Shown: positions 1-64,000 of the stretch, in pieces
How positions within the stretch are numbered: position 1 is the first letter of the stretch
Layout of the letters: the number at the start of each line of letters is the position of its first letter
Virus record (IMG/VR): IMGVR_UViG_3300042336_000327
Location: 62,001 to 126,000 of that record
Length of the DNA stretch: 64,000 nucleotides
Reading direction: 5' to 3' (one strand)
Source: an uncultured virus (IMG/VR IMGVR_UViG_3300042336_000327)
Lineage: Duplodnaviria; Heunggongvirae; Uroviricota; Caudoviricetes
Position numbers and translations under genes: made by a program
The notes under the pieces: generated by a model
What the model was told of the DNA's origin: nothing
What the model saw: only the letters and a program-made list of their open reading frames with translations
Databases searched by the model: none

Positions 1-396
1 GCTTATGTTCCTACTAAGGAGATGGGAGGTGGCAGCGGTCTTAAGTACGCCGCTTCTACTATCATATATCTTAGTAAGTCTAAGGAAAAGGATGGAAAAG
101 AAGTCATTGGAAACATTATCAAGGCAAAGACTGCTAAGTCGCGTTTGAGTAAGGAGAATCAACAAGTTGAAGTCCGTTTATTTTATGATGAGCGCGGTCT
201 TGATCGCTATTATGGTCTTCTGGAACTCGGGGAACTCGCTGGACTCTGGAAGAATGTTGCGGGGCGTTATGAAATTAATGGCAAAAAACTTTATGCGAAA
301 GAAATCCTAAAAAATCCCGACCAGTATTTTACCGAAGAAGTAATGCAGCAACTTGATGCTGCCGCGAAACAACAATTCTCTTATGGAACGAATTGA
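1..396 (+). CDS. uvsX: RecA-like recombinase UvsX, C-terminal part (truncated by window start)
   Basis: Frame open from base 1; [12 protein letters not shown] motif and KSR..KEN typical of T4-like UvsX; directly precedes gp41. Confidence 0.93.
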
Positions 397-1762
397 GACA
401 ACTATTCTCAGAAACTTAGTATTTAATGAAGACTACTCACGCAAGGTCATTCCTTTCATACAACCAGATTATTTTGAGCAAAAGACGGAAAAGATCATTT
501 TTGAGGAGATTGTTCAATTCATTGTTAAGTATGGTTCAGCAATCACGATTGAAGCACTCAATATTGAGGTAGAGAATCGCACAGATCTCAATGAAACTGA
601 AGTCAAAGAGATTCGAGAAATCAATTCGTTTTTAAATGATGCTCCTGTAGAAAAGCAATGGTTACTTGATACTACTGAAAAGTGGTGTCGTGACCGTGCC
701 ATTTACTTGGCACTTATGGAGTCAATTCATATTGCTGATGGAAATAATGATAAGAAAAATCGTGATGCGATTCCAAGCATTCTTTCTGATGCTCTAGCAG
801 TATCGTTTGATAATAATATCGGACACGATTATCTTCAGAACTATGAGGAGCGATATGAGTTTTATCACCGTAAAGAAGATAAGATCGAGTTTGATCTGGA
901 ATATTTCAACAAAATCACAAAGGGTGGGCTCCCTAATAAGACTCTCAATATCGCTCTCGCTGGGACGGGCGTTGGGAAATCGCTATTCATGTGTCATTTG
1001 GCTGCTTCCGTCTTACTGCAAGGCAGGTCCGTTCTCTATATCACTCTTGAAATGGCAGAAGAGCGAATTGCAGAGAGGATTGATGCGAACCTTCTCAATG
1101 TACCGATTCAGCAACTGGTTGATCTCCCACGTTCGACATTCGAGAACAAAGTAAATAGTATTGCAAAGAAGACACAAGGTTCTTTGGTCATCAAAGAATA
1201 CCCAACTGCTTCTGCTCATTCAGGACACTTTAAAGCACTTCTCAATGAACTTGCTCTCAAGAAGTCATTTAGACCTGATATTATTTTCATTGATTACCTT
1301 AATATATGTGCTTCCAGCAGGTATAAGTCAAACCTTTCTGTCAATTCATATTCGTACATTAAGGCAATTGCTGAAGAACTTCGCGGTTTGGCAGTGGAAT
1401 TCAATGTTCCCATTGTCTCTGCTACCCAGACTACTCGCAGTGGTTATGGGAACTCTGATGTTGAACTTACTGATACTAGTGAGTCCTTTGGTCTCCCTGC
1501 TACTGCTGACCTTATGTTTGCCCTTATTAGCACTGAAGAACTTGAACAGTTGGGACAGATTATGGTGAAGCAATTGAAGAACCGTTATAATGACCCCACT
1601 ATCTACAAGCGTTTTATTGTGGGTATTGACCGTGCTAAAATGAGACTGTATGATTGCGAACAGTCAGCACAAAAAGATATACTTGACTCTGGAAACGAAG
1701 ACGAGTATAATGATAACGAAGACAAGAAACCTAAAAAGTCGTTTGAAGGATTTAAATTTTAA
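383..1762 (+). CDS. gp41: Replicative DnaB-like helicase (gp41)
   Basis: Walker [38 protein letters not shown]. Start placed at ATG 383 (MERIE). Confidence 0.96.
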
Positions 1763-2178
1763 TGGAAACTGCTAAACACGTAGATTTTGATAAGTATGCT
1801 GAGTTTGTGGATGCTGTAACTTCTGATGCATCCAAAGACTTTCTTTCTCTATCTGATCGCCTTGTTGCTCTTGATGAGAAAGGTGCCAATATTGAGCGTC
1901 TCCTGACTGCTGCTGTTGGTATTAATGCCGAAGGTGGTGAGTTTATGGAAATCGTGAAGAAAATGATTTTCCAAGGCAAACCCTTCAATGAAGATAATCG
2001 AGAGCATATGATTATCGAACTGGGTGACATTATGTGGTATGTTGCTCAAGCTTGTATGGCACTTGAAGTAACTCTTGATGATGTGGTTGCTAAAAATGTG
2101 CAGAAACTTCTCAAGCGTTATCCTGAAGGTGCTTTTGATGTTTATTTCTCTGAAAACCGTGCTGCTGACGACCGATGA
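1762..2178 (+). CDS. mazG: MazG-like nucleotide pyrophosphohydrolase
   Basis: AEGGEFMEIVKK and ELGDIMWY motifs; usual position after gp41 in cyanomyophages. Confidence 0.9.
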   Translation: METAKHVDFDKYAEFVDAVTSDASKDFLSLSDRLVALDEKGANIERLLTAAVGINAEGGEFMEIVKKMIFQGKPFNEDNREHMIIELGDIMWYVAQACMALEVTLDDVVAKNVQKLLKRYPEGAFDVYFSENRAADDR

Positions 2179-2354
2179 CTAAAGAAAAGAAAGTAACTCT
2201 AAAACTTGATGTTCGTGCTGCGGCAGCAGTTCGTCAAATTCTTTTTGAGGCACAACGTGGTTATAGTTATGAACATGTTCCTGAAAGAATCACTGAACTT
2301 CGCTCTGTGATTCTGGAACTTGATTCTGGAATCGGTGCGATTGTTGGTGAATAA
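2175..2354 (+). CDS. Hypothetical 59-aa protein (MTKEKKVTLKLDVRAAAAVRQ...)
   Basis: Translated by hand; ATGA overlap with mazG stop. Confidence 0.7.
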   Translation: MTKEKKVTLKLDVRAAAAVRQILFEAQRGYSYEHVPERITELRSVILELDSGIGAIVGE

Positions 2355-2377
2355 ATAATTGACCCTTAGGGGTTTTT

Positions 2378-2450
2378 GGGGAATTAGCTCAGTTGGTAGA
2401 GCGCCTGCTTTGCAAGCAGGATGTCAGGAGTTCGAGTCTCCTATTCTCCA
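2378..2450 (+). tRNA. tRNA-Ala(TGC)
   Basis: Acceptor GGGGAAT/ATTCTCC with G3:U70, anticodon arm CCTGC-TTTGCAA-GCAGG, GTTCGAG T-loop. Confidence 0.96.
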
Positions 2451-2472
2451 TTGCATTTTATTATAAAATAAT

Positions 2473-3018
2473 ATGAAAGTACATCTGATTGATAATTTTT
2501 TACCAGAAGAAGAATTTCAAAAAATTCGTGGGTTTATAATGGGCGATTGCTTTGACCATAGTTACCCTTCTTTGCCTTGGTATTATGGAAAAGTATTGTC
2601 TGAAAATATAAAAGATTTTTCTTCACCGTCGTGTAATGATGATGATAATTATCAATTCAGTCATGTTTTTTATGTTGCTGATGCTCCAACTTCAGCATTA
2701 ATTCAAAACTTACAACCGCTTATTGAATCAATGCCAGAAGTTGGTTGTCGCTCTTTTGTTAAGATAAAGGCTAATTTAAACCCAAGGACTGATAAAATAA
2801 TCGAGCACGGATTTCATATTGATATTGGAAATTTTGAGGGTGGAAAGACTGCGATTTATTATCTCAATACAAATGATGGATATACAAAATTTGAAACTGG
2901 TGAAACGATTGAAAGCGTAGAAAACCGATTAATTATATTTGATCAAAGTCTTTTGCATACTGGTACAACTTGTACAGATGCCCATGCAAGATATGTTATT
3001 AATTTAAACTTTTTCTAA
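2473..3018 (+). CDS. 2OG-Fe(II) oxygenase-like protein (paralog 1)
   Basis: HxD (HID), distal H (HTG) and R-x-V-I-N (RYVINLNF) of the double-stranded beta-helix fold. Confidence 0.8.
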   Translation: MKVHLIDNFLPEEEFQKIRGFIMGDCFDHSYPSLPWYYGKVLSENIKDFSSPSCNDDDNYQFSHVFYVADAPTSALIQNLQPLIESMPEVGCRSFVKIKANLNPRTDKIIEHGFHIDIGNFEGGKTAIYYLNTNDGYTKFETGETIESVENRLIIFDQSLLHTGTTCTDAHARYVINLNFF

Positions 3019-3034
3019 TTCTAATTTAAAAAAA

Positions 3035-3556
3035 ATGAAAGTTCATATCATTGACAATTTCTTACCTGAAGAAGAATTTAATCAAATTAAAAATTTTATT
3101 ACTGGTAAAACAATTCCGTGGTATCATGGTCAAGTAATTGAAGAAAATATTCCAAATATATCTTCAATAGATTGTACCACTGAAGAAAACTACCAATTTA
3201 GTCATATTTTTTATATTGATGACCAGGCAGCACCTTTTATTGGAAGTATATCTCCACTTGTTGATGGTATTATACAAGTTGGATGTCGTTCTTTAGTGAG
3301 AATAAAGGCCAATTTAACGTTAAAAACAGATGAAATAATCGAACATGGGTTTCATGTTGATTATCAAGACTTTGATGGTGGTAAAACTGCAATTTATTAT
3401 GTCAATACAAATAATGGATATACTAAGTTTGAATCTGGAGATACTGTAGATAGTTTAGAAAATAGATTAGTTGTTTTTGATGGGACTATGCTTCATACTG
3501 GTACAACCTGTACTGATAAAATAGGAAGATACGTTATTAACTTTGACTTCTTCTGA
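3035..3556 (+). CDS. 2OG-Fe(II) oxygenase-like protein (paralog 2)
   Basis: HVD...HTGTTCTD...RYVINF; clear paralog of 2473..3018. Confidence 0.8.
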   Translation: MKVHIIDNFLPEEEFNQIKNFITGKTIPWYHGQVIEENIPNISSIDCTTEENYQFSHIFYIDDQAAPFIGSISPLVDGIIQVGCRSLVRIKANLTLKTDEIIEHGFHVDYQDFDGGKTAIYYVNTNNGYTKFESGDTVDSLENRLVVFDGTMLHTGTTCTDKIGRYVINFDFF

Positions 3557-3559
3557 TTT

Positions 3560-4066
3560 ATGGAAGTAATTGATAATTTTTTACCTGATACGGCTCACCA
3601 AAAATTTTTTCATTTAATCAAGAGTAATACATTTCCTTGGTTTTTGTCAGAAGTTTTAGAGACAGAATATCATCCGATAGAATGTAATGAAAACGATAAC
3701 TACCAATTCAGTTATATTTTTTGTTCATCAAGAGATGGTGTTCTGAGAAAGGGTAGATTTTTTGAAGACGCATTTCCATTCTTTCAAAAACTAACTCCAA
3801 GAAATGTTCTCGTGATTAAGGCAAATCTTACATTGAGGACCAATAAAATAATAGAGCATGGTATGCATGTCGATCATCATTTCAAGTCAAAGACTGCTGT
3901 TTATTATGTAAATAGCAACGATGGATATACAAAATTTGAAACTGGTGAAATTGTAGAGAGTGTTGCAAATAGGATTGTAATCTTTGATAGTGATATCAAA
4001 CATACGGGTACAACATGCACTAATGCTTTGGGAAGATTTGTTGTCAATCTAAATTACTGGCAGTAA
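3560..4066 (+). CDS. 2OG-Fe(II) oxygenase-like protein (paralog 3)
   Basis: HVD...HTGTTCTN...RFVVNLNY. Confidence 0.8.
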   Translation: MEVIDNFLPDTAHQKFFHLIKSNTFPWFLSEVLETEYHPIECNENDNYQFSYIFCSSRDGVLRKGRFFEDAFPFFQKLTPRNVLVIKANLTLRTNKIIEHGMHVDHHFKSKTAVYYVNSNDGYTKFETGEIVESVANRIVIFDSDIKHTGTTCTNALGRFVVNLNYWQ

Positions 4067-4087
4067 AATAAATACTTAAAAAGTCTT

Positions 4088-5362
4088 ATGTCTAGTAGTT
4101 CAAAAGACGACAATTGGAGAAAGCATTGGAGAGGAACTCCAACTATACTAACAACCATTAAAAAGGCATCTCCTTATTTTGAAGATCCAGCGACTGGTGG
4201 AAGGGGAACGGGATACTTGTCTATTGGACAACAAGTTACCTATGTGGATGCGCTTTCACAAAATATGCAAAATAATTCTTTTAGAGTCGCAATACAATTG
4301 GGAAGTTATGATGCATCAAAACCTGTTTATTATACCCATATTGATAATCTAACCAAACCTATTAATAGGAGTATCTTTGAGGGAATTTTTAAACCTCAAA
4401 GATTTGGATTGACTGGACAAGAATATAATTATGATACCTATGTTTCTACTCTGAGGCAATCAATTACAAATAGAACGGATATTGTTGGCGAACTTGAAGA
4501 TTATTTACTATCATTAGTCGATTATGCTGACAGTAATGCTTCTGTTGGGAGTTTTGATTCAAATGCCATTAGTAATTTACCACTGAATAATATTCGTAAT
4601 GACTTTGGTGAATGTATTGGACCAATTTATTGTATAAGTAGGGGATTTAATACTTTAAATCTTGGAGTTAATAAAACAACATCTAAAATTTTTATCCCAA
4701 CAAGATCAAATGAACCTTTACTTGATTATTATATTGTAACTCCAAATAGGTCAATTAAAGTATCTGCAAAATCTAGTGGGGTGTCTTCTAATACTCTTAA
4801 GGTTAGGGATATTATACCGTTGGTTGAACAAAATTCTTCACTTTTGGCACAGATGAGAAACTCACAAGAGTTTGATTTGATGAGAATTATTAATAATAAC
4901 AATATGGTGCAAGGTCCTATTCAAGCTGCTGCTCGTCTTGGATTGTTGGATCAAAATGTAGCAAATTCCGTTTTAAATTCTTCTGCTACAGGATTTATTT
5001 CAAATCCTGAATTATTTGATAGTATCATTAGATCTGATCCTAGACTAGTTGGAATATTGAATTCTCAAAGAGGTGATTATTCCAGAGTTAGGATAACCCT
5101 GATGCAAATATCTTATGCTTGCGAAAGACTAGTAATTGATTATTCTAGGCAATCTGTAGCATCATTAAATTTTACCAATATTGTTAGAAACGCATTATCC
5201 AATGAAATGTTTTTTGTTCATCTTTCATTGAATAATATCACACCATCATTTACTCTTAGAAGAGCACAGGGAGTGGAGGGTCAAGCAACTATATCAAACT
5301 TGCAATTTAGAACTAAAAATGGATATGACTTTAAAAAAGATAAGTTAGGATTCAAATTATGA
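4088..5362 (+). CDS. Hypothetical 424-aa protein, possible PD-(D/E)xK nuclease fold
   Basis: Long ORF after TAAATA; DFGE...NEPLLDY...KVSAK resembles a restriction-like catalytic core. Confidence 0.5.
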   Translation: MSSSSKDDNWRKHWRGTPTILTTIKKASPYFEDPATGGRGTGYLSIGQQVTYVDALSQNMQNNSFRVAIQLGSYDASKPVYYTHIDNLTKPINRSIFEGIFKPQRFGLTGQEYNYDTYVSTLRQSITNRTDIVGELEDYLLSLVDYADSNASVGSFDSNAISNLPLNNIRNDFGECIGPIYCISRGFNTLNLGVNKTTSKIFIPTRSNEPLLDYYIVTPNRSIKVSAKSSGVSSNTLKVRDIIPLVEQNSSLLAQMRNSQEFDLMRIINNNNMVQGPIQAAARLGLLDQNVANSVLNSSATGFISNPELFDSIIRSDPRLVGILNSQRGDYSRVRITLMQISYACERLVIDYSRQSVASLNFTNIVRNALSNEMFFVHLSLNNITPSFTLRRAQGVEGQATISNLQFRTKNGYDFKKDKLGFKL

Positions 5363-5559
5363 AAGAATATGTTGATGAATTGCTTAAAAATTTTAAGGGC
5401 ACGTATCCAGAATTTGTTCGCTATGTGCATTTAGTTTTAGATAAGAAAATGTCTGTCAGTAAAAATAAACATAAATATAGGCAGATACATAAAAACATCT
5501 TAAAATATATTACTGATAACGAAAAAGTAATCATATCAAAGATAAAGAAATTTAAGTAA
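5359..5559 (+). CDS. Hypothetical 66-aa protein
   Basis: Start and stop overlap both neighbours. Confidence 0.6.
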   Translation: MKEYVDELLKNFKGTYPEFVRYVHLVLDKKMSVSKNKHKYRQIHKNILKYITDNEKVIISKIKKFK

Positions 5560-6836
5560 TGAAAAGTTTTTCTAGATTTTTATCAGAGGCAACTGCATCA
5601 CAGCAAGCAGCAAGACTTGGGTTGCAGGGAGATGGTCATGGTGGATGGTATAAGGATGGTGAGTTTGTAGCAAAAACTGTAAAAGGAACTCTAAAGTTTT
5701 ATAATAAAAGGCAAGCAGTTGGTGGAAAAGACCCTGCACAAACTGAAAAAGAAAAAAATATTTCTGATCCAAATTTTGTAGATCCTGCACTTCAGCAGCA
5801 AGCACCTGCTCCTGAGCAGCAACCAGTTGCACAAGAACCTGCCGCTCCTGTTGGACCACCACCAGTCGAAAAAACAAAAGGAACTCTTACAATTGCTTTC
5901 GGTCGATTCAATCCCCCAACGATTGGTCACCAGCAATTAATGGATGTTGCTGCCCAATCATCCGCTGCTGATGGTGGCGATTATCTTATCTATCCTTCAA
6001 GAAGTCAGGATAAGAAAAAGAATCCATTGGACCCTGATACAAAAGTCTCTTACATGAGAAAGATGTTCCCTACACATAGTGAGAGAATTGTAAATGATGC
6101 AAATACTAAAACCATTTTTGATGTTCTAAAGAAAGCGCATAATGATGGATACACAAATGTAAGAATTGTTGGTGGTGCTGATAGAGTTAAAGAGTTTGAA
6201 AAGTTATCCAATAATTACAATGGACAACTCTATGCATTTGATAACATCGAAGTTGTTTCTGCTGGGGAAAGAGATCCTGATGCAAAGGGTGTTGAAGGAA
6301 TGTCCGCATCCAGAATGCGACTTGCCGCTGCAGAAGGTGACTTTAAGAGATTTAGAGAGGGTCTCCCATCAGATTATTCTCGTAAAGATGCTCTAGAGTT
6401 ATTTGATAATCTTCGCGGTGCGATGAATATTAAAGAAGGGTGGCAACTTTGGCAGATTGCTCCTAAGTTTGATTTTAAGACTCTTCGTGAAAATTATGTT
6501 GCAGAGAATATTTTCAACATCGGTCAGATGGTAGAGAATCTGAATACAGGATTAACTGGTCGTATTCTCCGCAGAGGCACTAATTATTTAATTTGTGTAA
6601 CCGAAACGGGTCAGATGTTTAAATCTTGGATTAAAGATTTGGTTGAATATACCGAAGTTAAAATGGATAGCATGTATAGAGCACCTGGAAAACCAAATAC
6701 ACTTGCAGGTACTACGGGATTCTTTAAATACGTTTCGATGCAAACTCCAGGAGCAATTGGAACTGGTAAGGAAAATCTTCAATCTGGGGCAAAGGCATAC
6801 GGAGTTAATTTCATAAATAAGTATAGAAAAAAGTAA
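5559..6836 (+). CDS. Cytidylyltransferase-family nucleotidyltransferase (cyanophage type)
   Basis: GRFNPPTIGH (HIGH-like) and GMSASRMR (KMSKS-like) motifs. Confidence 0.85.
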   Translation: MKSFSRFLSEATASQQAARLGLQGDGHGGWYKDGEFVAKTVKGTLKFYNKRQAVGGKDPAQTEKEKNISDPNFVDPALQQQAPAPEQQPVAQEPAAPVGPPPVEKTKGTLTIAFGRFNPPTIGHQQLMDVAAQSSAADGGDYLIYPSRSQDKKKNPLDPDTKVSYMRKMFPTHSERIVNDANTKTIFDVLKKAHNDGYTNVRIVGGADRVKEFEKLSNNYNGQLYAFDNIEVVSAGERDPDAKGVEGMSASRMRLAAAEGDFKRFREGLPSDYSRKDALELFDNLRGAMNIKEGWQLWQIAPKFDFKTLRENYVAENIFNIGQMVENLNTGLTGRILRRGTNYLICVTETGQMFKSWIKDLVEYTEVKMDSMYRAPGKPNTLAGTTGFFKYVSMQTPGAIGTGKENLQSGAKAYGVNFINKYRKK

Positions 6837-6853
6837 AGTAGAAATTATTTTCC

Positions 6854-8941
6854 ATGAAAAAGCATATTGCTGAGGAGCTCCCTGCAAGAAAATTTGCTCC
6901 ATCTGCTCCTGCTGCTAAGGGTGGTGGGGATAATGAAAAGGGCGCGGGGGGAAAAGACTCTGCTTCTCCCGAGAAAAAAATTCGTCAGGCAGTTTATGAT
7001 ATTCGTTATCGTGCCAGAAGAGAGGACGTTCCTTTGAGAACTGCGTTTGCACAATATATGCAAAACAGCAATCTTGGTGGAAATGAAAGAGCTGCTGTAA
7101 AGAAAAAACTATTTGGTGAAGGTCCAATGAAGAATGAAGAATTCATTGGATCGGTAAAAGACTTAGCAATGGAAAGTGTTTCTGATGTAATGGTAAGAGT
7201 ATTTGCCAAGGAAGATATTGAGGCACCAAAAAAGTATAAGGTTAGAGTTGAAGATAATAATGGCAAAAGTTATGTAAGATATGCTGATAGAAATAAAATT
7301 ACTCAACTTCGTTCTAATCCAAATATTAAGTCTGTAGAAATCACTTCATATGGTGAGCCATATGAGGGTGAGAGAAAGAGAGGTGAGCAAACTGCCGCTG
7401 CAACAGCAGGTAAGGATTATGATGGTGACGGTAAAAAGGAAAGTTCATCAAAAGAACATGCTGGTGCAGTTCATAATGCCATTCAGCGTAAAATGGGTGG
7501 TAAGCCAGACGGTCAGGACACCAGAAAGACTGTTTCCGCTTCTTATGAACCAGAAGGTGAAGCACTGGATGAGATGCGTCGCCCTAAATTTAGATACAAC
7601 AATACAGATAATTCAAAATCATCACGCAGTCATCCTGGCAGGGGAGGGGGTTCCATTAGAAATCCTCAGGCAAGATTCAATGCTCCAAACCCATCCACAA
7701 CAAGTTCGGATTCTTCGAACGGAGATAATGTTAAAGAAGCAGTAACAGGTGGAAGTGCTCCAAATTTACCTGCTGGTGTAGTGAAGTTTGTTGATGAGTT
7801 GCCAAAGACTGTTCAAAATGTTGGGCAAAAAGTATTTGGGGCTAAAACCAAACCAACCAAACCAGCAGTGGAAGAGGCACACAAACCTGGGCATAAAAAA
7901 GGTGATGGAAACCTAGCAAATAATTATCCTCCTTATGATAAGGTAACTAGAGGTGATATTGTTGCAGGTGCTCTAGGCAAAGATCAAAAAGGTGGTAAGG
8001 CAAAGGTTGAAGAAGACTATCTTTGGACTGAAGCAAAAACTGAAAAGAAAAAAGTTGATACCTTACCAAAGGGCGAGTCTAACAAAGTAAAAGTCTTCCC
8101 TTCAAATATGGCAGAGAAGATGGATCTTGCTACGGCAGATATGGGTGATGTGATTAAAGATTTCCGCAAGTCTAAAAAGAAACAATTCAAAGGGAAATCA
8201 AAGAAGAAAAAGCAACAAATGGCAATCGCCGCTAAATTAGAAGCAGAAAGAAAAGCAGGAATGAGTGAGCAGTGCGATTCTCCAGTTGATAGATTTAGAT
8301 CTAGACTTGCTGATGAATCTAAGAAAAAAGAAGTTGCTAAAAAAGAAAAGGAAGAAATGGATATTAGATCCCTTCCTACATCTATGAATCTTTTTAAGAA
8401 TAAGATGAGAGCAATTGGTCTTAAGATGTCTTATGAACCAGAAGGTGAGCAAATTGATGAAATGCTTCCAGCACTCGCTGCAGGAGCTGCTCTTCTTGCT
8501 GCACCTGCGGTAATTAAAACAGTTTTCGATAAGCCAGCGAAAAAAGCACTTGATAATGCAACAAATGACCCAAACAGAAGATTGATGACTGGTGGAACAG
8601 TAGGGCAACTCAAACAAGCACAAAATAATTCTTATGAACCAGAAGGTGAAGTAATTGATGAAAGAATGGCAGAAGACAGGGGAGAACCAAGAAAACCACG
8701 TGATCGTGCTGTAGAAATTGTTAGAAATATGAATAAGGGTGGTATGATGACTCGTAGTGGTGGAACTGTTGCTCAACATGAAGCAGGAAGAGGTGTAAAA
8801 AAAGATAGAACCAGCGAAGTTAAACCAGAACCTCCAACAAATACACCTGCCAAAAAACTTGCTGCAAAAAAAGCACAACAAGCAGCAGCACAGAGAGCAG
8901 CACAGGATATGTACAAACCAAGAGCAGGTGAGTCTGACTGA
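6854..8941 (+). CDS. Large charged low-complexity protein with three SYEPEGE-x-(I/L)DE motifs; putative head-internal protein
   Basis: 695-aa ORF, K/E rich; repeated motif seen directly. Function is inferred. Confidence 0.6.
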   Translation: MKKHIAEELPARKFAPSAPAAKGGGDNEKGAGGKDSASPEKKIRQAVYDIRYRARREDVPLRTAFAQYMQNSNLGGNERAAVKKKLFGEGPMKNEEFIGSVKDLAMESVSDVMVRVFAKEDIEAPKKYKVRVEDNNGKSYVRYADRNKITQLRSNPNIKSVEITSYGEPYEGERKRGEQTAAATAGKDYDGDGKKESSSKEHAGAVHNAIQRKMGGKPDGQDTRKTVSASYEPEGEALDEMRRPKFRYNNTDNSKSSRSHPGRGGGSIRNPQARFNAPNPSTTSSDSSNGDNVKEAVTGGSAPNLPAGVVKFVDELPKTVQNVGQKVFGAKTKPTKPAVEEAHKPGHKKGDGNLANNYPPYDKVTRGDIVAGALGKDQKGGKAKVEEDYLWTEAKTEKKKVDTLPKGESNKVKVFPSNMAEKMDLATADMGDVIKDFRKSKKKQFKGKSKKKKQQMAIAAKLEAERKAGMSEQCDSPVDRFRSRLADESKKKEVAKKEKEEMDIRSLPTSMNLFKNKMRAIGLKMSYEPEGEQIDEMLPALAAGAALLAAPAVIKTVFDKPAKKALDNATNDPNRRLMTGGTVGQLKQAQNNSYEPEGEVIDERMAEDRGEPRKPRDRAVEIVRNMNKGGMMTRSGGTVAQHEAGRGVKKDRTSEVKPEPPTNTPAKKLAAKKAQQAAAQRAAQDMYKPRAGESD
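7541..8649 (+). repeat. Three identical dispersed 20-mers TCTTATGAACCAGAAGGTGA (7541, 8429, 8630)
   Basis: Read directly from the sequence. Confidence 0.9.
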
Positions 8942-8986
8942 GATAATATCTAAATAAGACAGGATACTCTTCACACGGAGGTCATC

Positions 8987-9166
8987 ATGTCGGCACTCGT
9001 CGCTTGGTGTTTAGCAAATCAGGCTCTTATCGCAACTGCTCTTTTTGCAGTTTCGGAAGCACTTGGAGCAAACCCAAAAGTCAAATCAAACGGTATTCTT
9101 TCGCTCATTCTTCTTCAAGTGCAAGCACAACTGAAGAATAAAGGTGCTAAAGATTTAACTCCTTGA
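8987..9166 (+). CDS. Small hydrophobic 59-aa protein, holin-like candidate (MSALVAWCLANQALIATALF...)
   Basis: CTAAATA late promoter at ~8950, GGAGG SD at 8977, hydrophobic stretches, basic C-terminus. Confidence 0.65.
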   Translation: MSALVAWCLANQALIATALFAVSEALGANPKVKSNGILSLILLQVQAQLKNKGAKDLTP

Positions 9167-9175
9167 GTTAAGGAT

Positions 9176-9208
9176 AAAGGGGACCGAAACTAAAGGTCTC
9201 CTTTTTTT
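9176..9208 (+). terminator. Intrinsic terminator, followed by late promoter TATAAATA (9208-9215)
   Basis: AAAGGGGACC...GGTCTCCTTT stem plus T-run. Confidence 0.75.
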
Positions 9209-9245
9209 ATAAATATCAATATAAGAATTTTATAGGTAAGGAAAC

Positions 9246-9812
9246 ATGTCTCTTTGGGGCAATAAAGATTCGGTTTATTCAACAGGAACTATTTCGGTTA
9301 ATCTAATTACAGGAATTGCAACTGGTGGGGTTGGTGTTGTCACCTTTACCTCTGCTGGTATTAGAACTGGAGATGTGATTACAGTTGGTGCTGGTGCTAC
9401 TTATGGTTATGCTGTTATCACTGGATTTACCTCCACAAGTATTTCTTTAGCTAGCACTTCATACTTCGTTGCTGGACTAACTACTGTTCCAACAGGAACT
9501 GCTTATAATATTTCAGAAGAACCAATTTCAACACTTGGAAATTCGGTTTATAGAGCACCTGAGTCTAAGACTACAGGATTCTCAACAAGTCCAGTATTCA
9601 CTGGTGTATTTGGTGTAGATACTACAGAGCAAGCTGTTGCTAACGCAGCTACTGGTAATGCTCGTAAGTTCGCTGCTCCACACGCTGGTTGGGTTGGTGT
9701 CATGACTTACACCGATACTCACGGAAATTTCAGAGTTAAAACTGAAGTATTGGTAGCAGGAAGCACAATCAACACGGATGCTGCTGACGACGCTCAGTAT
9801 CCAGATAGCTGA
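9246..9812 (+). CDS. Putative virion structural protein
   Basis: T/G/V-rich beta-type protein with HAGWV...KTEVLVA C-terminus, under a late promoter. Confidence 0.6.
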   Translation: MSLWGNKDSVYSTGTISVNLITGIATGGVGVVTFTSAGIRTGDVITVGAGATYGYAVITGFTSTSISLASTSYFVAGLTTVPTGTAYNISEEPISTLGNSVYRAPESKTTGFSTSPVFTGVFGVDTTEQAVANAATGNARKFAAPHAGWVGVMTYTDTHGNFRVKTEVLVAGSTINTDAADDAQYPDS

Positions 9813-9821
9813 TAATTTGGT

Positions 9822-10193
9822 ATGAGATTTGATGAATTGAATGAAGATAATTATCTTCTATTTGCTATTAAATTTTATGATAATCCCCAAGCAGTTACTA
9901 GGGATGATTTTGAGGACGATTTAAAACGTATTAAGTATATTAAAAGATTACTTAAGCGTTATAGGAATACAGGAGTTCTTAAAACTCACTTGATTCTTAA
10001 TCACCTAATCGTCCTATTTAATGTCTTTGATGATGCAGCAGTCCCTTTGCTTCTTTATAATTTAGAATCTGACCTTTGGCCTGCTATTAAAAGTTTTTTG
10101 TTATTTTTAAATAGATTGCCTGAATATCCAAAAACAACTTTGCATTCTATTATTGAAGACCAAGAGTGTATAGACAAATTGCAAGAAGTTTAA
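9822..10193 (+). CDS. Conserved T4-like phage hypothetical protein
   Basis: DDLKRIKYIKRL...LILNH motif; upstream of the primase region. Confidence 0.7.
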   Translation: MRFDELNEDNYLLFAIKFYDNPQAVTRDDFEDDLKRIKYIKRLLKRYRNTGVLKTHLILNHLIVLFNVFDDAAVPLLLYNLESDLWPAIKSFLLFLNRLPEYPKTTLHSIIEDQECIDKLQEV

Positions 10194-10393
10194 TGGACAT
10201 TGATAAATTAATTTCTACAATTCGCACTCTTAAAGAAGAACCAACCGTTAATGTTGGTTCTGGAAATATCGCTGGAACTGCACCAGCGGGAGACGATCCT
10301 CCAGTTTTTAAGAAAGGTAGATATAGAAGTAACTATGCAAAAGGTGGAAGAGGTTCTCGTAGATGGTGGTTACAATTTTTAAAAGGAAGGTAA
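10193..10393 (+). CDS. Hypothetical protein
   Basis: TAATG overlap with the upstream stop. Confidence 0.6.
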   Translation: MDIDKLISTIRTLKEEPTVNVGSGNIAGTAPAGDDPPVFKKGRYRSNYAKGGRGSRRWWLQFLKGR

Positions 10394-10394
10394 A

Positions 10395-10805
10395 ATGTTT
10401 TCCCAAGAATCAAAATTAGCGGTTCTTGAATCTAAACTCGGTATTTATGAAGACTTATCCCGCGAAATGCTTGCCAAATTAGAGGCAGCGGTAGATAAAA
10501 TATCAGAAGGCAATTCACGTATTGCTACAATCCTTGCGAAGCACGATGAGAGAATTGAGCAAAGTATGAAAAACGATGCACTTCTTGTTAAAATGATTGA
10601 TGAAATGAAAGAAGATAATGATAAAGAACACAAAGAAATTTCAGATAGATTTGAAAAATTAGAAAGTAAAATAGAAGAATTATCTAAGTTTAAGTGGCAA
10701 ATTGCTGGAATTTCTGCCCTAGCAATCTTTTTAGTTGGTGTTATTCCAACCATTAAAACCTTGACCCCTGCCCCTGCTCCTGCTACAATAGAAAGTACGA
10801 AGTAA
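10395..10805 (+). CDS. Coiled-coil protein with C-terminal hydrophobic anchor
   Basis: Heptad-like charged region followed by IAGISALAIFLVGVI. Confidence 0.65.
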   Translation: MFSQESKLAVLESKLGIYEDLSREMLAKLEAAVDKISEGNSRIATILAKHDERIEQSMKNDALLVKMIDEMKEDNDKEHKEISDRFEKLESKIEELSKFKWQIAGISALAIFLVGVIPTIKTLTPAPAPATIESTK

Positions 10806-10817
10806 AGCACCTTTATA

Positions 10818-11789
10818 ATGGATTTGATTGACTCCAAGTACATTGGACTCGTTTCGTCACGCTTACAAAAGTTTAAGAGAGTCAAGGCAGATCTCTACAA
10901 CTTCCGCTGCCCACTGTGTGGCGACTCTCAAAAGAACAAAAATAAAACACGAGGATATATCTATCCCGTAAAGAATAACACAAACTTTAAGTGCCATAAC
11001 TGCGGAGCAAGTTTATCCTTTAATAACTTTCTCAAAGAGTTAGACCCTACACTTCATAAGCAATATACTCTTGAGAAGTTTAAAGAAGGACATACTGGTA
11101 GAAACTTTGTGGTTGAGGAACCCAAGTTTGAGTTTGCGAAACCAGTCTTCAAAAAGAAACTTGATTTACCCAAAGCATCAGAGAATCCTATTGCCAGAGA
11201 ATATCTGGAAAAAAGGAAACTCAATCCTGAAAAGTTTTATTTTGCTGACAAATTTAAGGAGTGGACGAACACTCAAAAAGTTACGTTTGACACTATCGGT
11301 AGGGATGAGAGTCGCATTATTATACCAATGTATGATACAGACTCCAACTTGATAGGTTTTCAGGGAAGAGCACTAGGTCCTAACCCTGTTAAATATATTA
11401 CTGTGATGCTTTCTGATGATTCGCCCAAACTTTATGGACTGGACCAAGTGGATTCTTCGGAACCCATTTACATTGTTGAGGGACCCTTCGACTCCACGTT
11501 TGTCAAAAATGCTGTTGCTATGTGTGGGTCCGACGTTGATATTAGGTCGTTTAATTGGAGCGATTATATTTACGTTTTTGATAACGAACCACGTAATCGA
11601 GAAATCGTCAACCGAATATCAAAAACCATCGACAGAGGCGACAAGGTGATTATTTGGCCAACATCAATCCAGCAAAAAGATATTAATGATATGGTTTTAG
11701 CTGGACTTAACGTTATGGATGTGTTAAAATCAAATACATACACAGGTCTAGAAGCAAAAATTAAGTTTAACAACTGGAAGAAAATATGA
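10818..11789 (+). CDS. gp61: DNA primase (gp61)
   Basis: Zn finger CPLCGD...CHNC, GFQGR, TOPRIM VEGPFDS, FDNE, KDIND. Confidence 0.96.
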   Translation: MDLIDSKYIGLVSSRLQKFKRVKADLYNFRCPLCGDSQKNKNKTRGYIYPVKNNTNFKCHNCGASLSFNNFLKELDPTLHKQYTLEKFKEGHTGRNFVVEEPKFEFAKPVFKKKLDLPKASENPIAREYLEKRKLNPEKFYFADKFKEWTNTQKVTFDTIGRDESRIIIPMYDTDSNLIGFQGRALGPNPVKYITVMLSDDSPKLYGLDQVDSSEPIYIVEGPFDSTFVKNAVAMCGSDVDIRSFNWSDYIYVFDNEPRNREIVNRISKTIDRGDKVIIWPTSIQQKDINDMVLAGLNVMDVLKSNTYTGLEAKIKFNNWKKI

Positions 11790-14083
11790 GCAACGGAACG
11801 AAAGTCGTTAAGAGAAATGGTAAAACTGAACCACTTGATTTAAATAAACTCCACGTTATGGTGGAAGAAGCCTGCAAAGACCTAGCAGGTGTATCAGCAT
11901 CTCAGGTAGAGATGCAATCAGGCATTCAATTCTATGATGGTATCACTACCGCAGAGATTCAGGAGATTCTGATTCGTTCTGCTTCTGACCTGATTGATCT
12001 GGATCATCCCAACTATCAATTCGTTGCTGCTCGCCTGCTTCTGTTCGCCCTCCGTAAGCAGTTGTTTGGTCGTATGCATGAATGCCCCACAGTTAAGCAG
12101 CACGTCCTTCGTGCCGTTGGTAGAGGTGTCTATGACCCAGAAATTCTTACCCTATACTCTGATGATGAGTTTGATAAACTTCAGTCGTTTATTGATCATA
12201 GTCGTGACTATCTGTTCACTTATGCAGGTCTACGTCAAGTCGTTGATAAGTACCTCGTGCAGGACAGAAGTTCTAACGAACTTTATGAGACGCCACAGTT
12301 TATGTACCTTTTGATTGCGGCGACAATCTTTTCCAAGTATCCTAAAGAAACACGTTTAGATTACGTTAGGAAGTACTACGATGCAATCTCCAAGCACAAA
12401 ATCAACATTCCCACACCTATCATGGCGGGAGTGCGAACTCCACTTCGACAATATGCTAGCTGTGTTCTTGTTGATGTTGATGACACCCTCGATAGCATCT
12501 TTAGTTCTGATATGGCTATCGGCAGATATGTTGCACAAAGGGCGGGTATCGGCATCAACGCGGGTCGCATCCGTGGCATCAACAGCAAAATCAGAGGCGG
12601 AGAAGTTCAGCACACAGGTGTTGTCCCTTTCCTCAAAAAGTTTGAAGCAACTGTCCGATGCTGCACTCAAAATGGCATCAGAGGTGGATCAGCAACTGTC
12701 CATTTTCCAATCTGGCACCAAGAAATAGAAGATATTCTAGTATTGAAAAATAATAAAGGAACCGAAGATAATCGTGTTCGTAAGTTAGACTATAGTATCC
12801 AAATCTCCAAACTGTTCTATGAACGCTTCATCCGCAACGAAGAGATTTCTCTCTTCTCTCCCCACGCCGTTCCTGGCTTGTATGATGCTTTTGGTACTGA
12901 TGGATTTGACGAGTTGTATGTTCGTTATGAACGAGATGAGTCTATTCCAAGAAAAACTATCGGAGCTCAAGAACTCTTTTTGGACCTCCTGAAAGAGAGA
13001 GCAGAAACAGGTCGTTTGTACATTATGAACATTGACCACTGTAACTCTCACTCATCCTTTATGGATAAGGTTGAGATGAGCAATCTGTGCCAGGAAATTA
13101 CTCTACCTACCAAACCAATTCAACATATTGATGACCCAAATGGTGAGATTGCTCTATGCATACTTTCTGCTATTAATGTTGGAAAAATTCGGGATAACGA
13201 GGATCTTGAAGTGCTTTGCGATCTTGCTGTTCGCTCTCTTGATGAACTTATTGATTTTCAAGGATACCCCGTCAATGCAGCAGAAATCGCCACCAGGGCA
13301 CGTCGTTCGCTTGGGGTAGGGTTTATTGGTCTGGCACACTATCTCGCCAAGCACGGCGAGCATTACGACGATCCTGGTGCTTGGAGACTGGTACATGAAC
13401 TTACCGAAGCATTTCAGTATTACCTAATTCAGGCAACTGTTAATCTTTCGAAAGAAAAAGGTGCTTGTGAGTATAGCAGCCGAACAAAATATGGCAATGG
13501 CATTCTCCCGATTGATACATACAAGAAGGACGTTGATGAAATTGTACCTAACGAATTGAAGTATGATTGGGAGCATCTTAGAGAGCAGGTACTCAAATAC
13601 GGGGTACGGAACTCAACATTGTCCGCACAGATGCCATCGGAGAGCAGTTCCGTTGTGTCAAATGCAACCAACGGAATCGAACCACCTCGCGGATACTTGT
13701 CCGTTAAGAAGTCGAAGAAGGGACCACTCAAGCAGATTGTTCCCCAGTATCAAACACTTAAGAACAACTATACGCTGCTGTGGGATATGCCTAGCAATCG
13801 CGGGTATATTCATATTGTTGCTGTTATGCAAAAATTCTTCGATCAAGCGATTTCTGGAAACTGGTCCTATAATCCAGAAAATTACCCAGATAATGAAGTT
13901 CCTACTTCAGTAATGGCACAGGACCTTCTAACTACATATAAGTACGGCTGGAAAACCAGTTACTATCAAAATACTTATGACCATAAGACTGATGAGGTTG
14001 AAGAAACCAAACAGTCTCTTGATAACTTAATTTCCGATATTCTAGACACGGAGGAGGAAGATTGTGAGTCTTGTAAGATTTAA
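11786..14083 (+). CDS. nrdA: Class Ia ribonucleotide reductase alpha subunit
   Basis: N-terminal ATP cone (VVKRNG), SCVL, SNLCQEI, KTSYY, C-terminal CESCKI. Confidence 0.98.
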   Translation: MSNGTKVVKRNGKTEPLDLNKLHVMVEEACKDLAGVSASQVEMQSGIQFYDGITTAEIQEILIRSASDLIDLDHPNYQFVAARLLLFALRKQLFGRMHECPTVKQHVLRAVGRGVYDPEILTLYSDDEFDKLQSFIDHSRDYLFTYAGLRQVVDKYLVQDRSSNELYETPQFMYLLIAATIFSKYPKETRLDYVRKYYDAISKHKINIPTPIMAGVRTPLRQYASCVLVDVDDTLDSIFSSDMAIGRYVAQRAGIGINAGRIRGINSKIRGGEVQHTGVVPFLKKFEATVRCCTQNGIRGGSATVHFPIWHQEIEDILVLKNNKGTEDNRVRKLDYSIQISKLFYERFIRNEEISLFSPHAVPGLYDAFGTDGFDELYVRYERDESIPRKTIGAQELFLDLLKERAETGRLYIMNIDHCNSHSSFMDKVEMSNLCQEITLPTKPIQHIDDPNGEIALCILSAINVGKIRDNEDLEVLCDLAVRSLDELIDFQGYPVNAAEIATRARRSLGVGFIGLAHYLAKHGEHYDDPGAWRLVHELTEAFQYYLIQATVNLSKEKGACEYSSRTKYGNGILPIDTYKKDVDEIVPNELKYDWEHLREQVLKYGVRNSTLSAQMPSESSSVVSNATNGIEPPRGYLSVKKSKKGPLKQIVPQYQTLKNNYTLLWDMPSNRGYIHIVAVMQKFFDQAISGNWSYNPENYPDNEVPTSVMAQDLLTTYKYGWKTSYYQNTYDHKTDEVEETKQSLDNLISDILDTEEEDCESCKI

Positions 14084-15248
14084 AACAGGTTTGGAGGAAA
14101 AATCAATGGTCGAATCAATGACCGTTTTTAATCCTCAGGAAGTAGATACCAAAAAGCAACCTATGTTTTTTGGACAACCACTGGGAATACAGAGATATGA
14201 TTCTTACAAATACCCAATCTTCGATAAACTAACCACACAGCAACTGGGTTACTTCTGGAGACCCGAAGAGGTTTCTCTTCAAAAAGATCGTAGCGACTAT
14301 CATATGCTACGCCCAGAGCAAAAGCATATCTTCACCAGCAACCTGAAGTATCAGGTGATGCTGGACTCAGTTCAGGGTAGGGGTCCTGGTATGGCATTTG
14401 CTCCATACTGCTCCCTTCCTGAACTGGAAGCGTGTATGAAGGTTTGGGAGTTTATGGAGATGATCCACTCCCGTTCATACACTTATATCATCAAGAATGT
14501 TTATTCGGACCCATCTGAAGTTTTTGATACGATTCTGAAAGAGGATCGTATTATGGAACGTGCCGTGAGTGTCACTCAGGCATATAACGATTTCATCAAC
14601 AGTGCCCAGCATTATGGTTCAACTAATGAATGGATTCATGCGTTAGAACAAGTACCATACGCACAAGAGGCAAGGTATGAACTCAAGAGAAAACTATTCA
14701 GAGCAGTTGCAAACGTTAATATTCTTGAAGGTATTCGCTTTTACGTCAGCTTCGCTTGTAGTTTTGCGTTTGGCGAACTCAAGCTTATGGAAGGAAGTGC
14801 AAAAATCATCTCACTGATTGCCCGTGATGAGAACCAACATTTGGTTATCACTCAGAATATTCTGAACAAATGGAAAGAGGGTGATGACCCTGAGATGGCA
14901 CGTATCTCCAAAGAAGAAGAGCAATGGTTTTACAAGACCTTTGAGAATGCTGTCAATCAAGAAAAACTTTGGGCAGAGTATCTGTTCAAGGATGGTTCTA
15001 TGATTGGTTTAAATGATAAACTTCTTCAGCAATATGTCGAGTGGATTGCCAATCGTAGAATGAAGGCAATTGGACTCAAACCACTTTATGATATTCCTGC
15101 GAAAAATAATCCACTTCCTTGGACTGAGCATTGGATCAGTTCTAAAGGTCTTCAAGTGGCGCCACAGCAAACGCAAGTGCAGTCATATATTGTTGGTGGT
15201 ATTAAGCAGGATGTTACCAAAGACTCTTTTGCTGGGTTCCAGTTGTGA
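14064..15248 (+). CDS. nrdB: Class Ia ribonucleotide reductase beta subunit with atypical Gln-rich tail
   Basis: FWRPEE, LDS, EMIHSRSY, LEGIRFY, RDENQH; tail reads APQQTQVQSY. GTG start after GGAGG. Confidence 0.97.
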   Translation: MSLVRFKTGLEEKSMVESMTVFNPQEVDTKKQPMFFGQPLGIQRYDSYKYPIFDKLTTQQLGYFWRPEEVSLQKDRSDYHMLRPEQKHIFTSNLKYQVMLDSVQGRGPGMAFAPYCSLPELEACMKVWEFMEMIHSRSYTYIIKNVYSDPSEVFDTILKEDRIMERAVSVTQAYNDFINSAQHYGSTNEWIHALEQVPYAQEARYELKRKLFRAVANVNILEGIRFYVSFACSFAFGELKLMEGSAKIISLIARDENQHLVITQNILNKWKEGDDPEMARISKEEEQWFYKTFENAVNQEKLWAEYLFKDGSMIGLNDKLLQQYVEWIANRRMKAIGLKPLYDIPAKNNPLPWTEHWISSKGLQVAPQQTQVQSYIVGGIKQDVTKDSFAGFQL

Positions 15249-15307
15249 TTGACATTAAGACTGAAATAGTGTATTATATAAATAATAATAGGTAAGTTCA
15301 GTCTTAA
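15249..15307 (+). promoter_or_regulatory. Sigma70 promoter (TTGACA-17-TATTAT), late promoter TATAAATA and an 11-bp inverted repeat next to the endonuclease start
   Basis: TTGACA 15249-54, TATTAT 15272-77, TATAAATA 15277-84; TTAAGACTGAA 15255-65 / TTCAGTCTTAA 15297-307. Confidence 0.8.
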
Positions 15308-15308
15308 A

Positions 15309-15923
15309 ATGAATAATTATATTCTTTACTACTACTTAAGGGAGGACTTTGGTTCTCCCTTTTATGTGGGATATGGGAAACCAAGAAGAATACACGCAAA
15401 ACATTTGAGAAGTAATGGTGCAAATCTATTACCACCAAGAGAAAGAAGATGGGTTGTAAAATCTGGTCTTACTAAAGAAGAAGCAATAGAGTTAGAAATA
15501 AAACACATAGCACTTTGGAAAAGAGAGTGTGATGGTGGTGTATTATTAAATCAAAATCTTGGTGGTGAAGGAAAACCTGGAGGACAAAAAACAATAGGTT
15601 TTGGTGGCAGAAAACACACCGAAGAAGCAAAGAAAAAAATAAGCGAAAAGGTTGCTGGTAAAAATAATCCAAGATATGGTGTTAAACTTTCACAAGAAAC
15701 AAGAAATAAAATAAGTCAAAATAGAGCACCAAAATTTGGAAAAGATAATCCAAACTCTAAAACTTGGAAAATCACTTCTCCAGAAAATAAAGAATATATT
15801 ATTGTTGGTGGATTAAAGAAATTTTGTAAATCTCAAAGTATTTCTTATGCAACAATGAATGCAGCAATACTTTATGACAGAAAAGGACCGAGAAAAAATG
15901 GATGGTCAATTGAGAAAATTTAG
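15309..15923 (+). mobile_element. Free-standing GIY-YIG homing endonuclease (Seg-like, NUMOD3 motif)
   Basis: LYYY...FYVG, R, E (AIELE), N (LLN) catalytic pattern; GRKHTEEAKKKISE NUMOD3-like helix. Confidence 0.85.
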
Positions 15924-16311
15924 AGTATCACTACCTGAAGATGAGTGTGTGATGAAACTTCAGGAGTATTGTAAGTTTTCTTCTACTTTACTGAAGATCC
16001 CTGTTATTAAAAAACCATTATGTATTGATGCAAACTGCCACAATAATGTAAATCATTATGTGAATACTTATGGCGGAGAAAAGATAAGTGGATACTATTT
16101 GATTACAGATACTGAAGATGAAACTTATGGATGTGCAATATATCATAGTATCTGGAAAAATACTTATGGAGATCTAGTTGATATAACTCCATTTGAGGAT
16201 GGTAGAGAATATAATATGTTTTCCGTTATGAATACTACAGAATATTACTCTGGGGTTGCATATGATGGAAAAAGATATAAATTATTAGAACCAGGACTTA
16301 ACATAATCTAA
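15898..16311 (+). CDS. Transglutaminase/papain-like Cys-His-Asp protein (putative deamidase)
   Basis: NCHNNV (Cys codon 16036), YHSIW, LVDITP. Start uncertain (ATG 15898 or TTG 15910); overlaps the endonuclease 3' end. Confidence 0.6.
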   Translation: MDGQLRKFRVSLPEDECVMKLQEYCKFSSTLLKIPVIKKPLCIDANCHNNVNHYVNTYGGEKISGYYLITDTEDETYGCAIYHSIWKNTYGDLVDITPFEDGREYNMFSVMNTTEYYSGVAYDGKRYKLLEPGLNII

Positions 16312-16472
16312 TGTTACCAAAGATACTTTCTCAGGATTCCAACTATGATGAATGGTGCGAACAGGAAATCCTGAACGCATATCAGGAAGCGGCAGAGTGC
16401 GATGAGTTTCTTTTTGGAGATTATGATTATTCCAAAGAATGGTTGGGTAAATGCAATGACGATGTGAAATGA
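16311..16472 (+). CDS. Small acidic 53-aa protein (MLPKILSQDSNYDEWCEQE...) whose 5' end is a relic copy of the nrdB 3' end
   Basis: Translated by hand; an alternative frame reads VTKDTFSGFQL*; terminator follows. Confidence 0.65.
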   Translation: MLPKILSQDSNYDEWCEQEILNAYQEAAECDEFLFGDYDYSKEWLGKCNDDVK

Positions 16473-16495
16473 GGGTCTTCGGACCCTCTTTTTTT
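16471..16495 (+). terminator. Intrinsic terminator GAGGGTC-TTCG-GACCCTC-T-run, abutting late promoter TATAAATA (16495-16502)
   Basis: Perfect stem with UUCG loop. Confidence 0.88.
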
Positions 16496-16530
16496 ATAAA
16501 TAAAATTATAGAAAAATCATAAAAGAAAAG

Positions 16531-17841
16531 ATGTCTAGACTTACAGGTAATGAAGTTGCAAATATGATGGAAGCATATAGTGCTGTCTATGCTCCTCAAC
16601 AAGAAGAAGTTGTAGAAAATGTTGAGAAGATCGATGAAAAAATGGATGTATTTTCTACACCTGCTATGAAATCTGCACAACAACAATCTGCCACTCAACT
16701 TTTGACAGGTAAAAAACCACCAGCTAAACCAGATTATCTTAAACCAGCTGTAACTGCAGGAGCAGCAAAGTTCTTCACTAAACCAGGTGCTGAAACTGAT
16801 AAATCTTGGGAAGTCGCTAGACAAAAAGCTGGTGTATCAAAACCTACACGTCCAGCAGGTTCAGGTAATCCTCCAGCAGGTTCAGGTAATCCTCCAGCAG
16901 GTTCAGGGAATCCACCAGCAGGCACTAAAACCGCTCCTGCTGCCTCTTCAGTCGTTCTTGCCAAGCAAGGTGGTGTAGAAGGTAAATTAGATAAGGCAAC
17001 TGGTAAATTCACTGCAGGTGCCTTTACAGGTGCTGAGAAAGAGCGTTATGTTGCTCGTGGTGGTAGTGCTGCTCCTTCTGCACCAAAACCAGCGGCACCA
17101 GCACAACCAAAGATTAAACAAGATGTCGCTGATATTAAAGCAATGCAAACGGCTTCTCAGATGAGACAGGCAGGTGCAAATGTTACATCAGACCAATTAA
17201 AGACACCACCATCAACCGCTGTTAATACATCACAAGCGACCGCAGCAGCATCTAATCTTAAAGCACCAGACCCCGCCACAAAATTCTCACAGGGAACTGC
17301 TGCAACCCCTAAACCAGTAGAGAATAAACCAACAACAGGTTTTGATCTTGCTAAAAAGGGTGTAAATCTTCAATCCCAATCCTTTGATATATTTGATATC
17401 ATCAAGGGTCATCTTCTTGATGAGGGTTATGCCGAAACTGAAAAAGCAGCTCTTGCTATTATGGCAAATATGGGTGAAGGGTGGAAAAAAGAAATTCTTG
17501 ATGAGATTGCACCTGCATTACTTGCTGGAGGTGTGCTTGCTAGTGGTGCTTTAGCGGCTATGGCAGCAAAAAATAAAATTGACAGAAGCAATGCTGCCAG
17601 AGCAAATACTAATCCATTTGCAAATCAACAAACTAAACCACTTCCTAGCACTCCTTCACCATTTGCTAAACCAGCAAGTAAGGATGACAGTGGTAGATTA
17701 ACAACCTATGGTGCTGGCGGCGGTGCTGCAGCAGAAAAAACAGGTCAAACTCGTGCCCAAGTTATGCAGCAAGGTGGTAAGAATCTTGAAAATAAAAACA
17801 AAATCAAACCAGTAAATCAAGGAACAGATTTCGGTCGTTGA
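16531..17841 (+). CDS. A/P/K-rich low-complexity late protein (putative head-internal protein)
   Basis: Late promoter upstream; DIFDIIKGHLLDEGYA...ILDE segment; PAGSGNP repeats. Confidence 0.6.
   Translation: MSRLTGNEVANMMEAYSAVYAPQQEEVVENVEKIDEKMDVFSTPAMKSAQQQSATQLLTGKKPPAKPDYLKPAVTAGAAKFFTKPGAETDKSWEVARQKAGVSKPTRPAGSGNPPAGSGNPPAGSGNPPAGTKTAPAASSVVLAKQGGVEGKLDKATGKFTAGAFTGAEKERYVARGGSAAPSAPKPAAPAQPKIKQDVADIKAMQTASQMRQAGANVTSDQLKTPPSTAVNTSQATAAASNLKAPDPATKFSQGTAATPKPVENKPTTGFDLAKKGVNLQSQSFDIFDIIKGHLLDEGYAETEKAALAIMANMGEGWKKEILDEIAPALLAGGVLASGALAAMAAKNKIDRSNAARANTNPFANQQTKPLPSTPSPFAKPASKDDSGRLTTYGAGGGAAAEKTGQTRAQVMQQGGKNLENKNKIKPVNQGTDFGR
16852..16922 (+). repeat. Coding tandem repeat of 21 bp (CCAGCAGGTTCAGGTAATCCT), about 3.4 copies
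   Basis: Read directly; encodes PAGSGNP three times. Confidence 0.9.
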
Positions 17842-17861
17842 TATAATCATAACATAATTCT

Positions 17862-17900
17862 AAGCACCTCTTGACAGGGGTGCTTTTTTATTGCTAGAAT
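17862..17900 (+). terminator. Terminator hairpin with TTGACA as its loop, plus downstream TGnTAGAAT (-10)
   Basis: AAGCACCTC-TTGACA-GGGGTGCTT-TTTT. Confidence 0.7.
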
Positions 17901-17948
17901 CGCTTTGCTAGGGTTGAAGATAAATAATAGCTCATAAAGATTCTTAGT

Positions 17949-18398
17949 ATGAGTTATGAAAACCCTTGGAGATTCAATGGGGAAATTTTTGAGTCTTCTG
18001 ATATTCAAGATAATTTTGGTTTCGTTTATCATATTCACTGTAATAAAACTGGTCGTAGTTATATTGGTAGAAAGTATTTCTGGTCTTTCCGCACACCAAG
18101 AGGAAAATCTAGAAAAGTTAAGTCAGAGTCCGATTGGAAAAGATATTACGGCTCCTGTCCTGAACTCAAAGCCGATATTGACATTTGGGGAAAAGCATCC
18201 TGCGACAGAAGAATACTTAGCCTCCATAAAACAAAAGGACAGTGTAACTACGAAGAAACAAAACAGCTTTTCCTAAATAATGTGTTGATCGAGTCTCTTG
18301 ACGATGGGAGTCCAGCGTATTACAATAGTAATATCCTAGGACGCTACATGCGAAAAGATTATGGAAATTTTGGAAAAGACTCTGAAACAATCACATGA
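17949..18398 (+). CDS. GIY-YIG family nuclease (conserved T4-like type)
   Basis: GFVY...YIGRK, W..YYGS, YEE, YYN motifs. Confidence 0.8.
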   Translation: MSYENPWRFNGEIFESSDIQDNFGFVYHIHCNKTGRSYIGRKYFWSFRTPRGKSRKVKSESDWKRYYGSCPELKADIDIWGKASCDRRILSLHKTKGQCNYEETKQLFLNNVLIESLDDGSPAYYNSNILGRYMRKDYGNFGKDSETIT

Positions 18399-18552
18399 TT
18401 GGGCAGTTGATCGTATTCATACTCTCTGTGAAGAAAACTGTTTTGAAAATGCCCATGCGATTCAATCTGAGTTTAGTGAATGGTTGAATCCGAATATTCC
18501 AGAGCATGATATTTTCTCATTAGAGTTCATAGGAGAGGAAGATGACACTTGA
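18361..18552 (+). CDS. Hypothetical acidic protein
   Basis: ORF overlapping both neighbours. Confidence 0.6.
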   Translation: MEILEKTLKQSHDWAVDRIHTLCEENCFENAHAIQSEFSEWLNPNIPEHDIFSLEFIGEEDDT

Positions 18553-19213
18553 CCTTCACAACTTTTTTAAGTTTTACGACGAAAAAAATTCAAATCACGT
18601 AGCAGCAGTACAATGGTTAGAGGATAACCTGCCTGCTGAGTTTTTAGACGATGCAGAAACTGATTGGATTGGTATTTTTAGAACAAAACCACCAACTCCA
18701 GCAGTTCTTGAAGTTCCATATTTTAACCAAGTAGATAACTACAGAGATGCACATAGAACGTGTAACTCTTCATCGTGTGCAATGTGCCTTGCTTTCCTCA
18801 AGCCAGGAAGCATCAAAGGTGATGATGAGTATGTCAAAAAAGTATTTGCGATTGGTGACACGACTGACCATGCGGTACAGACAAAAGTTCTGGCAGGTTA
18901 TGGAGTTAAGTCACACTTTAGCTATAATCTTTCTTTTGCTGACATTGATAAGAGTCTTGATGCTGGGAAACCTGTTGTTATTGGTATCCTGCACCGTGGT
19001 CCTTTATCTGCTCCTACTGGTGGGCACATGTGTGTAGTCATCGGTAAGACACCAGATGGTAAAGGATATTATGTCAATGATCCATATGGTTCTTGCAATG
19101 ACAATTACACTGGTCCAGTAACAAATGGTAAGAAGACCATTTACACTAAGGCAATGCTGAAGCACCGCTGGTGTCCAGGAGGGAACGATGGCTGGGGAAG
19201 AATCTTCGATTAA
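18542..19213 (+). CDS. Peptidase C39-like cysteine hydrolase with N-terminal domain shared with the lysozyme
   Basis: VPYFNQ...TCNSSSCAM, GHMCVVIG, VNDPYG. Confidence 0.8.
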   Translation: MTLDLHNFFKFYDEKNSNHVAAVQWLEDNLPAEFLDDAETDWIGIFRTKPPTPAVLEVPYFNQVDNYRDAHRTCNSSSCAMCLAFLKPGSIKGDDEYVKKVFAIGDTTDHAVQTKVLAGYGVKSHFSYNLSFADIDKSLDAGKPVVIGILHRGPLSAPTGGHMCVVIGKTPDGKGYYVNDPYGSCNDNYTGPVTNGKKTIYTKAMLKHRWCPGGNDGWGRIFD

Positions 19214-19328
19214 TTTCAAGAGGAAAATCTTACAAAAGATTAAAGACCTCACAAATCACGGCAGACACGTAGAAGCACAACAACTTTATTCAAAGTATTT
19301 CGAAGGAGACAACAATGGCAAGAGTTGA
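19188..19328 (+). CDS. Hypothetical 46-aa protein
   Basis: Translated by hand (MAGEESSINFKRKILQ...); bridges the two lysin genes. Confidence 0.4.
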   Translation: MAGEESSINFKRKILQKIKDLTNHGRHVEAQQLYSKYFEGDNNGKS

Positions 19329-19983
19329 TTTACACAATTTCTTTCAGTTTTATGATGAAAGAAATCCTAACCATGTCAAGGCAGTTCAGTGGTTAGAAGA
19401 TAACCTACCAGTCAAGTATCTAGAAGATAACGTAGATTGGGCGGAGATTTTTAGAGGAAAAAAGACTAGTGCTGCACCAGCCCCTGCCGCTGCTGCAGCT
19501 CCTGTAACAGGTGGTGATGATGTCCCACAAATGGGCATTAAGTTAATCAAAGAGTTTGAAGGATGTCACCTAAAGGCATATCCTGACCCTCTTACAGGGG
19601 GACTTCCAATCACAATCGGTTGGGGTTCCACCCGCAAGAAAGATGGTTCAGCATTCAAACTTGGTGATACCCTTACACAGGCAGAAGCAGATGCACTTCT
19701 GATTGAACAGTGCAAGAAGGAGTTTCTTCCCGCATTACGCAAAATCCCATATTGGAGTGAAATGTCAGATGGAAAAAGAGGCGCTCTGCTCAGCTTTGCT
19801 TATAATCTCGGTGCTGGTTTCTACGGTGGCGATAACTTTAATACTATTACTAAACGCCTGAAGAATAAAGAGTGGGACTTAGTGCCCGATGCTTTATTCC
19901 TCTATCGCAATCCTGGTTCAAATGTAGAAGCAGGACTAGCACGTAGAAGAAAAGCAGAAGGCGAGGCTTGGAAAAAAGGATAA
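19315..19983 (+). CDS. GH24 lysozyme / endolysin
   Basis: LIKEFEG...AYPD...TIGWG, ALLSFAYNLG, GLARRRKAE. Confidence 0.92.
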   Translation: MARVDLHNFFQFYDERNPNHVKAVQWLEDNLPVKYLEDNVDWAEIFRGKKTSAAPAPAAAAAPVTGGDDVPQMGIKLIKEFEGCHLKAYPDPLTGGLPITIGWGSTRKKDGSAFKLGDTLTQAEADALLIEQCKKEFLPALRKIPYWSEMSDGKRGALLSFAYNLGAGFYGGDNFNTITKRLKNKEWDLVPDALFLYRNPGSNVEAGLARRRKAEGEAWKKG

Positions 19984-20129
19984 CTAAATAGTTGCAATCA
20001 TTACTGATTCTTGATCTTAACTGGTCTGAATCTACATAGCCCGAGTCCTCTGGACTTGGTGAATACTTTACTTTTAAACAAAACTTCGGTTTGTTTCGTT
20101 TAGTACACACTGAGTCACAGAGGATTTTT

Positions 20130-22154
20130 ATGTCTTACGCCACAAAGGCGCTCGCTGCAGCGTCTGCTTTGTTGATGGGAAGTAGTGCAATCGCAGCACC
20201 ATTGGTCCTAGAAGGAAACTACGTCAAGATTGGAGTTAATGATGCTGGAACCGTTGGTTCTGGTGGAGCAACTTCTCCTGGTATTCAGTATGATTCAACT
20301 GGAACCGCAACGTTTAATCCAGCATACGATTACCTGACTCCTGGAAATCCTTTTGAAGGATTTACTGTTAAAGGTAAAGACGGTTCAACCGTTCTTTTCA
20401 ACTACTATAATAACAATAATAGTGTTGGAGGAGCGCAGATTACTGGAACACTTATAGATTATTCAGGTATTTCTTATCGCGGAGTTACTTTTGATAACCG
20501 TGCCGTATGGTCTGGTTCAGTAACTGAGTTTGATATTGAAAACGATTATCGCTTTAATGATAACCAACAGTTTGTTGATATCAATACTCGTTTAGAATTC
20601 AAGATGAACGTTCCAACATTATACTTTGGACGTTTTACGGATCCAGACGCAAGAGCCGCTGCTGGAGACAGTTCTAGAACGGACAATACTAGAGGATATG
20701 CTGGTGGTATTCCAGCAACCAACGTTGTTCTTTCTGAAGCACTTGTATCCAAATATGCTTTAGGATTATTTACTGGACAGATTGGTGGTGTAAATTCTGG
20801 AATTAGTGCTGGATGGTCTACAAATCCAGAAGACTATTATAATGGAACTGATGGTGGTCCAAGTGGAGACCATACAATTGGTCTTGGATTTATGTTCTCT
20901 GGTATTAATACTGGAGACATTGTAAATATCCAATATGCTTATATTTTTGGACCATCTGCATTCGCTGCTGGTTCTGGTGCAGTTGCTGGTGGTGCTGGAG
21001 GAGCGACTCCATCAACTTTTACTGTTACTGATGTGGGTTCTGCTTCTGCCCCTACAACTCCATCTACCCCAACAGTTGTAAGCACAAGCACTGTTAATAA
21101 TGTAAGTTCATCGACTGCACAATCCACAACTCTTCCTGTCGTAACTGTAAGTCTGGCAGAGCATGGTGCAACCGAAACTGGTGGTCGTCAAAGAATCAAT
21201 CGCCACACCACCACAAATGTAACCACACCTTATGTAACAACCACAGTTACAACTCCTGTAACAACTGATACTTATAGTGACGGTTCTACCGTTGTTACGA
21301 ACGGAACACCAGTTACTACTTATAATTTAACAAACTCTGTCGAAACTTCACACGCTTATGACGATTTCTATGGACGTATTGATCAATTAGAAGTTCTTGA
21401 TGGTATCAATGATAGTATCAACGGACTTTTAAATCATGAACCAACTGTAGGTAAGCAAAGACTCAGAGTATTTGAGAACAACAGATTTGTTCAGTCATAC
21501 AATGCTGATGGATACAATGCTGATTCCAAGATTTTTGGTGGTGGTTTTGAGTTTGATGCTACCAAAGGTTGGACTGTTGGTTTCCAGTATAATAGAGTTA
21601 ATATAAACCTCAATGGTGTTGATTCAATTACGCAACACAACAAAGATCACTTTGGTGTATTCAGCGAACTTAGAGGTAATACACTGACTCTGAATACAAA
21701 TGCTGCGATTGCAAACAGCAAATACAATTACAACAGAACCGTAGAGGGCGTCTTCAATAATGAAGGTGCAACGACTGGTTCTGAGTGGTGGGTTTCGAAT
21801 CGTTTATACTGGCATCTTCATAAAGCAATTAAACCATTTATTGGTTATACTGTGTGGAATAACAAGAGAAACGCTTATGTGGAAACTGGTTCGATTCAGT
21901 CTGCTAGAAGTGTTGAAGAATTCAATCAAACATCTCACGTTGGTGAAGCAGGTCTCAAACTTGAAACTCGTTTTGGTGGTAAGAAGAAAGACTTGTTTGG
22001 TGTCAGTGTAGAAGGTGCTTATGGTACTGATAACTCATATGGAGTTACTGCAGAAGTAGATTATAAGGAGATGTTGATTGTTGAAGCATCTCACGGTGTG
22101 AATAATGGAGTCACCAACAATTCTATTGCTGGAAAAGTTAAATTTAAGTTCTAA
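20130..22154 (+). CDS. Secreted protein with Thr-rich stalk and autotransporter-like C-terminal beta-barrel
   Basis: Signal peptide (..SAIA), T/P-rich linker, amphipathic strands, terminal KVKFKF. Confidence 0.65.
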   Translation: MSYATKALAAASALLMGSSAIAAPLVLEGNYVKIGVNDAGTVGSGGATSPGIQYDSTGTATFNPAYDYLTPGNPFEGFTVKGKDGSTVLFNYYNNNNSVGGAQITGTLIDYSGISYRGVTFDNRAVWSGSVTEFDIENDYRFNDNQQFVDINTRLEFKMNVPTLYFGRFTDPDARAAAGDSSRTDNTRGYAGGIPATNVVLSEALVSKYALGLFTGQIGGVNSGISAGWSTNPEDYYNGTDGGPSGDHTIGLGFMFSGINTGDIVNIQYAYIFGPSAFAAGSGAVAGGAGGATPSTFTVTDVGSASAPTTPSTPTVVSTSTVNNVSSSTAQSTTLPVVTVSLAEHGATETGGRQRINRHTTTNVTTPYVTTTVTTPVTTDTYSDGSTVVTNGTPVTTYNLTNSVETSHAYDDFYGRIDQLEVLDGINDSINGLLNHEPTVGKQRLRVFENNRFVQSYNADGYNADSKIFGGGFEFDATKGWTVGFQYNRVNINLNGVDSITQHNKDHFGVFSELRGNTLTLNTNAAIANSKYNYNRTVEGVFNNEGATTGSEWWVSNRLYWHLHKAIKPFIGYTVWNNKRNAYVETGSIQSARSVEEFNQTSHVGEAGLKLETRFGGKKKDLFGVSVEGAYGTDNSYGVTAEVDYKEMLIVEASHGVNNGVTNNSIAGKVKFKF

Positions 22155-22189
22155 AAACCTAAATAAAACAGACTTCATCACACGGACTG

Positions 22190-22531
22190 ATGGGAAACAC
22201 AAAGGAAAAAGCTATGGGACAAGTGATTCGTATTGCTATTTTGAGTTGGTCTGCCGCTCTTCTGACTGCTAGCTATGCTGGTATGCTATCCAAAATGGAT
22301 CCTACCTTTATTGCGACGGTCTTCACCGCTTCTGCTGCCACTTTTGGTATTAATACAATGAAGAAAGGTGGTGAGGATGATGAGAAGAAAGAAGAGCCAC
22401 GCAGAGAAGCAGTTGTAGAAGCTCCTCCAGAACCACCTGCTCCAGTAGCAGAAGCACCTGTTACAAATCTTGAAGCAAGAGTTGAAGCACTGGAAGAGGG
22501 TCAAGTTCAACCCCGCACAGGTGGAGCATAA
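22190..22531 (+). CDS. Two-TM membrane protein with charged tail (holin-like candidate)
   Basis: Two hydrophobic segments; CTAAATA late promoter at ~22159. Confidence 0.6.
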   Translation: MGNTKEKAMGQVIRIAILSWSAALLTASYAGMLSKMDPTFIATVFTASAATFGINTMKKGGEDDEKKEEPRREAVVEAPPEPPAPVAEAPVTNLEARVEALEEGQVQPRTGGA

Positions 22532-22644
22532 TGGCAAAGTCCGCAAACAAAGGCAAGAAAGGTTCTGCTGGAGGTAAAAACTCTAAGCAGAACCAAGGAA
22601 ATGCGACGGCAAACAAAGCAAAAAACGGTGGTAAAAAAAAGTGA
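22531..22644 (+). CDS. Very basic 37-aa peptide (MAKSANKGKKGSAGGK...)
   Basis: TAATG coupling; K/G/N rich. Confidence 0.55.
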   Translation: MAKSANKGKKGSAGGKNSKQNQGNATANKAKNGGKKK

Positions 22645-22650
22645 GGTATT

Positions 22651-22845
22651 ATGCCACGAGAGTGGAACACTCCGATTCGGGAGCCTTGGAATCCTATAAT
22701 TAAAAAGTGTCTAGACGCAGTTGATAATCATATGAGACTGTATCTAGATACACAAGAAGAGTGGCACCTATCACAAGCAGAAACCTTAAGAAAATATGTA
22801 AAAGATTTGAAAGTTTGGATACATCATCAAGAGGGACGAGAATGA
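22651..22845 (+). CDS. Hypothetical protein
   Basis: GAGG SD; coupled to the next gene. Confidence 0.6.
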   Translation: MPREWNTPIREPWNPIIKKCLDAVDNHMRLYLDTQEEWHLSQAETLRKYVKDLKVWIHHQEGRE

Positions 22846-23588
22846 AAAAACTCCTCACGGCAATCGGTCTATCATTAAGTTTAGTTCTTCCCGCAAGTGC
22901 TGAAAAAATAGTAAAGAAACAACCCACCGTTCCAGCATATAGTCTGGCAGCGATGGGTTGTATGATTCTATTAGAATGTACTGAAGGTGTTGAGAAACTT
23001 ACATCAGAATCAGAATTACTCAAAGCAAAAGAACTTGACCCATTCAGAGAAGAAGTCAAGCGTATTTTAGTAGGACTAGAGAAAGTCAATGTTGGTGTTT
23101 ATATTGCTCCACCCAGATATTTCACACCAAGAACAGTAGGGTTATATAAACCAAAGTATAATCGTCTTTTTATAAATGAAGAGTTACTCAAAGACCCAAG
23201 AGAGTTTCTAGGAACACTACGTCACGAAGGATGGCACGTTGTTCAGGACTGTATGGGTGGTGGAATAGAAACAGCATTTATGGCTCAGGTTCATCAAGAT
23301 GCTGAAATACCATCTTGGGTAATGAAGACCACAAGGCTTTCTTATGAGTCTATGGGTCAAAGTCGTGCTGTGCCTTGGGAGGCAGATGCGAACTGGGCAG
23401 AAGAACAGTTAGGTCAAACGGCAAAGCACCTAGAAATGTGTGCGAAAGGACCACTCTGGGAGCAGGTAAGACCCACTCCGATGACGATGGAATGGTTGAT
23501 TGGATGTGGTTGGATGAAACCCCAAGAAGGTCATAAGGAATATACACCAAATAAAAAAGCAGATTATTGTGTAGAAGGTAAGTTCTAA
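22842..23588 (+). CDS. Secreted zinc metalloprotease-like protein
   Basis: Signal peptide MKKLL...ASA; HEGWH (HExxH) plus downstream WEADA glutamate. Confidence 0.7.
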   Translation: MKKLLTAIGLSLSLVLPASAEKIVKKQPTVPAYSLAAMGCMILLECTEGVEKLTSESELLKAKELDPFREEVKRILVGLEKVNVGVYIAPPRYFTPRTVGLYKPKYNRLFINEELLKDPREFLGTLRHEGWHVVQDCMGGGIETAFMAQVHQDAEIPSWVMKTTRLSYESMGQSRAVPWEADANWAEEQLGQTAKHLEMCAKGPLWEQVRPTPMTMEWLIGCGWMKPQEGHKEYTPNKKADYCVEGKF

Positions 23589-23740
23589 TGCCGCAAGAAT
23601 TTCCTTGGGGAGTAATGGCGATTCTTGGTCCAGGACTTATCTTTGTTTCGTATATCATTTACTATATACTACGGTTAGCAAACGAGGAGATGAAAGATGA
23701 ACACAACATTACCAAAGGAAGTCATTCTAAAGGCAGTTAA
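23588..23740 (+). CDS. Small single-TM protein
   Basis: Translated by hand (MPQEFPWGVMAILGPGLIF...). Confidence 0.5.
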   Translation: MPQEFPWGVMAILGPGLIFVSYIIYYILRLANEEMKDEHNITKGSHSKGS

Positions 23741-24293
23741 AAACTGTGTTGATGTTTATGCTGATAAGAATGATTTCATTGTAGATAAGAGTATTCCTGG
23801 ATATTGTATTCTCGCAATTGAGGGAACCAACGAAACATCAGACTGGGCAACTAATCTAAAATTCTTATTCCGTAGTGAGGATACTCACAGGGGATTTAAA
23901 GATAATGCTACCAGAACAATTACTGAGTTAGTATTAAACTTTGAGTCACTAGAGAAGGGTAGAAAACTGATTCTTGCGGGACACTCTCTTGGTGGTGCGA
24001 CTGCGACTGTTGTTGCTGACCTTATGCTTAAGTCCGCACCAGACCTAGCAATCATCACAATTGGTTCTCCCCGTCCAGGTGGTAGAGGTTTGAAAGAAAG
24101 ACTGAAGAATGTAGAGCACCTTCGTTTTGTTCACGGCGATGATGTTGTTCCCAAAACTCCACCTTTCTTGACTGGATATGTTCATACTCATCCAGAGATT
24201 CATTTAGAAGATGCTGATGATAAGAGATTTGATGGTGTAGAAGACCATAATGCTGTTTACTATTATAACGCAATTGAGAAGTTACTAAAATGA
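23697..24293 (+). CDS. Class 3 lipase (alpha/beta hydrolase)
   Basis: HRGF, GHSLGG, GSPRPG, DVVP, DH. Confidence 0.9.
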   Translation: MNTTLPKEVILKAVKNCVDVYADKNDFIVDKSIPGYCILAIEGTNETSDWATNLKFLFRSEDTHRGFKDNATRTITELVLNFESLEKGRKLILAGHSLGGATATVVADLMLKSAPDLAIITIGSPRPGGRGLKERLKNVEHLRFVHGDDVVPKTPPFLTGYVHTHPEIHLEDADDKRFDGVEDHNAVYYYNAIEKLLK

Positions 24294-24502
24294 AGAACCT
24301 AGCACTTATTTTATCAGCGGCAAGTCTGGCGGTGAGTGGAGCACTATGCTATGGTGCTTATGTGACTTATCAGAAAGCACAGAAGATTCTGGACAACCCA
24401 GAAGAGTTCGTCGGTGCTGTTGTAGAGAAGCAAGTCAGCAAAGCATTTGAGAAACTTCCTATCCCCAAACTAAATACTGAGAAGTTCAAGTTACCTTTCT
24501 GA
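24290..24502 (+). CDS. Small membrane-anchored protein
   Basis: N-terminal hydrophobic helix. Confidence 0.6.
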   Translation: MKNLALILSAASLAVSGALCYGAYVTYQKAQKILDNPEEFVGAVVEKQVSKAFEKLPIPKLNTEKFKLPF

Positions 24503-24915
24503 TGGAAAATAAAGATCCATATATTTACAGAATTCGTGAGATTCATAAAGTAGTCGATGGGGATACGATTGATGCGGATATTGATTTAGGGTTTGATATA
24601 TCTCTCACTAAACGTATTCGTCTTGCTGGGGTTGATACTCCCGAAAGTAGAACAACGGATCTCAAAGAGAAGGCAATGGGTCTTGAATCAAAAGAATGGT
24701 TGAAAAAAAAACTTGAAGGTGCTAAAGATATTATTATCAAGACCGAACTTCCAGACAGTACAGAGAAGTATGGAAGAATCATCGGGCATTTGTTTATTAA
24801 TGGACAAGAGACCTCATTGAATAATCAAATGATTGACGAAGGTTATGCTCTTGCTTATGATGGGGGAACAAAAGATAAAAACTTTAGTGTATTGTTAGAG
24901 AAGCGTAAGAAGTAA
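24502..24915 (+). CDS. Thermonuclease (SNase-like) family protein
   Basis: VVDGDT, RIRLAGVDTPE, KYGR, GYA. Confidence 0.9.
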   Translation: MENKDPYIYRIREIHKVVDGDTIDADIDLGFDISLTKRIRLAGVDTPESRTTDLKEKAMGLESKEWLKKKLEGAKDIIIKTELPDSTEKYGRIIGHLFINGQETSLNNQMIDEGYALAYDGGTKDKNFSVLLEKRKK

Positions 24916-25590
24916 TCACTTTGAGTGAAACTTTTTGTATTGTTCTTTCTTTTGATTCTTCTGTTCTTTCTTCAGTAACTTATTTACTTTTTTAAGAGAC
25001 TGACTTTTTTCAAACGCAAAATAAACTTGAAGTTCATAGGGGGTAAGGTCTCTGCTTAAGAGTTTCTTACCCCTTACAAATATCTGTTGAACAATAGGTT
25101 TCATCTTACCTACCATCCATTCCACCAAAGATTTCCCAACAAGAGCCGCAGCAACAGAAGCAGTAGCAGTGGTGCCAGCAAGAATAACCTGCTCTTTAGG
25201 TGGGATAGGGACTTCTCCGACGATTGGTACTTCAATGACGGGCACTCCTAAGTTACTAGTTTTGGGTGCATCATCGGAAATAATCCGATTATCCTGGGGG
25301 GTTTGAACAGATGGAGGCAGTTGAGGGGTAGGGGTAGCATCAGGAAGTCCTCTGGTCTTTTCTTCTTTCTCTTCCTGCTGTTTCTTTTGCTCTGCCCTTA
25401 CTGCAGCATCAAACTCTTCTTGAGTCGGCACATCAATTATTGGATATTTGATAGTTGTATCAGGCATATTAATGATGGGCATATTAATTTCGGGTATAAT
25501 AGTTCTACCCGTTCTGCGAGTCACAGGAGGTTCTATAGTTGGAATAATCGGTGGAGGATTACTTCTTATTTGGATTGGTCTGATTTCCAT
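24916..25590 (-). CDS. Hypothetical Pro-rich protein with a hydrophobic segment
   Basis: 224-aa ORF, last gene of a minus-strand operon. Confidence 0.65.
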   Translation of the reverse strand: MEIRPIQIRSNPPPIIPTIEPPVTRRTGRTIIPEINMPIINMPDTTIKYPIIDVPTQEEFDAAVRAEQKKQQEEKEEKTRGLPDATPTPQLPPSVQTPQDNRIISDDAPKTSNLGVPVIEVPIVGEVPIPPKEQVILAGTTATASVAAALVGKSLVEWMVGKMKPIVQQIFVRGKKLLSRDLTPYELQVYFAFEKSQSLKKVNKLLKKEQKNQKKEQYKKFHSK

Positions 25591-26146
25591 TTGCTACATC
25601 CTGTACTCGTGGATACTTCACAACGACATCAGCACAAATTTTCGCATAAGGACTTTCTGGGTGAAATGAAATTCCATTCTTCATTGCTTCACCACACTTT
25701 AATAATCTGACTAACTCAAAGTCCAAACGTGCTTTATCTGCTTCTGCTTGTTGTCTTGTAATCTCTGTACGAACCCTTGCTTTACAGAGTTCTTGAAATG
25801 AACCATCAAGAGGGATGGAAAATCCTGCTGATAAACCAGTGTTCAGAGAGTTTTGTTGATAAGTTGTTGGGTCGGTGCTACCAGATAGACTATTGTATCC
25901 AAAGGTCTGTAAGTTCAGTGTAGGTCCCTGGCAAGAAACACCAGAACCATAAGTATTCACAGAAAAAGGACCCTGAAGCACCTGTACTGCCTGGTTGGTT
26001 ACATTACCAGTCGCAGATGCTGAGGGTCCTGCAATATTCGTATTAGATGGTGCTTCTGCAAATGCAGGTGCCGCTAAACCGATTATTGTGTAAAGACAGA
26101 TATAGAATTTGTTACCGATTCTTCGGTAGTTTTGCGATCTATCCAT
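25559..26146 (-). CDS. Hypothetical secreted protein (start uncertain)
   Basis: Signal-like IIGLAAPAFA, conserved-looking Cys residues. Confidence 0.6.
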   Translation of the reverse strand: MDRSQNYRRIGNKFYICLYTIIGLAAPAFAEAPSNTNIAGPSASATGNVTNQAVQVLQGPFSVNTYGSGVSCQGPTLNLQTFGYNSLSGSTDPTTYQQNSLNTGLSAGFSIPLDGSFQELCKARVRTEITRQQAEADKARLDFELVRLLKCGEAMKNGISFHPESPYAKICADVVVKYPRVQDVANGNQTNPNKK

Positions 26147-26445
26147 GTTTCTTTCGCAATTCCAGGAGTCAAGTGTGTTTCACTAAACTGGAACGGAGCA
26201 CCTTGATTGATGATGGTGTAGTTCGCTCCTGGAGCAGGTGTTCCAGGGATGTTGATATTAGTACCAGTGACTGTATAAGATGTCCCAGTGGTATATTCTA
26301 TTTGTTTGATAACTTCAATCACTTCAGTACGAGTTTTAGTCTCAGAAGTAATTGTGCCACTCGTAAAGTTAGGAGTGAGGGGCGCAGCATAGCAGGGAGA
26401 TATAAGTCCCGCTGCTGCCAGCAAAACGGGAGTTATGTGTCTCAC
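26083..26445 (-). CDS. Hypothetical secreted Thr-rich protein
   Basis: Signal peptide; PNFTSG...SVFTQ. Confidence 0.65.
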   Translation of the reverse strand: MRHITPVLLAAAGLISPCYAAPLTPNFTSGTITSETKTRTEVIEVIKQIEYTTGTSYTVTGTNINIPGTPAPGANYTIINQGAPFQFSETHLTPGIAKETWIDRKTTEESVTNSISVFTQ

Positions 26446-26903
26446 TTGAATACGCTTAACTCAATGGTTCTTTGTGCTGTTGCGCTGCTTCCAGGACCAC
26501 CAGCAGTGACTGTAGGAACACCAGTTCCACTCAGAGTACCTGCCAGAGAACCTTTATCTCCACCTAACTGAGTAGTAGAGTTGCTATAAAGGTTGGGAGA
26601 AGCAATTGTTCCAGAAGCTGCCGACTGACTGGTAACATCAGTATCTGCAGTAATTGATGTTTCAGAGAAACTAAATGCTTGTCCGTTTGTGTTGATCGCA
26701 TAGGAACCTGCGCCGCCAACTCCTCCAAGAGTTGTTACATTAATGTTTGTGCCAGAGACAGCGTAGGAAGCTCCTACTCTTTCTGATTGAACCGCCGCAC
26801 CCTGAACGCTTAATTGAATTGAGTCAGTGATTTTTGATGTGATTTCGCCAGCAAAAGCAGGAGTAGTAAGGAATAACGAAAAGATAAGTGCTAATCTTTT
26901 CAT
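26442..26903 (-). CDS. Hypothetical secreted G/S/T-rich protein
   Basis: Signal peptide MKRL...PAFA; CTAAATA on the minus strand at ~26929-26935. Confidence 0.7.
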   Translation of the reverse strand: MKRLALIFSLFLTTPAFAGEITSKITDSIQLSVQGAAVQSERVGASYAVSGTNINVTTLGGVGGAGSYAINTNGQAFSFSETSITADTDVTSQSAASGTIASPNLYSNSTTQLGGDKGSLAGTLSGTGVPTVTAGGPGSSATAQRTIELSVFK

Positions 26904-27039
26904 TGTTCTAGTGGTGATGAACTATTTGTATTTAGTAAGACACTTCTTTAATTGGCACCTTGACAAAACCTAAATATTAACTTATTATGTACAAACCCGC
27001 TACAAAATGGCGGGTTTCTTATTATTAGTCCTTGACGTG

Positions 27040-27116
27040 ACAATTAGAGCCGTGGGGTCTGCCCTCTGAGAAGAGGGAAGTGCGCTTTCCCTATACGGAT
27101 GTAGAGTTCAATCAAA
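27040..27116 (+). ncRNA. Candidate structured leader RNA upstream of a cell-wall hydrolase gene
   Basis: GC-rich island: CCCTCT-GAGA-AGAGGG hairpin nested in CCGT...ACGG; sigma70 promoter at 26960. Confidence 0.4.
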
Positions 27117-27120
27117 TTTA

Positions 27121-27741
27121 ATGCAAAATATCTTTACAGTAGCCCTGCCTCTCCTGGCAACGGTTACAACATCGACGGCAACACTGCCATTCGTAAACTA
27201 CAAAATGGACGGTCCTCCGCCCCCTGTAGTTGAAGAGACAGCGACCAGAGAGGTTGCTCAACCTGAAAAGCCAAAAGAGAAAAGGCTAATTTGTAAAGGG
27301 TGTAATGAAAATGAGAATGCTACCCTGGCATATTTCCAGGATCGTGGTATTAAAGACAGAAACGCCCTTGCTACCATCATGGGCAATATTAGACAAGAAT
27401 CAACATTCGTGCCTAATATTTGCGAAGGAGGTAGCAGAACCAGTTGGGGTAACTGCGGACGCGGTTACGGACTGATTCAATGGACATCTGCCAACCGTTA
27501 TTATGGATTGGGTGATTTTGCTAAGAAGTTTGGTGGTTCGCCATCAAATCTTCACACGCAACTTCGTTATCTAACAAATGAAGTCCAGTGGAAAGAGATT
27601 GAGGAGCGTATGAAGACTCCTGGTAAATCAATTAACCGCTACATGGACTATGCGTATAGTTGGATTGGTTGGGGGCATCATGGTGCTCGCACTTCGTATG
27701 CTCATGATTATGCCAACCGACTGATCACGGTAGAAGTTTAA
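27121..27741 (+). CDS. Phage tail-lysozyme-like (lysozyme 2 family) cell-wall hydrolase with N-terminal signal
   Basis: IMGNIRQES...GYGLIQWT...QLRYL. Confidence 0.75.
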   Translation: MQNIFTVALPLLATVTTSTATLPFVNYKMDGPPPPVVEETATREVAQPEKPKEKRLICKGCNENENATLAYFQDRGIKDRNALATIMGNIRQESTFVPNICEGGSRTSWGNCGRGYGLIQWTSANRYYGLGDFAKKFGGSPSNLHTQLRYLTNEVQWKEIEERMKTPGKSINRYMDYAYSWIGWGHHGARTSYAHDYANRLITVEV

Positions 27742-27776
27742 TATATAAGGGGAGTGCTGCAGAACTCCCCTTTCTT

Positions 27777-28199
27777 ATGTTTAACTTTAACTTCGGTAAG
27801 AAGAAAACTGATAAGAAACAACTGCTCATAGTTGGTGTCGTATTATCAAGTCTTATTGCAGCACTTTCACAATGTACAAAAATTCCCGATCACGCACTTT
27901 GGGACTTATTGGATGAAGTTCAACGTAAATATTTCCCGAACGGGATTTTGAATGAACTTATTTTGCAAGATCCTCACGCGGTAGAACGCAGAGTCAAGCG
28001 TGATATAGATCGAGCAATTGATGAAGTCACACCTGAGTATGATCGCATTATTTCTGAATCAAATAAAAGATATCAACCTCAGTATATTGAAGAAAAAAAT
28101 GACGATTCAGTGTGCTATACTGATGAATGTAAAAAACTTGCTCCTCCCATGAGGATTTGCTCTCCTTGGATTGAAAATTGTTCAAATGAAAGTATTTAA
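27777..28199 (+). CDS. Hypothetical membrane-anchored protein
   Basis: N-terminal TM, C-terminal Cys cluster. Confidence 0.6.
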   Translation: MFNFNFGKKKTDKKQLLIVGVVLSSLIAALSQCTKIPDHALWDLLDEVQRKYFPNGILNELILQDPHAVERRVKRDIDRAIDEVTPEYDRIISESNKRYQPQYIEEKNDDSVCYTDECKKLAPPMRICSPWIENCSNESI

Positions 28200-28692
28200 A
28201 GATAGTATTAGTTTAGATTTGTGGAAAAAATGTCTTGATGATGTTAATTCCAATCTCTCCGATAGTTGGAAAGTTAGTACCTTTGCTTGGCCAAGGTATG
28301 CAACACTGGGTATTTCTGGAAACTGTCTATTCAGAAAAGTAAATCCAGAATTGAGATTAGAAATACTCGAAGAAATTAAAGATATTTTACCCTATTGTAA
28401 TAAAATATCCATGAATTATCATGTAACGCTACCTAACGGTGGTATCGCACTTCATGATGATTCTAATCATAAATTTGGTGCAACTATATACTTAAACAAA
28501 GAATGGCATATTAATCATGGTGGATTATTTGTGTGGCAAGAAGAGCAAGAGGATGGTAGTTCTATCATGAAAGCCCTAGTTCCAGAATGTAGGTCTTTAG
28601 TTTTGAATGATATTCATGAAGGTCATGTCGTAACATTAGTCTCAAATTATTTACCAGAACCAAGAATTTCGATTCAAATTTTTGGATCTTGA
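28186..28692 (+). CDS. 2OG-Fe(II) oxygenase (prolyl hydroxylase-like)
   Basis: HDD, YLNKEW...GG, HVV, RISIQ. Confidence 0.8.
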   Translation: MKVFKDSISLDLWKKCLDDVNSNLSDSWKVSTFAWPRYATLGISGNCLFRKVNPELRLEILEEIKDILPYCNKISMNYHVTLPNGGIALHDDSNHKFGATIYLNKEWHINHGGLFVWQEEQEDGSSIMKALVPECRSLVLNDIHEGHVVTLVSNYLPEPRISIQIFGS

Positions 28693-28801
28693 CGATTCGC
28701 ACCGTATCTGGTATGATTGTCTCATAGGCGGCGGGGGTTCAAACTCCGTATAAGACCTGCCCCTCCTTGCCCACTGGGTCGATAAAGATGGGAGGTCTCT
28801 T

Positions 28802-28878
<77 letters not shown>

Positions 28879-28958
28879 GCCCGAGTGGTGTAATTGGTAG
28901 CCACGCATGACTTAGGATCATGTTCTTCGGAGTGGAGGTTCGAGTCCTCTCTCGGGCA
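28879..28958 (+). tRNA. tRNA-Leu(TAG)
   Basis: GCCCGAG/CTCGGGC acceptor; CATGA-CTTAGGA-TCATG; short variable arm. Confidence 0.93.
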
Positions 28959-29007
28959 TTGGAGATTTTATTCTCCATACACACACAAACACACAAGGAG
29001 TAAAACA

Positions 29008-29205
29008 ATGACACCTTACGAACTGCGCTTTGAAATTTTTAAGCAAGCTTACGGTCAGGCGCAAGATGAGTTTCACGCAAACTATAATCTTGCAGAAATG
29101 TGGAATAGGGATAGAAATGTAAAAATGGATTATCCAGAGTTTCCTACATATGAAGAGGTTGAAGCACTTGCTGATAAAATCAATACTTTTGTAAGTTCCA
29201 AATAA
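29008..29205 (+). CDS. Hypothetical protein (MTPYELRFEIF...)
   Basis: AAGGAG SD before ATG 29008. Confidence 0.7.
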   Translation: MTPYELRFEIFKQAYGQAQDEFHANYNLAEMWNRDRNVKMDYPEFPTYEEVEALADKINTFVSSK

Positions 29206-29236
29206 AATAGTGGGGTGGCAACACCCCCGTTAGTAT

Positions 29237-29308
29237 TCCCCCTTGGCGCAGCGGTAGCGCAAACGACTGTTAATCGTAGGGTCCCTGGTTCGAATCCAGG
29301 AGGGGGAG
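29237..29308 (+). tRNA. tRNA-Asn(GTT)
   Basis: TCCCCCT/AGGGGGA acceptor; ACGA-CTGTTAA-TCGT; GTTCGAATC. Confidence 0.94.
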
Positions 29309-29398
29309 TTGGAAGTGATCCTGCGATAACCTCAAGAGCACTCCTTCCAACTAAAACCTAGAATATTTCTAGGTCAGGGGGATGGCCTCCCCTGTTTC

Positions 29399-29471
29399 GC
29401 CCTTGTAGCTCAGCTGGTAGAGCGCGGCTTTTGTAAAGCCGATGTCGCAAGTTCAAGTCTTGTCGGGGGCT
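29399..29471 (+). tRNA. tRNA-Thr(TGT)
   Basis: GCCCTTG/CGGGGGC acceptor; CGGCT-TTTGTAA-AGCCG. Confidence 0.94.
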
Positions 29472-29531
29472 CTTACAATATACACTTCCTAAATAAGGAA
29501 GTGTATAAATACTAATAGATAAACTTTTTAT

Positions 29532-29981
29532 ATGTCTATTAAAAATTTATATTCTGATGAGGAAATAAAATCTTTTCTTTTAGAAAGTTCTTCTTTTTGG
29601 CAGTTTTGTAAAAAACTTGGATATACTAATAAAAGCGGAACTACTTATGATATTGTAAAAAAAGACCTTGATAATAGAGGAATTAAACTTCCTATTTTTA
29701 GGAAGGGTGGTAAAAGCACCAAAAAGAAAACTCACTCTGAAATTTTTTGCGAATTTTCTACTTATGATAGAAAAGATTTAAAAAAGAGAATATTGAAAGA
29801 TGATATATTAAAGTATGAATGTTTAAAGTGTGGTATATCTGAATGGATGGGAAATCCAATATCACTACAAATAGACCATATTAATGGTGTAAATAACGAC
29901 AACCGAGTAGAAAATTTAAGATTTTTATGTCCAAATTGCCACTCTCAGACAGATACTTGGGGAAATAAAAAAAGGGCTTGA
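29532..29981 (+). mobile_element. HNH homing-type endonuclease in the tRNA cluster
   Basis: CLKC...LQIDHINGVNNDNRVENLRFLCPNCH; TATAAATA at 29504. Confidence 0.85.
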
Positions 29982-30011
29982 CATAATACTCATTATGCTT
30001 TATAATATTTT

Positions 30012-30088
30012 AGTCCGTGTGAAGCGAAGATGCGCTGGGGTTCCGTGCCTGTGAAGAGGAAACTCTGAGGCTGGGTAAATCCCCACCA
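30012..30088 (+). ncRNA. Candidate sRNA (5' leader of the tRNA-Gly transcript)
   Basis: TTGACA(29978)-17-TATAAT(30001) promoter; GC-rich stem-loop; 5' end complementary to two RBS regions. Confidence 0.5.
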
Positions 30089-30090
30089 TT

Positions 30091-30162
30091 GCGGAGTTAG
30101 TTCAGCGGTAGAACGCTATCCTTCCAAGTTAGATGTCGTCGGTTCGATTCCGATACTCCGCT
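30091..30162 (+). tRNA. tRNA-Gly(TCC)
   Basis: GCGGAGT/ACTCCGC acceptor; CTTCCAA anticodon loop. Confidence 0.94.
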
Positions 30163-30179
30163 CTTACGAAGTAGTAAAA

Positions 30180-30749
30180 ATGAGCATATACAATAATTAT
30201 TACTATATTCCTTCTGGCATTAAAAAAGAATTTTGTAGTCTAATACAAAAAGAATTTGGACAAGAATCTTTAACATCCTCAACGATTAGACTTCAAGATT
30301 CTCAATCTGCCATTGACTCTGATATAAGAAAAAGTAAAAATTTTTGGATACCAACAGACCATTGGGTTGCTGGTATGATGGCACACTTTATTAACTGTGC
30401 AAACTTAAATCTTTTTAATTATGATTTAACATCTTGGCACGATCAAATTCAATTTACAGTCTATGAGGGAAAAGGTTCTCATTATGCTTGGCACAGTGAT
30501 TTTACTACTGAACAGTACAATCCTGGTATAATAAGAAAACTAAGCATATCTCTTTGCTTATCATCAAAGGATGACTATGAAGGTGGAGAATTTCAACTCA
30601 TGTCTGGTCCGAGAAATATGAAAACAATTTCAATGGATGTTGGTGACGTAATCATATTCCCTTCAGATATAATACATAGAGTACGTCGATTAAAAAGTGG
30701 TAAAAGAATTTCTTTAGTTGGGTGGTATGGTGGACCAGCATTTAGATAG
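30180..30749 (+). CDS. 2OG-Fe(II) oxygenase (PKHD-type)
   Basis: WHSD, RKLS, YEGG, FPS...HRV, RISLVGW. Confidence 0.85.
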   Translation: MSIYNNYYYIPSGIKKEFCSLIQKEFGQESLTSSTIRLQDSQSAIDSDIRKSKNFWIPTDHWVAGMMAHFINCANLNLFNYDLTSWHDQIQFTVYEGKGSHYAWHSDFTTEQYNPGIIRKLSISLCLSSKDDYEGGEFQLMSGPRNMKTISMDVGDVIIFPSDIIHRVRRLKSGKRISLVGWYGGPAFR

Positions 30750-31257
30750 TATAAAATTAACCAGAAATCATTATCCTTCAGTTAAGGATGTGACTTGGGA
30801 TGATGTTATGGATAAGGCATCTTCTGAGTTATCAGTACCACCTTTTACTGGTATTGTTATCTGGAATGATTATGAGATACATTCCTCAGTAAATCCACAT
30901 GAAAAAGTAAAACTCCGTAAAACTATTCATAGACAATTCACTAATCCACCAACTTTTGTTTTGCATAGTGATTATCGTCCAGGAACTTTAAATCAAATTT
31001 TTCAAGAAGTTTCTGCAAAGCAAGGATTAAAGGTCATGCATGTTTATTTTTCATTTGGACGTGATAACTTAACTTTTGGTGATCATAAAGATACGGTCGA
31101 TGTTTTGATATTGCAAGCAAAGGGAACAATGTCATATATCTGTGAAGGTATTACTTATAAATTGAATGTTGGAGATAGTCTTTTCATTCCAAAAGGTACA
31201 TATCATGAACCAGTTGTAACTGGTCCTAGAATTACATTAAGTTTTTCATGGGAGTAG
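30727..31257 (+). CDS. Cupin/JmjC-like oxygenase
   Basis: HKD..DV..LQ..G, GDSLFIPKGTYH, RITLS. Confidence 0.75.
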   Translation: MVDQHLDSIKLTRNHYPSVKDVTWDDVMDKASSELSVPPFTGIVIWNDYEIHSSVNPHEKVKLRKTIHRQFTNPPTFVLHSDYRPGTLNQIFQEVSAKQGLKVMHVYFSFGRDNLTFGDHKDTVDVLILQAKGTMSYICEGITYKLNVGDSLFIPKGTYHEPVVTGPRITLSFSWE

Positions 31258-31261
31258 TCAT

Positions 31262-31876
31262 ATGATAAAAGTAATTGATAATGTTATTGGAAAAAGATAT
31301 CAAGAAGAAATAAAAGCCACTCTTTTTGGTAAAGTTTTTGATTGGCATTATAATCGTCTATTAACTTCTGATAATTATGGGAGTGCTTCTGGATTTACTC
31401 ATTGGTTGTGTGAAACCAGACCAGAGATGAACAGTAAGTACTATGATTTTTTTTCACCTCTAATTTATGAAGTTTCTAATAAATCTGGTGTAAATTATGA
31501 CCATGTAATAAGAGCTAGAACATTTTTTCAACTGCCATCAATGAATGAAAAGGACCATGACTTTTTTCATATTGATGATATTGAAGTTCCTCATACCGTA
31601 TTCTTATATTATGTGAATGATTCTGATGGAGATACGGTTATTCTGAAAAATAAATTTGAGTATGGTAAAGACGAAGATGATGATTCAACAGCAGGTAATC
31701 CAAACTGGCATAATCCAAAGGGTTTGATTACTGATGATGCACACATTGAAATCTTAGAAAGAGTTACTCCAAAACAAGGAAGAGTTGTGGTTTTTGATGG
31801 AGCACATTATCATGCTGCTGGAATTCCAAAGTACAATGAACGTATTGTTTTGAATTTTGATGTTTTTGTTCCCTAA
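31262..31876 (+). CDS. 2OG-Fe(II) oxygenase-like protein
   Basis: HID, YYVNDSDGDT, FDG.HYH, RIVLN. Confidence 0.8.
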   Translation: MIKVIDNVIGKRYQEEIKATLFGKVFDWHYNRLLTSDNYGSASGFTHWLCETRPEMNSKYYDFFSPLIYEVSNKSGVNYDHVIRARTFFQLPSMNEKDHDFFHIDDIEVPHTVFLYYVNDSDGDTVILKNKFEYGKDEDDDSTAGNPNWHNPKGLITDDAHIEILERVTPKQGRVVVFDGAHYHAAGIPKYNERIVLNFDVFVP

Positions 31877-31937
31877 CAATAATCTTAACCGTATCTTAAT
31901 TGACACAACCGATACGGTTATGCTATGATACCACCAA

Positions 31938-31978
31938 CTTAATTATCTTTTAAGATTTGGTTAAGTCACTCTAAATAC
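31938..31978 (+). promoter_or_regulatory. Pho-box-like TTAA repeats at 11-bp period upstream of the porin
   Basis: CTTAATTATCT TTTAAGATTTG GTTAAGTCACT CTAAATAC; a further pair (CTTAACCGTAT CTTAATTG) at ~31884. Confidence 0.45.
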
Positions 31979-32086
31979 TCCCGCATAGCAGACGCCCCAA
32001 CTACTCGCGTCTATATGTGACCCATAATACTTGAGGTATATCTGTATCTCTGGTACAATGTCGTTTAGTACTAAAAACAAACTTTT

Positions 32087-33589
32087 ATGAAATTCAAACA
32101 ACTGATGCTTGCACCTGTTGCTTTTGGAATGGTTGCTCCTGTTGCTGCGAATGCCGCAGACCTGAATATTGCAGCAGTCAACCAATACACTTCCACAGAA
32201 CAAGTTTCTAGCGTCACACAACTGTCTGATGTCCGTCCTACGGATTGGGCTTATCAGGCACTCAGCAATCTGGTTGAGCGTTATGGTTGCGTTGCTGGTT
32301 ATGAAAACGGAACTTACCTTGGTGGTAAGTCCATGACCCGTTTTGAAGCCGCTGCTCTTCTGAATGCTTGTCTGGATCGCGTAACTGAAGTTACCGATGA
32401 ACTCCAGCGTCTTGCTACTGAGTTCGCCAATGAACTTCAAGTTCTTCGTGGTCGCGTTGCCAAACTGGAGAAGCAGTCTGCTGCTCTTCAGGCACAACAG
32501 TTTTCCACTACTACCAAACTCAAGGGTGAAGCAACCTTCGTTCTGGGTGGTGTAGAAGGCGCCCGTCTTGCTAACAGTACCAACGTTGGAAACACTGCTT
32601 TCAACTATGACCTCCGTCTGAGTTTTGATACTTCCTTCACTGGTAAGGATCTGCTCAAGACCCGTCTGCGTTCGGGTAACTTCTCATCGCAACCTTTCGG
32701 TTCTTCCTCGTCACTGTTCAAACTGGACAAGGCAGAAACCTATGCGAACACGATGACGCTTGACCGTCTCTACTATCGCTTCCCTGCACTTGCTAAGGGC
32801 GTTTATCTGACCGCTGGTGCTCAGGTTCGTAACACTGAGATGGCATGGGTTCCTACCGCATATAAGTCGGACATCCTTGACTTCTTCTCCGTTGCTGGTG
32901 CTCCTGGTGTCTATAACAAGGCAACTGGTTCTGGTTTCGGTGTAGAGTGGGTACAACCCACCAAGAAGGGTAAAGGTGGTTTCGTTGCTAACCTGAACTA
33001 TGTTGCCCAGAGCGGTAACGATTCTACCAAAGGTCAGTTTGATGAAGATGGTTCTCTGAACACTCTTGCTCAAGTTGGGTATCGTGCTCCTCAGTATGGT
33101 ATTGCTTTCGGTTACCGCTACGGCACTGAAGGAACTCGCGTCCGTAACTTCAACGCTCTGGGTGGTGGTTCTGGTAACCTTGCTGCTAACCAAACCTCCA
33201 ATGGTTATGCGATTAATGCTTACTGGCAACCCAAGAAGTCGGGCATCATTCCTTCTGTGAGTGCTGCTTATGGTTGGAACACCGTAAGTCTGTCTAACAA
33301 CCGCACGACTCCTAATGCTGCTACCGATTCACAAACTTGGATGGCAGGTCTTCAGTGGAGCGATGTGTTTGTGAAGGGTAATGCCGCTGGTTTCGCCATC
33401 GGTGCTCCTGGTAATGCTGCTACTCTGAATGATGACCAAAAGGCAATTATGTGGGAAGCCTTCTATCGTTACAAGGTTAGCGATGCGATTAGCGTGACTC
33501 CTGCGGTCTTCTATGTGTCCAACAACCAAGGTCTGAAGCAAGCTTCGGACAATTATGGTGGTGTGATTCAGACGACCTTCCGCTTCTGA
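32087..33589 (+). CDS. Cyanobacterial SLH-domain outer-membrane porin (Som/OprB-like)
   Basis: Signal peptide, SDVRPTDWAYQAL..LVERYGC SLH domain, QFSTTTKLKGE, terminal TTFRF. Confidence 0.93.
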   Translation: MKFKQLMLAPVAFGMVAPVAANAADLNIAAVNQYTSTEQVSSVTQLSDVRPTDWAYQALSNLVERYGCVAGYENGTYLGGKSMTRFEAAALLNACLDRVTEVTDELQRLATEFANELQVLRGRVAKLEKQSAALQAQQFSTTTKLKGEATFVLGGVEGARLANSTNVGNTAFNYDLRLSFDTSFTGKDLLKTRLRSGNFSSQPFGSSSSLFKLDKAETYANTMTLDRLYYRFPALAKGVYLTAGAQVRNTEMAWVPTAYKSDILDFFSVAGAPGVYNKATGSGFGVEWVQPTKKGKGGFVANLNYVAQSGNDSTKGQFDEDGSLNTLAQVGYRAPQYGIAFGYRYGTEGTRVRNFNALGGGSGNLAANQTSNGYAINAYWQPKKSGIIPSVSAAYGWNTVSLSNNRTTPNAATDSQTWMAGLQWSDVFVKGNAAGFAIGAPGNAATLNDDQKAIMWEAFYRYKVSDAISVTPAVFYVSNNQGLKQASDNYGGVIQTTFRF

Positions 33590-33607
33590 TAGTATCTTTA
33601 TACCTCT

Positions 33608-33632
33608 AAACCTCCTTTCGGGGAGGTTTTTT
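33608..33632 (+). terminator. Intrinsic terminator
   Basis: AAACCTCC-TTTCGG-GGAGGTTT-TTT. Confidence 0.8.
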
Positions 33633-33646
33633 GGTGTTTGGCGACA

Positions 33647-33679
33647 TTTAACTTTCTCTTAAACTTAATCGAGTACAAT
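33647..33679 (+). promoter_or_regulatory. Pho box pair plus -10 (TACAAT) upstream of pstS
   Basis: TTTAACTT and CTTAAACT 11 bp apart, sitting where a -35 would be. Confidence 0.55.
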
Positions 33680-33701
33680 TACAAAGAAGTTTTTAATTCT
33701 C

Positions 33702-34679
33702 ATGAAACTCAAACATATTGCTACAATCGGTCTCGCTCTTGCTCCCGCTACCGCATTTGCTGGACCTGCTATTAATGGTGCTGGTGCTACCTTCCCTGCA
33801 CCTATCTACCAGCGTTGGTTCGTTGATTATTCTTCCACCACTGGTGAAAAAGTCAATTATCAGTCCGTTGGTTCTGGTGCTGGCGTTCGCCAGTTCGTTG
33901 CTGGAACTGTTGATTTTGGTGCTACTGATGAACCTATCAAAGCAAAGGAAGCAGCAAAAGTAAAGCGTGGTGTCGTTCAGATTCCTATGGTCGGTGGAAC
34001 TATTGCTGTTGCCTATAACAAGCCTGGATGCAAACTGAAACTGACTCAGAAACAAGTTGTCCATATCTTTATGGGACACATCAAGGACTGGAAGGAAGTT
34101 GGTTGTGCTGCTGGTTCTATCAGAGTTGTCCATCGTTCAGACGGTTCTGGAACTACCTATGCATTCACTAATTCTCTGGATGCTTTTGGTGGTTGGACTG
34201 CGGGTGTTGGTAAGTCAATCAACTGGCCTACTGGTGTTGGTGCTAAAGGTAACGAAGGCGTTGCTGGAACCCTTTCTAACACTCCTGGCGGTATCGGTTA
34301 TCTGAACACTGGATTCGTTCGTGCTAACAAACTCCAGGCTGCTGTGCTTCAGAACAAGGCAGGTAAGTTTGTTGGACCTTCTGCTGTGACTGGTGCTGCC
34401 GCTCTGAATGGCATCAAACTGGACCCCGTGACCCTTGCTGGAGAAGATCCCAATCCTGCAGGTGCCCGTGCCTATCCTATCTCCACTCTGACTTGGATTC
34501 TTGCCTATAAGAGTGGTTATGCTCCTGGTAAGGCATCTGCTGTTCGTGATGCTCTGAACTATGCTCTGAGTTCTAAGGCACAGTCGATTGCTGATGACCT
34601 GGGTTATGTTCCTCTTGCTGGTTCGGTCCTGAACCGTGCCCGTCTGAAAGTTCAACAAGTCGGTCTGGGCGAGAAGTGA
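33702..34679 (+). CDS. pstS: Phosphate ABC transporter substrate-binding protein
   Basis: GAGATFP, YQSVGSGAG, DFGATD, RSDGSGTT, YPI. Confidence 0.96.
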   Translation: MKLKHIATIGLALAPATAFAGPAINGAGATFPAPIYQRWFVDYSSTTGEKVNYQSVGSGAGVRQFVAGTVDFGATDEPIKAKEAAKVKRGVVQIPMVGGTIAVAYNKPGCKLKLTQKQVVHIFMGHIKDWKEVGCAAGSIRVVHRSDGSGTTYAFTNSLDAFGGWTAGVGKSINWPTGVGAKGNEGVAGTLSNTPGGIGYLNTGFVRANKLQAAVLQNKAGKFVGPSAVTGAAALNGIKLDPVTLAGEDPNPAGARAYPISTLTWILAYKSGYAPGKASAVRDALNYALSSKAQSIADDLGYVPLAGSVLNRARLKVQQVGLGEK

Positions 34680-34741
34680 TACATAGGGGGGTTGACAAAA
34701 CCCCCTTTTTAATGTATTATAAGTAACGAGTCAGGTGGTTT

Positions 34742-34954
34742 ATGTCTCTTCTTTCACAACTCGATAGACAACTTGCTATTACTGCCTTTGAGCATTATGC
34801 GGATTTTCTTAAAAGTGAAATTTCTTTTATTGAAGATTCTGACTTAGTTGGAGATTCAAACTATCCAGAATATACTACATATAAACAAGAACTGTATGAG
34901 TTAAATACTCTTCTTAACTGGGTTCGTTTGGAATACTTCAAGAATGAAAATTAA
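34742..34954 (+). CDS. Hypothetical protein
   Basis: Follows TTGACA-17-TATTAT promoter. Confidence 0.6.
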   Translation: MSLLSQLDRQLAITAFEHYADFLKSEISFIEDSDLVGDSNYPEYTTYKQELYELNTLLNWVRLEYFKNEN

Positions 34955-35108
34955 TCTCTGGTATTGTAAAGATATGAACCTCTGGCGTTGGACTTTGACT
35001 GATGATCATCGTCCAATTGTCAGACAAGAATCTGGACAACAAAAACATCTACGTGATGCTATGAATGATGTAGCAAATACTGTAGAATACATTATGGATA
35101 AACATTGA
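34944..35108 (+). CDS. Hypothetical 54-aa protein (MKINLWYCKDMNLWRWTL...)
   Basis: Translated by hand; overlaps the upstream stop. Confidence 0.6.
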   Translation: MKINLWYCKDMNLWRWTLTDDHRPIVRQESGQQKHLRDAMNDVANTVEYIMDKH

Positions 35109-35115
35109 ATTGATT

Positions 35116-35187
35116 GGGCGATTAGCGCAGCGGTAGCGCAGTTGCTTTACACGCAATTGGTCGGCGGTTCGAATCCGTCATCGCCCA
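35116..35187 (+). tRNA. tRNA-Val(TAC)
   Basis: GGGCGAT/ATCGCCC acceptor; GTTGC-TTTACAC-GCAAT. Confidence 0.95.
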
Positions 35188-35216
35188 CTTTATAAATACT
35201 TCAAAAAAGAAGTATA

Positions 35217-35777
35217 ATGGAAAAACTTTTCAAACAATTGAGTGATATTCAGGCATCTTTGTTTGTCTTGTTTCATAAGACATGGATTTATCATTGGAAT
35301 GTTGTAGGACCTGATTTTCACCAACTACATACTCTCTTCGGTGAGCAATATACTGCAATGTTTGAAGAGATCGATCGTCTGACTGAACATATGAGATTTC
35401 TTGGTATGAAACCAGTGAGCACACTAACTAGAATCACTGAAGTCACTCATATTGAACAAGCATCAAATAGTGCTCAGGGAATCAACGCTAAGATGATGGT
35501 GAAGCAACTTCTTGGTGATAATCAAACACTTATTGATATGCTAATTGATGCTTCCAATTCTGCTGAAAGAATTGAGAGTCTTGCTACAGCAAATATTCTT
35601 CAGGACTTAATGGAGTCTCATGGCAAATATGTGTGGATGTTGAGGTCTATCTCAGAGACTGCCAGATCGGCATCTGCGGCACTAGAAGATATCCAAGTAG
35701 AAGTAGAAGTTCCTCAACAAGCACCTGTACAAACTGAGTCAGTCGAAGAACCAATTGAAGAAGTAATTCCAGAATAA
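35217..35777 (+). CDS. dps: Dps-family mini-ferritin with acidic C-terminal extension
   Basis: HWNVVGPDF..LH..F.EQY...EIDRLTE, K..WML; TATAAATA at 35191. Confidence 0.9.
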   Translation: MEKLFKQLSDIQASLFVLFHKTWIYHWNVVGPDFHQLHTLFGEQYTAMFEEIDRLTEHMRFLGMKPVSTLTRITEVTHIEQASNSAQGINAKMMVKQLLGDNQTLIDMLIDASNSAERIESLATANILQDLMESHGKYVWMLRSISETARSASAALEDIQVEVEVPQQAPVQTESVEEPIEEVIPE

Positions 35778-35799
35778 TAAAGTTAATTATTTTTAAACC

Positions 35800-36051
35800 A
35801 TGATTGTAATTAGATGTAAAGAGTGTGGAGTCGAATTGACTAGCCACCCTACAAAAACAAGGTGCTGTGGGTGTTCTAATATGACCACAGTTAGAGGGGA
35901 AACTATTACTGCTTTAGATTTGTCTAAAATTGTAATGGTATCTTCTAATGCTTCAAATCAAAAATCAAGTGTCTTTTCCAATGAAGACCTAGAATATCAA
36001 AATGCTCGTAGAAATAGAAAAGTAAGACGTTTAGATTTTGAAGTTAGATAG
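35800..36051 (+). CDS. Small Cys-rich (Zn-binding) protein
   Basis: CKEC...CCGC; RRLDFEVR end. Confidence 0.7.
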   Translation: MIVIRCKECGVELTSHPTKTRCCGCSNMTTVRGETITALDLSKIVMVSSNASNQKSSVFSNEDLEYQNARRNRKVRRLDFEVR

Positions 36052-36652
36052 GTCTTAGTATAGTATTTTCATCATAACGTGCATACTGAAATCCATCATC
36101 ATTTAGTTTTCCAAAACCAAATCTGCGAGCAACCAAAGAACGTTGGTGTTTTCCAATAACCAGTGAAGACTCTGTAAAACCATCGTTTAGTTTTGGTCCA
36201 TGTGGTTTTGCAACTAAAACATCTCCAGGTCTTGGAGAAAGTTTGACCATACCCTCTTCTAAATTTTTATAAGTATATTTCATAAAGTTATAGAAGATTT
36301 TTTTCCTTTCTTCTAATGAAAATTCGTTTGGTTGCTTAGTATATTTGACTTCATAACCAACCTCTGCAACTCTGGTTTTTTCATGAAAATAAATTCTTTC
36401 TGCTAAAGTTTTTATTTTTTCTTCTAACTGTGGTGAGTTATAATGGTCTTCAAACTCTAAGTATAAGTAACTTTTTTTAGTTTGATAAAGTATTATAAAT
36501 GTATAAATTGCTAGAGCGCCATCCTCACATTTAAAATTGACTTGTTGATATCTTTTATTTTCTTTTGGATAAACTGGAGACCTATCACGATATCCAAGTT
36601 TTTTGAGTAGTCTTTCAAACTCAATTCTTTTTGTTGATGGGGTGATAAGCAC
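36044..36652 (-). CDS. Hypothetical 202-aa protein on the opposite strand
   Basis: Only long ORF in this interval. Confidence 0.65.
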   Translation of the reverse strand: MLITPSTKRIEFERLLKKLGYRDRSPVYPKENKRYQQVNFKCEDGALAIYTFIILYQTKKSYLYLEFEDHYNSPQLEEKIKTLAERIYFHEKTRVAEVGYEVKYTKQPNEFSLEERKKIFYNFMKYTYKNLEEGMVKLSPRPGDVLVAKPHGPKLNDGFTESSLVIGKHQRSLVARRFGFGKLNDDGFQYARYDENTILRPI

Positions 36653-36692
36653 TTGACGAAATTGAATAGATAGTGTATATTATAACATAATC

Positions 36693-36778
36693 GGAAGATT
36701 GGCCGAGTGGTTGATGGCGTTAGTCTTGAAAACTAATAACGTTAATAGCGTTCCAGGGTTCGAATCCCTGATCTTCCT
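36693..36778 (+). tRNA. tRNA-Ser(TGA)
   Basis: GGAAGAT/ATCTTCC acceptor; TTAGT-CTTGAAA-ACTAA; long variable arm. Confidence 0.93.
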
Positions 36779-36893
36779 TGTTACAAATATTACAAAGTTT
36801 TAGATTTTCTTAATCTATATTTTTGTATCAACACATAGTTGACATAGTAAAAGTACTCACTAGTATAACTAATAATATTCAATCTAAAACCCT

Positions 36894-37043
36894 ATGGATC
36901 AACGCACCTACGACAATTGGGTGAAGATCAAGGAGACGTTTGAAACGTCTGGTAATACGGACAATATGTTCTACAAAAGATCAGTTGAAATCGTAAAGAC
37001 CAGAAAAGACCCACTTGCGAAGTTTCTTGGAGATGAGAAGTGA
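36894..37043 (+). CDS. Hypothetical 49-aa protein (MDQRTYDNWVKIK...)
   Basis: After TTGACA...TATAAC promoter; translated by hand. Confidence 0.6.
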   Translation: MDQRTYDNWVKIKETFETSGNTDNMFYKRSVEIVKTRKDPLAKFLGDEK

Positions 37044-37243
37044 TGGAACCTCAAGACGAGTTTGTAAGCCGTTCTGAAGTTCAGGAGATGATTGATGCTG
37101 CTATACGACGACACAACCGTAATGCTTCTATCATTAGCATGTGCGTCGGTTGGGTGGTTCTTGCTTTATTTGCTGAAGGACTCCTCCGACTTGTAGGTGT
37201 TATTCCGCCTGTATTACCATGGCTCAACATTACCCTGAACTAA
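37043..37243 (+). CDS. Small membrane protein
   Basis: TGATG coupling; hydrophobic C-terminal half. Confidence 0.6.
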   Translation: MEPQDEFVSRSEVQEMIDAAIRRHNRNASIISMCVGWVVLALFAEGLLRLVGVIPPVLPWLNITLN

Positions 37244-37398
37244 TCGGTATTGTTTTCCTGTTAGTATTTGCCGCCACGATGTTCTATCAAGGCACTTGTA
37301 TTATGAGAGGTCAAAGAGGATATTCTCTCCGAGACTATATGAAACAGGAAAGTTCAAATATGCGTAAAAGAATAGAAGACTTACTCAAGGACAAATGA
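37219..37398 (+). CDS. Small single-TM protein (59 aa)
   Basis: Translated by hand (MAQHYPELIGIVFLLVFAATMFYQG...). Confidence 0.55.
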   Translation: MAQHYPELIGIVFLLVFAATMFYQGTCIMRGQRGYSLRDYMKQESSNMRKRIEDLLKDK

Positions 37399-37500
37399 TC
37401 TCTCTTACAGAAGAAGATTTAAAAGAACTCCAAAGAAGAGTTACACAACAAAAAATAGAAGAACTATTTGAAGAACCATCTACTTATGAGGACGAAGACG

Positions 37501-37593
37501 ATGAATAACCTTTTTATTTCTTCATTGTTACTTTTTAGTTCCATTGGGTTATTTGTTTATTGGGGACTTACACACGCATATCCACAATATTAG
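37501..37593 (+). CDS. 30-aa single-TM peptide, NdhQ-like candidate
   Basis: MNNLFISSLLLFSSIGLFVYWGLTHAYPQY resembles the NdhQ TM helix ending W-x-L-x-x-A-Y. Confidence 0.4.
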   Translation: MNNLFISSLLLFSSIGLFVYWGLTHAYPQY

Positions 37594-37602
37594 GGGAGAG
37601 TT

Positions 37603-38637
37603 ATGAGAGTAGGATTAATTGGACTGGGGCGAATGGGAGAAGGAATGTCTCGCCGCATGATGAAGGCAGGAATTGAAGTCTGGGGTTACAGGAGAAATTA
37701 TGAAAAGGCTCAGGAAGCTTATGAAAAGGGATTTGTTAATGGAGTTACAACTACTATTCAAAATCTTGTTCAAGTAGTTAAACAAACAAAAAACGGGGGA
37801 ATACAACCAGGAATCTTCCAAATGGTTGTGCCAGCAGAAACAGTAGAGGAGACAATCAATGAGTTATTACGATTTTGTAGTGAGGGAGATATTATTATTG
37901 ATCATGGCAATAGCAATTTTAAAGACAGTCGGAAAAGAGCAGAACGTTTGGCAAAGATGGGTATCCAATATATTGATTGTGGCACTAGCGGCGGTGTTTA
38001 TGGTTTGGATCGTGGATACTGTCTTATGGTTGGTGGGGGAAATATTGCGGTCGCCTCTTGTTCGCGCATTTTTGATGCCCTTGCCCCAGGAATCAGTGCT
38101 GCCCCCAGGACTCAATTTGACTCAGACGTAACTTCTGCAGAGCACGGTTGGTTGCATTGTGGTGGTCCTGGTGCTGGTCACTTTGTAAAGATGGTGCATA
38201 ATGGTATTGAATATGGCATCATGCAAGCATACGCTGAAGGATTCAACATCATCAAAAACGCAAACGCAGGTGCTCAGTATGTTAGAGAAGGAGATGCAGA
38301 AGTCGCCCCAATGGCAGACCCCGAATCCTATTGCTATGATATTGATGTTGCTGAGGTGGCTGAGTTATGGCGTCGTGGTAGCGTGGTTGGTAGTTGGTTA
38401 CTTGATCTTACTGCTGATGTGTTACGCGGCAACAGTGAGCTTAAACAGTTCTCTGGTGGGGTATCCGACAGCGGTGAGGGTCGTTGGACTGTTTCTGCCG
38501 CTGTGGATTTGGGGATATCCGCTCCTGTTATTACTACTGCCCTATTTGAGCGATTTAATTCACGCAATCTCGGATCTTTCGGAGCAAAAATCCTGAATGG
38601 CATGAGATTTATGTTTGGTGGTCATCACGTTAGATAA
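37603..38637 (+). CDS. gnd: 6-phosphogluconate dehydrogenase (decarboxylating)
   Basis: GLIGLGRMG, DCGTSGG, GHFVKMVHNGIEYG, DSGEGRW, FGGH. Confidence 0.97.
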   Translation: MRVGLIGLGRMGEGMSRRMMKAGIEVWGYRRNYEKAQEAYEKGFVNGVTTTIQNLVQVVKQTKNGGIQPGIFQMVVPAETVEETINELLRFCSEGDIIIDHGNSNFKDSRKRAERLAKMGIQYIDCGTSGGVYGLDRGYCLMVGGGNIAVASCSRIFDALAPGISAAPRTQFDSDVTSAEHGWLHCGGPGAGHFVKMVHNGIEYGIMQAYAEGFNIIKNANAGAQYVREGDAEVAPMADPESYCYDIDVAEVAELWRRGSVVGSWLLDLTADVLRGNSELKQFSGGVSDSGEGRWTVSAAVDLGISAPVITTALFERFNSRNLGSFGAKILNGMRFMFGGHHVR

Positions 38638-38648
38638 GGAGATTATCA

Positions 38649-38816
38649 ATGGAACGATTTAAAGATTTTTCAGAATATGAACTTCGTCTGATTGCAGACG
38701 CAGTGTGGGTCAGACAAAGACACCATATTGCTGGAGACAGAAAGTTCAGGGAGTATGGAGCACTTCTTACCGAGATTCAAAAGTTAGTAAATTATCAACC
38801 AGGAGTATTCCTATGA
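38649..38816 (+). CDS. Hypothetical 55-aa protein
   Basis: AGGAG SD; ATGA overlap with PTOX. Confidence 0.6.
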   Translation: MERFKDFSEYELRLIADAVWVRQRHHIAGDRKFREYGALLTEIQKLVNYQPGVFL

Positions 38817-39313
38817 GAAAGTTCAATGATGCAGTTCTATCAATTACGGTAGCCATCATTGACTTCCTCTACCGTGATCTACCAATCCAAAGATTCTGGG
38901 TGCTGGAAACAATCGCCAGAGCACCTTACTTCGCTTTTCTCAGTGTTCTTCATCTCAGAGAATCACTAGGTCTCCGAACAGAAGAACATTACTACTTAAT
39001 GAAAGAACACTTCGCACAGACAATTAATGAAACCGAACACCTCAGAGAAATGGAGTCGCGTGGCGGAGCAGATCGCTGGGTTGATCGCTTTTTCGCTTAT
39101 CATTTGGTTCTCATCTATTATTGGATTATGGTGGGTTATTATTTTCTTGCTCCTGTTTTCGCTTATCATCTGAACTCAGGTATTGAGTTTCATGCAACAG
39201 AAACATACCTAGATTACTTCTGGGATCATCAGGATGATGCAAAGATTGCAGAGATCGCAGTGGATGAAATGAACCATTATATTGAACTAGAACGAGCAAT
39301 GGAGATGATCTGA
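38813..39313 (+). CDS. ptox: Plastoquinol terminal oxidase (PTOX)
   Basis: RFWVLETIARAPYF, NETEHL, EFHA..TY, DEMNH di-iron motifs. Confidence 0.92.
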   Translation: MRKFNDAVLSITVAIIDFLYRDLPIQRFWVLETIARAPYFAFLSVLHLRESLGLRTEEHYYLMKEHFAQTINETEHLREMESRGGADRWVDRFFAYHLVLIYYWIMVGYYFLAPVFAYHLNSGIEFHATETYLDYFWDHQDDAKIAEIAVDEMNHYIELERAMEMI

Positions 39314-39435
39314 TGTTATTAGCAAAAGCACTTTTATTTGTTTCAATTCCTTTCGTATTAACAACTCTTTACTTCGGAACAAAAGGGGGATATTATGACA
39401 CCGAAAAGTATAAAGGAAACGGAACCGCACATTAG
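39313..39435 (+). CDS. ndhP: NDH-1 small subunit NdhP (40 aa)
   Basis: TM helix followed by FGTKGGYYDTEKYKGNGTAH, matching the NdhP C-terminal signature. Not in the ORF track. Confidence 0.8.
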   Translation: MLLAKALLFVSIPFVLTTLYFGTKGGYYDTEKYKGNGTAH

Positions 39436-39616
39436 ACAGCGGTATCACTTTGCCGCATCAGCATTTGTAAGAATGTGGGGACATAGTTCATTACACGATC
39501 GTCGCATCGTAGAATTTTGTGAGGTATGGGCACATAGAACTGAAAATGCCCCATTAGATGATAGGGTAGTGGATCAATACTTTTATTATGAGTTTAAGAC
39601 CTGGAGAGGATACTGA
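39395..39616 (+). CDS. Hypothetical protein
   Basis: ORF within a coupled gene run. Confidence 0.55.
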   Translation: MTPKSIKETEPHIRQRYHFAASAFVRMWGHSSLHDRRIVEFCEVWAHRTENAPLDDRVVDQYFYYEFKTWRGY

Positions 39617-39765
39617 TGGGACATTTTGCTCGATGGGTTCTAGAAAACCCCTATACTCTTGGATTTCTTGGATACATTTTGATTGTGCTTCCTATTATGG
39701 GTATCTGGGCAATACACAAATACGAATGGCAGCACTGGGCTCCATTTGATAAAAAACATAAATAA
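39616..39765 (+). CDS. Small single-TM protein (49 aa)
   Basis: Translated by hand; TGATG coupling. Confidence 0.55.
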   Translation: MGHFARWVLENPYTLGFLGYILIVLPIMGIWAIHKYEWQHWAPFDKKHK

Positions 39766-39791
39766 CGGTAGATAAACTTATTCTACCGAAA

Positions 39792-40148
39792 ATGAGAACG
39801 CATAAGTGTGGGCATTGTGGAGAAACTGATCCATCTAAGTTTTATGGGCATAAAAAAAGTGTTTGTGGTGCTTGTCATAACAAATATACATTAGAGTTGG
39901 GACAGAAAAAAAGAAATTTTATTCTTGAAGAAATGGGAGGTAAGTGTGTTTCTTGTGGTTATGATAAATATTCATCAGCACTTCAAGTTCATCATTTAGA
40001 TCCATCTCAAAAAGACGCTAAATTTCATGGGATTCGTGGATGGAGTCACGAACGTATTATTGACGAAATAAAGGAATGTGTGCTATTATGTGCTTGTTGC
40101 CACGCAGCAGTTCATTCTGGTGAGTTGGAACTACGGAGTATCGCCTAA
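39792..40148 (+). mobile_element. Zn-finger HNH-like endonuclease overlapping the tRNA-Pro 5' end
   Basis: CGHC..CGAC, CVSC...LQVHHLDP...CVLLCACCH. Confidence 0.8.
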
Positions 40149-40209
40149 CTTGGTCATGGCACCGCTTTTGGGAAGCGGAATAATTTCGGTTCAAATCCGA
40201 ATACTCCGA
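40134..40209 (+). tRNA. tRNA-Pro(TGG), divergent
   Basis: CGGAGTA/TACTCCG acceptor; CCGCT-TTTGGGA-AGCGG; TTCGG-TTCAAAT-CCGAA. Confidence 0.88.
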
Positions 40210-40226
40210 TTAGTCTATATTTAATT

Positions 40227-40877
40227 ATGGAATCTATACCATTTTATAGCATTGGATTTATTAAAGATAGAGTTCCCGACGCTATCTTTGATCGTCTTGT
40301 CAATAGTGCATTGGATGCAAAAGAAAATAATAATAGAGCTGTTAATACCCTAGCTGGAAATATAGAAGAATCTTATGATATTAATTTGTCACAAGAAGAT
40401 TTTATCTTTGTTGAAGAATACCTTGTAAAATTATGTGCCAAATATGAAAGGCAGTATAATTTGATGAGATATGAAAAATCAGTTATTGCTGATGGATACA
40501 ATCTTGAACTTAAAAGATTGTGGGTAAATTATCAAAAGAAATACGAGTTCAATCCTGTCCATCATCATACTGGTCTTTATAGTTTTGTTATATGGGTAAA
40601 AATACCCTATGACTTTAGGAATGAATTTGATCAAGACTTATGTAAGAATTCAAATAATAAGTGTCCTGGATCTTTTGCATTTTATTATCCAAATGCAATC
40701 GGTGATATGGAAGAGCATTTAATAGAATTGGATTCTACTTTCGAGAAGGAAATTATCGTGTTTCCATCTAGAGTTAATCATTGTGTTTATCCATTTTATA
40801 CATCTGATAGTAACAGGATTTCTATATCTGGAAATATGTATCTTTGTGCAAAAGATTTTAGTGACTATATAACATAA
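40227..40877 (+). CDS. Putative 2OG-Fe(II) oxygenase
   Basis: WVN..NPVHHH, FPS..NHCVYP, RISISGN. Confidence 0.75.
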   Translation: MESIPFYSIGFIKDRVPDAIFDRLVNSALDAKENNNRAVNTLAGNIEESYDINLSQEDFIFVEEYLVKLCAKYERQYNLMRYEKSVIADGYNLELKRLWVNYQKKYEFNPVHHHTGLYSFVIWVKIPYDFRNEFDQDLCKNSNNKCPGSFAFYYPNAIGDMEEHLIELDSTFEKEIIVFPSRVNHCVYPFYTSDSNRISISGNMYLCAKDFSDYIT

Positions 40878-40950
40878 CCAGTTCATAGACTGGCACACTT
40901 GACAGAAAAGTCTCAACACCTTATAATACTAGAGCAAACAACACAAAACA

Positions 40951-41166
40951 ATGTCTCTGACCGCAAAATTCAAGAAAGATGTTAGCACTCTTCGCCTTGC
41001 TGCTAACGGGGAAATCTACCTTGATGTAAAGAATCCGAAACTTTATAAAAAAGTTCGTCGCTTTTATGAAAATGAAGGTGTCGTATTTTCTGGTGACCCT
41101 CTTGACGACTACGAAATGCTCATGGAGTATGTCGCCAGCGATCTTGAATCTGTTGAGGTTGCATGA
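40951..41166 (+). CDS. Conserved cyanophage hypothetical protein
   Basis: After TTGACA...TATAAT promoter at ~40899-40928. Confidence 0.7.
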   Translation: MSLTAKFKKDVSTLRLAANGEIYLDVKNPKLYKKVRRFYENEGVVFSGDPLDDYEMLMEYVASDLESVEVA

Positions 41167-41417
41167 AAACCAAAGTTCTTCTGGAACGTGAAGGATATCG
41201 CTTTATTGAAGCAGGTATTCTTGAGATAAACGGCAAACCAGATTATCGTTTGCAAAAGCAAAATTACTATACCAAACGCTGGAATGACATTTATCTTTTT
41301 GATAATGTTCTACAATGTTCTACTGCAATGGAGGATATTGAGTATGCGAAATGGTTAGATCCAGATAGAGTTCCTTGTTATGTAAGAGACGATGAAGAAG
41401 ACACGGATGGTCTATAA
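41163..41417 (+). CDS. Hypothetical protein
   Basis: ATGA coupling. Confidence 0.65.
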   Translation: MKTKVLLEREGYRFIEAGILEINGKPDYRLQKQNYYTKRWNDIYLFDNVLQCSTAMEDIEYAKWLDPDRVPCYVRDDEEDTDGL

Positions 41418-41443
41418 CAGCACTGGTCGGGAGCAAACCCCTT

Positions 41444-41671
41444 ATGTCTAAAACAAGTATCCTGAGGTATATCGGGAACTTTCTTCTCCTACTTGGTTAT
41501 CAAATCATGTTGTGGGGAGATTTCAAAAATGGTTTGATAATAAAGTTTATTGGGGGACTACTCGGTATTCCTTTTGCTATCAAACTCAAACTCTGGGATG
41601 TGCTATTTCTGATAGCATTCTTTGGTATCACCGAAATATCAAAGTTAACCCAACTTTTCTTGGTTTCTTAA
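41444..41671 (+). CDS. Small multi-TM membrane protein lying between RNA-motif modules
   Basis: Three hydrophobic segments. Confidence 0.55.
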   Translation: MSKTSILRYIGNFLLLLGYQIMLWGDFKNGLIIKFIGGLLGIPFAIKLKLWDVLFLIAFFGITEISKLTQLFLVS

Positions 41672-41800
41672 AACCAAGTGGTGGAGTCAAATTTGACCCC
41701 TTCTGGTTTCTTGCTTTCCCATAAAAAAGCAAGTGGTGCGGATGGGACTCTCTCCCGCCTGGTTTCCAATTTCCAGTCAAAGAATTGGTGGCGAGCCTGA
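41659..41800 (+). ncRNA. wcaG/manA-like structured RNA with TGGYG modules
   Basis: TGGTG 41679, TGGTG 41734, TGGCG 41789 (55-nt period); the first two are followed by a hairpin and pseudoknot-like pairings; upstream of the glycan island. Confidence 0.6.
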
Positions 41801-41868
41801 AAAGAATCAAGGGAGTTGACAACAACTCCCTTTTTTATTATAATAATTTGATATATTGTGATATATTT

Positions 41869-42456
41869 GTGCAGGATAATATTCATTTATTGTTTCCAAC
41901 TTCAGTTTATCGGTCATACGATCTCATTTCTGAAGAAGAAAATATGAGAATATATCAACACATTCTAAAAGAAAAGGATGTTGTTAAAGGTAGAGGGATA
42001 GACTCCTGGTATTCGGGAGCAAATAGCCCACAAAATTCATTTAATATTGGGTATGAGAATAAAATTTTTGACTTACTATTTGAAAGAATCAATACTAAAG
42101 TTAATGAATACGCAAAATTTTTAAATTGTGACCATCATAAATTCTTTTTAAGTGAGTGGTGGTGGAATGTTTATACTAATAAAAACAGTCAAGAGTTTCA
42201 TCATCATTTACCATCTTCTATTAGTGGAGTATATTTCTGTAAAAGACCAGAGGGATCTGCACCTATAGTATTTCACCATCCTAATTTTTATTACTGTACC
42301 CCACATTCTATCAGAAATGAGTATAATTCAGATTCATATTCTATAGAACCAGTTGAACGTTCTTTGTTAATTTTTCAATCATCCACTGTTCATATGGTTC
42401 CTCCTGGTCTTAATACTGATCCAAGAGTTACTATTTCATTTAATTATAAAGTATGA
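41869..42456 (+). CDS. Putative 2OG-Fe(II) oxygenase
   Basis: LFPT, WWN...HHH, SGVYF, HMV, RVTISFN; GTG start after promoter 41816-41844. Confidence 0.75.
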   Translation: MQDNIHLLFPTSVYRSYDLISEEENMRIYQHILKEKDVVKGRGIDSWYSGANSPQNSFNIGYENKIFDLLFERINTKVNEYAKFLNCDHHKFFLSEWWWNVYTNKNSQEFHHHLPSSISGVYFCKRPEGSAPIVFHHPNFYYCTPHSIRNEYNSDSYSIEPVERSLLIFQSSTVHMVPPGLNTDPRVTISFNYKV

Positions 42457-43253
42457 TATCACTCAATCATATTGGCAATCTTGGAAGACTTGCCAATCAA
42501 ATGTTTCAATATGCTTCTTTAAAAGGAATTGCTAGAAATAGGGGATATGGATTTATCATTCCACCTAGATATGTTTTTGGGCAGCATGATGATAATGTCA
42601 AAAATTCTGATGTTATTTTATACGATGTTTTTGAAAATATAGAAAAAAATAATGATTGTGCTCTACAGGATGCCAATACTTTTTGGGAAAGAAAGCATGA
42701 ATTTGATGAGGAATTATTCATCAATTGCCCAGATAATGTAGATTTAATGGGATACTTTCAAACCGAAAAATACTTCAAGCATATTGAAGATGAGATACGA
42801 GAAGACTTTAGATTTAATGAAGAGTTGTATTCTAATTGTAAAGAATTTCTTAAAGAAAATTTTGATAGTGAAGTAATCTCTTTACATATTCGTAGAGGAG
42901 ATTATACCTCTAATCCAAATCATCCTGTGCAACCAATTAGTTATTATCAGGAAGCACTTTCTAAACTACCAGAACTTCCTGTTATTGTTTTTTCTGATGA
43001 TGAATCTTGGTGTAAAGAGCAGGATTTATTTAAAGATGATAGGTTTTTGATATCAGAAGAAAACACAACCGATGCTGATCTTTGCTTAATGTCATTATGC
43101 GATTATCACATCATTGCAAATTCATCATTCTCTTGGTGGGGTGCATGGTTAGCAAAAAGTAAAAAAGTAATTGCCCCCAAAAATTGGTTTGGTGGAGAAT
43201 GCTATAATAAATCAACAGTTGATTATCCATTTGGTAACTTTGAATTTCTATGA
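42453..43253 (+). CDS. GT11 alpha-1,2-fucosyltransferase-like protein
   Basis: GRLANQMFQYA, GYFQ, HIRRGDY, NSSFSWWGAWL. Confidence 0.9.
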   Translation: MISLNHIGNLGRLANQMFQYASLKGIARNRGYGFIIPPRYVFGQHDDNVKNSDVILYDVFENIEKNNDCALQDANTFWERKHEFDEELFINCPDNVDLMGYFQTEKYFKHIEDEIREDFRFNEELYSNCKEFLKENFDSEVISLHIRRGDYTSNPNHPVQPISYYQEALSKLPELPVIVFSDDESWCKEQDLFKDDRFLISEENTTDADLCLMSLCDYHIIANSSFSWWGAWLAKSKKVIAPKNWFGGECYNKSTVDYPFGNFEFL

Positions 43254-44110
43254 AAACGATCATTATTTCTTCTGACCATAATGGGGTCGAGAACAAAGAA
43301 CAACTAAAGATGTATCTTAAGGGAGAAGGATATCGGGTTATTGATATTGGACCTTATACTTCTGATGTGAGTGTCGATTATGTTGATTATGCAGCTCAGT
43401 TATCTACAATTGTGAGTAATCGTGAGGCGGACCGAGGTATCCTTATCTGTGGAACTGGTGTTGGTATGAGTATCGTTGCAAATCGTTTTGCTGGTGTCCG
43501 TGCTGTTCTAGCTCATAATGAACTCACTGCGGTTAAGTCTAGAGAGCATAATGATTCCAATGTTCTTTGTTTGGGTACGTGGTTGTCTTCTCAGATTGAA
43601 ATGAGAGAGATGAGCAAAATGTGGTTAGATGAAGCATGGGGAGAAGGTCGTCATGTCAAGCGTGTTGAAAAGATTGATTCACATACTGGCATTGTTTTAA
43701 CAAATGGAGTTTTTGATATCCTTCATAAGGGCCATATTGAACTTTTGAAGTTTGCTAGATTGCAGGGAACAAAACTGATTGTTGCTATTGATTCTGACCG
43801 CAGAGTAAAACAACTCAAAGGTGACAATCGACCTGTTAATAATGAAGAAGATCGTAGAAGGGTTCTTGAGACAAATCGTTATGTTGATGAAGTCATCATT
43901 TTTGATTCAACTGAAGAACTTCAAGAATTCTATCAAACACTCTCTCCAGATGTAATTGTTAAGGGTTCTGAATGGACTGCTGATGAAGTAAGAAGCAGAG
44001 ACTGTATTCCAGAGTCTATACAAGTTAAAGTTTATCCTTTGGTTGGAGACTATTCCACAACCAATACCATGCAAAAAATTAGAGAACTTGAAACATGCGA
44101 GAAAATTTAA
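43250..44110 (+). CDS. RpiB/LacAB sugar-phosphate isomerase fused to an RfaE-domain-II-like nucleotidyltransferase
   Basis: SDHNG, ICGTGVGM, HNDSN, GRH..RV; then NGVFDILHKGH...KG..RP...STT. Confidence 0.88.
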   Translation: MKTIIISSDHNGVENKEQLKMYLKGEGYRVIDIGPYTSDVSVDYVDYAAQLSTIVSNREADRGILICGTGVGMSIVANRFAGVRAVLAHNELTAVKSREHNDSNVLCLGTWLSSQIEMREMSKMWLDEAWGEGRHVKRVEKIDSHTGIVLTNGVFDILHKGHIELLKFARLQGTKLIVAIDSDRRVKQLKGDNRPVNNEEDRRRVLETNRYVDEVIIFDSTEELQEFYQTLSPDVIVKGSEWTADEVRSRDCIPESIQVKVYPLVGDYSTTNTMQKIRELETCEKI

Positions 44111-44871
44111 AGTATCTAATTGTTGGTGATACCATCATTGATGAAACTCTAGAACTTAGGGCAATCGGACTATCACTAGAGTCTCCAACAATCAAAACGG
44201 TAATTGAAGAGCACAGTTATGATTTTGGTGGCGCTGCTAATGTTGCCAAGTTTCTTCGTGGATTTGGTAGAGACGTAACATTTGCAACATCAATGTCTGA
44301 TAAAGACTGTGATACTTTTGAGTTGCATTATGATCTCCCAGTAAAAAGTTTTTTCCAGGGTCGTAATAATACTAAAACAAGATACTGGGTTAATCATGGA
44401 GATAGTCGATACAATCATCTACAAGTTAATGATGTCAATAATGAGTTTTCAAAATCGTTCTTAGAAAATTTTGATATTGATGAGTTTGATATCATTGCTT
44501 TTGCTGATTACCGTTGTGGATTTATTACAGAATCATTCATCAAACATGCAACTGATTCTGGAAAAATTACATATGCCTCTTCTCAGGTATCGAGTAAGAC
44601 ATCAAACTATGATAGGTATTGGGCGGTTGATTACTTAGTCTGTAATCAAGAGGAAGCAAAACACGTAGATCGGGTAACAAATATCTGTGTAACAAAAGGT
44701 GCAGATGGTTGCATGATGAACGGTGTTAATTATCCAGCAACGCCTGTGGAAAATGTGGTAAATACTATTGGTGCAGGAGATTGTTTTTATGCAGCTCTTC
44801 TAGCAACTGGTGACCCAGTTTTTGCTAACCAAGTCGCCGCTGAATTTGTATCTAAACCATTACATGAATAA
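44095..44871 (+). CDS. PfkB-family sugar kinase (RfaE-domain-I-like)
   Basis: GD.IID, GGAANVA, KTR, DY..G, TIGAGD. Confidence 0.85.
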   Translation: MRENLKYLIVGDTIIDETLELRAIGLSLESPTIKTVIEEHSYDFGGAANVAKFLRGFGRDVTFATSMSDKDCDTFELHYDLPVKSFFQGRNNTKTRYWVNHGDSRYNHLQVNDVNNEFSKSFLENFDIDEFDIIAFADYRCGFITESFIKHATDSGKITYASSQVSSKTSNYDRYWAVDYLVCNQEEAKHVDRVTNICVTKGADGCMMNGVNYPATPVENVVNTIGAGDCFYAALLATGDPVFANQVAAEFVSKPLHE

Positions 44872-45556
44872 GGCAATTGAAGATTGTTTATCTCTGAACA
44901 AAAGTTTAAAGGAAAACAGTTTAGTCAAACTAACTTGGGGAAATGCCAGTGTGCTTACTGAAGATGGTAAGCATATTGTTATTAAACCTTCTGGGATTGA
45001 GTTTGATAAACTTACGTTTAGCCAACTTTGTATTGTCGAACTTTATACTGGAAAATTAATTTCTGGTATGAAACCCTCTGTCGATACAGCAATTCATTTG
45101 GAAATTTATAAGGCATTTCCAGAGATTAAATCAGTTATTCATAGTCATTCAAAGTTTGCAACTTCATGGGCACAGGCACTTAAACCAATTCCTATTTTAG
45201 GGACAACTCACGCCGATTACTTTCTATCTGATATTCCAGTTGCTAGACAACTAGAAAAGTTTGAACTTGATGAATATGAAAAGAATCTGGGACAGTGCGT
45301 AGTTGATTTTTATCAATCTAAGAAAATAAATCCACTTAACATACCTGCCATCCTTTTGCCTGGGCATGGTGTTATGGTATTCTCAGATTCATCTAAAAGA
45401 ACACTAGAATGTGCTATAGTGTTAGAGGAAATTGCTGAAATGGCTTACTACACCACCTCAATCAATCCACATATTCAACCATGTAGATTGAGTAGAGACT
45501 TGTATAAAAAACATTTTGAACGAAAGAATGGAATCAACAAATACTACGGACAATAG
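44864..45556 (+). CDS. araD: Class II aldolase / L-ribulose-5-phosphate 4-epimerase-like protein
   Basis: TWGNAS, IKPSG, PSVDT..H, HSHS, TTHADYF, HG. Confidence 0.85.
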   Translation: MNKAIEDCLSLNKSLKENSLVKLTWGNASVLTEDGKHIVIKPSGIEFDKLTFSQLCIVELYTGKLISGMKPSVDTAIHLEIYKAFPEIKSVIHSHSKFATSWAQALKPIPILGTTHADYFLSDIPVARQLEKFELDEYEKNLGQCVVDFYQSKKINPLNIPAILLPGHGVMVFSDSSKRTLECAIVLEEIAEMAYYTTSINPHIQPCRLSRDLYKKHFERKNGINKYYGQ

Positions 45557-45953
45557 TTACGGGAGGCAAGAACTTCCTCTTGTACTTAAGTGTGAAGAAA
45601 AAAGAGAGAAGTATTGGGGATACATCACTACCGTATTTGCTACTGATGACTTTACCTTAAAAGAAGTCTTTATGAAAGCGGGTACTCAAAGTAGTATGGA
45701 GTATCACGTCACTAAAGATGAATATTATTATATTCAATCTGGAAAACTTAAAGTTGGTATGAGAATTGGTCGTGCCAAAAATAAATCTATCATTTTAGAA
45801 GCAGGAGATGTATTTCATATTCCTCCTGGTTTGATGCATATGCGTATTGCATTGGAGGATACTATTGTGGTAGAATGGTCAAATAAAGACGATGATGAAG
45901 ATTCAAACATCGTTGAAGATGGAAAAACCTACGTATTTAAAGAGGACGAATGA
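45528..45953 (+). CDS. Cupin-fold sugar isomerase-like protein
   Basis: KYWG, SMEYH..KDE, GDVFHIPPG.MH. Confidence 0.75.
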   Translation: MESTNTTDNSYGRQELPLVLKCEEKREKYWGYITTVFATDDFTLKEVFMKAGTQSSMEYHVTKDEYYYIQSGKLKVGMRIGRAKNKSIILEAGDVFHIPPGLMHMRIALEDTIVVEWSNKDDDEDSNIVEDGKTYVFKEDE

Positions 45954-46621
45954 ACTATCTTTTTGCTGATACAGCTAATCTTGATGAAATTATTAAAGCA
46001 AATGAAATGGGTGCCATTCAAGGTGTAACAACCAACCCTTCCATTATTGCTAAAGAACCAAAGGGAAGTTTTGATGCACTAATTCAAAAACTTGCTGAGT
46101 ATTGTGGTAGTGAAGATCTTTCTCTGAGTGCTGAAGTGTTTGCCCTAGATTATGAGGGCATGGTTCGTCAAGCAAGTGAAATGTATGAAAGGTTTTATCC
46201 TCTTTGCAATAAGTTTCATGTGAAAATTCCAGTTGGATTTGATGGTCTTCGTGCAATCAAAACTGTTTCCAAGGCAGGTGTGCAAATCAATGCCACTGCT
46301 TGCTACAGTGAGCAGCAACTGCAACTGTGTGCTTCTGCTGGTGCTCATTACGTTTCTCTCTTTTACTGCCGCCTGAAGCAGCATGGTGGAGATGTTGCAA
46401 AGGTTCTTGACCGAACCAAGAATTACATTTATGAGAACGCCCTAGATTGTGAGATTATCGCTGGCAGTATCCGTACTCAAACTGATGTTTCTGATGCTTG
46501 GAAAGAAGGTGCCGATATCGTAACGACTGGTCTTCCCGTTATTCTTGAGATGGTTGAGCATCCTAAGAGCACTGAAGCAATCGAACGCTTTGATAAGGAC
46601 TTCTCTGCATGGCTGAACTGA
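45950..46621 (+). CDS. talC: Transaldolase (TalC/FSA family, Glu/Phe type)
   Basis: DTA, GVTTNPS, SAEV, VKIP, NAT, SLF..R, AGSIR, HPKS. Confidence 0.85.
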   Translation: MNYLFADTANLDEIIKANEMGAIQGVTTNPSIIAKEPKGSFDALIQKLAEYCGSEDLSLSAEVFALDYEGMVRQASEMYERFYPLCNKFHVKIPVGFDGLRAIKTVSKAGVQINATACYSEQQLQLCASAGAHYVSLFYCRLKQHGGDVAKVLDRTKNYIYENALDCEIIAGSIRTQTDVSDAWKEGADIVTTGLPVILEMVEHPKSTEAIERFDKDFSAWLN

Positions 46622-46938
46622 AAACATATATTGTAGATATTGATAACACCATATGCACTCAAACATATGGTGATTATTCTTTAGCAGAACCTTTCTATGA
46701 TAGGATTGCTAAAGTTAATTCATTGTATGATGATGGGCATACTATTATATACTTCACTGCAAGAGGTATGGGCAGAGGTAAAAACTCTGTTAGAATAGCA
46801 TATGATGCATGTTATAATGAAACATATGATCAGTTAGTTTCCTGGGGTTGTAAATTTACTAATCTTATGTTAGGGAAACCCTTCGGTGATTATTATATTG
46901 ATGATAAAGCAATTTCGGACAAAGACTTTTTTAAATGA
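46609..46938 (+). CDS. HAD-family phosphatase (capsule-biosynthesis type)
   Basis: DIDNT, FTAR, GKP..DYYIDDK. Confidence 0.85.
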   Translation: MAELKTYIVDIDNTICTQTYGDYSLAEPFYDRIAKVNSLYDDGHTIIYFTARGMGRGKNSVRIAYDACYNETYDQLVSWGCKFTNLMLGKPFGDYYIDDKAISDKDFFK

Positions 46939-47627
46939 CAACCCAGTACCAAGTCTCATCTTTAGATACATTTTATACTTTTGCCAACCAAAAATTCAGA
47001 GATCCAAATGAGGTTTCTGTAATTTTTGATGTTGGTTCTTTGCATTGTTTGGAGTCTATTGAATTCTCCAAACGATATAAGAATGCAAGGATATTTGCAT
47101 TTGAAGCAAACCCAGATTCTTATCAAGTTTGTTTAGAGAATACCAAAGACATTGATAACATTACAGTCATTAATAAAGCTGTGAATAGTTACAATGGAAT
47201 ATGCACTTTTTATCCTATTGACCCTGAGAAAACTGTTACTCCTTGGTTTGATGGAAATAGAGGTGCATCTAGTCTTTATAAAGCAAATGGCACATATGAC
47301 CATATTGAAAAATACGTCCAAAAAGAATTGGAAGTTGATTGTGTGAGACTAGATTCTTTTTGTGAAGAAAATGGAATTGAGAATATTGATTTGATGTGGA
47401 TGGACCTTCAGGGTGCTGAGTTAATTGCATTAGAATCAATGGGCGAAAAACTTCTTTCAACTGTTCAGGTGATTCATACAGAGTTGGAGATTAATCCAAT
47501 GTATGATGGGCAGTGTCTTTTTGATGATGTAAATAATTTTTTGAAAACTCACAATTTCTATAGGGCTTATGGAAATACTGGAGTTCATTTCGGAACAGAT
47601 TTTATCTTTGTAAATAAAGGAAAATGA
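46935..47627 (+). CDS. FkbM-family methyltransferase
   Basis: FDVGS, FEANP, SSL, RLD, MDLQGAEL. Confidence 0.88.
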   Translation: MTTQYQVSSLDTFYTFANQKFRDPNEVSVIFDVGSLHCLESIEFSKRYKNARIFAFEANPDSYQVCLENTKDIDNITVINKAVNSYNGICTFYPIDPEKTVTPWFDGNRGASSLYKANGTYDHIEKYVQKELEVDCVRLDSFCEENGIENIDLMWMDLQGAELIALESMGEKLLSTVQVIHTELEINPMYDGQCLFDDVNNFLKTHNFYRAYGNTGVHFGTDFIFVNKGK

Positions 47628-48352
47628 ACGTATTTTTTGGACAACCTTGGGGTGGATTAGGTGACAATCTTCAATTCACTACCCTACCTAAATTGTATGC
47701 AGAAAAGGGATATAATTTTTATATCAGTGCTGACAATACATATAGAAACCCTGAGATTTATGAATTTTGTTGGAGAGACAATCCTTATGTAAAAGGTGTT
47801 GCAACCAATCATGCAAACATTGGTTCATGTGCTCCCGATCTTAAAAATGGAACAACAGACAACATTGTTTCTGCTGCAGAAATTCGGCATGGATTTGCAG
47901 GTGACGGTAGATATCCTGAAATCTATTATCAACCAAATCTTTTAGAGGAATATAGAGATAAGACGATTGTTGATTTGTCTGCACATACTTTATTGAAGAA
48001 TGATGTCGGTGAATTTTATGATGCTGATAAATTATTTTCATTGGTAGAATCTTCTATTCCTGATGATGCATTATTGGTAACTTTTAAAAATGTAAATTCA
48101 CTTTCACTTTCAGGTGGATTTGAATTTGAAAATAATCCTCTTGAGATTGAGAGTATTTTCCAGTATGCTGATATCATTCATAGTGCAAAGGATTATTTCT
48201 GTCTCTACTCTGGAGGAAACTCCATGGCAGCAGCGATTAAATATAAGTATGGTTCCGAAGTAAATCTCAATTGCTTTTTACATGGAACCGTTCAAGAACA
48301 TAAAGACAAGGGATTTTTTGTTTTTGATAATGTAAATTATATTGAGGTGTAA
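47624..48352 (+). CDS. Putative glycosyltransferase-like protein
   Basis: GGLGDNL N-terminal motif, NPYV; glycan-island context. Confidence 0.5.
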   Translation: MNVFFGQPWGGLGDNLQFTTLPKLYAEKGYNFYISADNTYRNPEIYEFCWRDNPYVKGVATNHANIGSCAPDLKNGTTDNIVSAAEIRHGFAGDGRYPEIYYQPNLLEEYRDKTIVDLSAHTLLKNDVGEFYDADKLFSLVESSIPDDALLVTFKNVNSLSLSGGFEFENNPLEIESIFQYADIIHSAKDYFCLYSGGNSMAAAIKYKYGSEVNLNCFLHGTVQEHKDKGFFVFDNVNYIEV

Positions 48353-48353
48353 G

Positions 48354-49049
48354 ATGAAAATCTGTATCCTGACCATTGCAACAAACAAGTATATTCAGTT
48401 CGTTGAAAGACTTCTTGATAATATTGAAGAGAACTTTCTCAATGGACATGAGATTGAGTGTTTGCTTTTCACAGACCATGAAGTTGAAGCATCTGACAAT
48501 GTGCGAGTTTGTCAGATTGACCACGAACCTTGGCCAATGCCAACTCTGAAGAGATACAACTACTTTGTAAAAGAAAAAGAGTTTATCTCTCAGTTTGATT
48601 ATTGCTTCTACTTTGATGTGGATATGGGTCTGGTAGATAAGGTTGGTGATGAGGTTCTAAGCGACCTGGTTGCCACTCAGCACCCCTACCAGTCCTTCTA
48701 TCCTAAGGAGCAGAGGTCTTACGATAGAAACCCACAGTCGCTGGCATACGTCCCTGTGGGTGAGGAAGGAGAGGACTATTACGCTGGTGGATTCAATGGT
48801 GGATCTACTAAAAGATTTCTTGAGATGGCAGAGGTTCTTGCAGACCGTGTGACTAAAGACCTTGAGAATGGTGTGATTGCTTTGTGGCATGATGAGTCAC
48901 AGATGAATCGTTACCTGATTGATAATCCACCCACTTTGAGTCTGACACCTTCGTATTGTTTTGCCGAAGAACAAATGGGAAATCCAGATTATCCCTTTGC
49001 TCCTAAAATTATTGCCCTAAAGAAAAATCATTCTGAACTCAGAGCATGA
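48354..49049 (+). CDS. GT6 (ABO-like) alpha-1,3-glycosyltransferase
   Basis: IATNKY, FTD, DVD, HP, YYAGGFNGG, WHDES..NRY, ALKKNH. Confidence 0.88.
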   Translation: MKICILTIATNKYIQFVERLLDNIEENFLNGHEIECLLFTDHEVEASDNVRVCQIDHEPWPMPTLKRYNYFVKEKEFISQFDYCFYFDVDMGLVDKVGDEVLSDLVATQHPYQSFYPKEQRSYDRNPQSLAYVPVGEEGEDYYAGGFNGGSTKRFLEMAEVLADRVTKDLENGVIALWHDESQMNRYLIDNPPTLSLTPSYCFAEEQMGNPDYPFAPKIIALKKNHSELRA

Positions 49050-49906
49050 AAATATTAATCACAGGACATAAAGGATTTGTCGGAAAATACTTCATGAGGA
49101 AGTATGCTGATCATGATATTGTTGGTATCGATATTAAAGATGGCAATGATTGTAGAGATTACTTCAAGACTTCAGAGGATAAGTTTGATTTAGTAGTCCA
49201 TCTAGCAGCAATCGTTGGTGGTCGTCAGACAATCGAACATAATCCTTTATCAGTAGCAACTGACCTTTCTATTGATTCCGAAATGTGTCAGTGGGCACTT
49301 CGAACTAAACCAACACGCATTATTTACTTTTCATCTTCTGCTGCCTATCCAACCAAACTGCAGACACAGAAGTATCAATTAAAGGAAACTGATATTGATT
49401 TATCAGATATCAATAACCCTGATATGACTTATGGTTGGTCTAAATTGACGGGTGAATTTTTGATGCAGTTTTTAGAAGCAGAAGGTATAAAGATTAATGT
49501 CTTTAGACCTTTTAGTGGATATGGAACCGACCAAGATTTAGATTATCCTTTCCCATCTTATATTAATAGAGCTAGAAATCTTGCAGACCCATTTGATATA
49601 TGGGGAGATGGAAATCAGGTTAGGGATTTTATTCATATGCATGATATAATTGAAGCAGTAGATACTGCAATCAAAGAGGATATTCAAGGTCCTGTAAATC
49701 TTGGTTGGGGCATTGCTACTTCTTTCAATGAACTGTTTTCTTTAGTCACTTCATTGAAAGGATATAGTCCAACTCCGAATCATATTCCAACTGCTCCTGT
49801 TGGAGTTCAATATCGGGTTTGTGATCCATCAAAAATGCTAAGTTTTTACACTCCTAAAATTTCTTTAGAAGAAGGTATATTGAGAGCCCTTAGAGGTGAA
49901 GTATGA
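49046..49906 (+). CDS. NAD-dependent epimerase/dehydratase
   Basis: TGHKGFVG, SSSAAY, YGWSK, RDFIH. Confidence 0.9.
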   Translation: MKILITGHKGFVGKYFMRKYADHDIVGIDIKDGNDCRDYFKTSEDKFDLVVHLAAIVGGRQTIEHNPLSVATDLSIDSEMCQWALRTKPTRIIYFSSSAAYPTKLQTQKYQLKETDIDLSDINNPDMTYGWSKLTGEFLMQFLEAEGIKINVFRPFSGYGTDQDLDYPFPSYINRARNLADPFDIWGDGNQVRDFIHMHDIIEAVDTAIKEDIQGPVNLGWGIATSFNELFSLVTSLKGYSPTPNHIPTAPVGVQYRVCDPSKMLSFYTPKISLEEGILRALRGEV

Positions 49907-50547
49907 AGTTAAAACTGACAGAACTACCAGTTGTTTATATTAACTTAGATGAACAATCCCGTAGGCGGGAGTTGATGGAAGAGAATCTAGAAAAACTAGG
50001 ATTCAAAAATGTTATTAGGGTTTCTGCATTCAAAGACCCAATAGGTAAAAGGGGATGTGCTTATTCCCATGCTTTGGCATTGGAGGAAGTAGATTCTCCC
50101 TTTATTGTTTTAGAGGATGATTGCATTCCTCTTAACTTTGTAGATGAGATTGAGATTCCTGATGAGGCAGATGCTGTTTATCTAGGAATTTCTTCATGGG
50201 GAAGAATGAACTCTCACTCTGGACCTTGTGTTCAGTGGGACAAAGTAGAGGGGTATGATGATTTAGTTCGCATTTATAATATGGTTAGTGCCCATGCAAT
50301 TCTCTATATCAATCCTGACTACGTTGATTTGTGCAAGCGAATTGCCTATCATGGGTATTTGATTTCCGATCATCATGATATTGGATTTGCTGATGTTCAA
50401 AAGTATTATGATGTATATGCTTTTGATGAACCTATGTTCTATCAAACCAGTTCTAACGGAACGGATGGTAAATTGACAGATTATCCTTCAGTAGAGTTTA
50501 TGTCTCCCGACCAACGTTTTTGGTTACCATTGAGGGTTAAAGAATGA
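49903..50547 (+). CDS. GT25-like glycosyltransferase
   Basis: YINLD...RR, GC..SH, VLEDD. Confidence 0.75.
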   Translation: MKLKLTELPVVYINLDEQSRRRELMEENLEKLGFKNVIRVSAFKDPIGKRGCAYSHALALEEVDSPFIVLEDDCIPLNFVDEIEIPDEADAVYLGISSWGRMNSHSGPCVQWDKVEGYDDLVRIYNMVSAHAILYINPDYVDLCKRIAYHGYLISDHHDIGFADVQKYYDVYAFDEPMFYQTSSNGTDGKLTDYPSVEFMSPDQRFWLPLRVKE

Positions 50548-51482
50548 AAAAGGTAGTAATATGGGGACATAAGATTGGAACTCATACTCACTCTTATGTA
50601 CATTTCGGATATTGGCGGGCAGCAGATTATCTTGGATATGAAGTTGAATGGTTTGATGATGATGACGATGTGAGTAATGTAGATTTTTCTGAATCTATTT
50701 TTATTACTGAGCATAATGTTTGTAAGAATATGCCAGTTTTAGATGACTGTGTGTATTTTAATCACAATGCAGATTTGCCTTTTGGGCTTTCTGATAGAGA
50801 TACTCCATATCGCTTAACGCATCCAAGGTATTTTAACTTTGTTTATTTTGCAGATCGTTGGAATCCTGCAGATAATATTACTTGGTCAAGTGATGATGAG
50901 TTGCAGAAGATAAGTTTGCACCATTATTTTCATCCAAAGACGAAGACAATTACAACGATGTGGGCAACTGATTTACTGCCCGATGAAATCGATCAAGTTG
51001 AACCTGAATTGTTTGATGAGTCGAGAGATAGCATTTATTTTATCGGAACTCCAAACGGGCAGAATATCCTAGAGTTTAAAAATATCTGTGAAAGGCACGG
51101 AAAGTATTTTAGGAATCCTGGTGGATGGTCTGGTATTTACTCTAACAGTGCTCCAGACATCAATCAAAACATTCAGATGGTAAGAGACTCTTATATTTCA
51201 GTTGATATACGAGATGCTCCCCATTTGGTGCAGGGTAGATATTATCCTTGTAGATTATTTAAGAACATTAGTTATGGTAGATGGACGGGTTCAAATCATC
51301 CAGAAATTGCCGATGTTTTTGGAGAACACTTTACAACCGATTCCAATCTAGAAAATCTATATCAGAAACTGGTTGAAGATTCTAGAAACTGCACTGAAGA
51401 GAAAATGAGAAGTGCGATGTCCTTCATTAGAGATGGGCATACCTATGTAAGTAGATTAAAGGACATGTTTGCAATCTTATGA
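50544..51482 (+). CDS. Putative glycosyltransferase
   Basis: HTHSYVH, WATDLLP, PCRLFKNISYG, HTYVSR; island context. Confidence 0.5.
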   Translation: MKKVVIWGHKIGTHTHSYVHFGYWRAADYLGYEVEWFDDDDDVSNVDFSESIFITEHNVCKNMPVLDDCVYFNHNADLPFGLSDRDTPYRLTHPRYFNFVYFADRWNPADNITWSSDDELQKISLHHYFHPKTKTITTMWATDLLPDEIDQVEPELFDESRDSIYFIGTPNGQNILEFKNICERHGKYFRNPGGWSGIYSNSAPDINQNIQMVRDSYISVDIRDAPHLVQGRYYPCRLFKNISYGRWTGSNHPEIADVFGEHFTTDSNLENLYQKLVEDSRNCTEEKMRSAMSFIRDGHTYVSRLKDMFAIL

Positions 51483-52378
51483 AAAAAGCATTAGTTACAG
51501 GTGGTGCAGGATTTATTGGATCTAATCTGGTAGATTTACTATTGGCAAATGACTACGACGTAATGGTCATAGACAATGAATCTGCCAATAGTCATGATGA
51601 GTATTATTGGAATCCTGGTGCTAGAAACTATCAGTTTGATTTAAGTTCTCCTGATAATCTTGGAACTCTAACAGAAATGTGTAGGGGATGTGATTACATT
51701 TTTCATCTAGCATCTGATGTTTCCATTCCTTATTGTATTGAGAATCCAGACAAAGCATATCTCAATAATGTATCAAGTCTTTGTCACGTTTTGGAAGCAG
51801 CAAGAGTTGCTAAGGTTGATAAAGTTGTATTTTCATCTACAGCAGCAATCTACGGTCTGACTGATAAAATTTGCTTAGAGACTGATACCCCAGACCCTTT
51901 GAATCCTTATTCAGTTTCTAAGTTGTCTGGTGAATATTTGATGAAGATGTATGCTGACTTATATAATGTGAAGACAGTAACTCTTAGATACTTTAATGTC
52001 TATGGACCACGCCAACCAAAGACGGGTCAATACGCTCCTGTGATGGGAATTTTTCTAGATCAGAGAAAGGATGGAAAAACCTTGACTGTTGTTGGTGATG
52101 GCAGACAAACTAGAGACTTTATTCATGTATCTGATATTGCCTCAGCAAACCTTACTGTTGCTGAAAAGGATGTTGAGACTTATGGACAAGTCTATAATGT
52201 TGGAACTGGTAAGGCTACAACGATTAAAAAAATTGCTGAGATGATTTCCAGTGATATTACACACATTCCACCAAGACCTGCGGAAGCAAGGCAGAGTTTG
52301 GCAAATGTATCTAAGATAAAGAGAGTTTATGGGTGGCAATCGAGTATAAAACTTGAGGATTGGATTTCTGAGCAATGA
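51479..52378 (+). CDS. NAD-dependent epimerase (UDP-glucose 4-epimerase/WcaG-like)
   Basis: TGGAGFIG, SSTAAIYG, YSVSK, RYFNVYGP, RDFIHV. Confidence 0.92.
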   Translation: MKKALVTGGAGFIGSNLVDLLLANDYDVMVIDNESANSHDEYYWNPGARNYQFDLSSPDNLGTLTEMCRGCDYIFHLASDVSIPYCIENPDKAYLNNVSSLCHVLEAARVAKVDKVVFSSTAAIYGLTDKICLETDTPDPLNPYSVSKLSGEYLMKMYADLYNVKTVTLRYFNVYGPRQPKTGQYAPVMGIFLDQRKDGKTLTVVGDGRQTRDFIHVSDIASANLTVAEKDVETYGQVYNVGTGKATTIKKIAEMISSDITHIPPRPAEARQSLANVSKIKRVYGWQSSIKLEDWISEQ

Positions 52379-53397
52379 AAAAAGTTCTACATCTATCACA
52401 CCATTATGGTTGCCTGAAGGACCATCAATATGTTTGTAATGAATTGGGTTTGGATTTAACCAATAAACTTTCAATTTGGAACCAAATCCTTGAGAGAGAT
52501 CATTATGTGATTAGTAAAGATTATGCAAACTCTGTTTGGCAAAAGAACAAAGAATACTTTAATTCTTTTGATTTTGTAATTACCTCAGACACTGCTCCAC
52601 TTTCACGAATTTTTCTTGAGAATATTCAAGAATTTACTGGCCAATTGATTATCTGGGTCTGTAATCGATTTAATTATGATATGCAAGGTGATAGTGATTA
52701 TCATACCTTGTTCGCTCAAGCAACAACAATGGATAATGTAAAAGTGATTCCATATACTGAATTTGAAAGAGTGTGGGCAAAGCACTTTGGAGTGAATATC
52801 ACTGAAGAAGTTGTGAGACCTATTGGTTATTCAATTGATACTTCGCTTTCTGATGAAGATGATTTGAAATTAATCGGATTTGGTGGGGATTACGGAGATG
52901 AATTGAAAGGTGGAGATGTGCTTATATCTCGCTATCATAATGACACAATTTTTCAAGATAGTATAAAATTATTTGATTCCTATAATTTAGTTGCAGATGT
53001 TTGTAAGTACAGGGGGTACTCTGGACTTGTTGAACTTGCAAAGAAATATCAAGCATATTTTATTTTACCAGAGCAGTATTCTAAACTTGCAGCATTTGAA
53101 ATGATGGGCATTGGATTGCCTGTCATTCTTCCATCTGAGGATTTGATATTTAAACTTTCGAGACAACCAAATTATTGGTTTGGTAGCGGTCTCTATCAGA
53201 ATACTGTTCAGACATGTGAATGGTATAATGAATACTTTGATAAGTTTGCAGTTTATATTGATGACTTCTCTGAAATACCAGAAGCATTTCGAACTGTTGT
53301 TTCACACAGAGAAGAGATTTGTGCTATAATGTTAGAATGCAGTAAAACCCATAAGGAAAAAACCCTACAACAATGGAGGAAAATCTATAATGTCTAA
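52375..53397 (+). CDS. Hypothetical protein (glycosyltransferase-like context)
   Basis: Coupled ORF; FEMMGIGLPV resembles a GT-B motif. Confidence 0.5.
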   Translation: MKKVLHLSHHYGCLKDHQYVCNELGLDLTNKLSIWNQILERDHYVISKDYANSVWQKNKEYFNSFDFVITSDTAPLSRIFLENIQEFTGQLIIWVCNRFNYDMQGDSDYHTLFAQATTMDNVKVIPYTEFERVWAKHFGVNITEEVVRPIGYSIDTSLSDEDDLKLIGFGGDYGDELKGGDVLISRYHNDTIFQDSIKLFDSYNLVADVCKYRGYSGLVELAKKYQAYFILPEQYSKLAAFEMMGIGLPVILPSEDLIFKLSRQPNYWFGSGLYQNTVQTCEWYNEYFDKFAVYIDDFSEIPEAFRTVVSHREEICAIMLECSKTHKEKTLQQWRKIYNV

Positions 53398-54109
53398 TGC
53401 ATTAGAAAAGTATAAAGAGTATATGGATAATGCTCACGCAAAATATACTACTGATGAAGAATTTAAAAAGTATTACGGAAGAGTTCCTAAGTTCCGTTAC
53501 GATACAATGAAGTATTGCTGGGACCAAGTTGTAGAGAATGGTTTTACTACAATTGTTGAACTTGGAACAACTCGCAGTTTTGTTGATGGTAAGTTTCCTG
53601 GATGCAATAGTGATGATATTAAGTTTTGGCAACCAGAAAATCCTGATGTGTGGGACTGGGCAGCGGGTTGCTTCACCCGTGTTGTTGGTGAATTAATTCA
53701 GGGAACAGATATTGATTTCATCACTGTTGATTTGGAACCACGTCATATTCGTAGAAGTAAAGTTGTAACTGAAGGTCTTGATAACATTGAGCATGTTGTT
53801 ATGTCCTCTGAGGAGTTTCTAGAACTCGGTGAAGGTAAGATTGATTTTCTGTACATGGACACTGGGGATATGACTCCCATTGAACCAACTGCAGAACTTC
53901 ATTTGAGAGAATCTAAGATTATCGTTGAAAGGGATTTAATCAGCGACAAAGGAATTATTCTGATTGATGATGTTAGGAATACAACTCCTAAGATTATTGC
54001 TGAAGATGAATCTGATTATGGTAAGGCAAAATATTCAATTCCTTATCTGATTGATAATGGATTTGAATTGGTAATGGACGAATATCAGGTAGTTCTCCAG
54101 AAGAAATGA
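53390..54109 (+). CDS. Class I SAM-dependent methyltransferase-like protein
   Basis: IVELGT, TVDL, IDFLYMD, IILIDD. Confidence 0.7.
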   Translation: MSNALEKYKEYMDNAHAKYTTDEEFKKYYGRVPKFRYDTMKYCWDQVVENGFTTIVELGTTRSFVDGKFPGCNSDDIKFWQPENPDVWDWAAGCFTRVVGELIQGTDIDFITVDLEPRHIRRSKVVTEGLDNIEHVVMSSEEFLELGEGKIDFLYMDTGDMTPIEPTAELHLRESKIIVERDLISDKGIILIDDVRNTTPKIIAEDESDYGKAKYSIPYLIDNGFELVMDEYQVVLQKK

Positions 54110-54825
54110 AACTAAGTATTTTTTCTCCAGTTGTTAATTTTCCTCAGTTCTTGGAATTGCAATGCATTCAGTTCCAAGAAAATCTGACGTGTGATTATCG
54201 TCTTTTTGCAATAGATGATTCAAAGGATCCAGATATTAGCAATGAGTTCATGAGAATTTGTGAGATGTATGATGCAACATACATCAAGAATATGAATTCA
54301 GATGTTGCTGGACCTTCGGCATCTCACGCAAATGCAATTCAATATGCACTTGATAATATCATCTATAGGTCTTGTATGGATGATGTTGTTTTCCTTGTGG
54401 ATAGTGATTGCTTTTTGATGGAAAAGTTTGATATGGTCAATTATATGGAAGATAAAGTTATATCTTCATATATGCAAAGTCGAGAAGATGTTAATTATCT
54501 TTGGCCAGGATTTACTCTTTTAAATATGCCTAAATTAAAAGAGATGTCTGGGAGACCAAGATTTTTTCCAGGATCGTTTGGTGGGCAACTGTGTGATACT
54601 GGTGGAGAATCTTATAACTTTTTAAACGAAAATAATATTACCCCAGAATCTATAGACTGTGTATTTGAGGGTGATTATCGTGGTCAAACTCTTATTAATA
54701 TGGAAACTTTTATGAATGGGAAGTTTCTTCACTTTAGAGGTGGAACTTTATGGGATGGTAAGGTAAATGTATTCAATCAAAAGGTCGAAATTTTAAACAA
54801 CATATTGAACCATGGACAAGAATAA
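54106..54825 (+). CDS. Putative GT-A glycosyltransferase
   Basis: SH, VDSD, DTGG, FLHFRGG. Confidence 0.55.
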   Translation: MKLSIFSPVVNFPQFLELQCIQFQENLTCDYRLFAIDDSKDPDISNEFMRICEMYDATYIKNMNSDVAGPSASHANAIQYALDNIIYRSCMDDVVFLVDSDCFLMEKFDMVNYMEDKVISSYMQSREDVNYLWPGFTLLNMPKLKEMSGRPRFFPGSFGGQLCDTGGESYNFLNENNITPESIDCVFEGDYRGQTLINMETFMNGKFLHFRGGTLWDGKVNVFNQKVEILNNILNHGQE

Positions 54826-55603
54826 AGCAGCGTATAAACTTAAAGGTCTTCCTCCCATCTATTATATCAATCTTGATGGGCAACCAGAAAGGGCACAATA
54901 TATGGAAGGTCAGTTTAAGTACTGGGAAATTGAAAACTTTGAGAGAATCTCTGCTTATGATGGTAGAGAAGATGATCTAGGTTCAATTCTAAAAGGTCGA
55001 TATCCTGACATGATGAATTCGGGAGAGGTTGGATGTGTAACTTCTCACCTGAAAGTTCTTAAGCATTTTGTTGAGACCTCTGATGCTCCATGTGCTTTAA
55101 TCATGGAGGATGATTGTGATATTTCCACAGTTTCATATTGGCCATTTACTTGGAAAGATTTCTTTTCCAAAATTCCGTATGCTTATGATGTGGTTCAACT
55201 TGCGATTATTAATCCAGCACAAATTAATATTCCAATTCATCGTCGTTTTGTAAATGATTTTTCTACGGCATGTTATTTGATTACTCGTCGTCACGCACAA
55301 AAGTTAATTGAACTGCATGTTAGAGGTGACAAATATAAACTGGATAATGGAGTTAAGCCAAGGGCAGTTGCAGATGACTTGATTTATAACTCTGGCAATA
55401 CTTATGCAATCCCTTTATTTCTTTATAAGATTGAACTTGGATCAACAATCCATACAGAACATGTAGATGTATTTCATAAATCAAGTTATGATGGTCTGTG
55501 GGATTTTTGGAAAAACGAATCCAATAAGATTGATGATTGGAATCAATTTTTCGAATTGAATCCTTACTATGGAACTCTTCCACCTGGTTGGGAAGGCAAA
55601 TAG
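54812..55603 (+). CDS. GT25 glycosyltransferase
   Basis: YINLD, RISAYDG, GEVGC..SH, IMEDD, CYLI. Confidence 0.82.
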   Translation: MDKNKAAYKLKGLPPIYYINLDGQPERAQYMEGQFKYWEIENFERISAYDGREDDLGSILKGRYPDMMNSGEVGCVTSHLKVLKHFVETSDAPCALIMEDDCDISTVSYWPFTWKDFFSKIPYAYDVVQLAIINPAQINIPIHRRFVNDFSTACYLITRRHAQKLIELHVRGDKYKLDNGVKPRAVADDLIYNSGNTYAIPLFLYKIELGSTIHTEHVDVFHKSSYDGLWDFWKNESNKIDDWNQFFELNPYYGTLPPGWEGK

Positions 55604-55705
55604 TAAGCATTTATACTTAATAAATCGGGAAACCGTAACAAAGGGGGCTTGACGCCCCTTTATTTTTGCTATATAATTGTGTAACAATTCTTAACGAATG
55701 TAACG

Positions 55706-55900
55706 ATGACTGTAACAACGAATGAGTATGGGCAGCAAAATATGTTTGCTAAAGAGCCCGTAATGTACTATGAAAATTATGGGATGGATACGCCCAATCA
55801 AGTAAAGGAGAAAACTAATGGGCGTTGGGCAATGGTCGGCATTATTGCTGGGTTTATTTCTTATGCTCTCACTGACAAGTTCTTCTTCGGAATCTTCTGA
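55706..55900 (+). CDS. hli: High-light-inducible protein
   Basis: NMFAKEP, EKTNGRWAMVG. Confidence 0.9.
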   Translation: MTVTTNEYGQQNMFAKEPVMYYENYGMDTPNQVKEKTNGRWAMVGIIAGFISYALTDKFFFGIF

Positions 55901-55913
55901 CAATTGATTGACA

Positions 55914-56000
55914 ATGACTTCAATTATCTTTACAATTACTAGTGTTGCCTTTCTCGTATTACTGGCACACTCCGTAAATCAACTATCAGAAACTTATTAA
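55914..56000 (+). CDS. 28-aa hydrophobic peptide
   Basis: MTSIIFTITSVAFLVLLAHSVNQLSETY fills the gap between hli and petF. Confidence 0.45.
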   Translation: MTSIIFTITSVAFLVLLAHSVNQLSETY

Positions 56001-56003
56001 ACT

Positions 56004-56294
56004 ATGGCTTATAATGTTACTCTCCGCTCTCCCGATGGCACTGAGACCACCATCCAGTGTGAAGGTGATCAGTACATTCTTGAAGCAGCAGAAGACGCAG
56101 GTGTCGATCTTCCTTCCTCCTGTAAGGCAGGTGCTTGCTCTGCCTGTGCTGGAAAACTGATTAGTGGCACCGTCGATAATGAAGAACAGTCTTTCCTGGA
56201 TGATGACCAAATTGCTGACGGTTGGGTACTCACATGTGTTGCCTATCCTACTAGCGATTGTGTGATTCTCACTGAGCAAGAGGAAAACCTGTGA
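56004..56294 (+). CDS. petF: Plant-type [2Fe-2S] ferredoxin
   Basis: [25 protein letters not shown]. Confidence 0.97.
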
Positions 56295-56566
56295 CCGCTG
56301 GAATGCTTGGGCAGTTTGCACTTGCCCTTCAAGAACTTGGGTGGGATATGAATGATGAACTCTCTGTTGAGATTGGTGGAGTAGCAGTAACTGGAACTGC
56401 GACTCACCCAGACGCAAATGCAAAGTGGGCGAAGCCATTTGGAACCGTAACCTATCAGAACGACGCTTTTATTGTTATCAAGAATAAAACCAGAAGTCCT
56501 ATGGTCTTCTCCCAACCCAATCCAGAACTTAAACAACAACACCCCTATCAAGGAGAAAAAAAATGA
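56291..56566 (+). CDS. Hypothetical protein
   Basis: GTGA coupling with petF. Confidence 0.65.
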
Positions 56567-56682
56567 AATTCGGTTTTACCCCTGAGGCAGAAATCCTCAA
56601 TTCTCGTCTGGCAATGCTTGGTTTCGTTGCAGCTGTTGCCTCTTATGCTTTCACTGGTCAAGTAATTCCTGGTGTTTGGTGA
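56563..56682 (+). CDS. hli: High-light-inducible protein (39 aa)
   Basis: AEILNSRLAMLGF...TGQVIPG. Not in the ORF track. Confidence 0.9.
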   Translation: MKFGFTPEAEILNSRLAMLGFVAAVASYAFTGQVIPGVW

Positions 56683-56693
56683 TGGAGGTTAAA

Positions 56694-57221
56694 ATGCGTA
56701 GCGAAGGATATCAAGTTCCTCAAGTTCAATTCACCTTTCGTGAGTCTGGTGAGTTTGTAAATCGTACAACTTCGGAACTTTTTGATGGTAAGCGTGTGGT
56801 TATTTTCAGTCTGCCTGGTGCATTCACTCCTACTTGCTCTGCTTATCAGCTGCCTGGATTTGAAGAGAAGTACGAAGATTTTATTGGACTTGGCATTGAT
56901 GACATTTATTGCATCTCTGTTAATGATGGGTTTGTAATGAATGCCTGGGCTAAGGACCAGAATATTGCTAATGTCAAACTCATCCCAGACGGCAATGCTT
57001 ACTTCACACGTTCTATGGGAATGCTTGTCAGCAAGTCTAACCTTGGTTTCGGTGATCGCTCTTGGCGTTATGCTGCGGTCGTGGATAACGGAGTCATCGA
57101 GAAACTATTCGTGGAAGTGGGGCAACGGGACAACGCCGACACCGACCCTTATGAGCAGACTACTCCAGAAAATGTTCTAGAGTATGTGTCAGCAAATGTG
57201 AAGGTTGGCACTACTGTTTGA
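56694..57221 (+). CDS. Type II peroxiredoxin (Prx5-like)
   Basis: LPGAFTPTCS, SVND.FVM.AW, RSWRY. Confidence 0.93.
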   Translation: MRSEGYQVPQVQFTFRESGEFVNRTTSELFDGKRVVIFSLPGAFTPTCSAYQLPGFEEKYEDFIGLGIDDIYCISVNDGFVMNAWAKDQNIANVKLIPDGNAYFTRSMGMLVSKSNLGFGDRSWRYAAVVDNGVIEKLFVEVGQRDNADTDPYEQTTPENVLEYVSANVKVGTTV

Positions 57222-57241
57222 TATAAGACTTCATAATATTT

Positions 57242-57275
57242 AACTCTGTTGCTAAATAAGCAGCAGAGTTTTTTA
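57242..57275 (+). terminator. Terminator hairpin with TAAATA late promoter in its loop
   Basis: AACTCTGTTGCT-AAATA-AGCAGCAGAGTT-TTTT. Confidence 0.7.
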
Positions 57276-57280
57276 GTATT

Positions 57281-57445
57281 ATGCCACGCGGACACCTGAC
57301 CAAAGATATTATCAAGTGTGAGGTTATTAAATTAAAGGCAGACTTGGATAAAGAGTGGATGAATAAGTCTGGATATGATCCTAAGTGGTTAGCCCATCAT
57401 TATCTCAACAAAGTTCTTGATAAAATAGAGGAATACAGGGTATAA
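57281..57445 (+). CDS. Hypothetical 54-aa protein (MPRGHLTKD...)
   Basis: Translated by hand. Confidence 0.6.
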   Translation: MPRGHLTKDIIKCEVIKLKADLDKEWMNKSGYDPKWLAHHYLNKVLDKIEEYRV

Positions 57446-57480
57446 TAAATACTATTATTAAAAAGAAAACCTTTATATTA

Positions 57481-60318
57481 ATGGGTATTTTTAAGAAGAG
57501 TATAAGACATTCCAAGGGTTCCAACTTGGATGAAAAACTTAAGATGTTGGAATCTGAATTAAAAAAGACCGATGTTGCCGTTAATGACAGTGACAAGAAT
57601 TTTTTGTATGAGCAAAAAAATAAGGAGAATGAAGTTGTAAAATATAGTTGGAGAGAGGATGCTGTTCCTGCAAAAAATGATATTCTAACGGAAGAAATTT
57701 CTGTTGTAAGAGAATCAAAGGTAAATAATAATTCAATTAAGAAGGTAAAGGGGCATATTAATTCTGTAGAAGAAGAACTTTCTTTATTGAGAAAGCAAAT
57801 TTTTGATGAGATATCTGAAAATTTTCTTTTTAATATTCCAAGTATTGAAAAGAAAGTAGATAAGGTCTTAAGAATTTATAATGACCTTCAAGAGGGTTTG
57901 TTAAATCAACCACCAGAAACAGTTACTACAGATCCACTGACACCATTAGATCAAAATTTTGTAACGATTGAAGACCTGAATAAGCACTATAATTTATTCA
58001 TCAATCGTATTCAGGAGCAAATTGCTACAGTTGGTGGCGGTGGTGAAACTAAACTAAAGTATCTTGATGACGTTGTTGGTATTGCAACAAATGCTTCTGC
58101 TTATGATGGTAAGTATTTAAAGTATGATCATACTTTAGGAAAATTTGTATTTGAGACAGTAGTAGGTGGCGGTGGTCCAGGGACTCAAGGTATTCAAGGT
58201 ATCCAAGGTGTAGATGGCGCAAATGGAACAAATGGAACTCAAGGTGTTCAGGGTATCCAAGGTGTAGGTGGAACAAATGGATCTCAAGGTGTTCAGGGTA
58301 TCCAAGGTAGTGCATCAACAGTTCAAGGAATTCAAGGAACTCAAGGTGTTCAGGGTATTCAGGGAACTACTGGTAATTTTGGTGGCGTAACATTTGACTT
58401 TACTTTTGACTCTAATACTTCAGATACAGACCCTGGATCTGGTAGATTAAAGTTAAACAATGCTTCTGTCGGTATAGCAACCGAACTTTATATTGATGAC
58501 CAGGATGATAATGCTACTGATATTCAGGATTATCTAAGAACGATTGATGATTCTACTTCATCAATAAAGGGTCATTTTAGAATAACAAATAAATCAAACG
58601 CTTCTGATTTTGCTTTATTTGTTATTACTGGGTCAAGTGTAGAAGGAACAGGATATTTTAAAATTCCTTGTGGTATAAGCACCGCAAGTGCTTCTTCATT
58701 TTCTAACGATGAAGATGTAATTATTACTTTTGCTAGAACTGGTGATAAGGGGGATAGCGGTACTCAAGGAACTCAAGGTATTCAAGGTGTTACTGGGTCT
58801 GGAGCTCAAGGTACAGCAGGAACTCAAGGTTCTGGAGGAACTCAAGGTACTCAGGGGTCACAAGGACGCCAGGGTATTCAGGGTGTTCAGGGATACGGTG
58901 GAACTCAAGGAACACAAGGTCGTCAAGGTGTTCAGGGTATTCAGGGCACTATAGGGGCAGGAACTCAAGGAACTCAGGGTGTTCAGGGTGAGGGTGGAAC
59001 TCAAGGTTCTGGGGGAATCCAAGGTGCCAATGGTGCAACTGGTTCTCAAGGTGTTCAGGGTAACCAGGGTCTTCAAGGTGGTCAAGGTGTCCAGGGAAAT
59101 GATGGATCTGCAACTTTCCAGGGATATCAAGGTATTCAAGGTGTCGCTGGGTCTAATGGAACTCAGGGAAATCAGGGAATATCAGGTGAAGCAGCTGCCC
59201 AAGGATATCAAGGTATTCAAGGTGTTGTTGGTGGGCAAGGTGTTCAAGGGACTCAAGGTGTTCAGGGTTCTGATGCGACGGTTCAAGGTATTCAAGGTAC
59301 TCAGGGTTCTAATGGAACTCAGGGTACAACTGGAACTGGAAGTCAAGGGATTCAAGGTTCTCAGGGAACTGGTGGGGCAACTGGAGGACCTGGTGCTCAG
59401 GGTATTCAGGGAAATGATGGTGCCTTTGCTTCTCAAGGTATTCAGGGAACCCAAGGTGTTCAGGGTGTCCAAGGAACACAAGCTTCACAGGGAACTCAAG
59501 GTATCCAAGGTATTCAAGGAATCCAAGGTATTACTGGAGCAGGAACTCAAGGTATTCAGGGTGTTCAAGGAACTCAGGGAATCCAGGGTATTTCTGGAAC
59601 AGGAACTCAAGGAACTCAGGGTATTCAGGGCATCGCTGGTGCAGGGACACAAGGTTCTCAAGGTATTCAAGGTATTCAAGGTATTCAAGGAACTCAGGGA
59701 ACTCAAGGTATCCAAGGTATTACTGGAGCAGGAACTCAAGGAACTCAAGGTGTTCAGGGAACTACTGGAACAGCAACACAAGGAATTCAAGGTATTACTG
59801 GATCCCAGGGAACACAGGGTATAGCAGGTTCTGCCGCCGCCCAAGGAATTCAGGGTGTTCAAGGACCTGCAGGAGCTGGTGGTGGGGGTGGAGAATCTTA
59901 CTGGGTAGCAACTGGCGTTGGCATTCATACACTTTCCAATGTTGGCATTGCTACAACAAATCCAGTATCAAAACTACAAGTTGAGAGATACGGAGTATCA
60001 ACAGGATTTGGAACCTTCAATTCTACTGTTGGAGTTGCAACTGATATTGATAGCTTTACAATCGCAACAACTGACTTTAAGACAGCAGAATATACACTCC
60101 ATGTTGGATATGGAACTTATATTCAATCTCAGAAAGTTCTTGTCATGCAAAACGGAACCACCGCATATTCACAAGAATATGCAATCATGTATGACCCATC
60201 GATTGTTGTTTCTGTTGGAGCTACAGTCTCTGCTGGAGTGTGTAAATTACAAGCAACTCCAGAGGCAGGTGTTACAGGATTAACAACCTATAGATTTGTA
60301 AGAACTACACTACTCTAA
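57481..60318 (+). CDS. Collagen-like (G-X-Q) tail-fibre/structural protein
   Basis: Long GTQ/GIQ/GVQ triplet tracts; GGGGET..LDDV; NVGIATTNP fibre motif. Confidence 0.8.
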   Translation: MGIFKKSIRHSKGSNLDEKLKMLESELKKTDVAVNDSDKNFLYEQKNKENEVVKYSWREDAVPAKNDILTEEISVVRESKVNNNSIKKVKGHINSVEEELSLLRKQIFDEISENFLFNIPSIEKKVDKVLRIYNDLQEGLLNQPPETVTTDPLTPLDQNFVTIEDLNKHYNLFINRIQEQIATVGGGGETKLKYLDDVVGIATNASAYDGKYLKYDHTLGKFVFETVVGGGGPGTQGIQGIQGVDGANGTNGTQGVQGIQGVGGTNGSQGVQGIQGSASTVQGIQGTQGVQGIQGTTGNFGGVTFDFTFDSNTSDTDPGSGRLKLNNASVGIATELYIDDQDDNATDIQDYLRTIDDSTSSIKGHFRITNKSNASDFALFVITGSSVEGTGYFKIPCGISTASASSFSNDEDVIITFARTGDKGDSGTQGTQGIQGVTGSGAQGTAGTQGSGGTQGTQGSQGRQGIQGVQGYGGTQGTQGRQGVQGIQGTIGAGTQGTQGVQGEGGTQGSGGIQGANGATGSQGVQGNQGLQGGQGVQGNDGSATFQGYQGIQGVAGSNGTQGNQGISGEAAAQGYQGIQGVVGGQGVQGTQGVQGSDATVQGIQGTQGSNGTQGTTGTGSQGIQGSQGTGGATGGPGAQGIQGNDGAFASQGIQGTQGVQGVQGTQASQGTQGIQGIQGIQGITGAGTQGIQGVQGTQGIQGISGTGTQGTQGIQGIAGAGTQGSQGIQGIQGIQGTQGTQGIQGITGAGTQGTQGVQGTTGTATQGIQGITGSQGTQGIAGSAAAQGIQGVQGPAGAGGGGGESYWVATGVGIHTLSNVGIATTNPVSKLQVERYGVSTGFGTFNSTVGVATDIDSFTIATTDFKTAEYTLHVGYGTYIQSQKVLVMQNGTTAYSQEYAIMYDPSIVVSVGATVSAGVCKLQATPEAGVTGLTTYRFVRTTLL

Positions 60319-60319
60319 T

Positions 60320-62377
60320 ATGACACGATTACTTCCCATATCAGAAGATGTTGAGATTGTTCTATCTCCAGAAACTCCTGTCATAGAGTATTCTCCAGAC
60401 CCTATTGATGAATATATTGTTGTTGTTGAGGATGCTGGAGATTGGGAAGAGATTCATGGTTACATCATCAATGAAAATGAGATTGATGGAATTCCAAATA
60501 GGGCAATACCCTGCATAAACACTCAAGAACATTCTCTTAGAACTTCGATTTATTTGATGAGTCAGGAAGAGGCAGAAGTTCTCAAGTCTCATCCTAAAAT
60601 TGAAAGTGTGGAATTGAATCCAGAAAAGTATCCGCAACCACAATCGACCGATACTCTAAGATATAAAAAACCAATTGCATTTAATAAACCTGAATTAGTC
60701 GCTGCTTTTGATACTGAGACAACTTATTTTCTAAATGAGACTCGTTCTAATTGGTCTCACTTATTTGTTACTAATCCCACGAGTTTGCCATTTAAAGGAG
60801 TTGGTGTTACTAGCACAACGTATGCTGAGAGTGATGTTGAATATTCTTTGACGGGTAGAGGAGTTGATGCAGTCATTATTGATTCTGGAGTTGCTCATTT
60901 GCATCCAGAATTTCAAAGTCCAGATGGAACTTATAGAGTTAAAGATGTAATTCTTGATGGTCCATATAAAGTTGATCCTGATTACTTTACAAGTAGGGGT
61001 TTAACTTATACTAAGATTGTGGATGGCGTGAATCTTGGAGTTGGTATTGTGACAACTGCAGCTGCTGCATGGTGGAGCACTGCAGCTAGTCGCTCTGCTG
61101 CGTTTCAAAGTTTAGGAACAGTTTCGGTAACTGCTTTATATACTGTTCCTCATGTAGCAACTAAAACTTCTAATGCGAGTAGTAATCAATTGGTTGATGG
61201 TCATGGGACTGCTTGTGCTTCTCAAATCGGTGGTAAATCTTTTGGATTAGCATTTGAGTGCAACTTATGGAATATTAGAATTTCTCTTAGTGGAGTAGGT
61301 GGATATATTGCTGGGTCATCAGCACTGGATATTTGTACTATTTGGCACCAGGCAAAAAGAATTGCTCAGAATGGAAATCCAGATCCTACGATTATTAATA
61401 ATAGTTGGGGTCAGACTTCAACAACTGGTAATACAAATGGTACTCCATATAGTCATGGATATCGAGGTGCAACATTAAGTTATACTGGCAATGGAAGTAG
61501 TTTCACTGTTCAGGCAAATGCTGGTGCTTGCAGAAATACAAAATCTTTTACTTATAATACTGGTGGGGGAACCGCTTTATCTGCTTATTCTGGCAGCGGT
61601 GAATATACTCCACATTCTGCAACAACAAGTGCTTCAGCAGAAAATGCCATTGCTGCTGGATGTATCGTTGTAACATCTGCAGGAAATCAAAATCAAAAGT
61701 TTTCTGATGAAACTGATGTAGATTTTAATAATTGGTATAGTTCCACAACGAATTATGTTAATCGTTGTGGGGGGGTTAGTAGAGGATTCACTGGCATTCA
61801 TGAGAGGAAAAAAGGAACTATACGAGTGGGTGCTTTAGATTGTTCTGTAGAGCCAGCAGATTCAAAGCAAGGATCTACTCCATATGCAATCAGGAGAGTT
61901 TGTTATTCTAACTCTGGTCCAATGATTAATGTTTGGGCACCTGCAGAAATGACCATGGCTGCAGGATATACATCCACATATGAAGATTTTGCGAGACAGG
62001 ATAATATAACTTTTTATGATACTTGGTTTAATGGCACCAGCTCTGCAGGACCAAATACTTGTTCAGCAATTGCTTTGTATCTTGAATCAAATCGAAAAGC
62101 AACGCAAGCAGATGTACATGAGTGGTTAGATAGACATGGAAGTGTAGAAATCAATTTGTCAGATCCATATCCAGACCCAAATTCTACGGGATATTGGTCA
62201 CAGACTTATAATGCTACTTTTGATTCTGCATCTAGTACTAATGATTCTTATAATGTTCGTGGTAATGGTAGTTTGAGAGGTGCTCCTAAGAAAGTCCTTC
62301 GAAACCCTTTTGCAACTAATCAGCAGAGTTCAATTTCTGGTGTCCAGATGTCTGGCATTTTATTCACCCAATCCTAA
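60320..62377 (+). CDS. Subtilisin-like (S8) serine protease
   Basis: IIDSG, GHGTACAS, NNSWG, SAGN, NGTSSAGP. Confidence 0.88.
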   Translation: MTRLLPISEDVEIVLSPETPVIEYSPDPIDEYIVVVEDAGDWEEIHGYIINENEIDGIPNRAIPCINTQEHSLRTSIYLMSQEEAEVLKSHPKIESVELNPEKYPQPQSTDTLRYKKPIAFNKPELVAAFDTETTYFLNETRSNWSHLFVTNPTSLPFKGVGVTSTTYAESDVEYSLTGRGVDAVIIDSGVAHLHPEFQSPDGTYRVKDVILDGPYKVDPDYFTSRGLTYTKIVDGVNLGVGIVTTAAAAWWSTAASRSAAFQSLGTVSVTALYTVPHVATKTSNASSNQLVDGHGTACASQIGGKSFGLAFECNLWNIRISLSGVGGYIAGSSALDICTIWHQAKRIAQNGNPDPTIINNSWGQTSTTGNTNGTPYSHGYRGATLSYTGNGSSFTVQANAGACRNTKSFTYNTGGGTALSAYSGSGEYTPHSATTSASAENAIAAGCIVVTSAGNQNQKFSDETDVDFNNWYSSTTNYVNRCGGVSRGFTGIHERKKGTIRVGALDCSVEPADSKQGSTPYAIRRVCYSNSGPMINVWAPAEMTMAAGYTSTYEDFARQDNITFYDTWFNGTSSAGPNTCSAIALYLESNRKATQADVHEWLDRHGSVEINLSDPYPDPNSTGYWSQTYNATFDSASSTNDSYNVRGNGSLRGAPKKVLRNPFATNQQSSISGVQMSGILFTQS

Positions 62378-62394
62378 ATACTTAAAAAAGAGAA

Positions 62395-63552
62395 ATGGCA
62401 GATAAGAAATTTGGAGTAAAACAGATAGATCTGATTGGTGCTTCTGGCACTCCAAACTTAACTAGTCCTAATAATTTAAATCTTAATGCTGTCACTGTCG
62501 CAATCAGCACAGATGTAACCATTGGTGGTCAGGTAACCTCCAATATTATTGTTGGAACTGGAAAATCAATTGGTATAGGCACGACAGTTCCAACAGGGGA
62601 CTTGGATGTTAGAGGACAGACAAATTTAAGTAATCTAAATGTTTCTGGTGTTTCTACATTTGCTGGAATCACTACAGTTACTGGATCTACTTTATTTTCT
62701 AAGCAACTGGATGTTGTTGGTGTTTCTACATTTAGAACTAATGTCGATATTTACAATGGAATTTTATCATTAAAAACACCTACTGATGAAAATGTTTTTT
62801 CACTCTCATATAGTGCTGCTAATGATGATGTAACTTTCAATTTTCAACAGACTGGTGGAACTGGAGGAAGTCGAGTTATATATCAATTACTTGATAATGC
62901 AGAATTTTATATTAGTAATGCTTCAACTGGTGGTGGTATTGCAAGATTTGTTGCGAATGGTGCCAACGAACTTTATTATGATGATGTTAAAAAGTTTGAA
63001 ACTCTCGGTGCTGGTGTAACAATCAATGGAACTACCTTTACCAACCAATTAAGTGTTTCTGGTGTTTCTACATTTGTTGGAATTGCCACTCATTCTGCGT
63101 CTTTATTTGGAACTCAAGCATCCTTTACTGGTGTAGTCACAGCAACATCATTCTCTGGATCTAATACTCTTAAATCAAGGACAATAGTATCTGGAGTTAC
63201 AACATCAATTCCAAATAATGGAATTGGCAATACTAATATTACTGGATTTAAGTCTTACTCATTAATGAAGGTTGGTCTTTCTACTGCAGGTTGGTTGAGA
63301 CTATATACTGATAGTGCATCTCGCTCTGCTGATGCCTCTCGTTCGATTGGTATTGATCCATCACCTGGAAGTGGAGTGATTGCTGAGGTTATCACCACAG
63401 GCATTTCAACAACGCAAATCATATCTCCTTTTGTAATGGGTGGTAATTTGAATAACCCTGCTGATACTACAGTTTATGCAGCAATCACGAATCTTTCTGG
63501 AGTCACTTCAAGTATTTCTGTAAATCTAACACTTCTTCAACTGGAGGCATAA
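62395..63552 (+). CDS. Tail-fibre-like structural protein
   Basis: Repeated VSGVSTF, GIGTT.P and KFETLGAGV motifs; CTAAATA upstream. Confidence 0.7.
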   Translation: MADKKFGVKQIDLIGASGTPNLTSPNNLNLNAVTVAISTDVTIGGQVTSNIIVGTGKSIGIGTTVPTGDLDVRGQTNLSNLNVSGVSTFAGITTVTGSTLFSKQLDVVGVSTFRTNVDIYNGILSLKTPTDENVFSLSYSAANDDVTFNFQQTGGTGGSRVIYQLLDNAEFYISNASTGGGIARFVANGANELYYDDVKKFETLGAGVTINGTTFTNQLSVSGVSTFVGIATHSASLFGTQASFTGVVTATSFSGSNTLKSRTIVSGVTTSIPNNGIGNTNITGFKSYSLMKVGLSTAGWLRLYTDSASRSADASRSIGIDPSPGSGVIAEVITTGISTTQIISPFVMGGNLNNPADTTVYAAITNLSGVTSSISVNLTLLQLEA

Positions 63553-63559
63553 GTAACAA

Positions 63560-64000
63560 ATGGCTATTACGACTACAACATTTACAAAATCAGTAGGATG
63601 GGCAAGAACTGATGTGATTGATCAGTTGGAGCAAGCATTCACTTGGTTAGAATTGCACGGAACTCAGATATCAGGACTTGTGACCAGTATTAGTTCTTAT
63701 AGTGGTGGTGGAACGGTTGGATCTTCTGGTACATATTATTATGATGTTCCTGTCGCAACTACAACTGGTATTGGGACAGGAGCAACATTTGATATTAGTA
63801 GAACTAGTGGTTCAATATCTGCTGTTTATGTCAATCGTCCAGGAGAAAATTATGTTCAAGGAGAATATGTAACTCTATCTGCTGCTGATATTGGTGGCGG
63901 ATCTGCGGTTGCGATAGGAATTACTGTAAATGTTGATGGTGGTGCATCTCCAGTTGGATATGGATCAACCAATCAATTTTTTGATAAAAACTTCACACCT
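63560..64000 (+). CDS. Structural protein N-terminus (truncated by window end)
   Basis: Frame open to the window end: MAITTTTFTK...GTGATFDI...PGENY..GE. Confidence 0.65.
   Translation, partial: MAITTTTFTKSVGWARTDVIDQLEQAFTWLELHGTQISGLVTSISSYSGGGTVGSSGTYYYDVPVATTTGIGTGATFDISRTSGSISAVYVNRPGENYVQGEYVTLSAADIGGGSAVAIGITVNVDGGASPVGYGSTNQFFDKNFTP

Follow-up and report, generated by a model that had tools for sequence, protein, structure and literature searches.

A mobile homing-endonuclease cassette links a glutamine-coded ribonucleotide reductase tail to a candidate tail-maturing Cys-His-Asp protein

A homing-endonuclease cassette occupies the 3' end of nrdB, the gene for the beta subunit of class Ia ribonucleotide reductase (RNR), in an uncultured virus of the Caudoviricetes. 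The nrdB allele that travels with it encodes glutamine at tail positions otherwise held by glutamate, and it adjoins a gene for a small protein with conserved Cys, His and Asp. The reading favored here, to which a probability of about one half is given, is that the cassette is mobile and that the Gln-coded nrdB allele it carries needs the passenger enzyme, most simply for deamidation of Gln to Glu. The window, that is, the whole stretch of 64,000 nucleotides that was analyzed, covers positions 62,001-126,000 of IMG/VR record IMGVR_UViG_3300042336_000327 (136,982 bases, 72% complete). An initial annotation had described a recoded nrdB tail, a nuclease, a Cys-His-Asp open reading frame (ORF) and a second nrdB 3' end, and all four are found in the window, as listed here.

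11786..14083, + strand: nrdA, class Ia RNR alpha subunit (ORF and alignment to E. coli NrdA)
14106..15248, + strand: nrdB, beta subunit of class Ia RNR, 380 aa counted from the ATG at 14106 (NF006576, PF00268)
15165..15188, + strand: recoded tract Q-Q-T-Q-V-Q-S-Y (alignment to E. coli and phage NrdB)
15210..15248, + strand: the cassette's own last 12 nrdB codons and stop, identical to 16310-16348 at 29 of 39 nt
15249..15277, + strand: sigma-70-like promoter match TTGACA-17-TATTAT (11 of 12 consensus positions; a consensus match only)
15309..15923, + strand: 204-aa free-standing homing endonuclease with NUMOD3 and, N-terminally, a GIY-YIG-like module (NUMOD3, phrog_314)
15898..16311, + strand: Cys-His-Asp domain protein, 137 aa (phrog_37148, 119 homologue clusters, AF2 model)
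16310..16348, + strand: displaced original nrdB 3' end, NVTKDTFSGFQL plus stop in the nrdB frame, identical to 15210-15248 at 29 of 39 nt
16311..16472, + strand: conserved small gene, 53 aa (ORF; comparison with cassette-free cyanophages)
16471..16497, + strand: hairpin and T run resembling an intrinsic terminator, at the end of the unit (sequence match)

The promoter-like match lies directly 3' of the nrdB stop and 5' of the nuclease gene. The longest nrdB ORF begins at a GTG at 14064.

The window NrdB scores 481 bits with NF006576, the class Ia beta equivalog (cut-off 346), over residues 5-380 and model positions 3-376 of 376, and PF00268 matches it at E 1.2e-54. It has the di-iron ligands, the radical Tyr122, Trp48 and the tail Tyr356 of class Ia proteins, and has Gln at both of the positions, 350 and 352, at which that class has conserved Glu. 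The tail VAPQQTQVQSY is encoded at 15156-15188, with Gln codons CAA at 15168-70 (equivalent to E. coli E350), CAA at 15174-76 (E352) and CAG at 15180-82; the Tyr codon at 15186-88 is equivalent to Y356. Numbered from the ATG at 14106, these glutamines are Q355, Q357 and Q359. The initial annotation took APQQTQVQSY to be the end of NrdB; the tract is as it described, but 19 further residues follow the Tyr (IVGGIKQDVTKDSFAGFQL). Its comparison with E. coli is correct, since the fetched K-12 NrdB reads APQEVEVSSY, with E350 six residues ahead of Y356. The corresponding tails of phages S-SRM01, S-SKS1 and P-SSM2 are APQEVEIEQY or APQETEVESY.

In two studies, beta-E350 is called "conserved and essential", its substitution disrupts radical transfer, and it bonds K154 and S647 of the alpha subunit (PMC9248007, PMC11482829). 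The window NrdA keeps both of these partners as well as Y730, Y731 and C439, by comparison with E. coli NrdA. The E350Q protein itself is reportedly inactive, a result ascribed to Ravichandran et al. in 2017; a literature search for "E350Q" returned nothing.

Columns 350 and 352 are the only columns of the NrdB alignment that tell the 82 Gln-type proteins apart from the 66 Glu-type ones, and Glu stands at both positions throughout the 66 Glu-type phage proteins, as it does in all seven bacterial tails seen. The 82 distinct Gln-type proteins are full-length open frames, and every one of them, the window protein included, keeps W48, E52, D84, E115, H118, Y122, E204, E238, H241 and Y356. The Gln state spans nrdB lineages that are only about 50% identical to each other. 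It is held at the level of the protein, since both CAA and CAG are used at the three sites (73/3, 74/17 and 15/37, respectively, in the 97 domain-bearing loci). Decoding of CAA and CAG as Glu was considered and rejected, because every Gln codon would be affected and nothing was found in its support. Pattern matching across 185,579 species genomes gave 26 hits, none of them a Gln-tail NrdB, and neither the Gln tail nor the domain was found in the cellular genomes or cultured phages searched. The literature searched yielded no published description of a Gln-tail NrdB with a partner enzyme.

The Gln tail and the Cys-His-Asp domain are linked across loci. A pooled census covered 159 distinct IMG/VR loci, among the matches listed, with at least 1500 nt downstream. 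The domain adjoins nrdB in all 95 loci with Gln at 350 or 352, comprising 76 of 76 with Q350 and 19 of 19 with E350 and Q352, versus 2 of the 64 with all-Glu tails. This linkage is far beyond chance, and the co-occurrence check that had been proposed with the initial annotation is thereby answered in the affirmative almost without exception. A tail-first scan of IMG/VR with tblastn found the domain at 58 of 61 loci with APQQTQVQ[ST]Y tails; in the three misses the sequence stops 195-914 nt past the site, and in one of these (L055) the start of the domain is visible at the contig end by HMM. The domain also accompanies 73 of 73 true NrdB tails with QVAPQQ in IMG/VR (flank of at least 1500 nt) and none of the 65 tails with ETEVES (flank of at least 1300 nt). 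In a domain-first scan, all 80 loci adjoin nrdB.

The nuclease has a NUMOD3 motif at residues 100-136 (E 7e-14) and matches the homing endonucleases of phrog_314 (E 3.4e-16); TIGR01453 falls below its cut-off, and Pfam detects no GIY-YIG domain even at E up to 10. The nuclease of locus L394 is homologous to it over the whole length, 36.7% identical over 248 aligned columns, and scores 35 bits with the GIY-YIG-type family PF22945 (cut-off 27). The earlier assignment to the GIY-YIG/NUMOD3 type therefore stands for NUMOD3, whereas for GIY-YIG it is the homologue, not this copy, that passes a Pfam model. At this site the nuclease is missing in S-SRM01, S-SKS1 and P-SSM2, as it is in 61 of the 64 distinct loci with all-Glu tails, so that it is present or absent at one site among relatives in the manner of a homing endonuclease.

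The cassette brings its own nrdB 3' end, which bears out the earlier suggestion that it is mobile: the nrdB end is duplicated, and Gln-type tracts have sequence differences in common. In addition to the end at 15210-15248, the displaced copy at 16310-16348 agrees at 29 of 39 nt, and a recognizable second copy occurs in 28 of 97 cassette loci, in none of the 62 domain-less loci and in none of the reverse-strand controls. In cassette-free phages the small gene found here at 16311-16472 overlaps the nrdB end by 38 nt. Although a relic copy is present as the initial annotation claimed, it is not dead DNA, because this conserved small gene starts within it; the displaced nrdB end is now the 5' end of the next gene. 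Gln-type tracts share synonymous differences (CAG GTG ... CAG ahead of the Gln codons), which fit inheritance by co-conversion. A mosaic profile for co-conversion was run against the nearest Glu-type nrdB and is uninformative, since that gene is just 82% identical.

The ORF of about 135 aa that had been noted for its NCHNNV, HSIW and DITP motifs is present, encodes 137 aa and overlaps the end of the nuclease gene. Alternative starts lie at 15874 and 15859, the length is put at 137-145 aa, and the true start may be 15874, because most homologues have 137-146 aa. The ORF matches phrog_37148, to which no function is assigned, and has 119 homologue clusters; the wider domain takes in 788 cluster representatives (E at most 0.001). 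Cys47 is encoded at 16036-38, His83 at 16144-46 and Asp95 at 16180-82. The three residues are invariant in alignment A1 and, across 152 domain instances, near-invariant in the order that had been proposed (Cys 144/148, His 144/145, Asp 146/147), together with an Asn (144/148) and a Thr (144/147). Two independent AF2 models, with pLDDT 89.4 for the window protein and 91.1 for the other, place the Cys at the N-terminus of a helix and the His and Asp on the following strands. By its conservation and predicted fold, the domain looks enzyme-like.

Membership in a deamidase or transglutaminase family, which had been suggested, was not borne out by profile and structure searches. Pfam gives the domain no family, an hmmsearch of the PDB with the domain profile finds nothing at E up to 10, hhalign against the PF01841 alignment (of only 6 sequences) gives a probability of 0.1-0.3%, and Foldseek finds no PDB match for either model at E 0.001 or better. 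Every structural match falls below Z 5, in the stated noise range of a tool whose guide value is about Z 8, and among the candidates for this enzyme class none exceeds 3.9. Within that range, the lowest-rmsd matches over the Cys-to-Asp stretch for both models are PeiW (Z 2.8 and 3.6, rmsd 2.9 and 2.8 A, 72 residues) and TglA of S. pyogenes (Z 3.0 and 3.9, rmsd 3.4 and 2.7 A, 79 and 73 residues); staphopain gives Z 2.4, likewise within noise. Beta-alpha-beta-beta-beta modules of glyoxalase-type proteins score equally high. Any match of the predicted fold to transglutaminase-like enzymes is weak. Among the nearest ESM Atlas clusters with a Pfam family there is a weak YunG lead (score 0.86). BFVD gives a fused nuclease form at E 2.8e-7 and, at TM of about 0.5, uncharacterized and functionally uninformative proteins, including those of Vibrio phages phi50-12 and JA-1 and Erwinia phage vB_EamP-S6. 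Complex prediction for the domain with NrdB residues 335-380 (score 0.01, mark 0.32) counts neither way.

In searches for the domain beyond the nrdB cassettes, query P0124 against IMG/VR and metagenomes matched 89 loci through the nuclease part only, with the domain in none of the 91 scanned, which comprise those 89 together with L529 and L530. Query P0123 recovered the same nrdB cassettes, and P0182 gave nothing useful. Against cultured phages, the window ORF has no tblastn match, P0165 and P0169 match through their nuclease parts only, and P0129 and P0147 match one scaffold, which is of an uncultured gut phage. Distant relatives occur elsewhere, a point against the favored reading; one example has a SEC-C motif and lies between the genes for a Y-family polymerase and a YolD-like protein.

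Taken as a mechanism, the favored reading would run as follows. A homing-endonuclease cassette has entered the nrdB 3' end of an uncultured T4-like cyanophage, carrying a replacement nrdB tail, the nuclease and the small Cys-His-Asp enzyme. In this tail, first-base G-to-C changes have turned the codons for the invariant E350 and E352 and one more Glu into Gln codons, and the tract would be the allele, resistant to the nuclease, that the cassette takes along. Since radical transfer to NrdA requires the tail Glu residues, NrdB would be restored to function by the passenger enzyme once translated. In the simplest route, the side-chain amides of Gln would be hydrolyzed by way of a Cys47 thioester, as in transglutaminase-type chemistry, to give Glu, and loss of the enzyme would then cost the phage its ribonucleotide reductase.

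The linkage could instead be purely physical, since the tail tract travels as one with the nuclease and the domain. The Gln tract would then be simply nuclease-resistant and tolerated, while the domain would serve homing, in target choice, regulation or another step, or have an unrelated role. The domain is indeed often fused N-terminally to GIY-YIG/NUMOD3 nucleases and C-terminally to a DUF723 nuclease-type protein (L185, L188), and of 48 hand-picked longer relatives, 13 have a GIY-YIG-type match and two a DUF723 match. Close-family members, all those that could be placed, share one cassette at one site, and the synonymous tract differences and the lack of a family-level match to deamidases are also as this explanation would have it. 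Two loci, L394 and L422, have the cassette beside all-Glu tails. They make up 2 of the 97 domain-bearing loci, and 19 of the 97 have Glu at 350 with Gln only at 352 (and 354); the "recode-and-repair" idea of the initial annotation is supported in its linkage, its mobility and its Cys-His-Asp set, but these loci count against its simple form.

Against a purely physical linkage, four loci without the nuclease (L039, L268, L272 and L440) hold an intact domain ORF and a Gln-bearing tail, and a fifth (L037) has a nuclease remnant of only 59 aa. Because loci that have lost the nuclease retain both domain and Gln tail, the dependence, or "addiction", that was originally suggested fits. Loss of the domain is seen in none of the 95 Gln-tail loci. 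Conversely, a nuclease in locus L187, which shares 59% identity with the nuclease portion of the L185 fusion, has no domain with it and stands beside a Glu tail, ETEISS. The near-invariant Cys, Asn, His, Asp and Thr look catalytic rather than DNA-binding. E350 is also reported as essential (PMC9248007, PMC11482829), and its NrdA partners are unchanged. On balance the hitch-hiking explanation is unlikely, though it retains appreciable weight.

The domain might act on the Gln tail in a way other than deamidation, by transamidation to a lysine of NrdA, by trimming of the tail or by binding as a non-catalytic adaptor. The linkage evidence is the same for these options as for deamidation, and for transglutaminase-type Cys-His-Asp enzymes, amines can serve alongside water as acceptors of the Gln acyl group. 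Contact of E350 with alpha K154, described in PMC11482829, would suit transamidation, and K154 is kept in the window NrdA. Yet a covalent link between alpha and beta would be unprecedented for an RNR, and each of these chemistries is hypothetical. All 66 Glu-type phage proteins and all seven bacterial tails seen have Glu at both 350 and 352, so that restoration of Glu would be the simplest fix, and these other actions appear improbable. That the Gln-tail NrdB is no working subunit, but a gene in decay or, as a tail-defective variant, a poison or regulator of RNR, is highly improbable: E350 substitutions do disrupt radical transfer in E. coli (PMC11482829), but the metal, radical and pathway residues are kept throughout the 82 full-length Gln-type proteins, the adjoining nrdA is intact, nrdB is single-copy in the 136,982-base record (72% complete) and the Gln state persists across widely diverged nrdB lineages.

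Dependence on deamidation by the passenger enzyme can be tentatively extended to a general strategy, one that is somewhat doubtful as a whole. Nucleases of this kind may aim at the first-base G of the invariant Glu codons of the RNR beta tail, the carrier may be immune by way of Gln, and a Cys-His-Asp "protein maturase", sometimes fused to the nuclease, may restore the protein. If so, an essential enzyme would be encoded inactive and edited to activity by an enzyme of a selfish element, as a protein-level counterpart of self-splicing, and there would be a third way, besides introns and inteins, for a selfish element to occupy an essential gene. The element would also be addictive, as the surviving loci without a nuclease suggest. 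The reading would further account for a homing nuclease exploiting a target that is unable to escape by silent mutation, would supply a function for a widespread uncharacterized domain (the 788 cluster representatives), and would give class Ia RNR, an enzyme with decades of work on its tail Glu350, a post-translational switch. Even if the chemistry is different, the strict genetic dependence of Gln-tailed NrdB on one neighboring gene demands explanation.

The proposed enzyme can be compared with transglutaminase- and papain-like Cys-His-Asp enzymes, among which is protein-glutaminase. It shares with them the order of Cys, His and Asp, with the Cys at a helix start and the His and Asp on the next strands, and a D-x-T-P motif after the Asp resembles that of a PF01841 member, L447 (DPTP). 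It differs in that profile similarity is absent, Z is at most 3.9 and the domain is much smaller, with a core of about 90 residues. PeiW, described in PMC2989375 as a pseudomurein endoisopeptidase and transglutaminase-like Cys-His-Asp enzyme, gives predicted-model matches that are weak but repeated (Z 2.8 and 3.6).

Free-standing homing endonucleases lie by the nrd genes of T4-like phages, among them Seg proteins and mobE, which sits between nrdA and nrdB (PMC2790892). As in those systems, the nuclease gene lies between conserved genes and is variably present among relatives, has a NUMOD3 architecture with a GIY-YIG-like module, moves with flanking target sequence, and is found with a carrier target unlike that of naive genomes. 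Unlike those systems, the carrier allele is non-synonymous at invariant, functionally essential Glu codons, and an extra enzyme-like domain is always in the cassette, sometimes fused to the nuclease.

Maturation of an encoded Gln to Glu is a known process. Chemoreceptors are deamidated by CheB and CheD, and the C-terminal Gln of Pup by Dop. There, as proposed here, a functional Glu is gene-encoded as Gln and converted by a specific partner enzyme. The present case differs in that the substrate would be an RNR tail, the gene pair is on a mobile element, and the Gln state is derived and polymorphic among close relatives; there is also no similarity of the domain to CheD, CheB or Dop, since Pfam gives it no family.

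Addiction modules include toxin-antitoxin and restriction-modification systems. As with these, loss of one component would harm the carrier. Unlike these, there is no toxin, and dependence would stem from a crippled essential enzyme. Inteins and intron-encoded maturases are selfish elements in essential genes that supply an activity restoring the host product, and the proposed element would likewise supply a restoring activity for its essential host gene. The ORF has no Hint domain, since Pfam reports no family for it. In contrast to inteins and maturases, nothing would be spliced, and the proposed repair would be a side-chain edit made by a separate enzyme.

The window's NrdB scores 481 bits against the class Ia beta subunit equivalog model (cut-off 346), and the initial annotation read its C-terminal tail, VAPQQTQVQSY at 15156-15188, correctly. 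It was also right about the E. coli counterpart, as the K-12 sequence is VAPQEVEVSSY, with E350 six residues ahead of Y356. T4-like cyanophages are the nearest relatives of the nrdB region, which shares 77% DNA identity with Synechococcus phage S-SRM01, and the tails of S-SRM01, S-SKS1 and P-SSM2 are APQEVEIEQY or APQETEVESY. Since these relatives and E. coli encode Glu, three Glu codons are Gln codons in the window, two of them at the positions of E350 and E352; each is a Glu codon with its first-base G replaced by C. The source virus record (136,982 bases, an estimated 72% complete) contains no second nrdB. The genes and signals around the tail are ordered as follows.

11786-14083: nrdA, first in the gene order
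14106-15248: nrdB, 3' of nrdA
directly past the nrdB stop: promoter-like site TTGACA-17-TATTAT, a near-consensus match (11/12 consensus positions)
15309-15923: NUMOD3 homing endonuclease gene (the nuclease), 204 aa, between nrdB and the domain ORF
15859/15874/15898-16311: Cys-His-Asp domain ORF (the domain), 137-150 aa from alternative starts, 3' of the nuclease gene
16310-16348: second copy of the nrdB end, NVTKDTFSGFQL-stop, 29/39 nt identical to the present nrdB end
16311-16472: small gene, 53 aa, 3' of the domain ORF
3' of the 53-aa gene: terminator-like hairpin, last in the unit

Further downstream, 16531-17841 (+) encodes a 436-aa protein, rich in Ala, Pro and Gly and containing three PAGSGNP units in tandem, which has no family in Pfam or PHROG and is strongly variable in sequence among otherwise similar cassette loci. 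A second, separate GIY-YIG gene at 17949-18398 (+) encodes a SegE-like endonuclease domain protein of 149 aa (PF19835, 171 bits), with homologues downstream of the cassette in loci L393 and L440 too.

Gln tails and the domain were found together by several routes. An exact tail-first scan of IMG/VR for APQQTQVQ[ST]Y, run as a degenerate pattern, yielded 61 loci, and a homologue of the domain ORF (34-100% identity) lies downstream in 58; the contigs of the other three end 195-914 nt past the site, and one of them (L055) shows the domain start at the contig end. A wider IMG/VR scan for any QVAPQQ tail gave at least 119 loci, and among those listed every genuine NrdB tail whose flank reaches 1500 nt (73 in all) is accompanied by the domain. 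The remaining two long matches (L242, L270) are not NrdB and were excluded. This set takes in a second large phage group, with tails QTQISS or QTQITS and NrdB about 50% identical to the window's. A control pattern allowing Glu or Gln at three sites gave at least 120 loci, all of those listed being ETEVES, and neither the domain ORF nor a window-type nuclease was found in the 65 listed whose flank is 1300 nt or longer. When the domain was used as the query, the best 80 loci all adjoin nrdB. After removal of duplicates, 159 distinct loci with at least 1500 nt downstream were pooled, which are not a random sample, because the searches selected on tail or domain, and in which members of the same cassette lineage are not independent.

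Tail residues (E. coli NrdB numbering), domain and nuclease at the pooled loci
Gln at 350: 76 loci; domain in 76/76; nuclease in 71, partial in 2, absent from 3
Glu at 350 and Gln at 352: 19 loci; domain in 19/19; nuclease in 18, absent from 1
Glu at both 350 and 352: 64 loci; domain in 2/64 (L394, L422); both genes absent from 61; nuclease alone in L187

No Gln-bearing tail lacks the domain among these 159 loci, and the co-occurrence anticipated in the initial annotation is almost perfectly borne out. At the three Gln sites of the 97 domain-bearing loci, CAA and CAG occur 73 and 3, 74 and 17, and 15 and 37 times, Gln being held at the residue level while its codons drift silently; the exceptions are 21 loci with Glu at 350 and a few in which 352 is Glu, Ala, Thr or Val. 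One locus, L188 (3917-5089), encodes a fused domain-nuclease with Cys, not His, after the putative catalytic Cys (NCCEYN), adjoining a tail with a single Gln, APQQTTISSY. A QVAPQQ search of 185,579 prokaryote species, one genome apiece, produced 26 matches, none of them an NrdB tail; as a positive control, 401 genomes from a single class were scanned for the Glu-form tail, and 7 have it. The cultured phages of INPHARED lack the domain, and they lack the cassette too, none of their 536 records that match the nrdB region spanning at least 80% of the query. No description of a cassette joining Gln-tail NrdB to the domain was found in a search of largely open-access literature.

We favor the reading, with a probability of roughly 0.5, that the domain repairs the NrdB tail from Gln to Glu; that the whole forms an addictive recode-and-repair cassette is a tentative extension, at somewhat less than even odds. 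The main weaknesses of repair are the physical linkage of tract, nuclease and domain, the occurrence of domain-bearing loci with Glu350, and that no Pfam or PF01841 match places the domain with enzymes of such chemistry. Hitch-hiking, with the Gln tail tolerated by NrdB, is the alternative that survives best and is still unlikely. Nuclease and domain are separated at a few loci: L039, L268 and L272 (Gln tails) and L440 (ETQVQS) have no nuclease gene, the domain ORF directly following nrdB and ordinary phage genes, such as glutaredoxin, coming next, and in L037 the nuclease is reduced to a 59-aa remnant. Cys, His and Asp are kept in the domain ORFs of all of these, with Ile replacing the conserved Thr in L272. 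At L187 the same site holds a nuclease but no domain, beside the tail ETEISS; this nuclease shares 59% identity with the nuclease portion of the L185 fusion. The numbers are small, and such a pattern would be expected if Gln-tailed NrdB needs the domain and would not be expected if the domain merely helps the nuclease.

An E350Q substitution in E. coli NrdB is said to be inactive. In two reports, E350 is bound by NrdA K154 and S647 in the E. coli holoenzyme (PMC11482829) and is termed 'conserved and essential' (PMC9248007). K154, S647, Y730, Y731 and C439 are all kept in the window's NrdA when aligned to that of E. coli. It is improbable that the domain acts on the Gln tail in some way other than Gln-to-Glu repair. 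That the Gln-tailed NrdB is non-functional is very improbable, given that its residues otherwise point to a normal enzyme: E350 and E352 are the only columns separating 82 Gln-type from 66 Glu-type NrdBs (148 distinct full-length proteins), and W48, E52, D84, E115, H118, Y122, E204, E238, H241 and Y356 are kept in 82/82 of the former.

The initial annotation described a GIY-YIG/NUMOD3 endonuclease and, past the domain ORF, a relic copy of the nrdB 3' end. NUMOD3 is present (E 7e-14), but no GIY-YIG domain is found by Pfam in the window copy; along its full length this copy is homologous to the L394 nuclease, which passes the LEM-3-like GIY-YIG model. The supposed relic is a real copy of the nrdB 3' end but is read instead as the start of the small downstream gene; because that gene begins inside nrdB in cassette-free phages, with a 38-nt overlap, the second copy keeps its start. 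Such a copy lies downstream in 28/97 cassette loci versus 0/62 domain-free loci, with none on the opposite strand. In the phage group of proteins P0130, P0132 and P0137, the predicted domain ORF runs into the old nrdB end, reading through into a displaced NrdB tail (...GDAKMDV...F.GL.L) at its C-terminus. Gln-type tracts share silent differences, even between distant nrdB lineages (CAG GTG GCN CCN CAG CAA versus CAA GTT GCA CCA CAA GAA in Glu-type tracts). Nuclease modules vary among cassettes (204, 226 and 245 aa types, and fusions) and the domain is constant. The ~204-aa and ~245-aa N-terminal types (L371, L394, L412 and L436 versus the window) adjoin near-identical domain genes and share their last ~40 residues (...ISYATM.AAI.Y.RKGPR.NGWSIE), which suggests module swapping inside the cassette. 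Shared silent sites, nrdB-end copies and swapped nucleases together indicate that the cassette has spread among nrdB genes with its own tail segment, and we infer that the Glu-coded tract is the cut site of the nuclease.

The motifs NCHNNV, HSIW and DITP, picked out in the initial annotation, are all present in the domain ORF. The domain has no Pfam family and matches PHROG 37148 (E 3.2e-7), to which no function is assigned there; its relatives form 119 close clusters, none named, and a profile search gave 788 representatives with E no higher than 0.001. In a hand-picked sample of 48 longer representatives, a GIY-YIG-type match follows the domain in 13 (6 over the Pfam cut-off), DUF723 precedes it in 2 and a C-terminal SEC-C motif occurs in 5. 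A distant relative with a C-terminal SEC-C motif, on uncultured gut phage scaffold MT836086.1 (L601, 3396-3980), is flanked by a Y-family DNA polymerase (IMS) and a YolD-like gene, and therefore the superfamily extends beyond nrdB cassettes. The predicted fold is also shared (TM ~0.5, 15-18% identity, BFVD) by uncharacterised proteins of the cultured Vibrio phages phi50-12 and JA-1 and Erwinia phage vB_EamP-S6.

Of 152 domain instances, 144 or more keep each of Cys, Asn(+3), His, Asp and Thr(+2). The window protein and a distant SEC-C member, modelled with AF2 at pLDDT 89.4 and 91.1 respectively, both have a strand, a Cys-initiated helix, a His-bearing hairpin and an Asp-bearing short strand. 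Foldseek found no solved structure at E 0.001 or better for either model, the highest VIA Z covering the domain among solved structures was 3.7-3.9, not a clear match, and the domain profile has no similarity to six PF01841 domains. Of the proposed deamidase-like enzyme, the conserved Cys, His and Asp stand, and the domain is therefore named Cys-His-Asp enzyme-like only, its placing in the transglutaminase-like superfamily being tentative at most. Over the Cys-to-Asp stretch, the lowest-rmsd and longest matches of both models, though weak, are PeiW and S. pyogenes TglA, with staphopain also among the matches (Z 2.4), and the Cys-His-Asp triad of PeiW is described as homologous to those of transglutaminases and papain (PMC2989375).

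Follow-up and report, generated by a model that had tools for sequence, protein, structure and literature searches.

Organization of the nrdB locus

The stretch of lake cyanophage DNA analysed here (the window, 64,000 nucleotides) carries on its plus strand the two genes of a class Ia ribonucleotide reductase (RNR): nrdA, encoding the alpha subunit with its ATP-cone, all-alpha and barrel domains (11786..14083), and nrdB, encoding a beta subunit of 380 amino acids (14106..15248; Pfam PF00268, E 1.2e-54), with a GTG at position 14064 as another possible start. Residues 5-380 of the window NrdB are matched by Escherichia coli beta chains (E ~1e-121), as befits a member of the Ribonuc_red_sm family. 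The columns of W48, D84, E115, H118, Y122, E204, E238 and H241 are identical in the two proteins (E. coli numbers; the di-iron ligands, radical Tyr122 and Trp48), and a C-terminal tail with the equivalent of Y356 is present. An earlier sequence-only reading of this DNA had judged the key residues outside the tail to be intact, and the conserved Trp48, iron-ligand and Tyr122 equivalents bear it out.

The 3' end of nrdB (15137..15248) is recoded and forms part of a variable unit, as indicated by forks in contig graphs and by a drop in identity: this segment is 75-81% identical to the cassette-free loci L001-L005, against 89-93% for the adjoining upstream segment of nrdB, and it differs from a co-occurring cassette-free allele by many synonymous changes besides three Gln codons. 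Alignment and sequence reading show a duplication of 38 nt, of which copy 1 (15211..15248) is the live end of nrdB; copy 2 (16311..16348), near-identical to the nrdB 3' end of L003 and L007, is a remnant of the ancestral one. Copy 2 now serves only as the start of a small downstream gene of 53 amino acids (16311..16472, with a terminator-like hairpin next at 16471-16488), a gene that in cassette-free relatives begins inside the last 38 nt of nrdB.

Between the two copies lie a leader and two genes. The leader (15249..15308) contains a sigma-70-like promoter site, TTGACA-17-TATTAT, at 15249-15277, the sequence TATAAATA at 15277-15284, and a hairpin at 15255-15307 that ends 2 nt before the ATG of the following gene (-17.2 kcal/mol, z -3.6; none of 200 shuffled sequences folds equally well). 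Among 71 distinct leaders, TATAAATA stands at the same offset in 40, and the stems vary in sequence yet preserve their pairing. This late promoter set in a hairpin presumably resembles the control of T4 endonuclease genes.

The first gene (15309..15923) encodes a free-standing putative homing endonuclease of 204 amino acids. Its GIY-YIG-like N-terminus reads Y-I-L...Y-V-G-Y-G followed by Arg residues, a match to NUMOD3 (E 7e-14) supplies a nuclease-associated DNA-binding module, and the protein falls in phrog_314, 'homing endonuclease' (E 3.4e-16). Against GIY-YIG identity, no Pfam GIY-YIG model finds a match in the window endonuclease at E up to 1; for fused relatives there are matches to PF22945 (LEM-3-like GIY-YIG), and jackhmmer links the fused and the free-standing forms. 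The second gene, ORF150 (15898..16311), overlaps the end of the endonuclease gene and encodes a Cys-His-Asp protein of 137 amino acids, counted from a conserved start, MDG, at 15898 in a reading frame that is open from 15859.

Glutamine codons in the NrdB tail

At 15165-15188 nrdB reads, in frame, CAG CAA ACG CAA GTG CAG TCA TAT, or Q-Q-T-Q-V-Q-S-Y. The Gln codons at the equivalents of E350, E352 and position 354 (15168-70, 15174-76 and 15180-82, span 15168..15182, plus strand) each correspond to GAR with a first-base change of G to C, and C is seen directly in the window at 15168, 15174 and 15180, as had been read from the sequence alone. In a phmmer search against the PDB the tail aligns gap-free over its whole length with E. 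coli beta chain 7ai8_A (E 1e-121), such that Q355, Q357, Q359 and Y361 of the window correspond to E350, E352, S354 and Y356; 19 residues follow the Tyr in both proteins. The register is thus clear, and the Glu expected at the E350 position is absent, its place being taken by Gln355 (CAA, 15168-15170). Two of the three Gln replace a Glu that E. coli also has, and the third replaces one specific to cyanophages (QETEVESY). The cyanophage tail APQETEVESY, as quoted in the earlier reading, is found in the cultured phages S-SKS1, S-SCSM2R and DSL-LC03, and the closest cassette-free relatives (L001-L007, NrdB 96-98% identical) likewise read QETEVESY, so that Gln is not the norm there. The protein is an NrdB despite the Gln at this position, because all its other features are those of the family and because other subclasses of RNR beta vary at the E350 position, as described in PMC8463856.

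In each of the lake DNA runs X16, X17 and X18, none of which was flagged as a possible source of the window, single contigs span 15107/15119 to 16340/16360 with 0 differences, and no letter other than C occurs at the three changed positions. Many separate IMG/VR records contain the identical allele as well, and it recurs without change in lake DNA, in at least 18 runs from 18 studies dating from 2016 to 2024. Because independent runs show 0 differences, assembly or sequencing error is excluded as the source of the Gln codons, in keeping with the doubt already cast on it. In a freshwater metatranscriptome run, X19, contigs cover 15294-15795 and 15810-15979 and none covers ~15009-15293 at 90% likeness or more; this bears neither for nor against transcription.

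We compared 79 distinct tail-coding sequences with Gln at codon 352 (Gln-352; E. coli numbering) with 75 distinct Glu-type sequences over a span of 78 nt, considering bases at least 95% conserved in the Glu type. The two sets differ systematically only at the first bases of codons 350, 352 and 354, a pattern that exceeds chance: among the Gln-352 sequences the first base of codon 350 is G in 34% and C in 66%, that of codon 352 is G in 0% and C in 100%, and that of codon 354 is G in 1% and C in 76%. The E350 position is the least constant of the three, as about a third of cassette carriers retain E350 (26 of the 78 with an endonuclease). The same changes occur in at least four tail backgrounds (QQTQVQSY, QQTQISSY, QQSQITSY and QQVQIQTY), each of which has a Glu-type counterpart.

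These data leave very little room for the idea that the Gln codons have no role, being either sequencing errors or polymorphisms of the donor carried over by co-conversion. Hitch-hiking would produce synonymous differences such as those from 15137 to 15212, which in the window's population are inherited together with the cassette; against it, the flanking sites vary freely among carriers and only the three first-codon bases are constant, and the recurrence of the changes in tail backgrounds that each mirror a Glu-type counterpart points the same way. Carriers with GAR at codon 352 are not common by these counts, and the independent lake runs dispose of error.

Conservation of NrdB and NrdA in Gln-type lineages

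Among 200 NrdB columns that are invariant in Glu-type sequences, only 355 and 357 switch in the Gln type, and no decayed column was found in Gln-type sequences, whose NrdBs are 63 to 100% identical to that of the window (down to 47% by tblastn). This agrees with the earlier reading, which favoured selection over decay. In E. coli, E350 positions the beta tail by way of K154 and S647 of alpha, which it contacts, and of waters (PMC11482829, PMC8463856); the corresponding K155 and S643 do not vary among the NrdAs of 24 Gln-type and 43 Glu-type sequences. A compensating change in NrdA was not found, as no column co-varies with tail type among 17 Gln-type and 43 Glu-type distinct sequences, the largest difference in column frequency being 0.47. 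A search of the window's own record, which is ~72% complete, for a second RNR beta gene found only the one. As judged from these sequences, nrdA and nrdB remain under selection in Gln-type lineages, and the RNR is still in use.

This conservation is set against what has been reported for the E. coli enzyme, where E350 is essential for turnover and its substitution disrupts radical transfer (PMC8463856, PMC11482829). A literature search on E350Q in ribonucleotide reductase returned no match. The E350Q protein itself is said to be inactive, reportedly in work by Ravichandran et al. in 2017.

Linkage of the Gln tail with the cassette

In a set of 80 loci chosen by NrdB similarity, the endonuclease and ORF150 lie downstream of nrdB in exactly the three loci with a Gln tail. 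The pattern QQxQxxxY...GG..K, searched in IMG/VR, found NrdB tails in 103 of 103 matches. We then counted over 184 distinct sequences, contig ends being scored as undecidable: among Gln-352 alleles, 78 have both ORF150 and the endonuclease, 5 have ORF150 only, none has the endonuclease only and 25 are undecidable, while among Glu alleles 67 have neither gene, 2 have the cassette, 1 has an unrelated NUMOD match 2.1 kb away and 6 are undecidable. ORF150 is therefore present in 83 of 83 decidable Gln-352 alleles versus 2 of 70 Glu alleles. Sampling by ORF150 alone (n=80) gave the converse view, nrdB lying upstream in 75 loci, of which 52 are QQ-type, 21 QE.Q-type and 2 Glu-type.

The association extends across the phylogeny. 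In an IQ-TREE analysis of 145 distinct NrdB cores, from which the tail was excluded, the cassette and Gln-352 each change 31 times, and in 12 phylogenetically independent pairs on supported branches the cassette tracks Gln-352 in about 11 and does the opposite in 0 (sign test, p ~0.001). The two cassettes next to Glu tails are those of L248, where an apparently complete cassette adjoins a full Glu tail (QETEVESY), and L276, where all three Glu are kept and codons 353 and 355 differ. E350 and Q350 both occur in otherwise near-identical tails with ~90% identical endonucleases. E350 is found in 4 of the 5 carriers without an endonuclease versus 26 of the 78 with one (p 0.055, the cases not being independent), which hints that Q350 may carry a cost.

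Searches of GenBank and cultured phages, in a collection that may lack records close to the window's genome, gave no tblastn match to ORF150 (50,697 records), matches to the endonuclease only below 45% identity, and no nrdB tail more than 88% identical to that of the window; with no close match from any of the three, no cultured phage with the cassette was found. Nor did a literature search on homing endonucleases, nrdB and cyanophages find a title or abstract describing it.

Mobility and junctions

Contig graphs of the lake runs fork at ~15107-15148 (~15136) and rejoin at 16311. A loose end after 15136 in X17 spells the cassette-free allele, and loose ends before 16311 in X17 and X18 connect the cassette-free tail straight to 16311. 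From the middle of nrdB to the end of the cassette L224 and L226 match the window at 99-100% identity, the 5' part of nrdB being only 89% identical, and L225 and L229 share a 98.7% identical ORF150, which stands there with a different type of endonuclease. Mosaic flanks of this kind, with presence and absence of the cassette among close relatives, are the signature by which the mobility of homing endonucleases is recognized. The Gln tail is not a lone mutation; it marks an nrdB allele that bears a mobile cassette.

L095 and L087 are informative as to the right-hand junction. In both, the endonuclease ORF lacks its own stop codon and continues into what is left of the original Glu tail (ETEISSY...), the live upstream tail being QQTQISSY; by this read-through, the right-hand boundary of the element falls at the E350 codon.

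Proposed self-protection by recoding

We propose that the Gln codons mark the nrdB allele of the mobile cassette and that the recoding probably gives the carrier immunity from its own endonuclease. The mobile unit, ~15137-16310, comprises a recoded copy of the nrdB tail, the promoter and hairpin leader, the GIY-YIG-like/NUMOD3 endonuclease and ORF150, and probably spreads by gene conversion that the endonuclease drives, in T4-like cyanophages as well as in other phages. According to PMC2988022, the recognition sites of phage homing endonucleases often lie in codons for residues critical to function, and MobE and Hef are known to target nrdB. From the nucleotide pattern and the junction at the E350 codon we infer both the immunity and the site of binding: the endonuclease would recognize the stretch around the Q349|E350 codon boundary, where the sequence coding for the tail is invariant in cassette-free nrdB, and the G-to-C changes most likely remove this target. 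Since no silent change is possible at the first two bases of a Glu codon, a carrier could escape self-cleavage only by a change of residue, and GAR to CAR (Glu to Gln) would be the mildest that does so.

Several observations sit less easily with this proposal. One of L248 and L276 misfits simple immunity. With about a third of carriers keeping E350, change at the essential position is not needed for immunity, which offers no explanation for the Q350 majority among carriers; nor does immunity alone predict that Gln-352 and ORF150 are kept in five distinct alleles lacking the endonuclease.

The Gln tail could also be a tolerated defect, the cassette crippling the phage RNR and the phage drawing its nucleotides from the host or from salvage. 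A cost need not stop a homing element from spreading, and the excess of E350 in endonuclease-less carriers would fit a cost of Q350. We consider this improbable, however, as nrdA and nrdB lack decay even in the most divergent Gln-type lineages (63% NrdB identity, 47% by tblastn), the window allele persists unchanged across the lake studies, and two thirds of carriers keep Gln although a single C-to-G change, compatible with the cassette, would restore E350.

ORF150 and the function of the Gln tail

ORF150 is an uncharacterised but widespread enzyme-like domain, its family numbering 1135 representatives at E up to 0.001. Across 150 of these, Cys47 (148/149), Asn50 (146/149), His83 (148/148) and Asp95 (146/148) are near-invariant, and in a predicted structure (pLDDT 88) Cys47 lies at a helix N-terminus and the His and Asp on successive strands, an order and, for the Cys, a placement expected of thiol hydrolases of the papain/transglutaminase-like kind, which include protein glutamine deamidases. 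The domain is fused to GIY-YIG domains in ~27 of the 150 and to SEC-C or zinc-finger modules in other relatives. Searches with ORF150 and 29 alignment members found no Pfam family, PHROGs returned only a family of unknown function, and Foldseek against the PDB gave nothing at E up to 0.001. BFVD yielded no matches beyond uncharacterised phage proteins and the form fused to GIY-YIG (E 2.4e-7), and the only lead from a protein atlas, a weak one to YunG-like families (0.85-0.86), falls under the atlas's own threshold for a meaningful match.

No match supports a fold of the deamidase, papain or transglutaminase kind, the best score in a wide VIA search (Z 3.9) being to glyoxalase-like beta-alpha-beta-beta-beta modules and a second VIA search reaching Z at most 3.8. 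Comparisons with TglA (Z 3.1, rmsd 2.9 over 75 residues) and PeiW (Z 2.8, rmsd 2.7 over 70 residues) likewise fall short of a convincing match.

ORF150 persists under purifying selection where the endonuclease has been lost. It directly follows the nrdB stop in the five endonuclease-less alleles, and between two of these, L140 and L186, its dN/dS is 0.075 at dS 1.69; on a contig from a Flavobacteriaceae MAG (metagenome-assembled genome), nrdA and an nrdB whose tail reads APQQTQIDSY are accompanied by an ORF150-like gene and by no endonuclease. This selection in the absence of the endonuclease keeps alive the idea, which we hold tentatively, that ORF150 deamidates the NrdB tail after translation, converting Gln to Glu and restoring E350 function. 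It would account for the presence of ORF150 in every decidable Gln-352 allele, with no allele having the endonuclease alone, and it is consistent with the near-invariant Cys, Asn, His and Asp residues and with an NrdA that keeps its E350-contacting Lys and Ser and shows no column co-varying with tail type. Against it stand the missing fold match and Pfam family, the domain fusions, which could mean a nuclease-linked or general role, the two cassettes adjoining Glu tails, and the E350 trend in endonuclease-less carriers with its hint of a cost.

Repair of this kind complements self-protection by recoding and competes only with the notion that Gln is tolerated as such. The cassette would bring both the damage (the recoding for immunity) and the cure, making the phage dependent on it: having recoded the tail to protect itself, it would carry ORF150 as cargo that converts Gln to Glu, the phage would become addicted, and the enzyme would outlast the nuclease, a combined scenario that we regard as possible but doubtful.

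Alternatively, the Gln tail may position Y356 well enough, and ORF150 may be an endonuclease subunit or regulator, or an unrelated enzyme. We give this appreciable weight while thinking it short of probable. The occurrence of E350 and Q350 in near-identical tails with similar endonucleases is what near-neutrality predicts, and the fusions to GIY-YIG domains suit a nuclease partner; yet E350 is reported as essential for turnover in E. coli (PMC8463856, PMC11482829), NrdA retains the Lys and Ser that contact it, and the purifying selection on ORF150 without the endonuclease is left unexplained. Of the factors that might keep an RNR useful with Gln in place of E350, ORF150 is the prime candidate.

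Gene-encoded Gln is matured to Glu elsewhere, in chemoreceptors by CheD/CheB and in Pup by Dop. These systems are an analogy for the repair reading only, in that a required Glu is encoded as Gln with a dedicated enzyme encoded nearby, and the Pfam, Foldseek and VIA searches show no relation of sequence or fold to ORF150. A search for literature joining deamidase, ribonucleotide reductase and homing endonuclease found no match. If ORF150 does repair or compensate the tail, it would represent a new kind of dependency between element and host and a new family of protein-modifying enzymes.

Comparison with known homing systems

The cassette resembles the intronless homing of T4-like phages (SegF and SegG; MobE and Hef at nrdB), as described in PMC2988022 and PMC2790892, in that an endonuclease gene adjoins an essential conserved gene, is present or absent among close relatives with co-conversion of flanking markers, and favours RNR genes, codons of critical residues usually being recognized. 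It differs in three respects: the carrier allele here has amino-acid changes in the radical-transfer tail, including E350, in place of an intron or silent polymorphisms; the element brings its own recoded copy of the 3' end of the gene it enters; and a second, enzyme-like protein always accompanies it. The mobE gene of Aeromonas phage Aeh1 is likewise inserted in a critical part of a class Ia RNR gene whose function is retained (PMC2988022, PMC3653736), but there nrdA is split in two pieces with its residues unchanged, whereas here the gene is whole and its tail rewritten. For the study of mobile elements, this would be a homing endonuclease whose self-immunity appears to need non-silent recoding of a critical residue of the host gene.

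For RNR enzymology, the comparison is with the E350 substitutions of E. coli beta2, made at the same position of a tail that aligns without gaps. There E350 is essential, whereas in these phages Gln at this position is common in nature and nrdA and nrdB are conserved. These phages provide a large natural collection of class Ia beta subunits in which Gln takes the place of E350 and the alpha partners are unchanged: of the 79 distinct tail-coding sequences with Gln-352, roughly two thirds have Gln at 350 as well. The collection amounts to a natural experiment on the role of E350 in tail positioning and radical transfer.

The glutamine tail of NrdB and its relatives

The window belongs to a T4-like cyanomyovirus whose record has 136,982 bases and is about 72% complete, with nrdA (11786-14083) and nrdB (14106-15248) adjacent; among named phages its NrdB best matches those of the Synechococcus phages S-SKS1, S-SRM01, DSL-LC03 and S-T4 (85-87% identity). 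As the sequence-only reading had reported, nrdB carries in frame, at 15165-15188, the codons CAG CAA ACG CAA GTG CAG TCA TAT, and since the tail aligns without a gap to E. coli beta (phmmer against PDB), Gln355, Gln357, Gln359 and Tyr361 correspond to E350, E352, S354 and Y356, in the register then proposed. The claim that other key residues are intact also holds, the iron ligand, Y122 and W48 columns being conserved in the same alignment. Sequencing error, already doubted, is ruled out by three independent lake DNA runs, each giving one contig over 15107/15119-16340/16360 with 0 differences; the exact stretch 14900-16400 is contained in lake and freshwater metagenomes, and many IMG/VR records contain the window allele without a single changed letter. 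The cultured cyanophages S-SKS1, S-SCSM2R and DSL-LC03 are Glu-tailed (QETEVESY), as that reading stated for cyanophage NrdBs, and Gln is not the normal residue in cassette-free relatives, for the nearest NrdBs (loci L001-L007, 96-98% identical) also read QETEVESY. All this confirms the observation; what follows supports that reading and takes it further.

Among the 120 closest protein clusters, Gln occupies positions 350 and 352 in 9, E350 is combined with Gln at 352 and 354 in 3, and 108 have Glu. Gln tails mirror the Glu tails of their respective backgrounds (QETEVESY/QQTQVQSY, QETEISSY/QQTQISSY, QESEITSY/QQSQITSY, QEVEIEQY/QQVQIQTY). A DNA pattern for QQxQxxxY..GG.K retrieved 103 stretches from IMG/VR, all NrdB tails, in proteins 47-100% identical to that of the window, and a pattern for QExQxQxY retrieved 32 further stretches, all NrdB. 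One Gln-type NrdB has a 12-residue gap (alignment columns 217-228) inside the conserved ACSFAFGELKLM stretch.

Linkage of the tail to a gene cassette

Two genes lie 3' of the window nrdB: a 204-aa ORF (15309-15923) that has NUMOD3 and begins GIY-YIG-like, and an overlapping ORF (15898-16311) whose conserved form has 137 aa. The Gln tail is linked to this cassette. Both genes were present in exactly the three Gln-tailed loci of 80 picked by NrdB similarity, and the 137-aa gene lies downstream in 31 of the 32 QExQxQxY matches, the remaining contig ending too early; four seeming exceptions in the QQxQxxxY..GG.K set have a single ORF from the nrdB stop, with the 137-aa domain fused N-terminal to GIY-YIG. 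Removal of duplicates reduced 286 loci with a complete tail to 184 distinct sequences. The 108 alleles with Gln-352 are followed by small protein and endonuclease (78) or small protein only (5), and none by endonuclease only, neither or anything else, 25 being undecidable where contigs end; of the 76 Glu alleles, 67 have neither gene, 2 have both, none has just one, 6 are likewise undecidable, and one has an unrelated NUMOD-like match 2.1 kb off. When 80 loci were sampled by the small protein alone, nrdB lay directly upstream in 75, comprising 52 QQ-type (Gln at 350 and 352), 21 QE.Q-type (E350 with Gln-352) and 2 Glu-type (L248 and L276).

Inherited sameness as the cause of the association is ruled out: on a tree of 145 distinct NrdB cores, tail excluded, Gln-352 and the cassette each change 31 times, and, among 12 pairs that are independent and lie on supported branches, about 11 have the cassette going with Gln-352 and none the reverse (p about 0.001). 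A FastTree phylogeny of 156 cores gave 33 changes, against 44-61 with shuffled labels.

Maintenance of the reductase and the probable reason for glutamine

The E350Q substitution itself reportedly inactivates the E. coli enzyme, according to one paper. In E. coli, E350 and Y356 are termed essential for turnover (PMC8463856), and E350 is described as bonding to K154 and S647 of alpha and to tail-positioning waters, its substitution disrupting radical transfer (PMC11482829). In 73 Glu-type sequences 200 NrdB columns are invariant; of these, 355 and 357 alone are fully switched in 36 Gln-type sequences. No NrdA column tracks tail type between the Gln-type and Glu-type sets, the equivalents of K154 and S647 are invariant in both, and column comparison with Glu-type genes revealed no decay in Gln-type nrdA and nrdB. 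The lack of decay and the retention of these two residues therefore indicate that these phages go on using the reductase and that its alpha subunit remains suited to a Glu-like partner.

Over the 78 nt compared, bases conserved in Glu-type alleles show a consistent difference in carriers at just three places, the first positions of codons 350 (G kept in 34%, C in 66%), 352 (G in 0%, C in 100%) and 354 (G in 1%, C in 76%). In the first two bases of a Glu codon no silent change is possible. These sequence patterns point to immunity as the likeliest, and quite probably the right, explanation of the Gln codons: the endonuclease would bind cassette-free nrdB over the Q349|E350 junction, a site that the change of GAR to CAR would destroy in the rewritten tail. 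Recognition of the coding sequence of critical residues is a known habit of phage homing endonucleases, whose known targets include nrdB (PMC2988022). The carrier L276 keeps all three Glu; its differences, at codons 353 and 355, may be an alternative way of spoiling the site; L248, with an unchanged Glu tail adjoining an apparently whole cassette, does not fit the immunity reading.

Structure and mobility of the cassette

When aligned with its cassette-free relatives, the window proves to contain the final 38 nt of nrdB twice, with the live copy at 15211-15248 and a second at 16311-16348 that is near-identical to the relatives' nrdB end and is now only the start of a small downstream gene. The contig graphs of the lake runs fork at about 15136 and rejoin at 16311, so that the variable unit extends from about 15137 to 16310 and includes a tail segment with many silent differences from the other allele; loose ends in these graphs spell out another allele from this phage population, of Glu type and lacking the cassette. 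In the more distant L095 and L087, whose live upstream tail is QQTQISSY, the endonuclease ORF lacks its own stop and runs into a remnant of the original tail starting ETEISSY, so that the element's right end falls at the E350 codon and a rewritten tail copy comes with the element. Mosaics are frequent among carriers: L224 and L226 share mid-nrdB, tail and cassette with the window at 99-100% identity and the 5' part of nrdB at just 89%, while L225, L229, L107 and L139 have a small gene 98.7% identical in DNA to that of the window beside an endonuclease of another type (about 38% protein identity). Judging from these identities, the two cassette genes are reshuffled independently. A leader hairpin (z -3.6) ends 2 nt short of the endonuclease ATG and carries TATAAATA in its loop; TATAAATA occupies the same offset in 40 of 71 distinct leaders, the stems differing in sequence with pairing kept.

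The small Cys-His-Asp protein

Neither a Pfam family nor a convincing fold match was found for the small protein. Its family is large, with 1135 representatives at an E-value of 0.001 or less; of the 150 best, about 27 are fused ahead of GIY-YIG, about 11 end in a SEC-C motif and 2 are preceded by zinc-finger/DUF723 modules, and Cys47, Asn50, His83 and Asp95 are near-invariant in these 150. A confident structural model (pLDDT 88) has the Cys at the beginning of a helix, with the His and Asp on the next strands but one; from this conservation and predicted placement the protein looks catalytic.

The small protein is missing from none of the decidable Gln-352 alleles and the endonuclease from five, in all of which the small gene stands right after the nrdB stop; two of the five, compared with each other, are saturated at silent sites and give a dN/dS of 0.075. 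A contig from a Flavobacteriaceae MAG (L300) likewise has nrdA, Gln-tailed nrdB and the small gene and no endonuclease. This retention speaks for a function connected with the Gln tail, not with the nuclease. Repair of the Gln tail by the passenger is one candidate for how that tail functions, less likely than not. Three observations speak against a simple form of it: the protein is fused to nucleases in relatives, two cassettes adjoin Glu tails, and E350 is found in 4/5 endonuclease-less carriers against 26/78 (a trend among non-independent cases, p 0.055). In L300 (2760-2960) the nrdB body and the Gln-type tail are in different frames, with an apparent frameshift directly before the tail that may reflect either misassembly or a genuine break.

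Comparison with known elements and neighbouring genes

Textbook T4 biology already includes free-standing endonucleases beside RNR genes, along with co-conversion and marker exclusion. Compared with the known T4-like endonucleases, what is new here is that the radical-transfer tail is rewritten non-silently, even at the E350 position, that the element supplies a duplicate tail, and that it has an obligate enzyme-like passenger; the literature search, by title, abstract and selected passages, found no paper on this Gln-tail cassette. The mobE insertion of Aeh1 offers an RNR gene restructured by such an element yet working (PMC2988022, PMC3653736).

Several loci of the QQxQxxxY..GG.K set, among them L083, L089 and L098, have about 660 nt between nrdA and nrdB, where the window has about 20 nt; the longer spacer probably contains another inserted ORF, like mobE in T-even phages. 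The N-terminus of a 149-aa ORF at 17949-18398 (+) is GIY-YIG-like; small ORFs resembling it occur 1.5-2 kb 3' of nrdB in the distant L095, L104, L113 and L131, and it appears to be a conserved phage gene outside the cassette. Also on the plus strand are a Pro/Ala/Gly-rich 436-aa protein (16531-17841) with three tandem PAGSGNP units, and neighbouring paralogues (18542-19213 and 19315-19983) that have a common N-terminal region of about 45 residues and different C-terminal halves, the second being lysozyme-like by eye.
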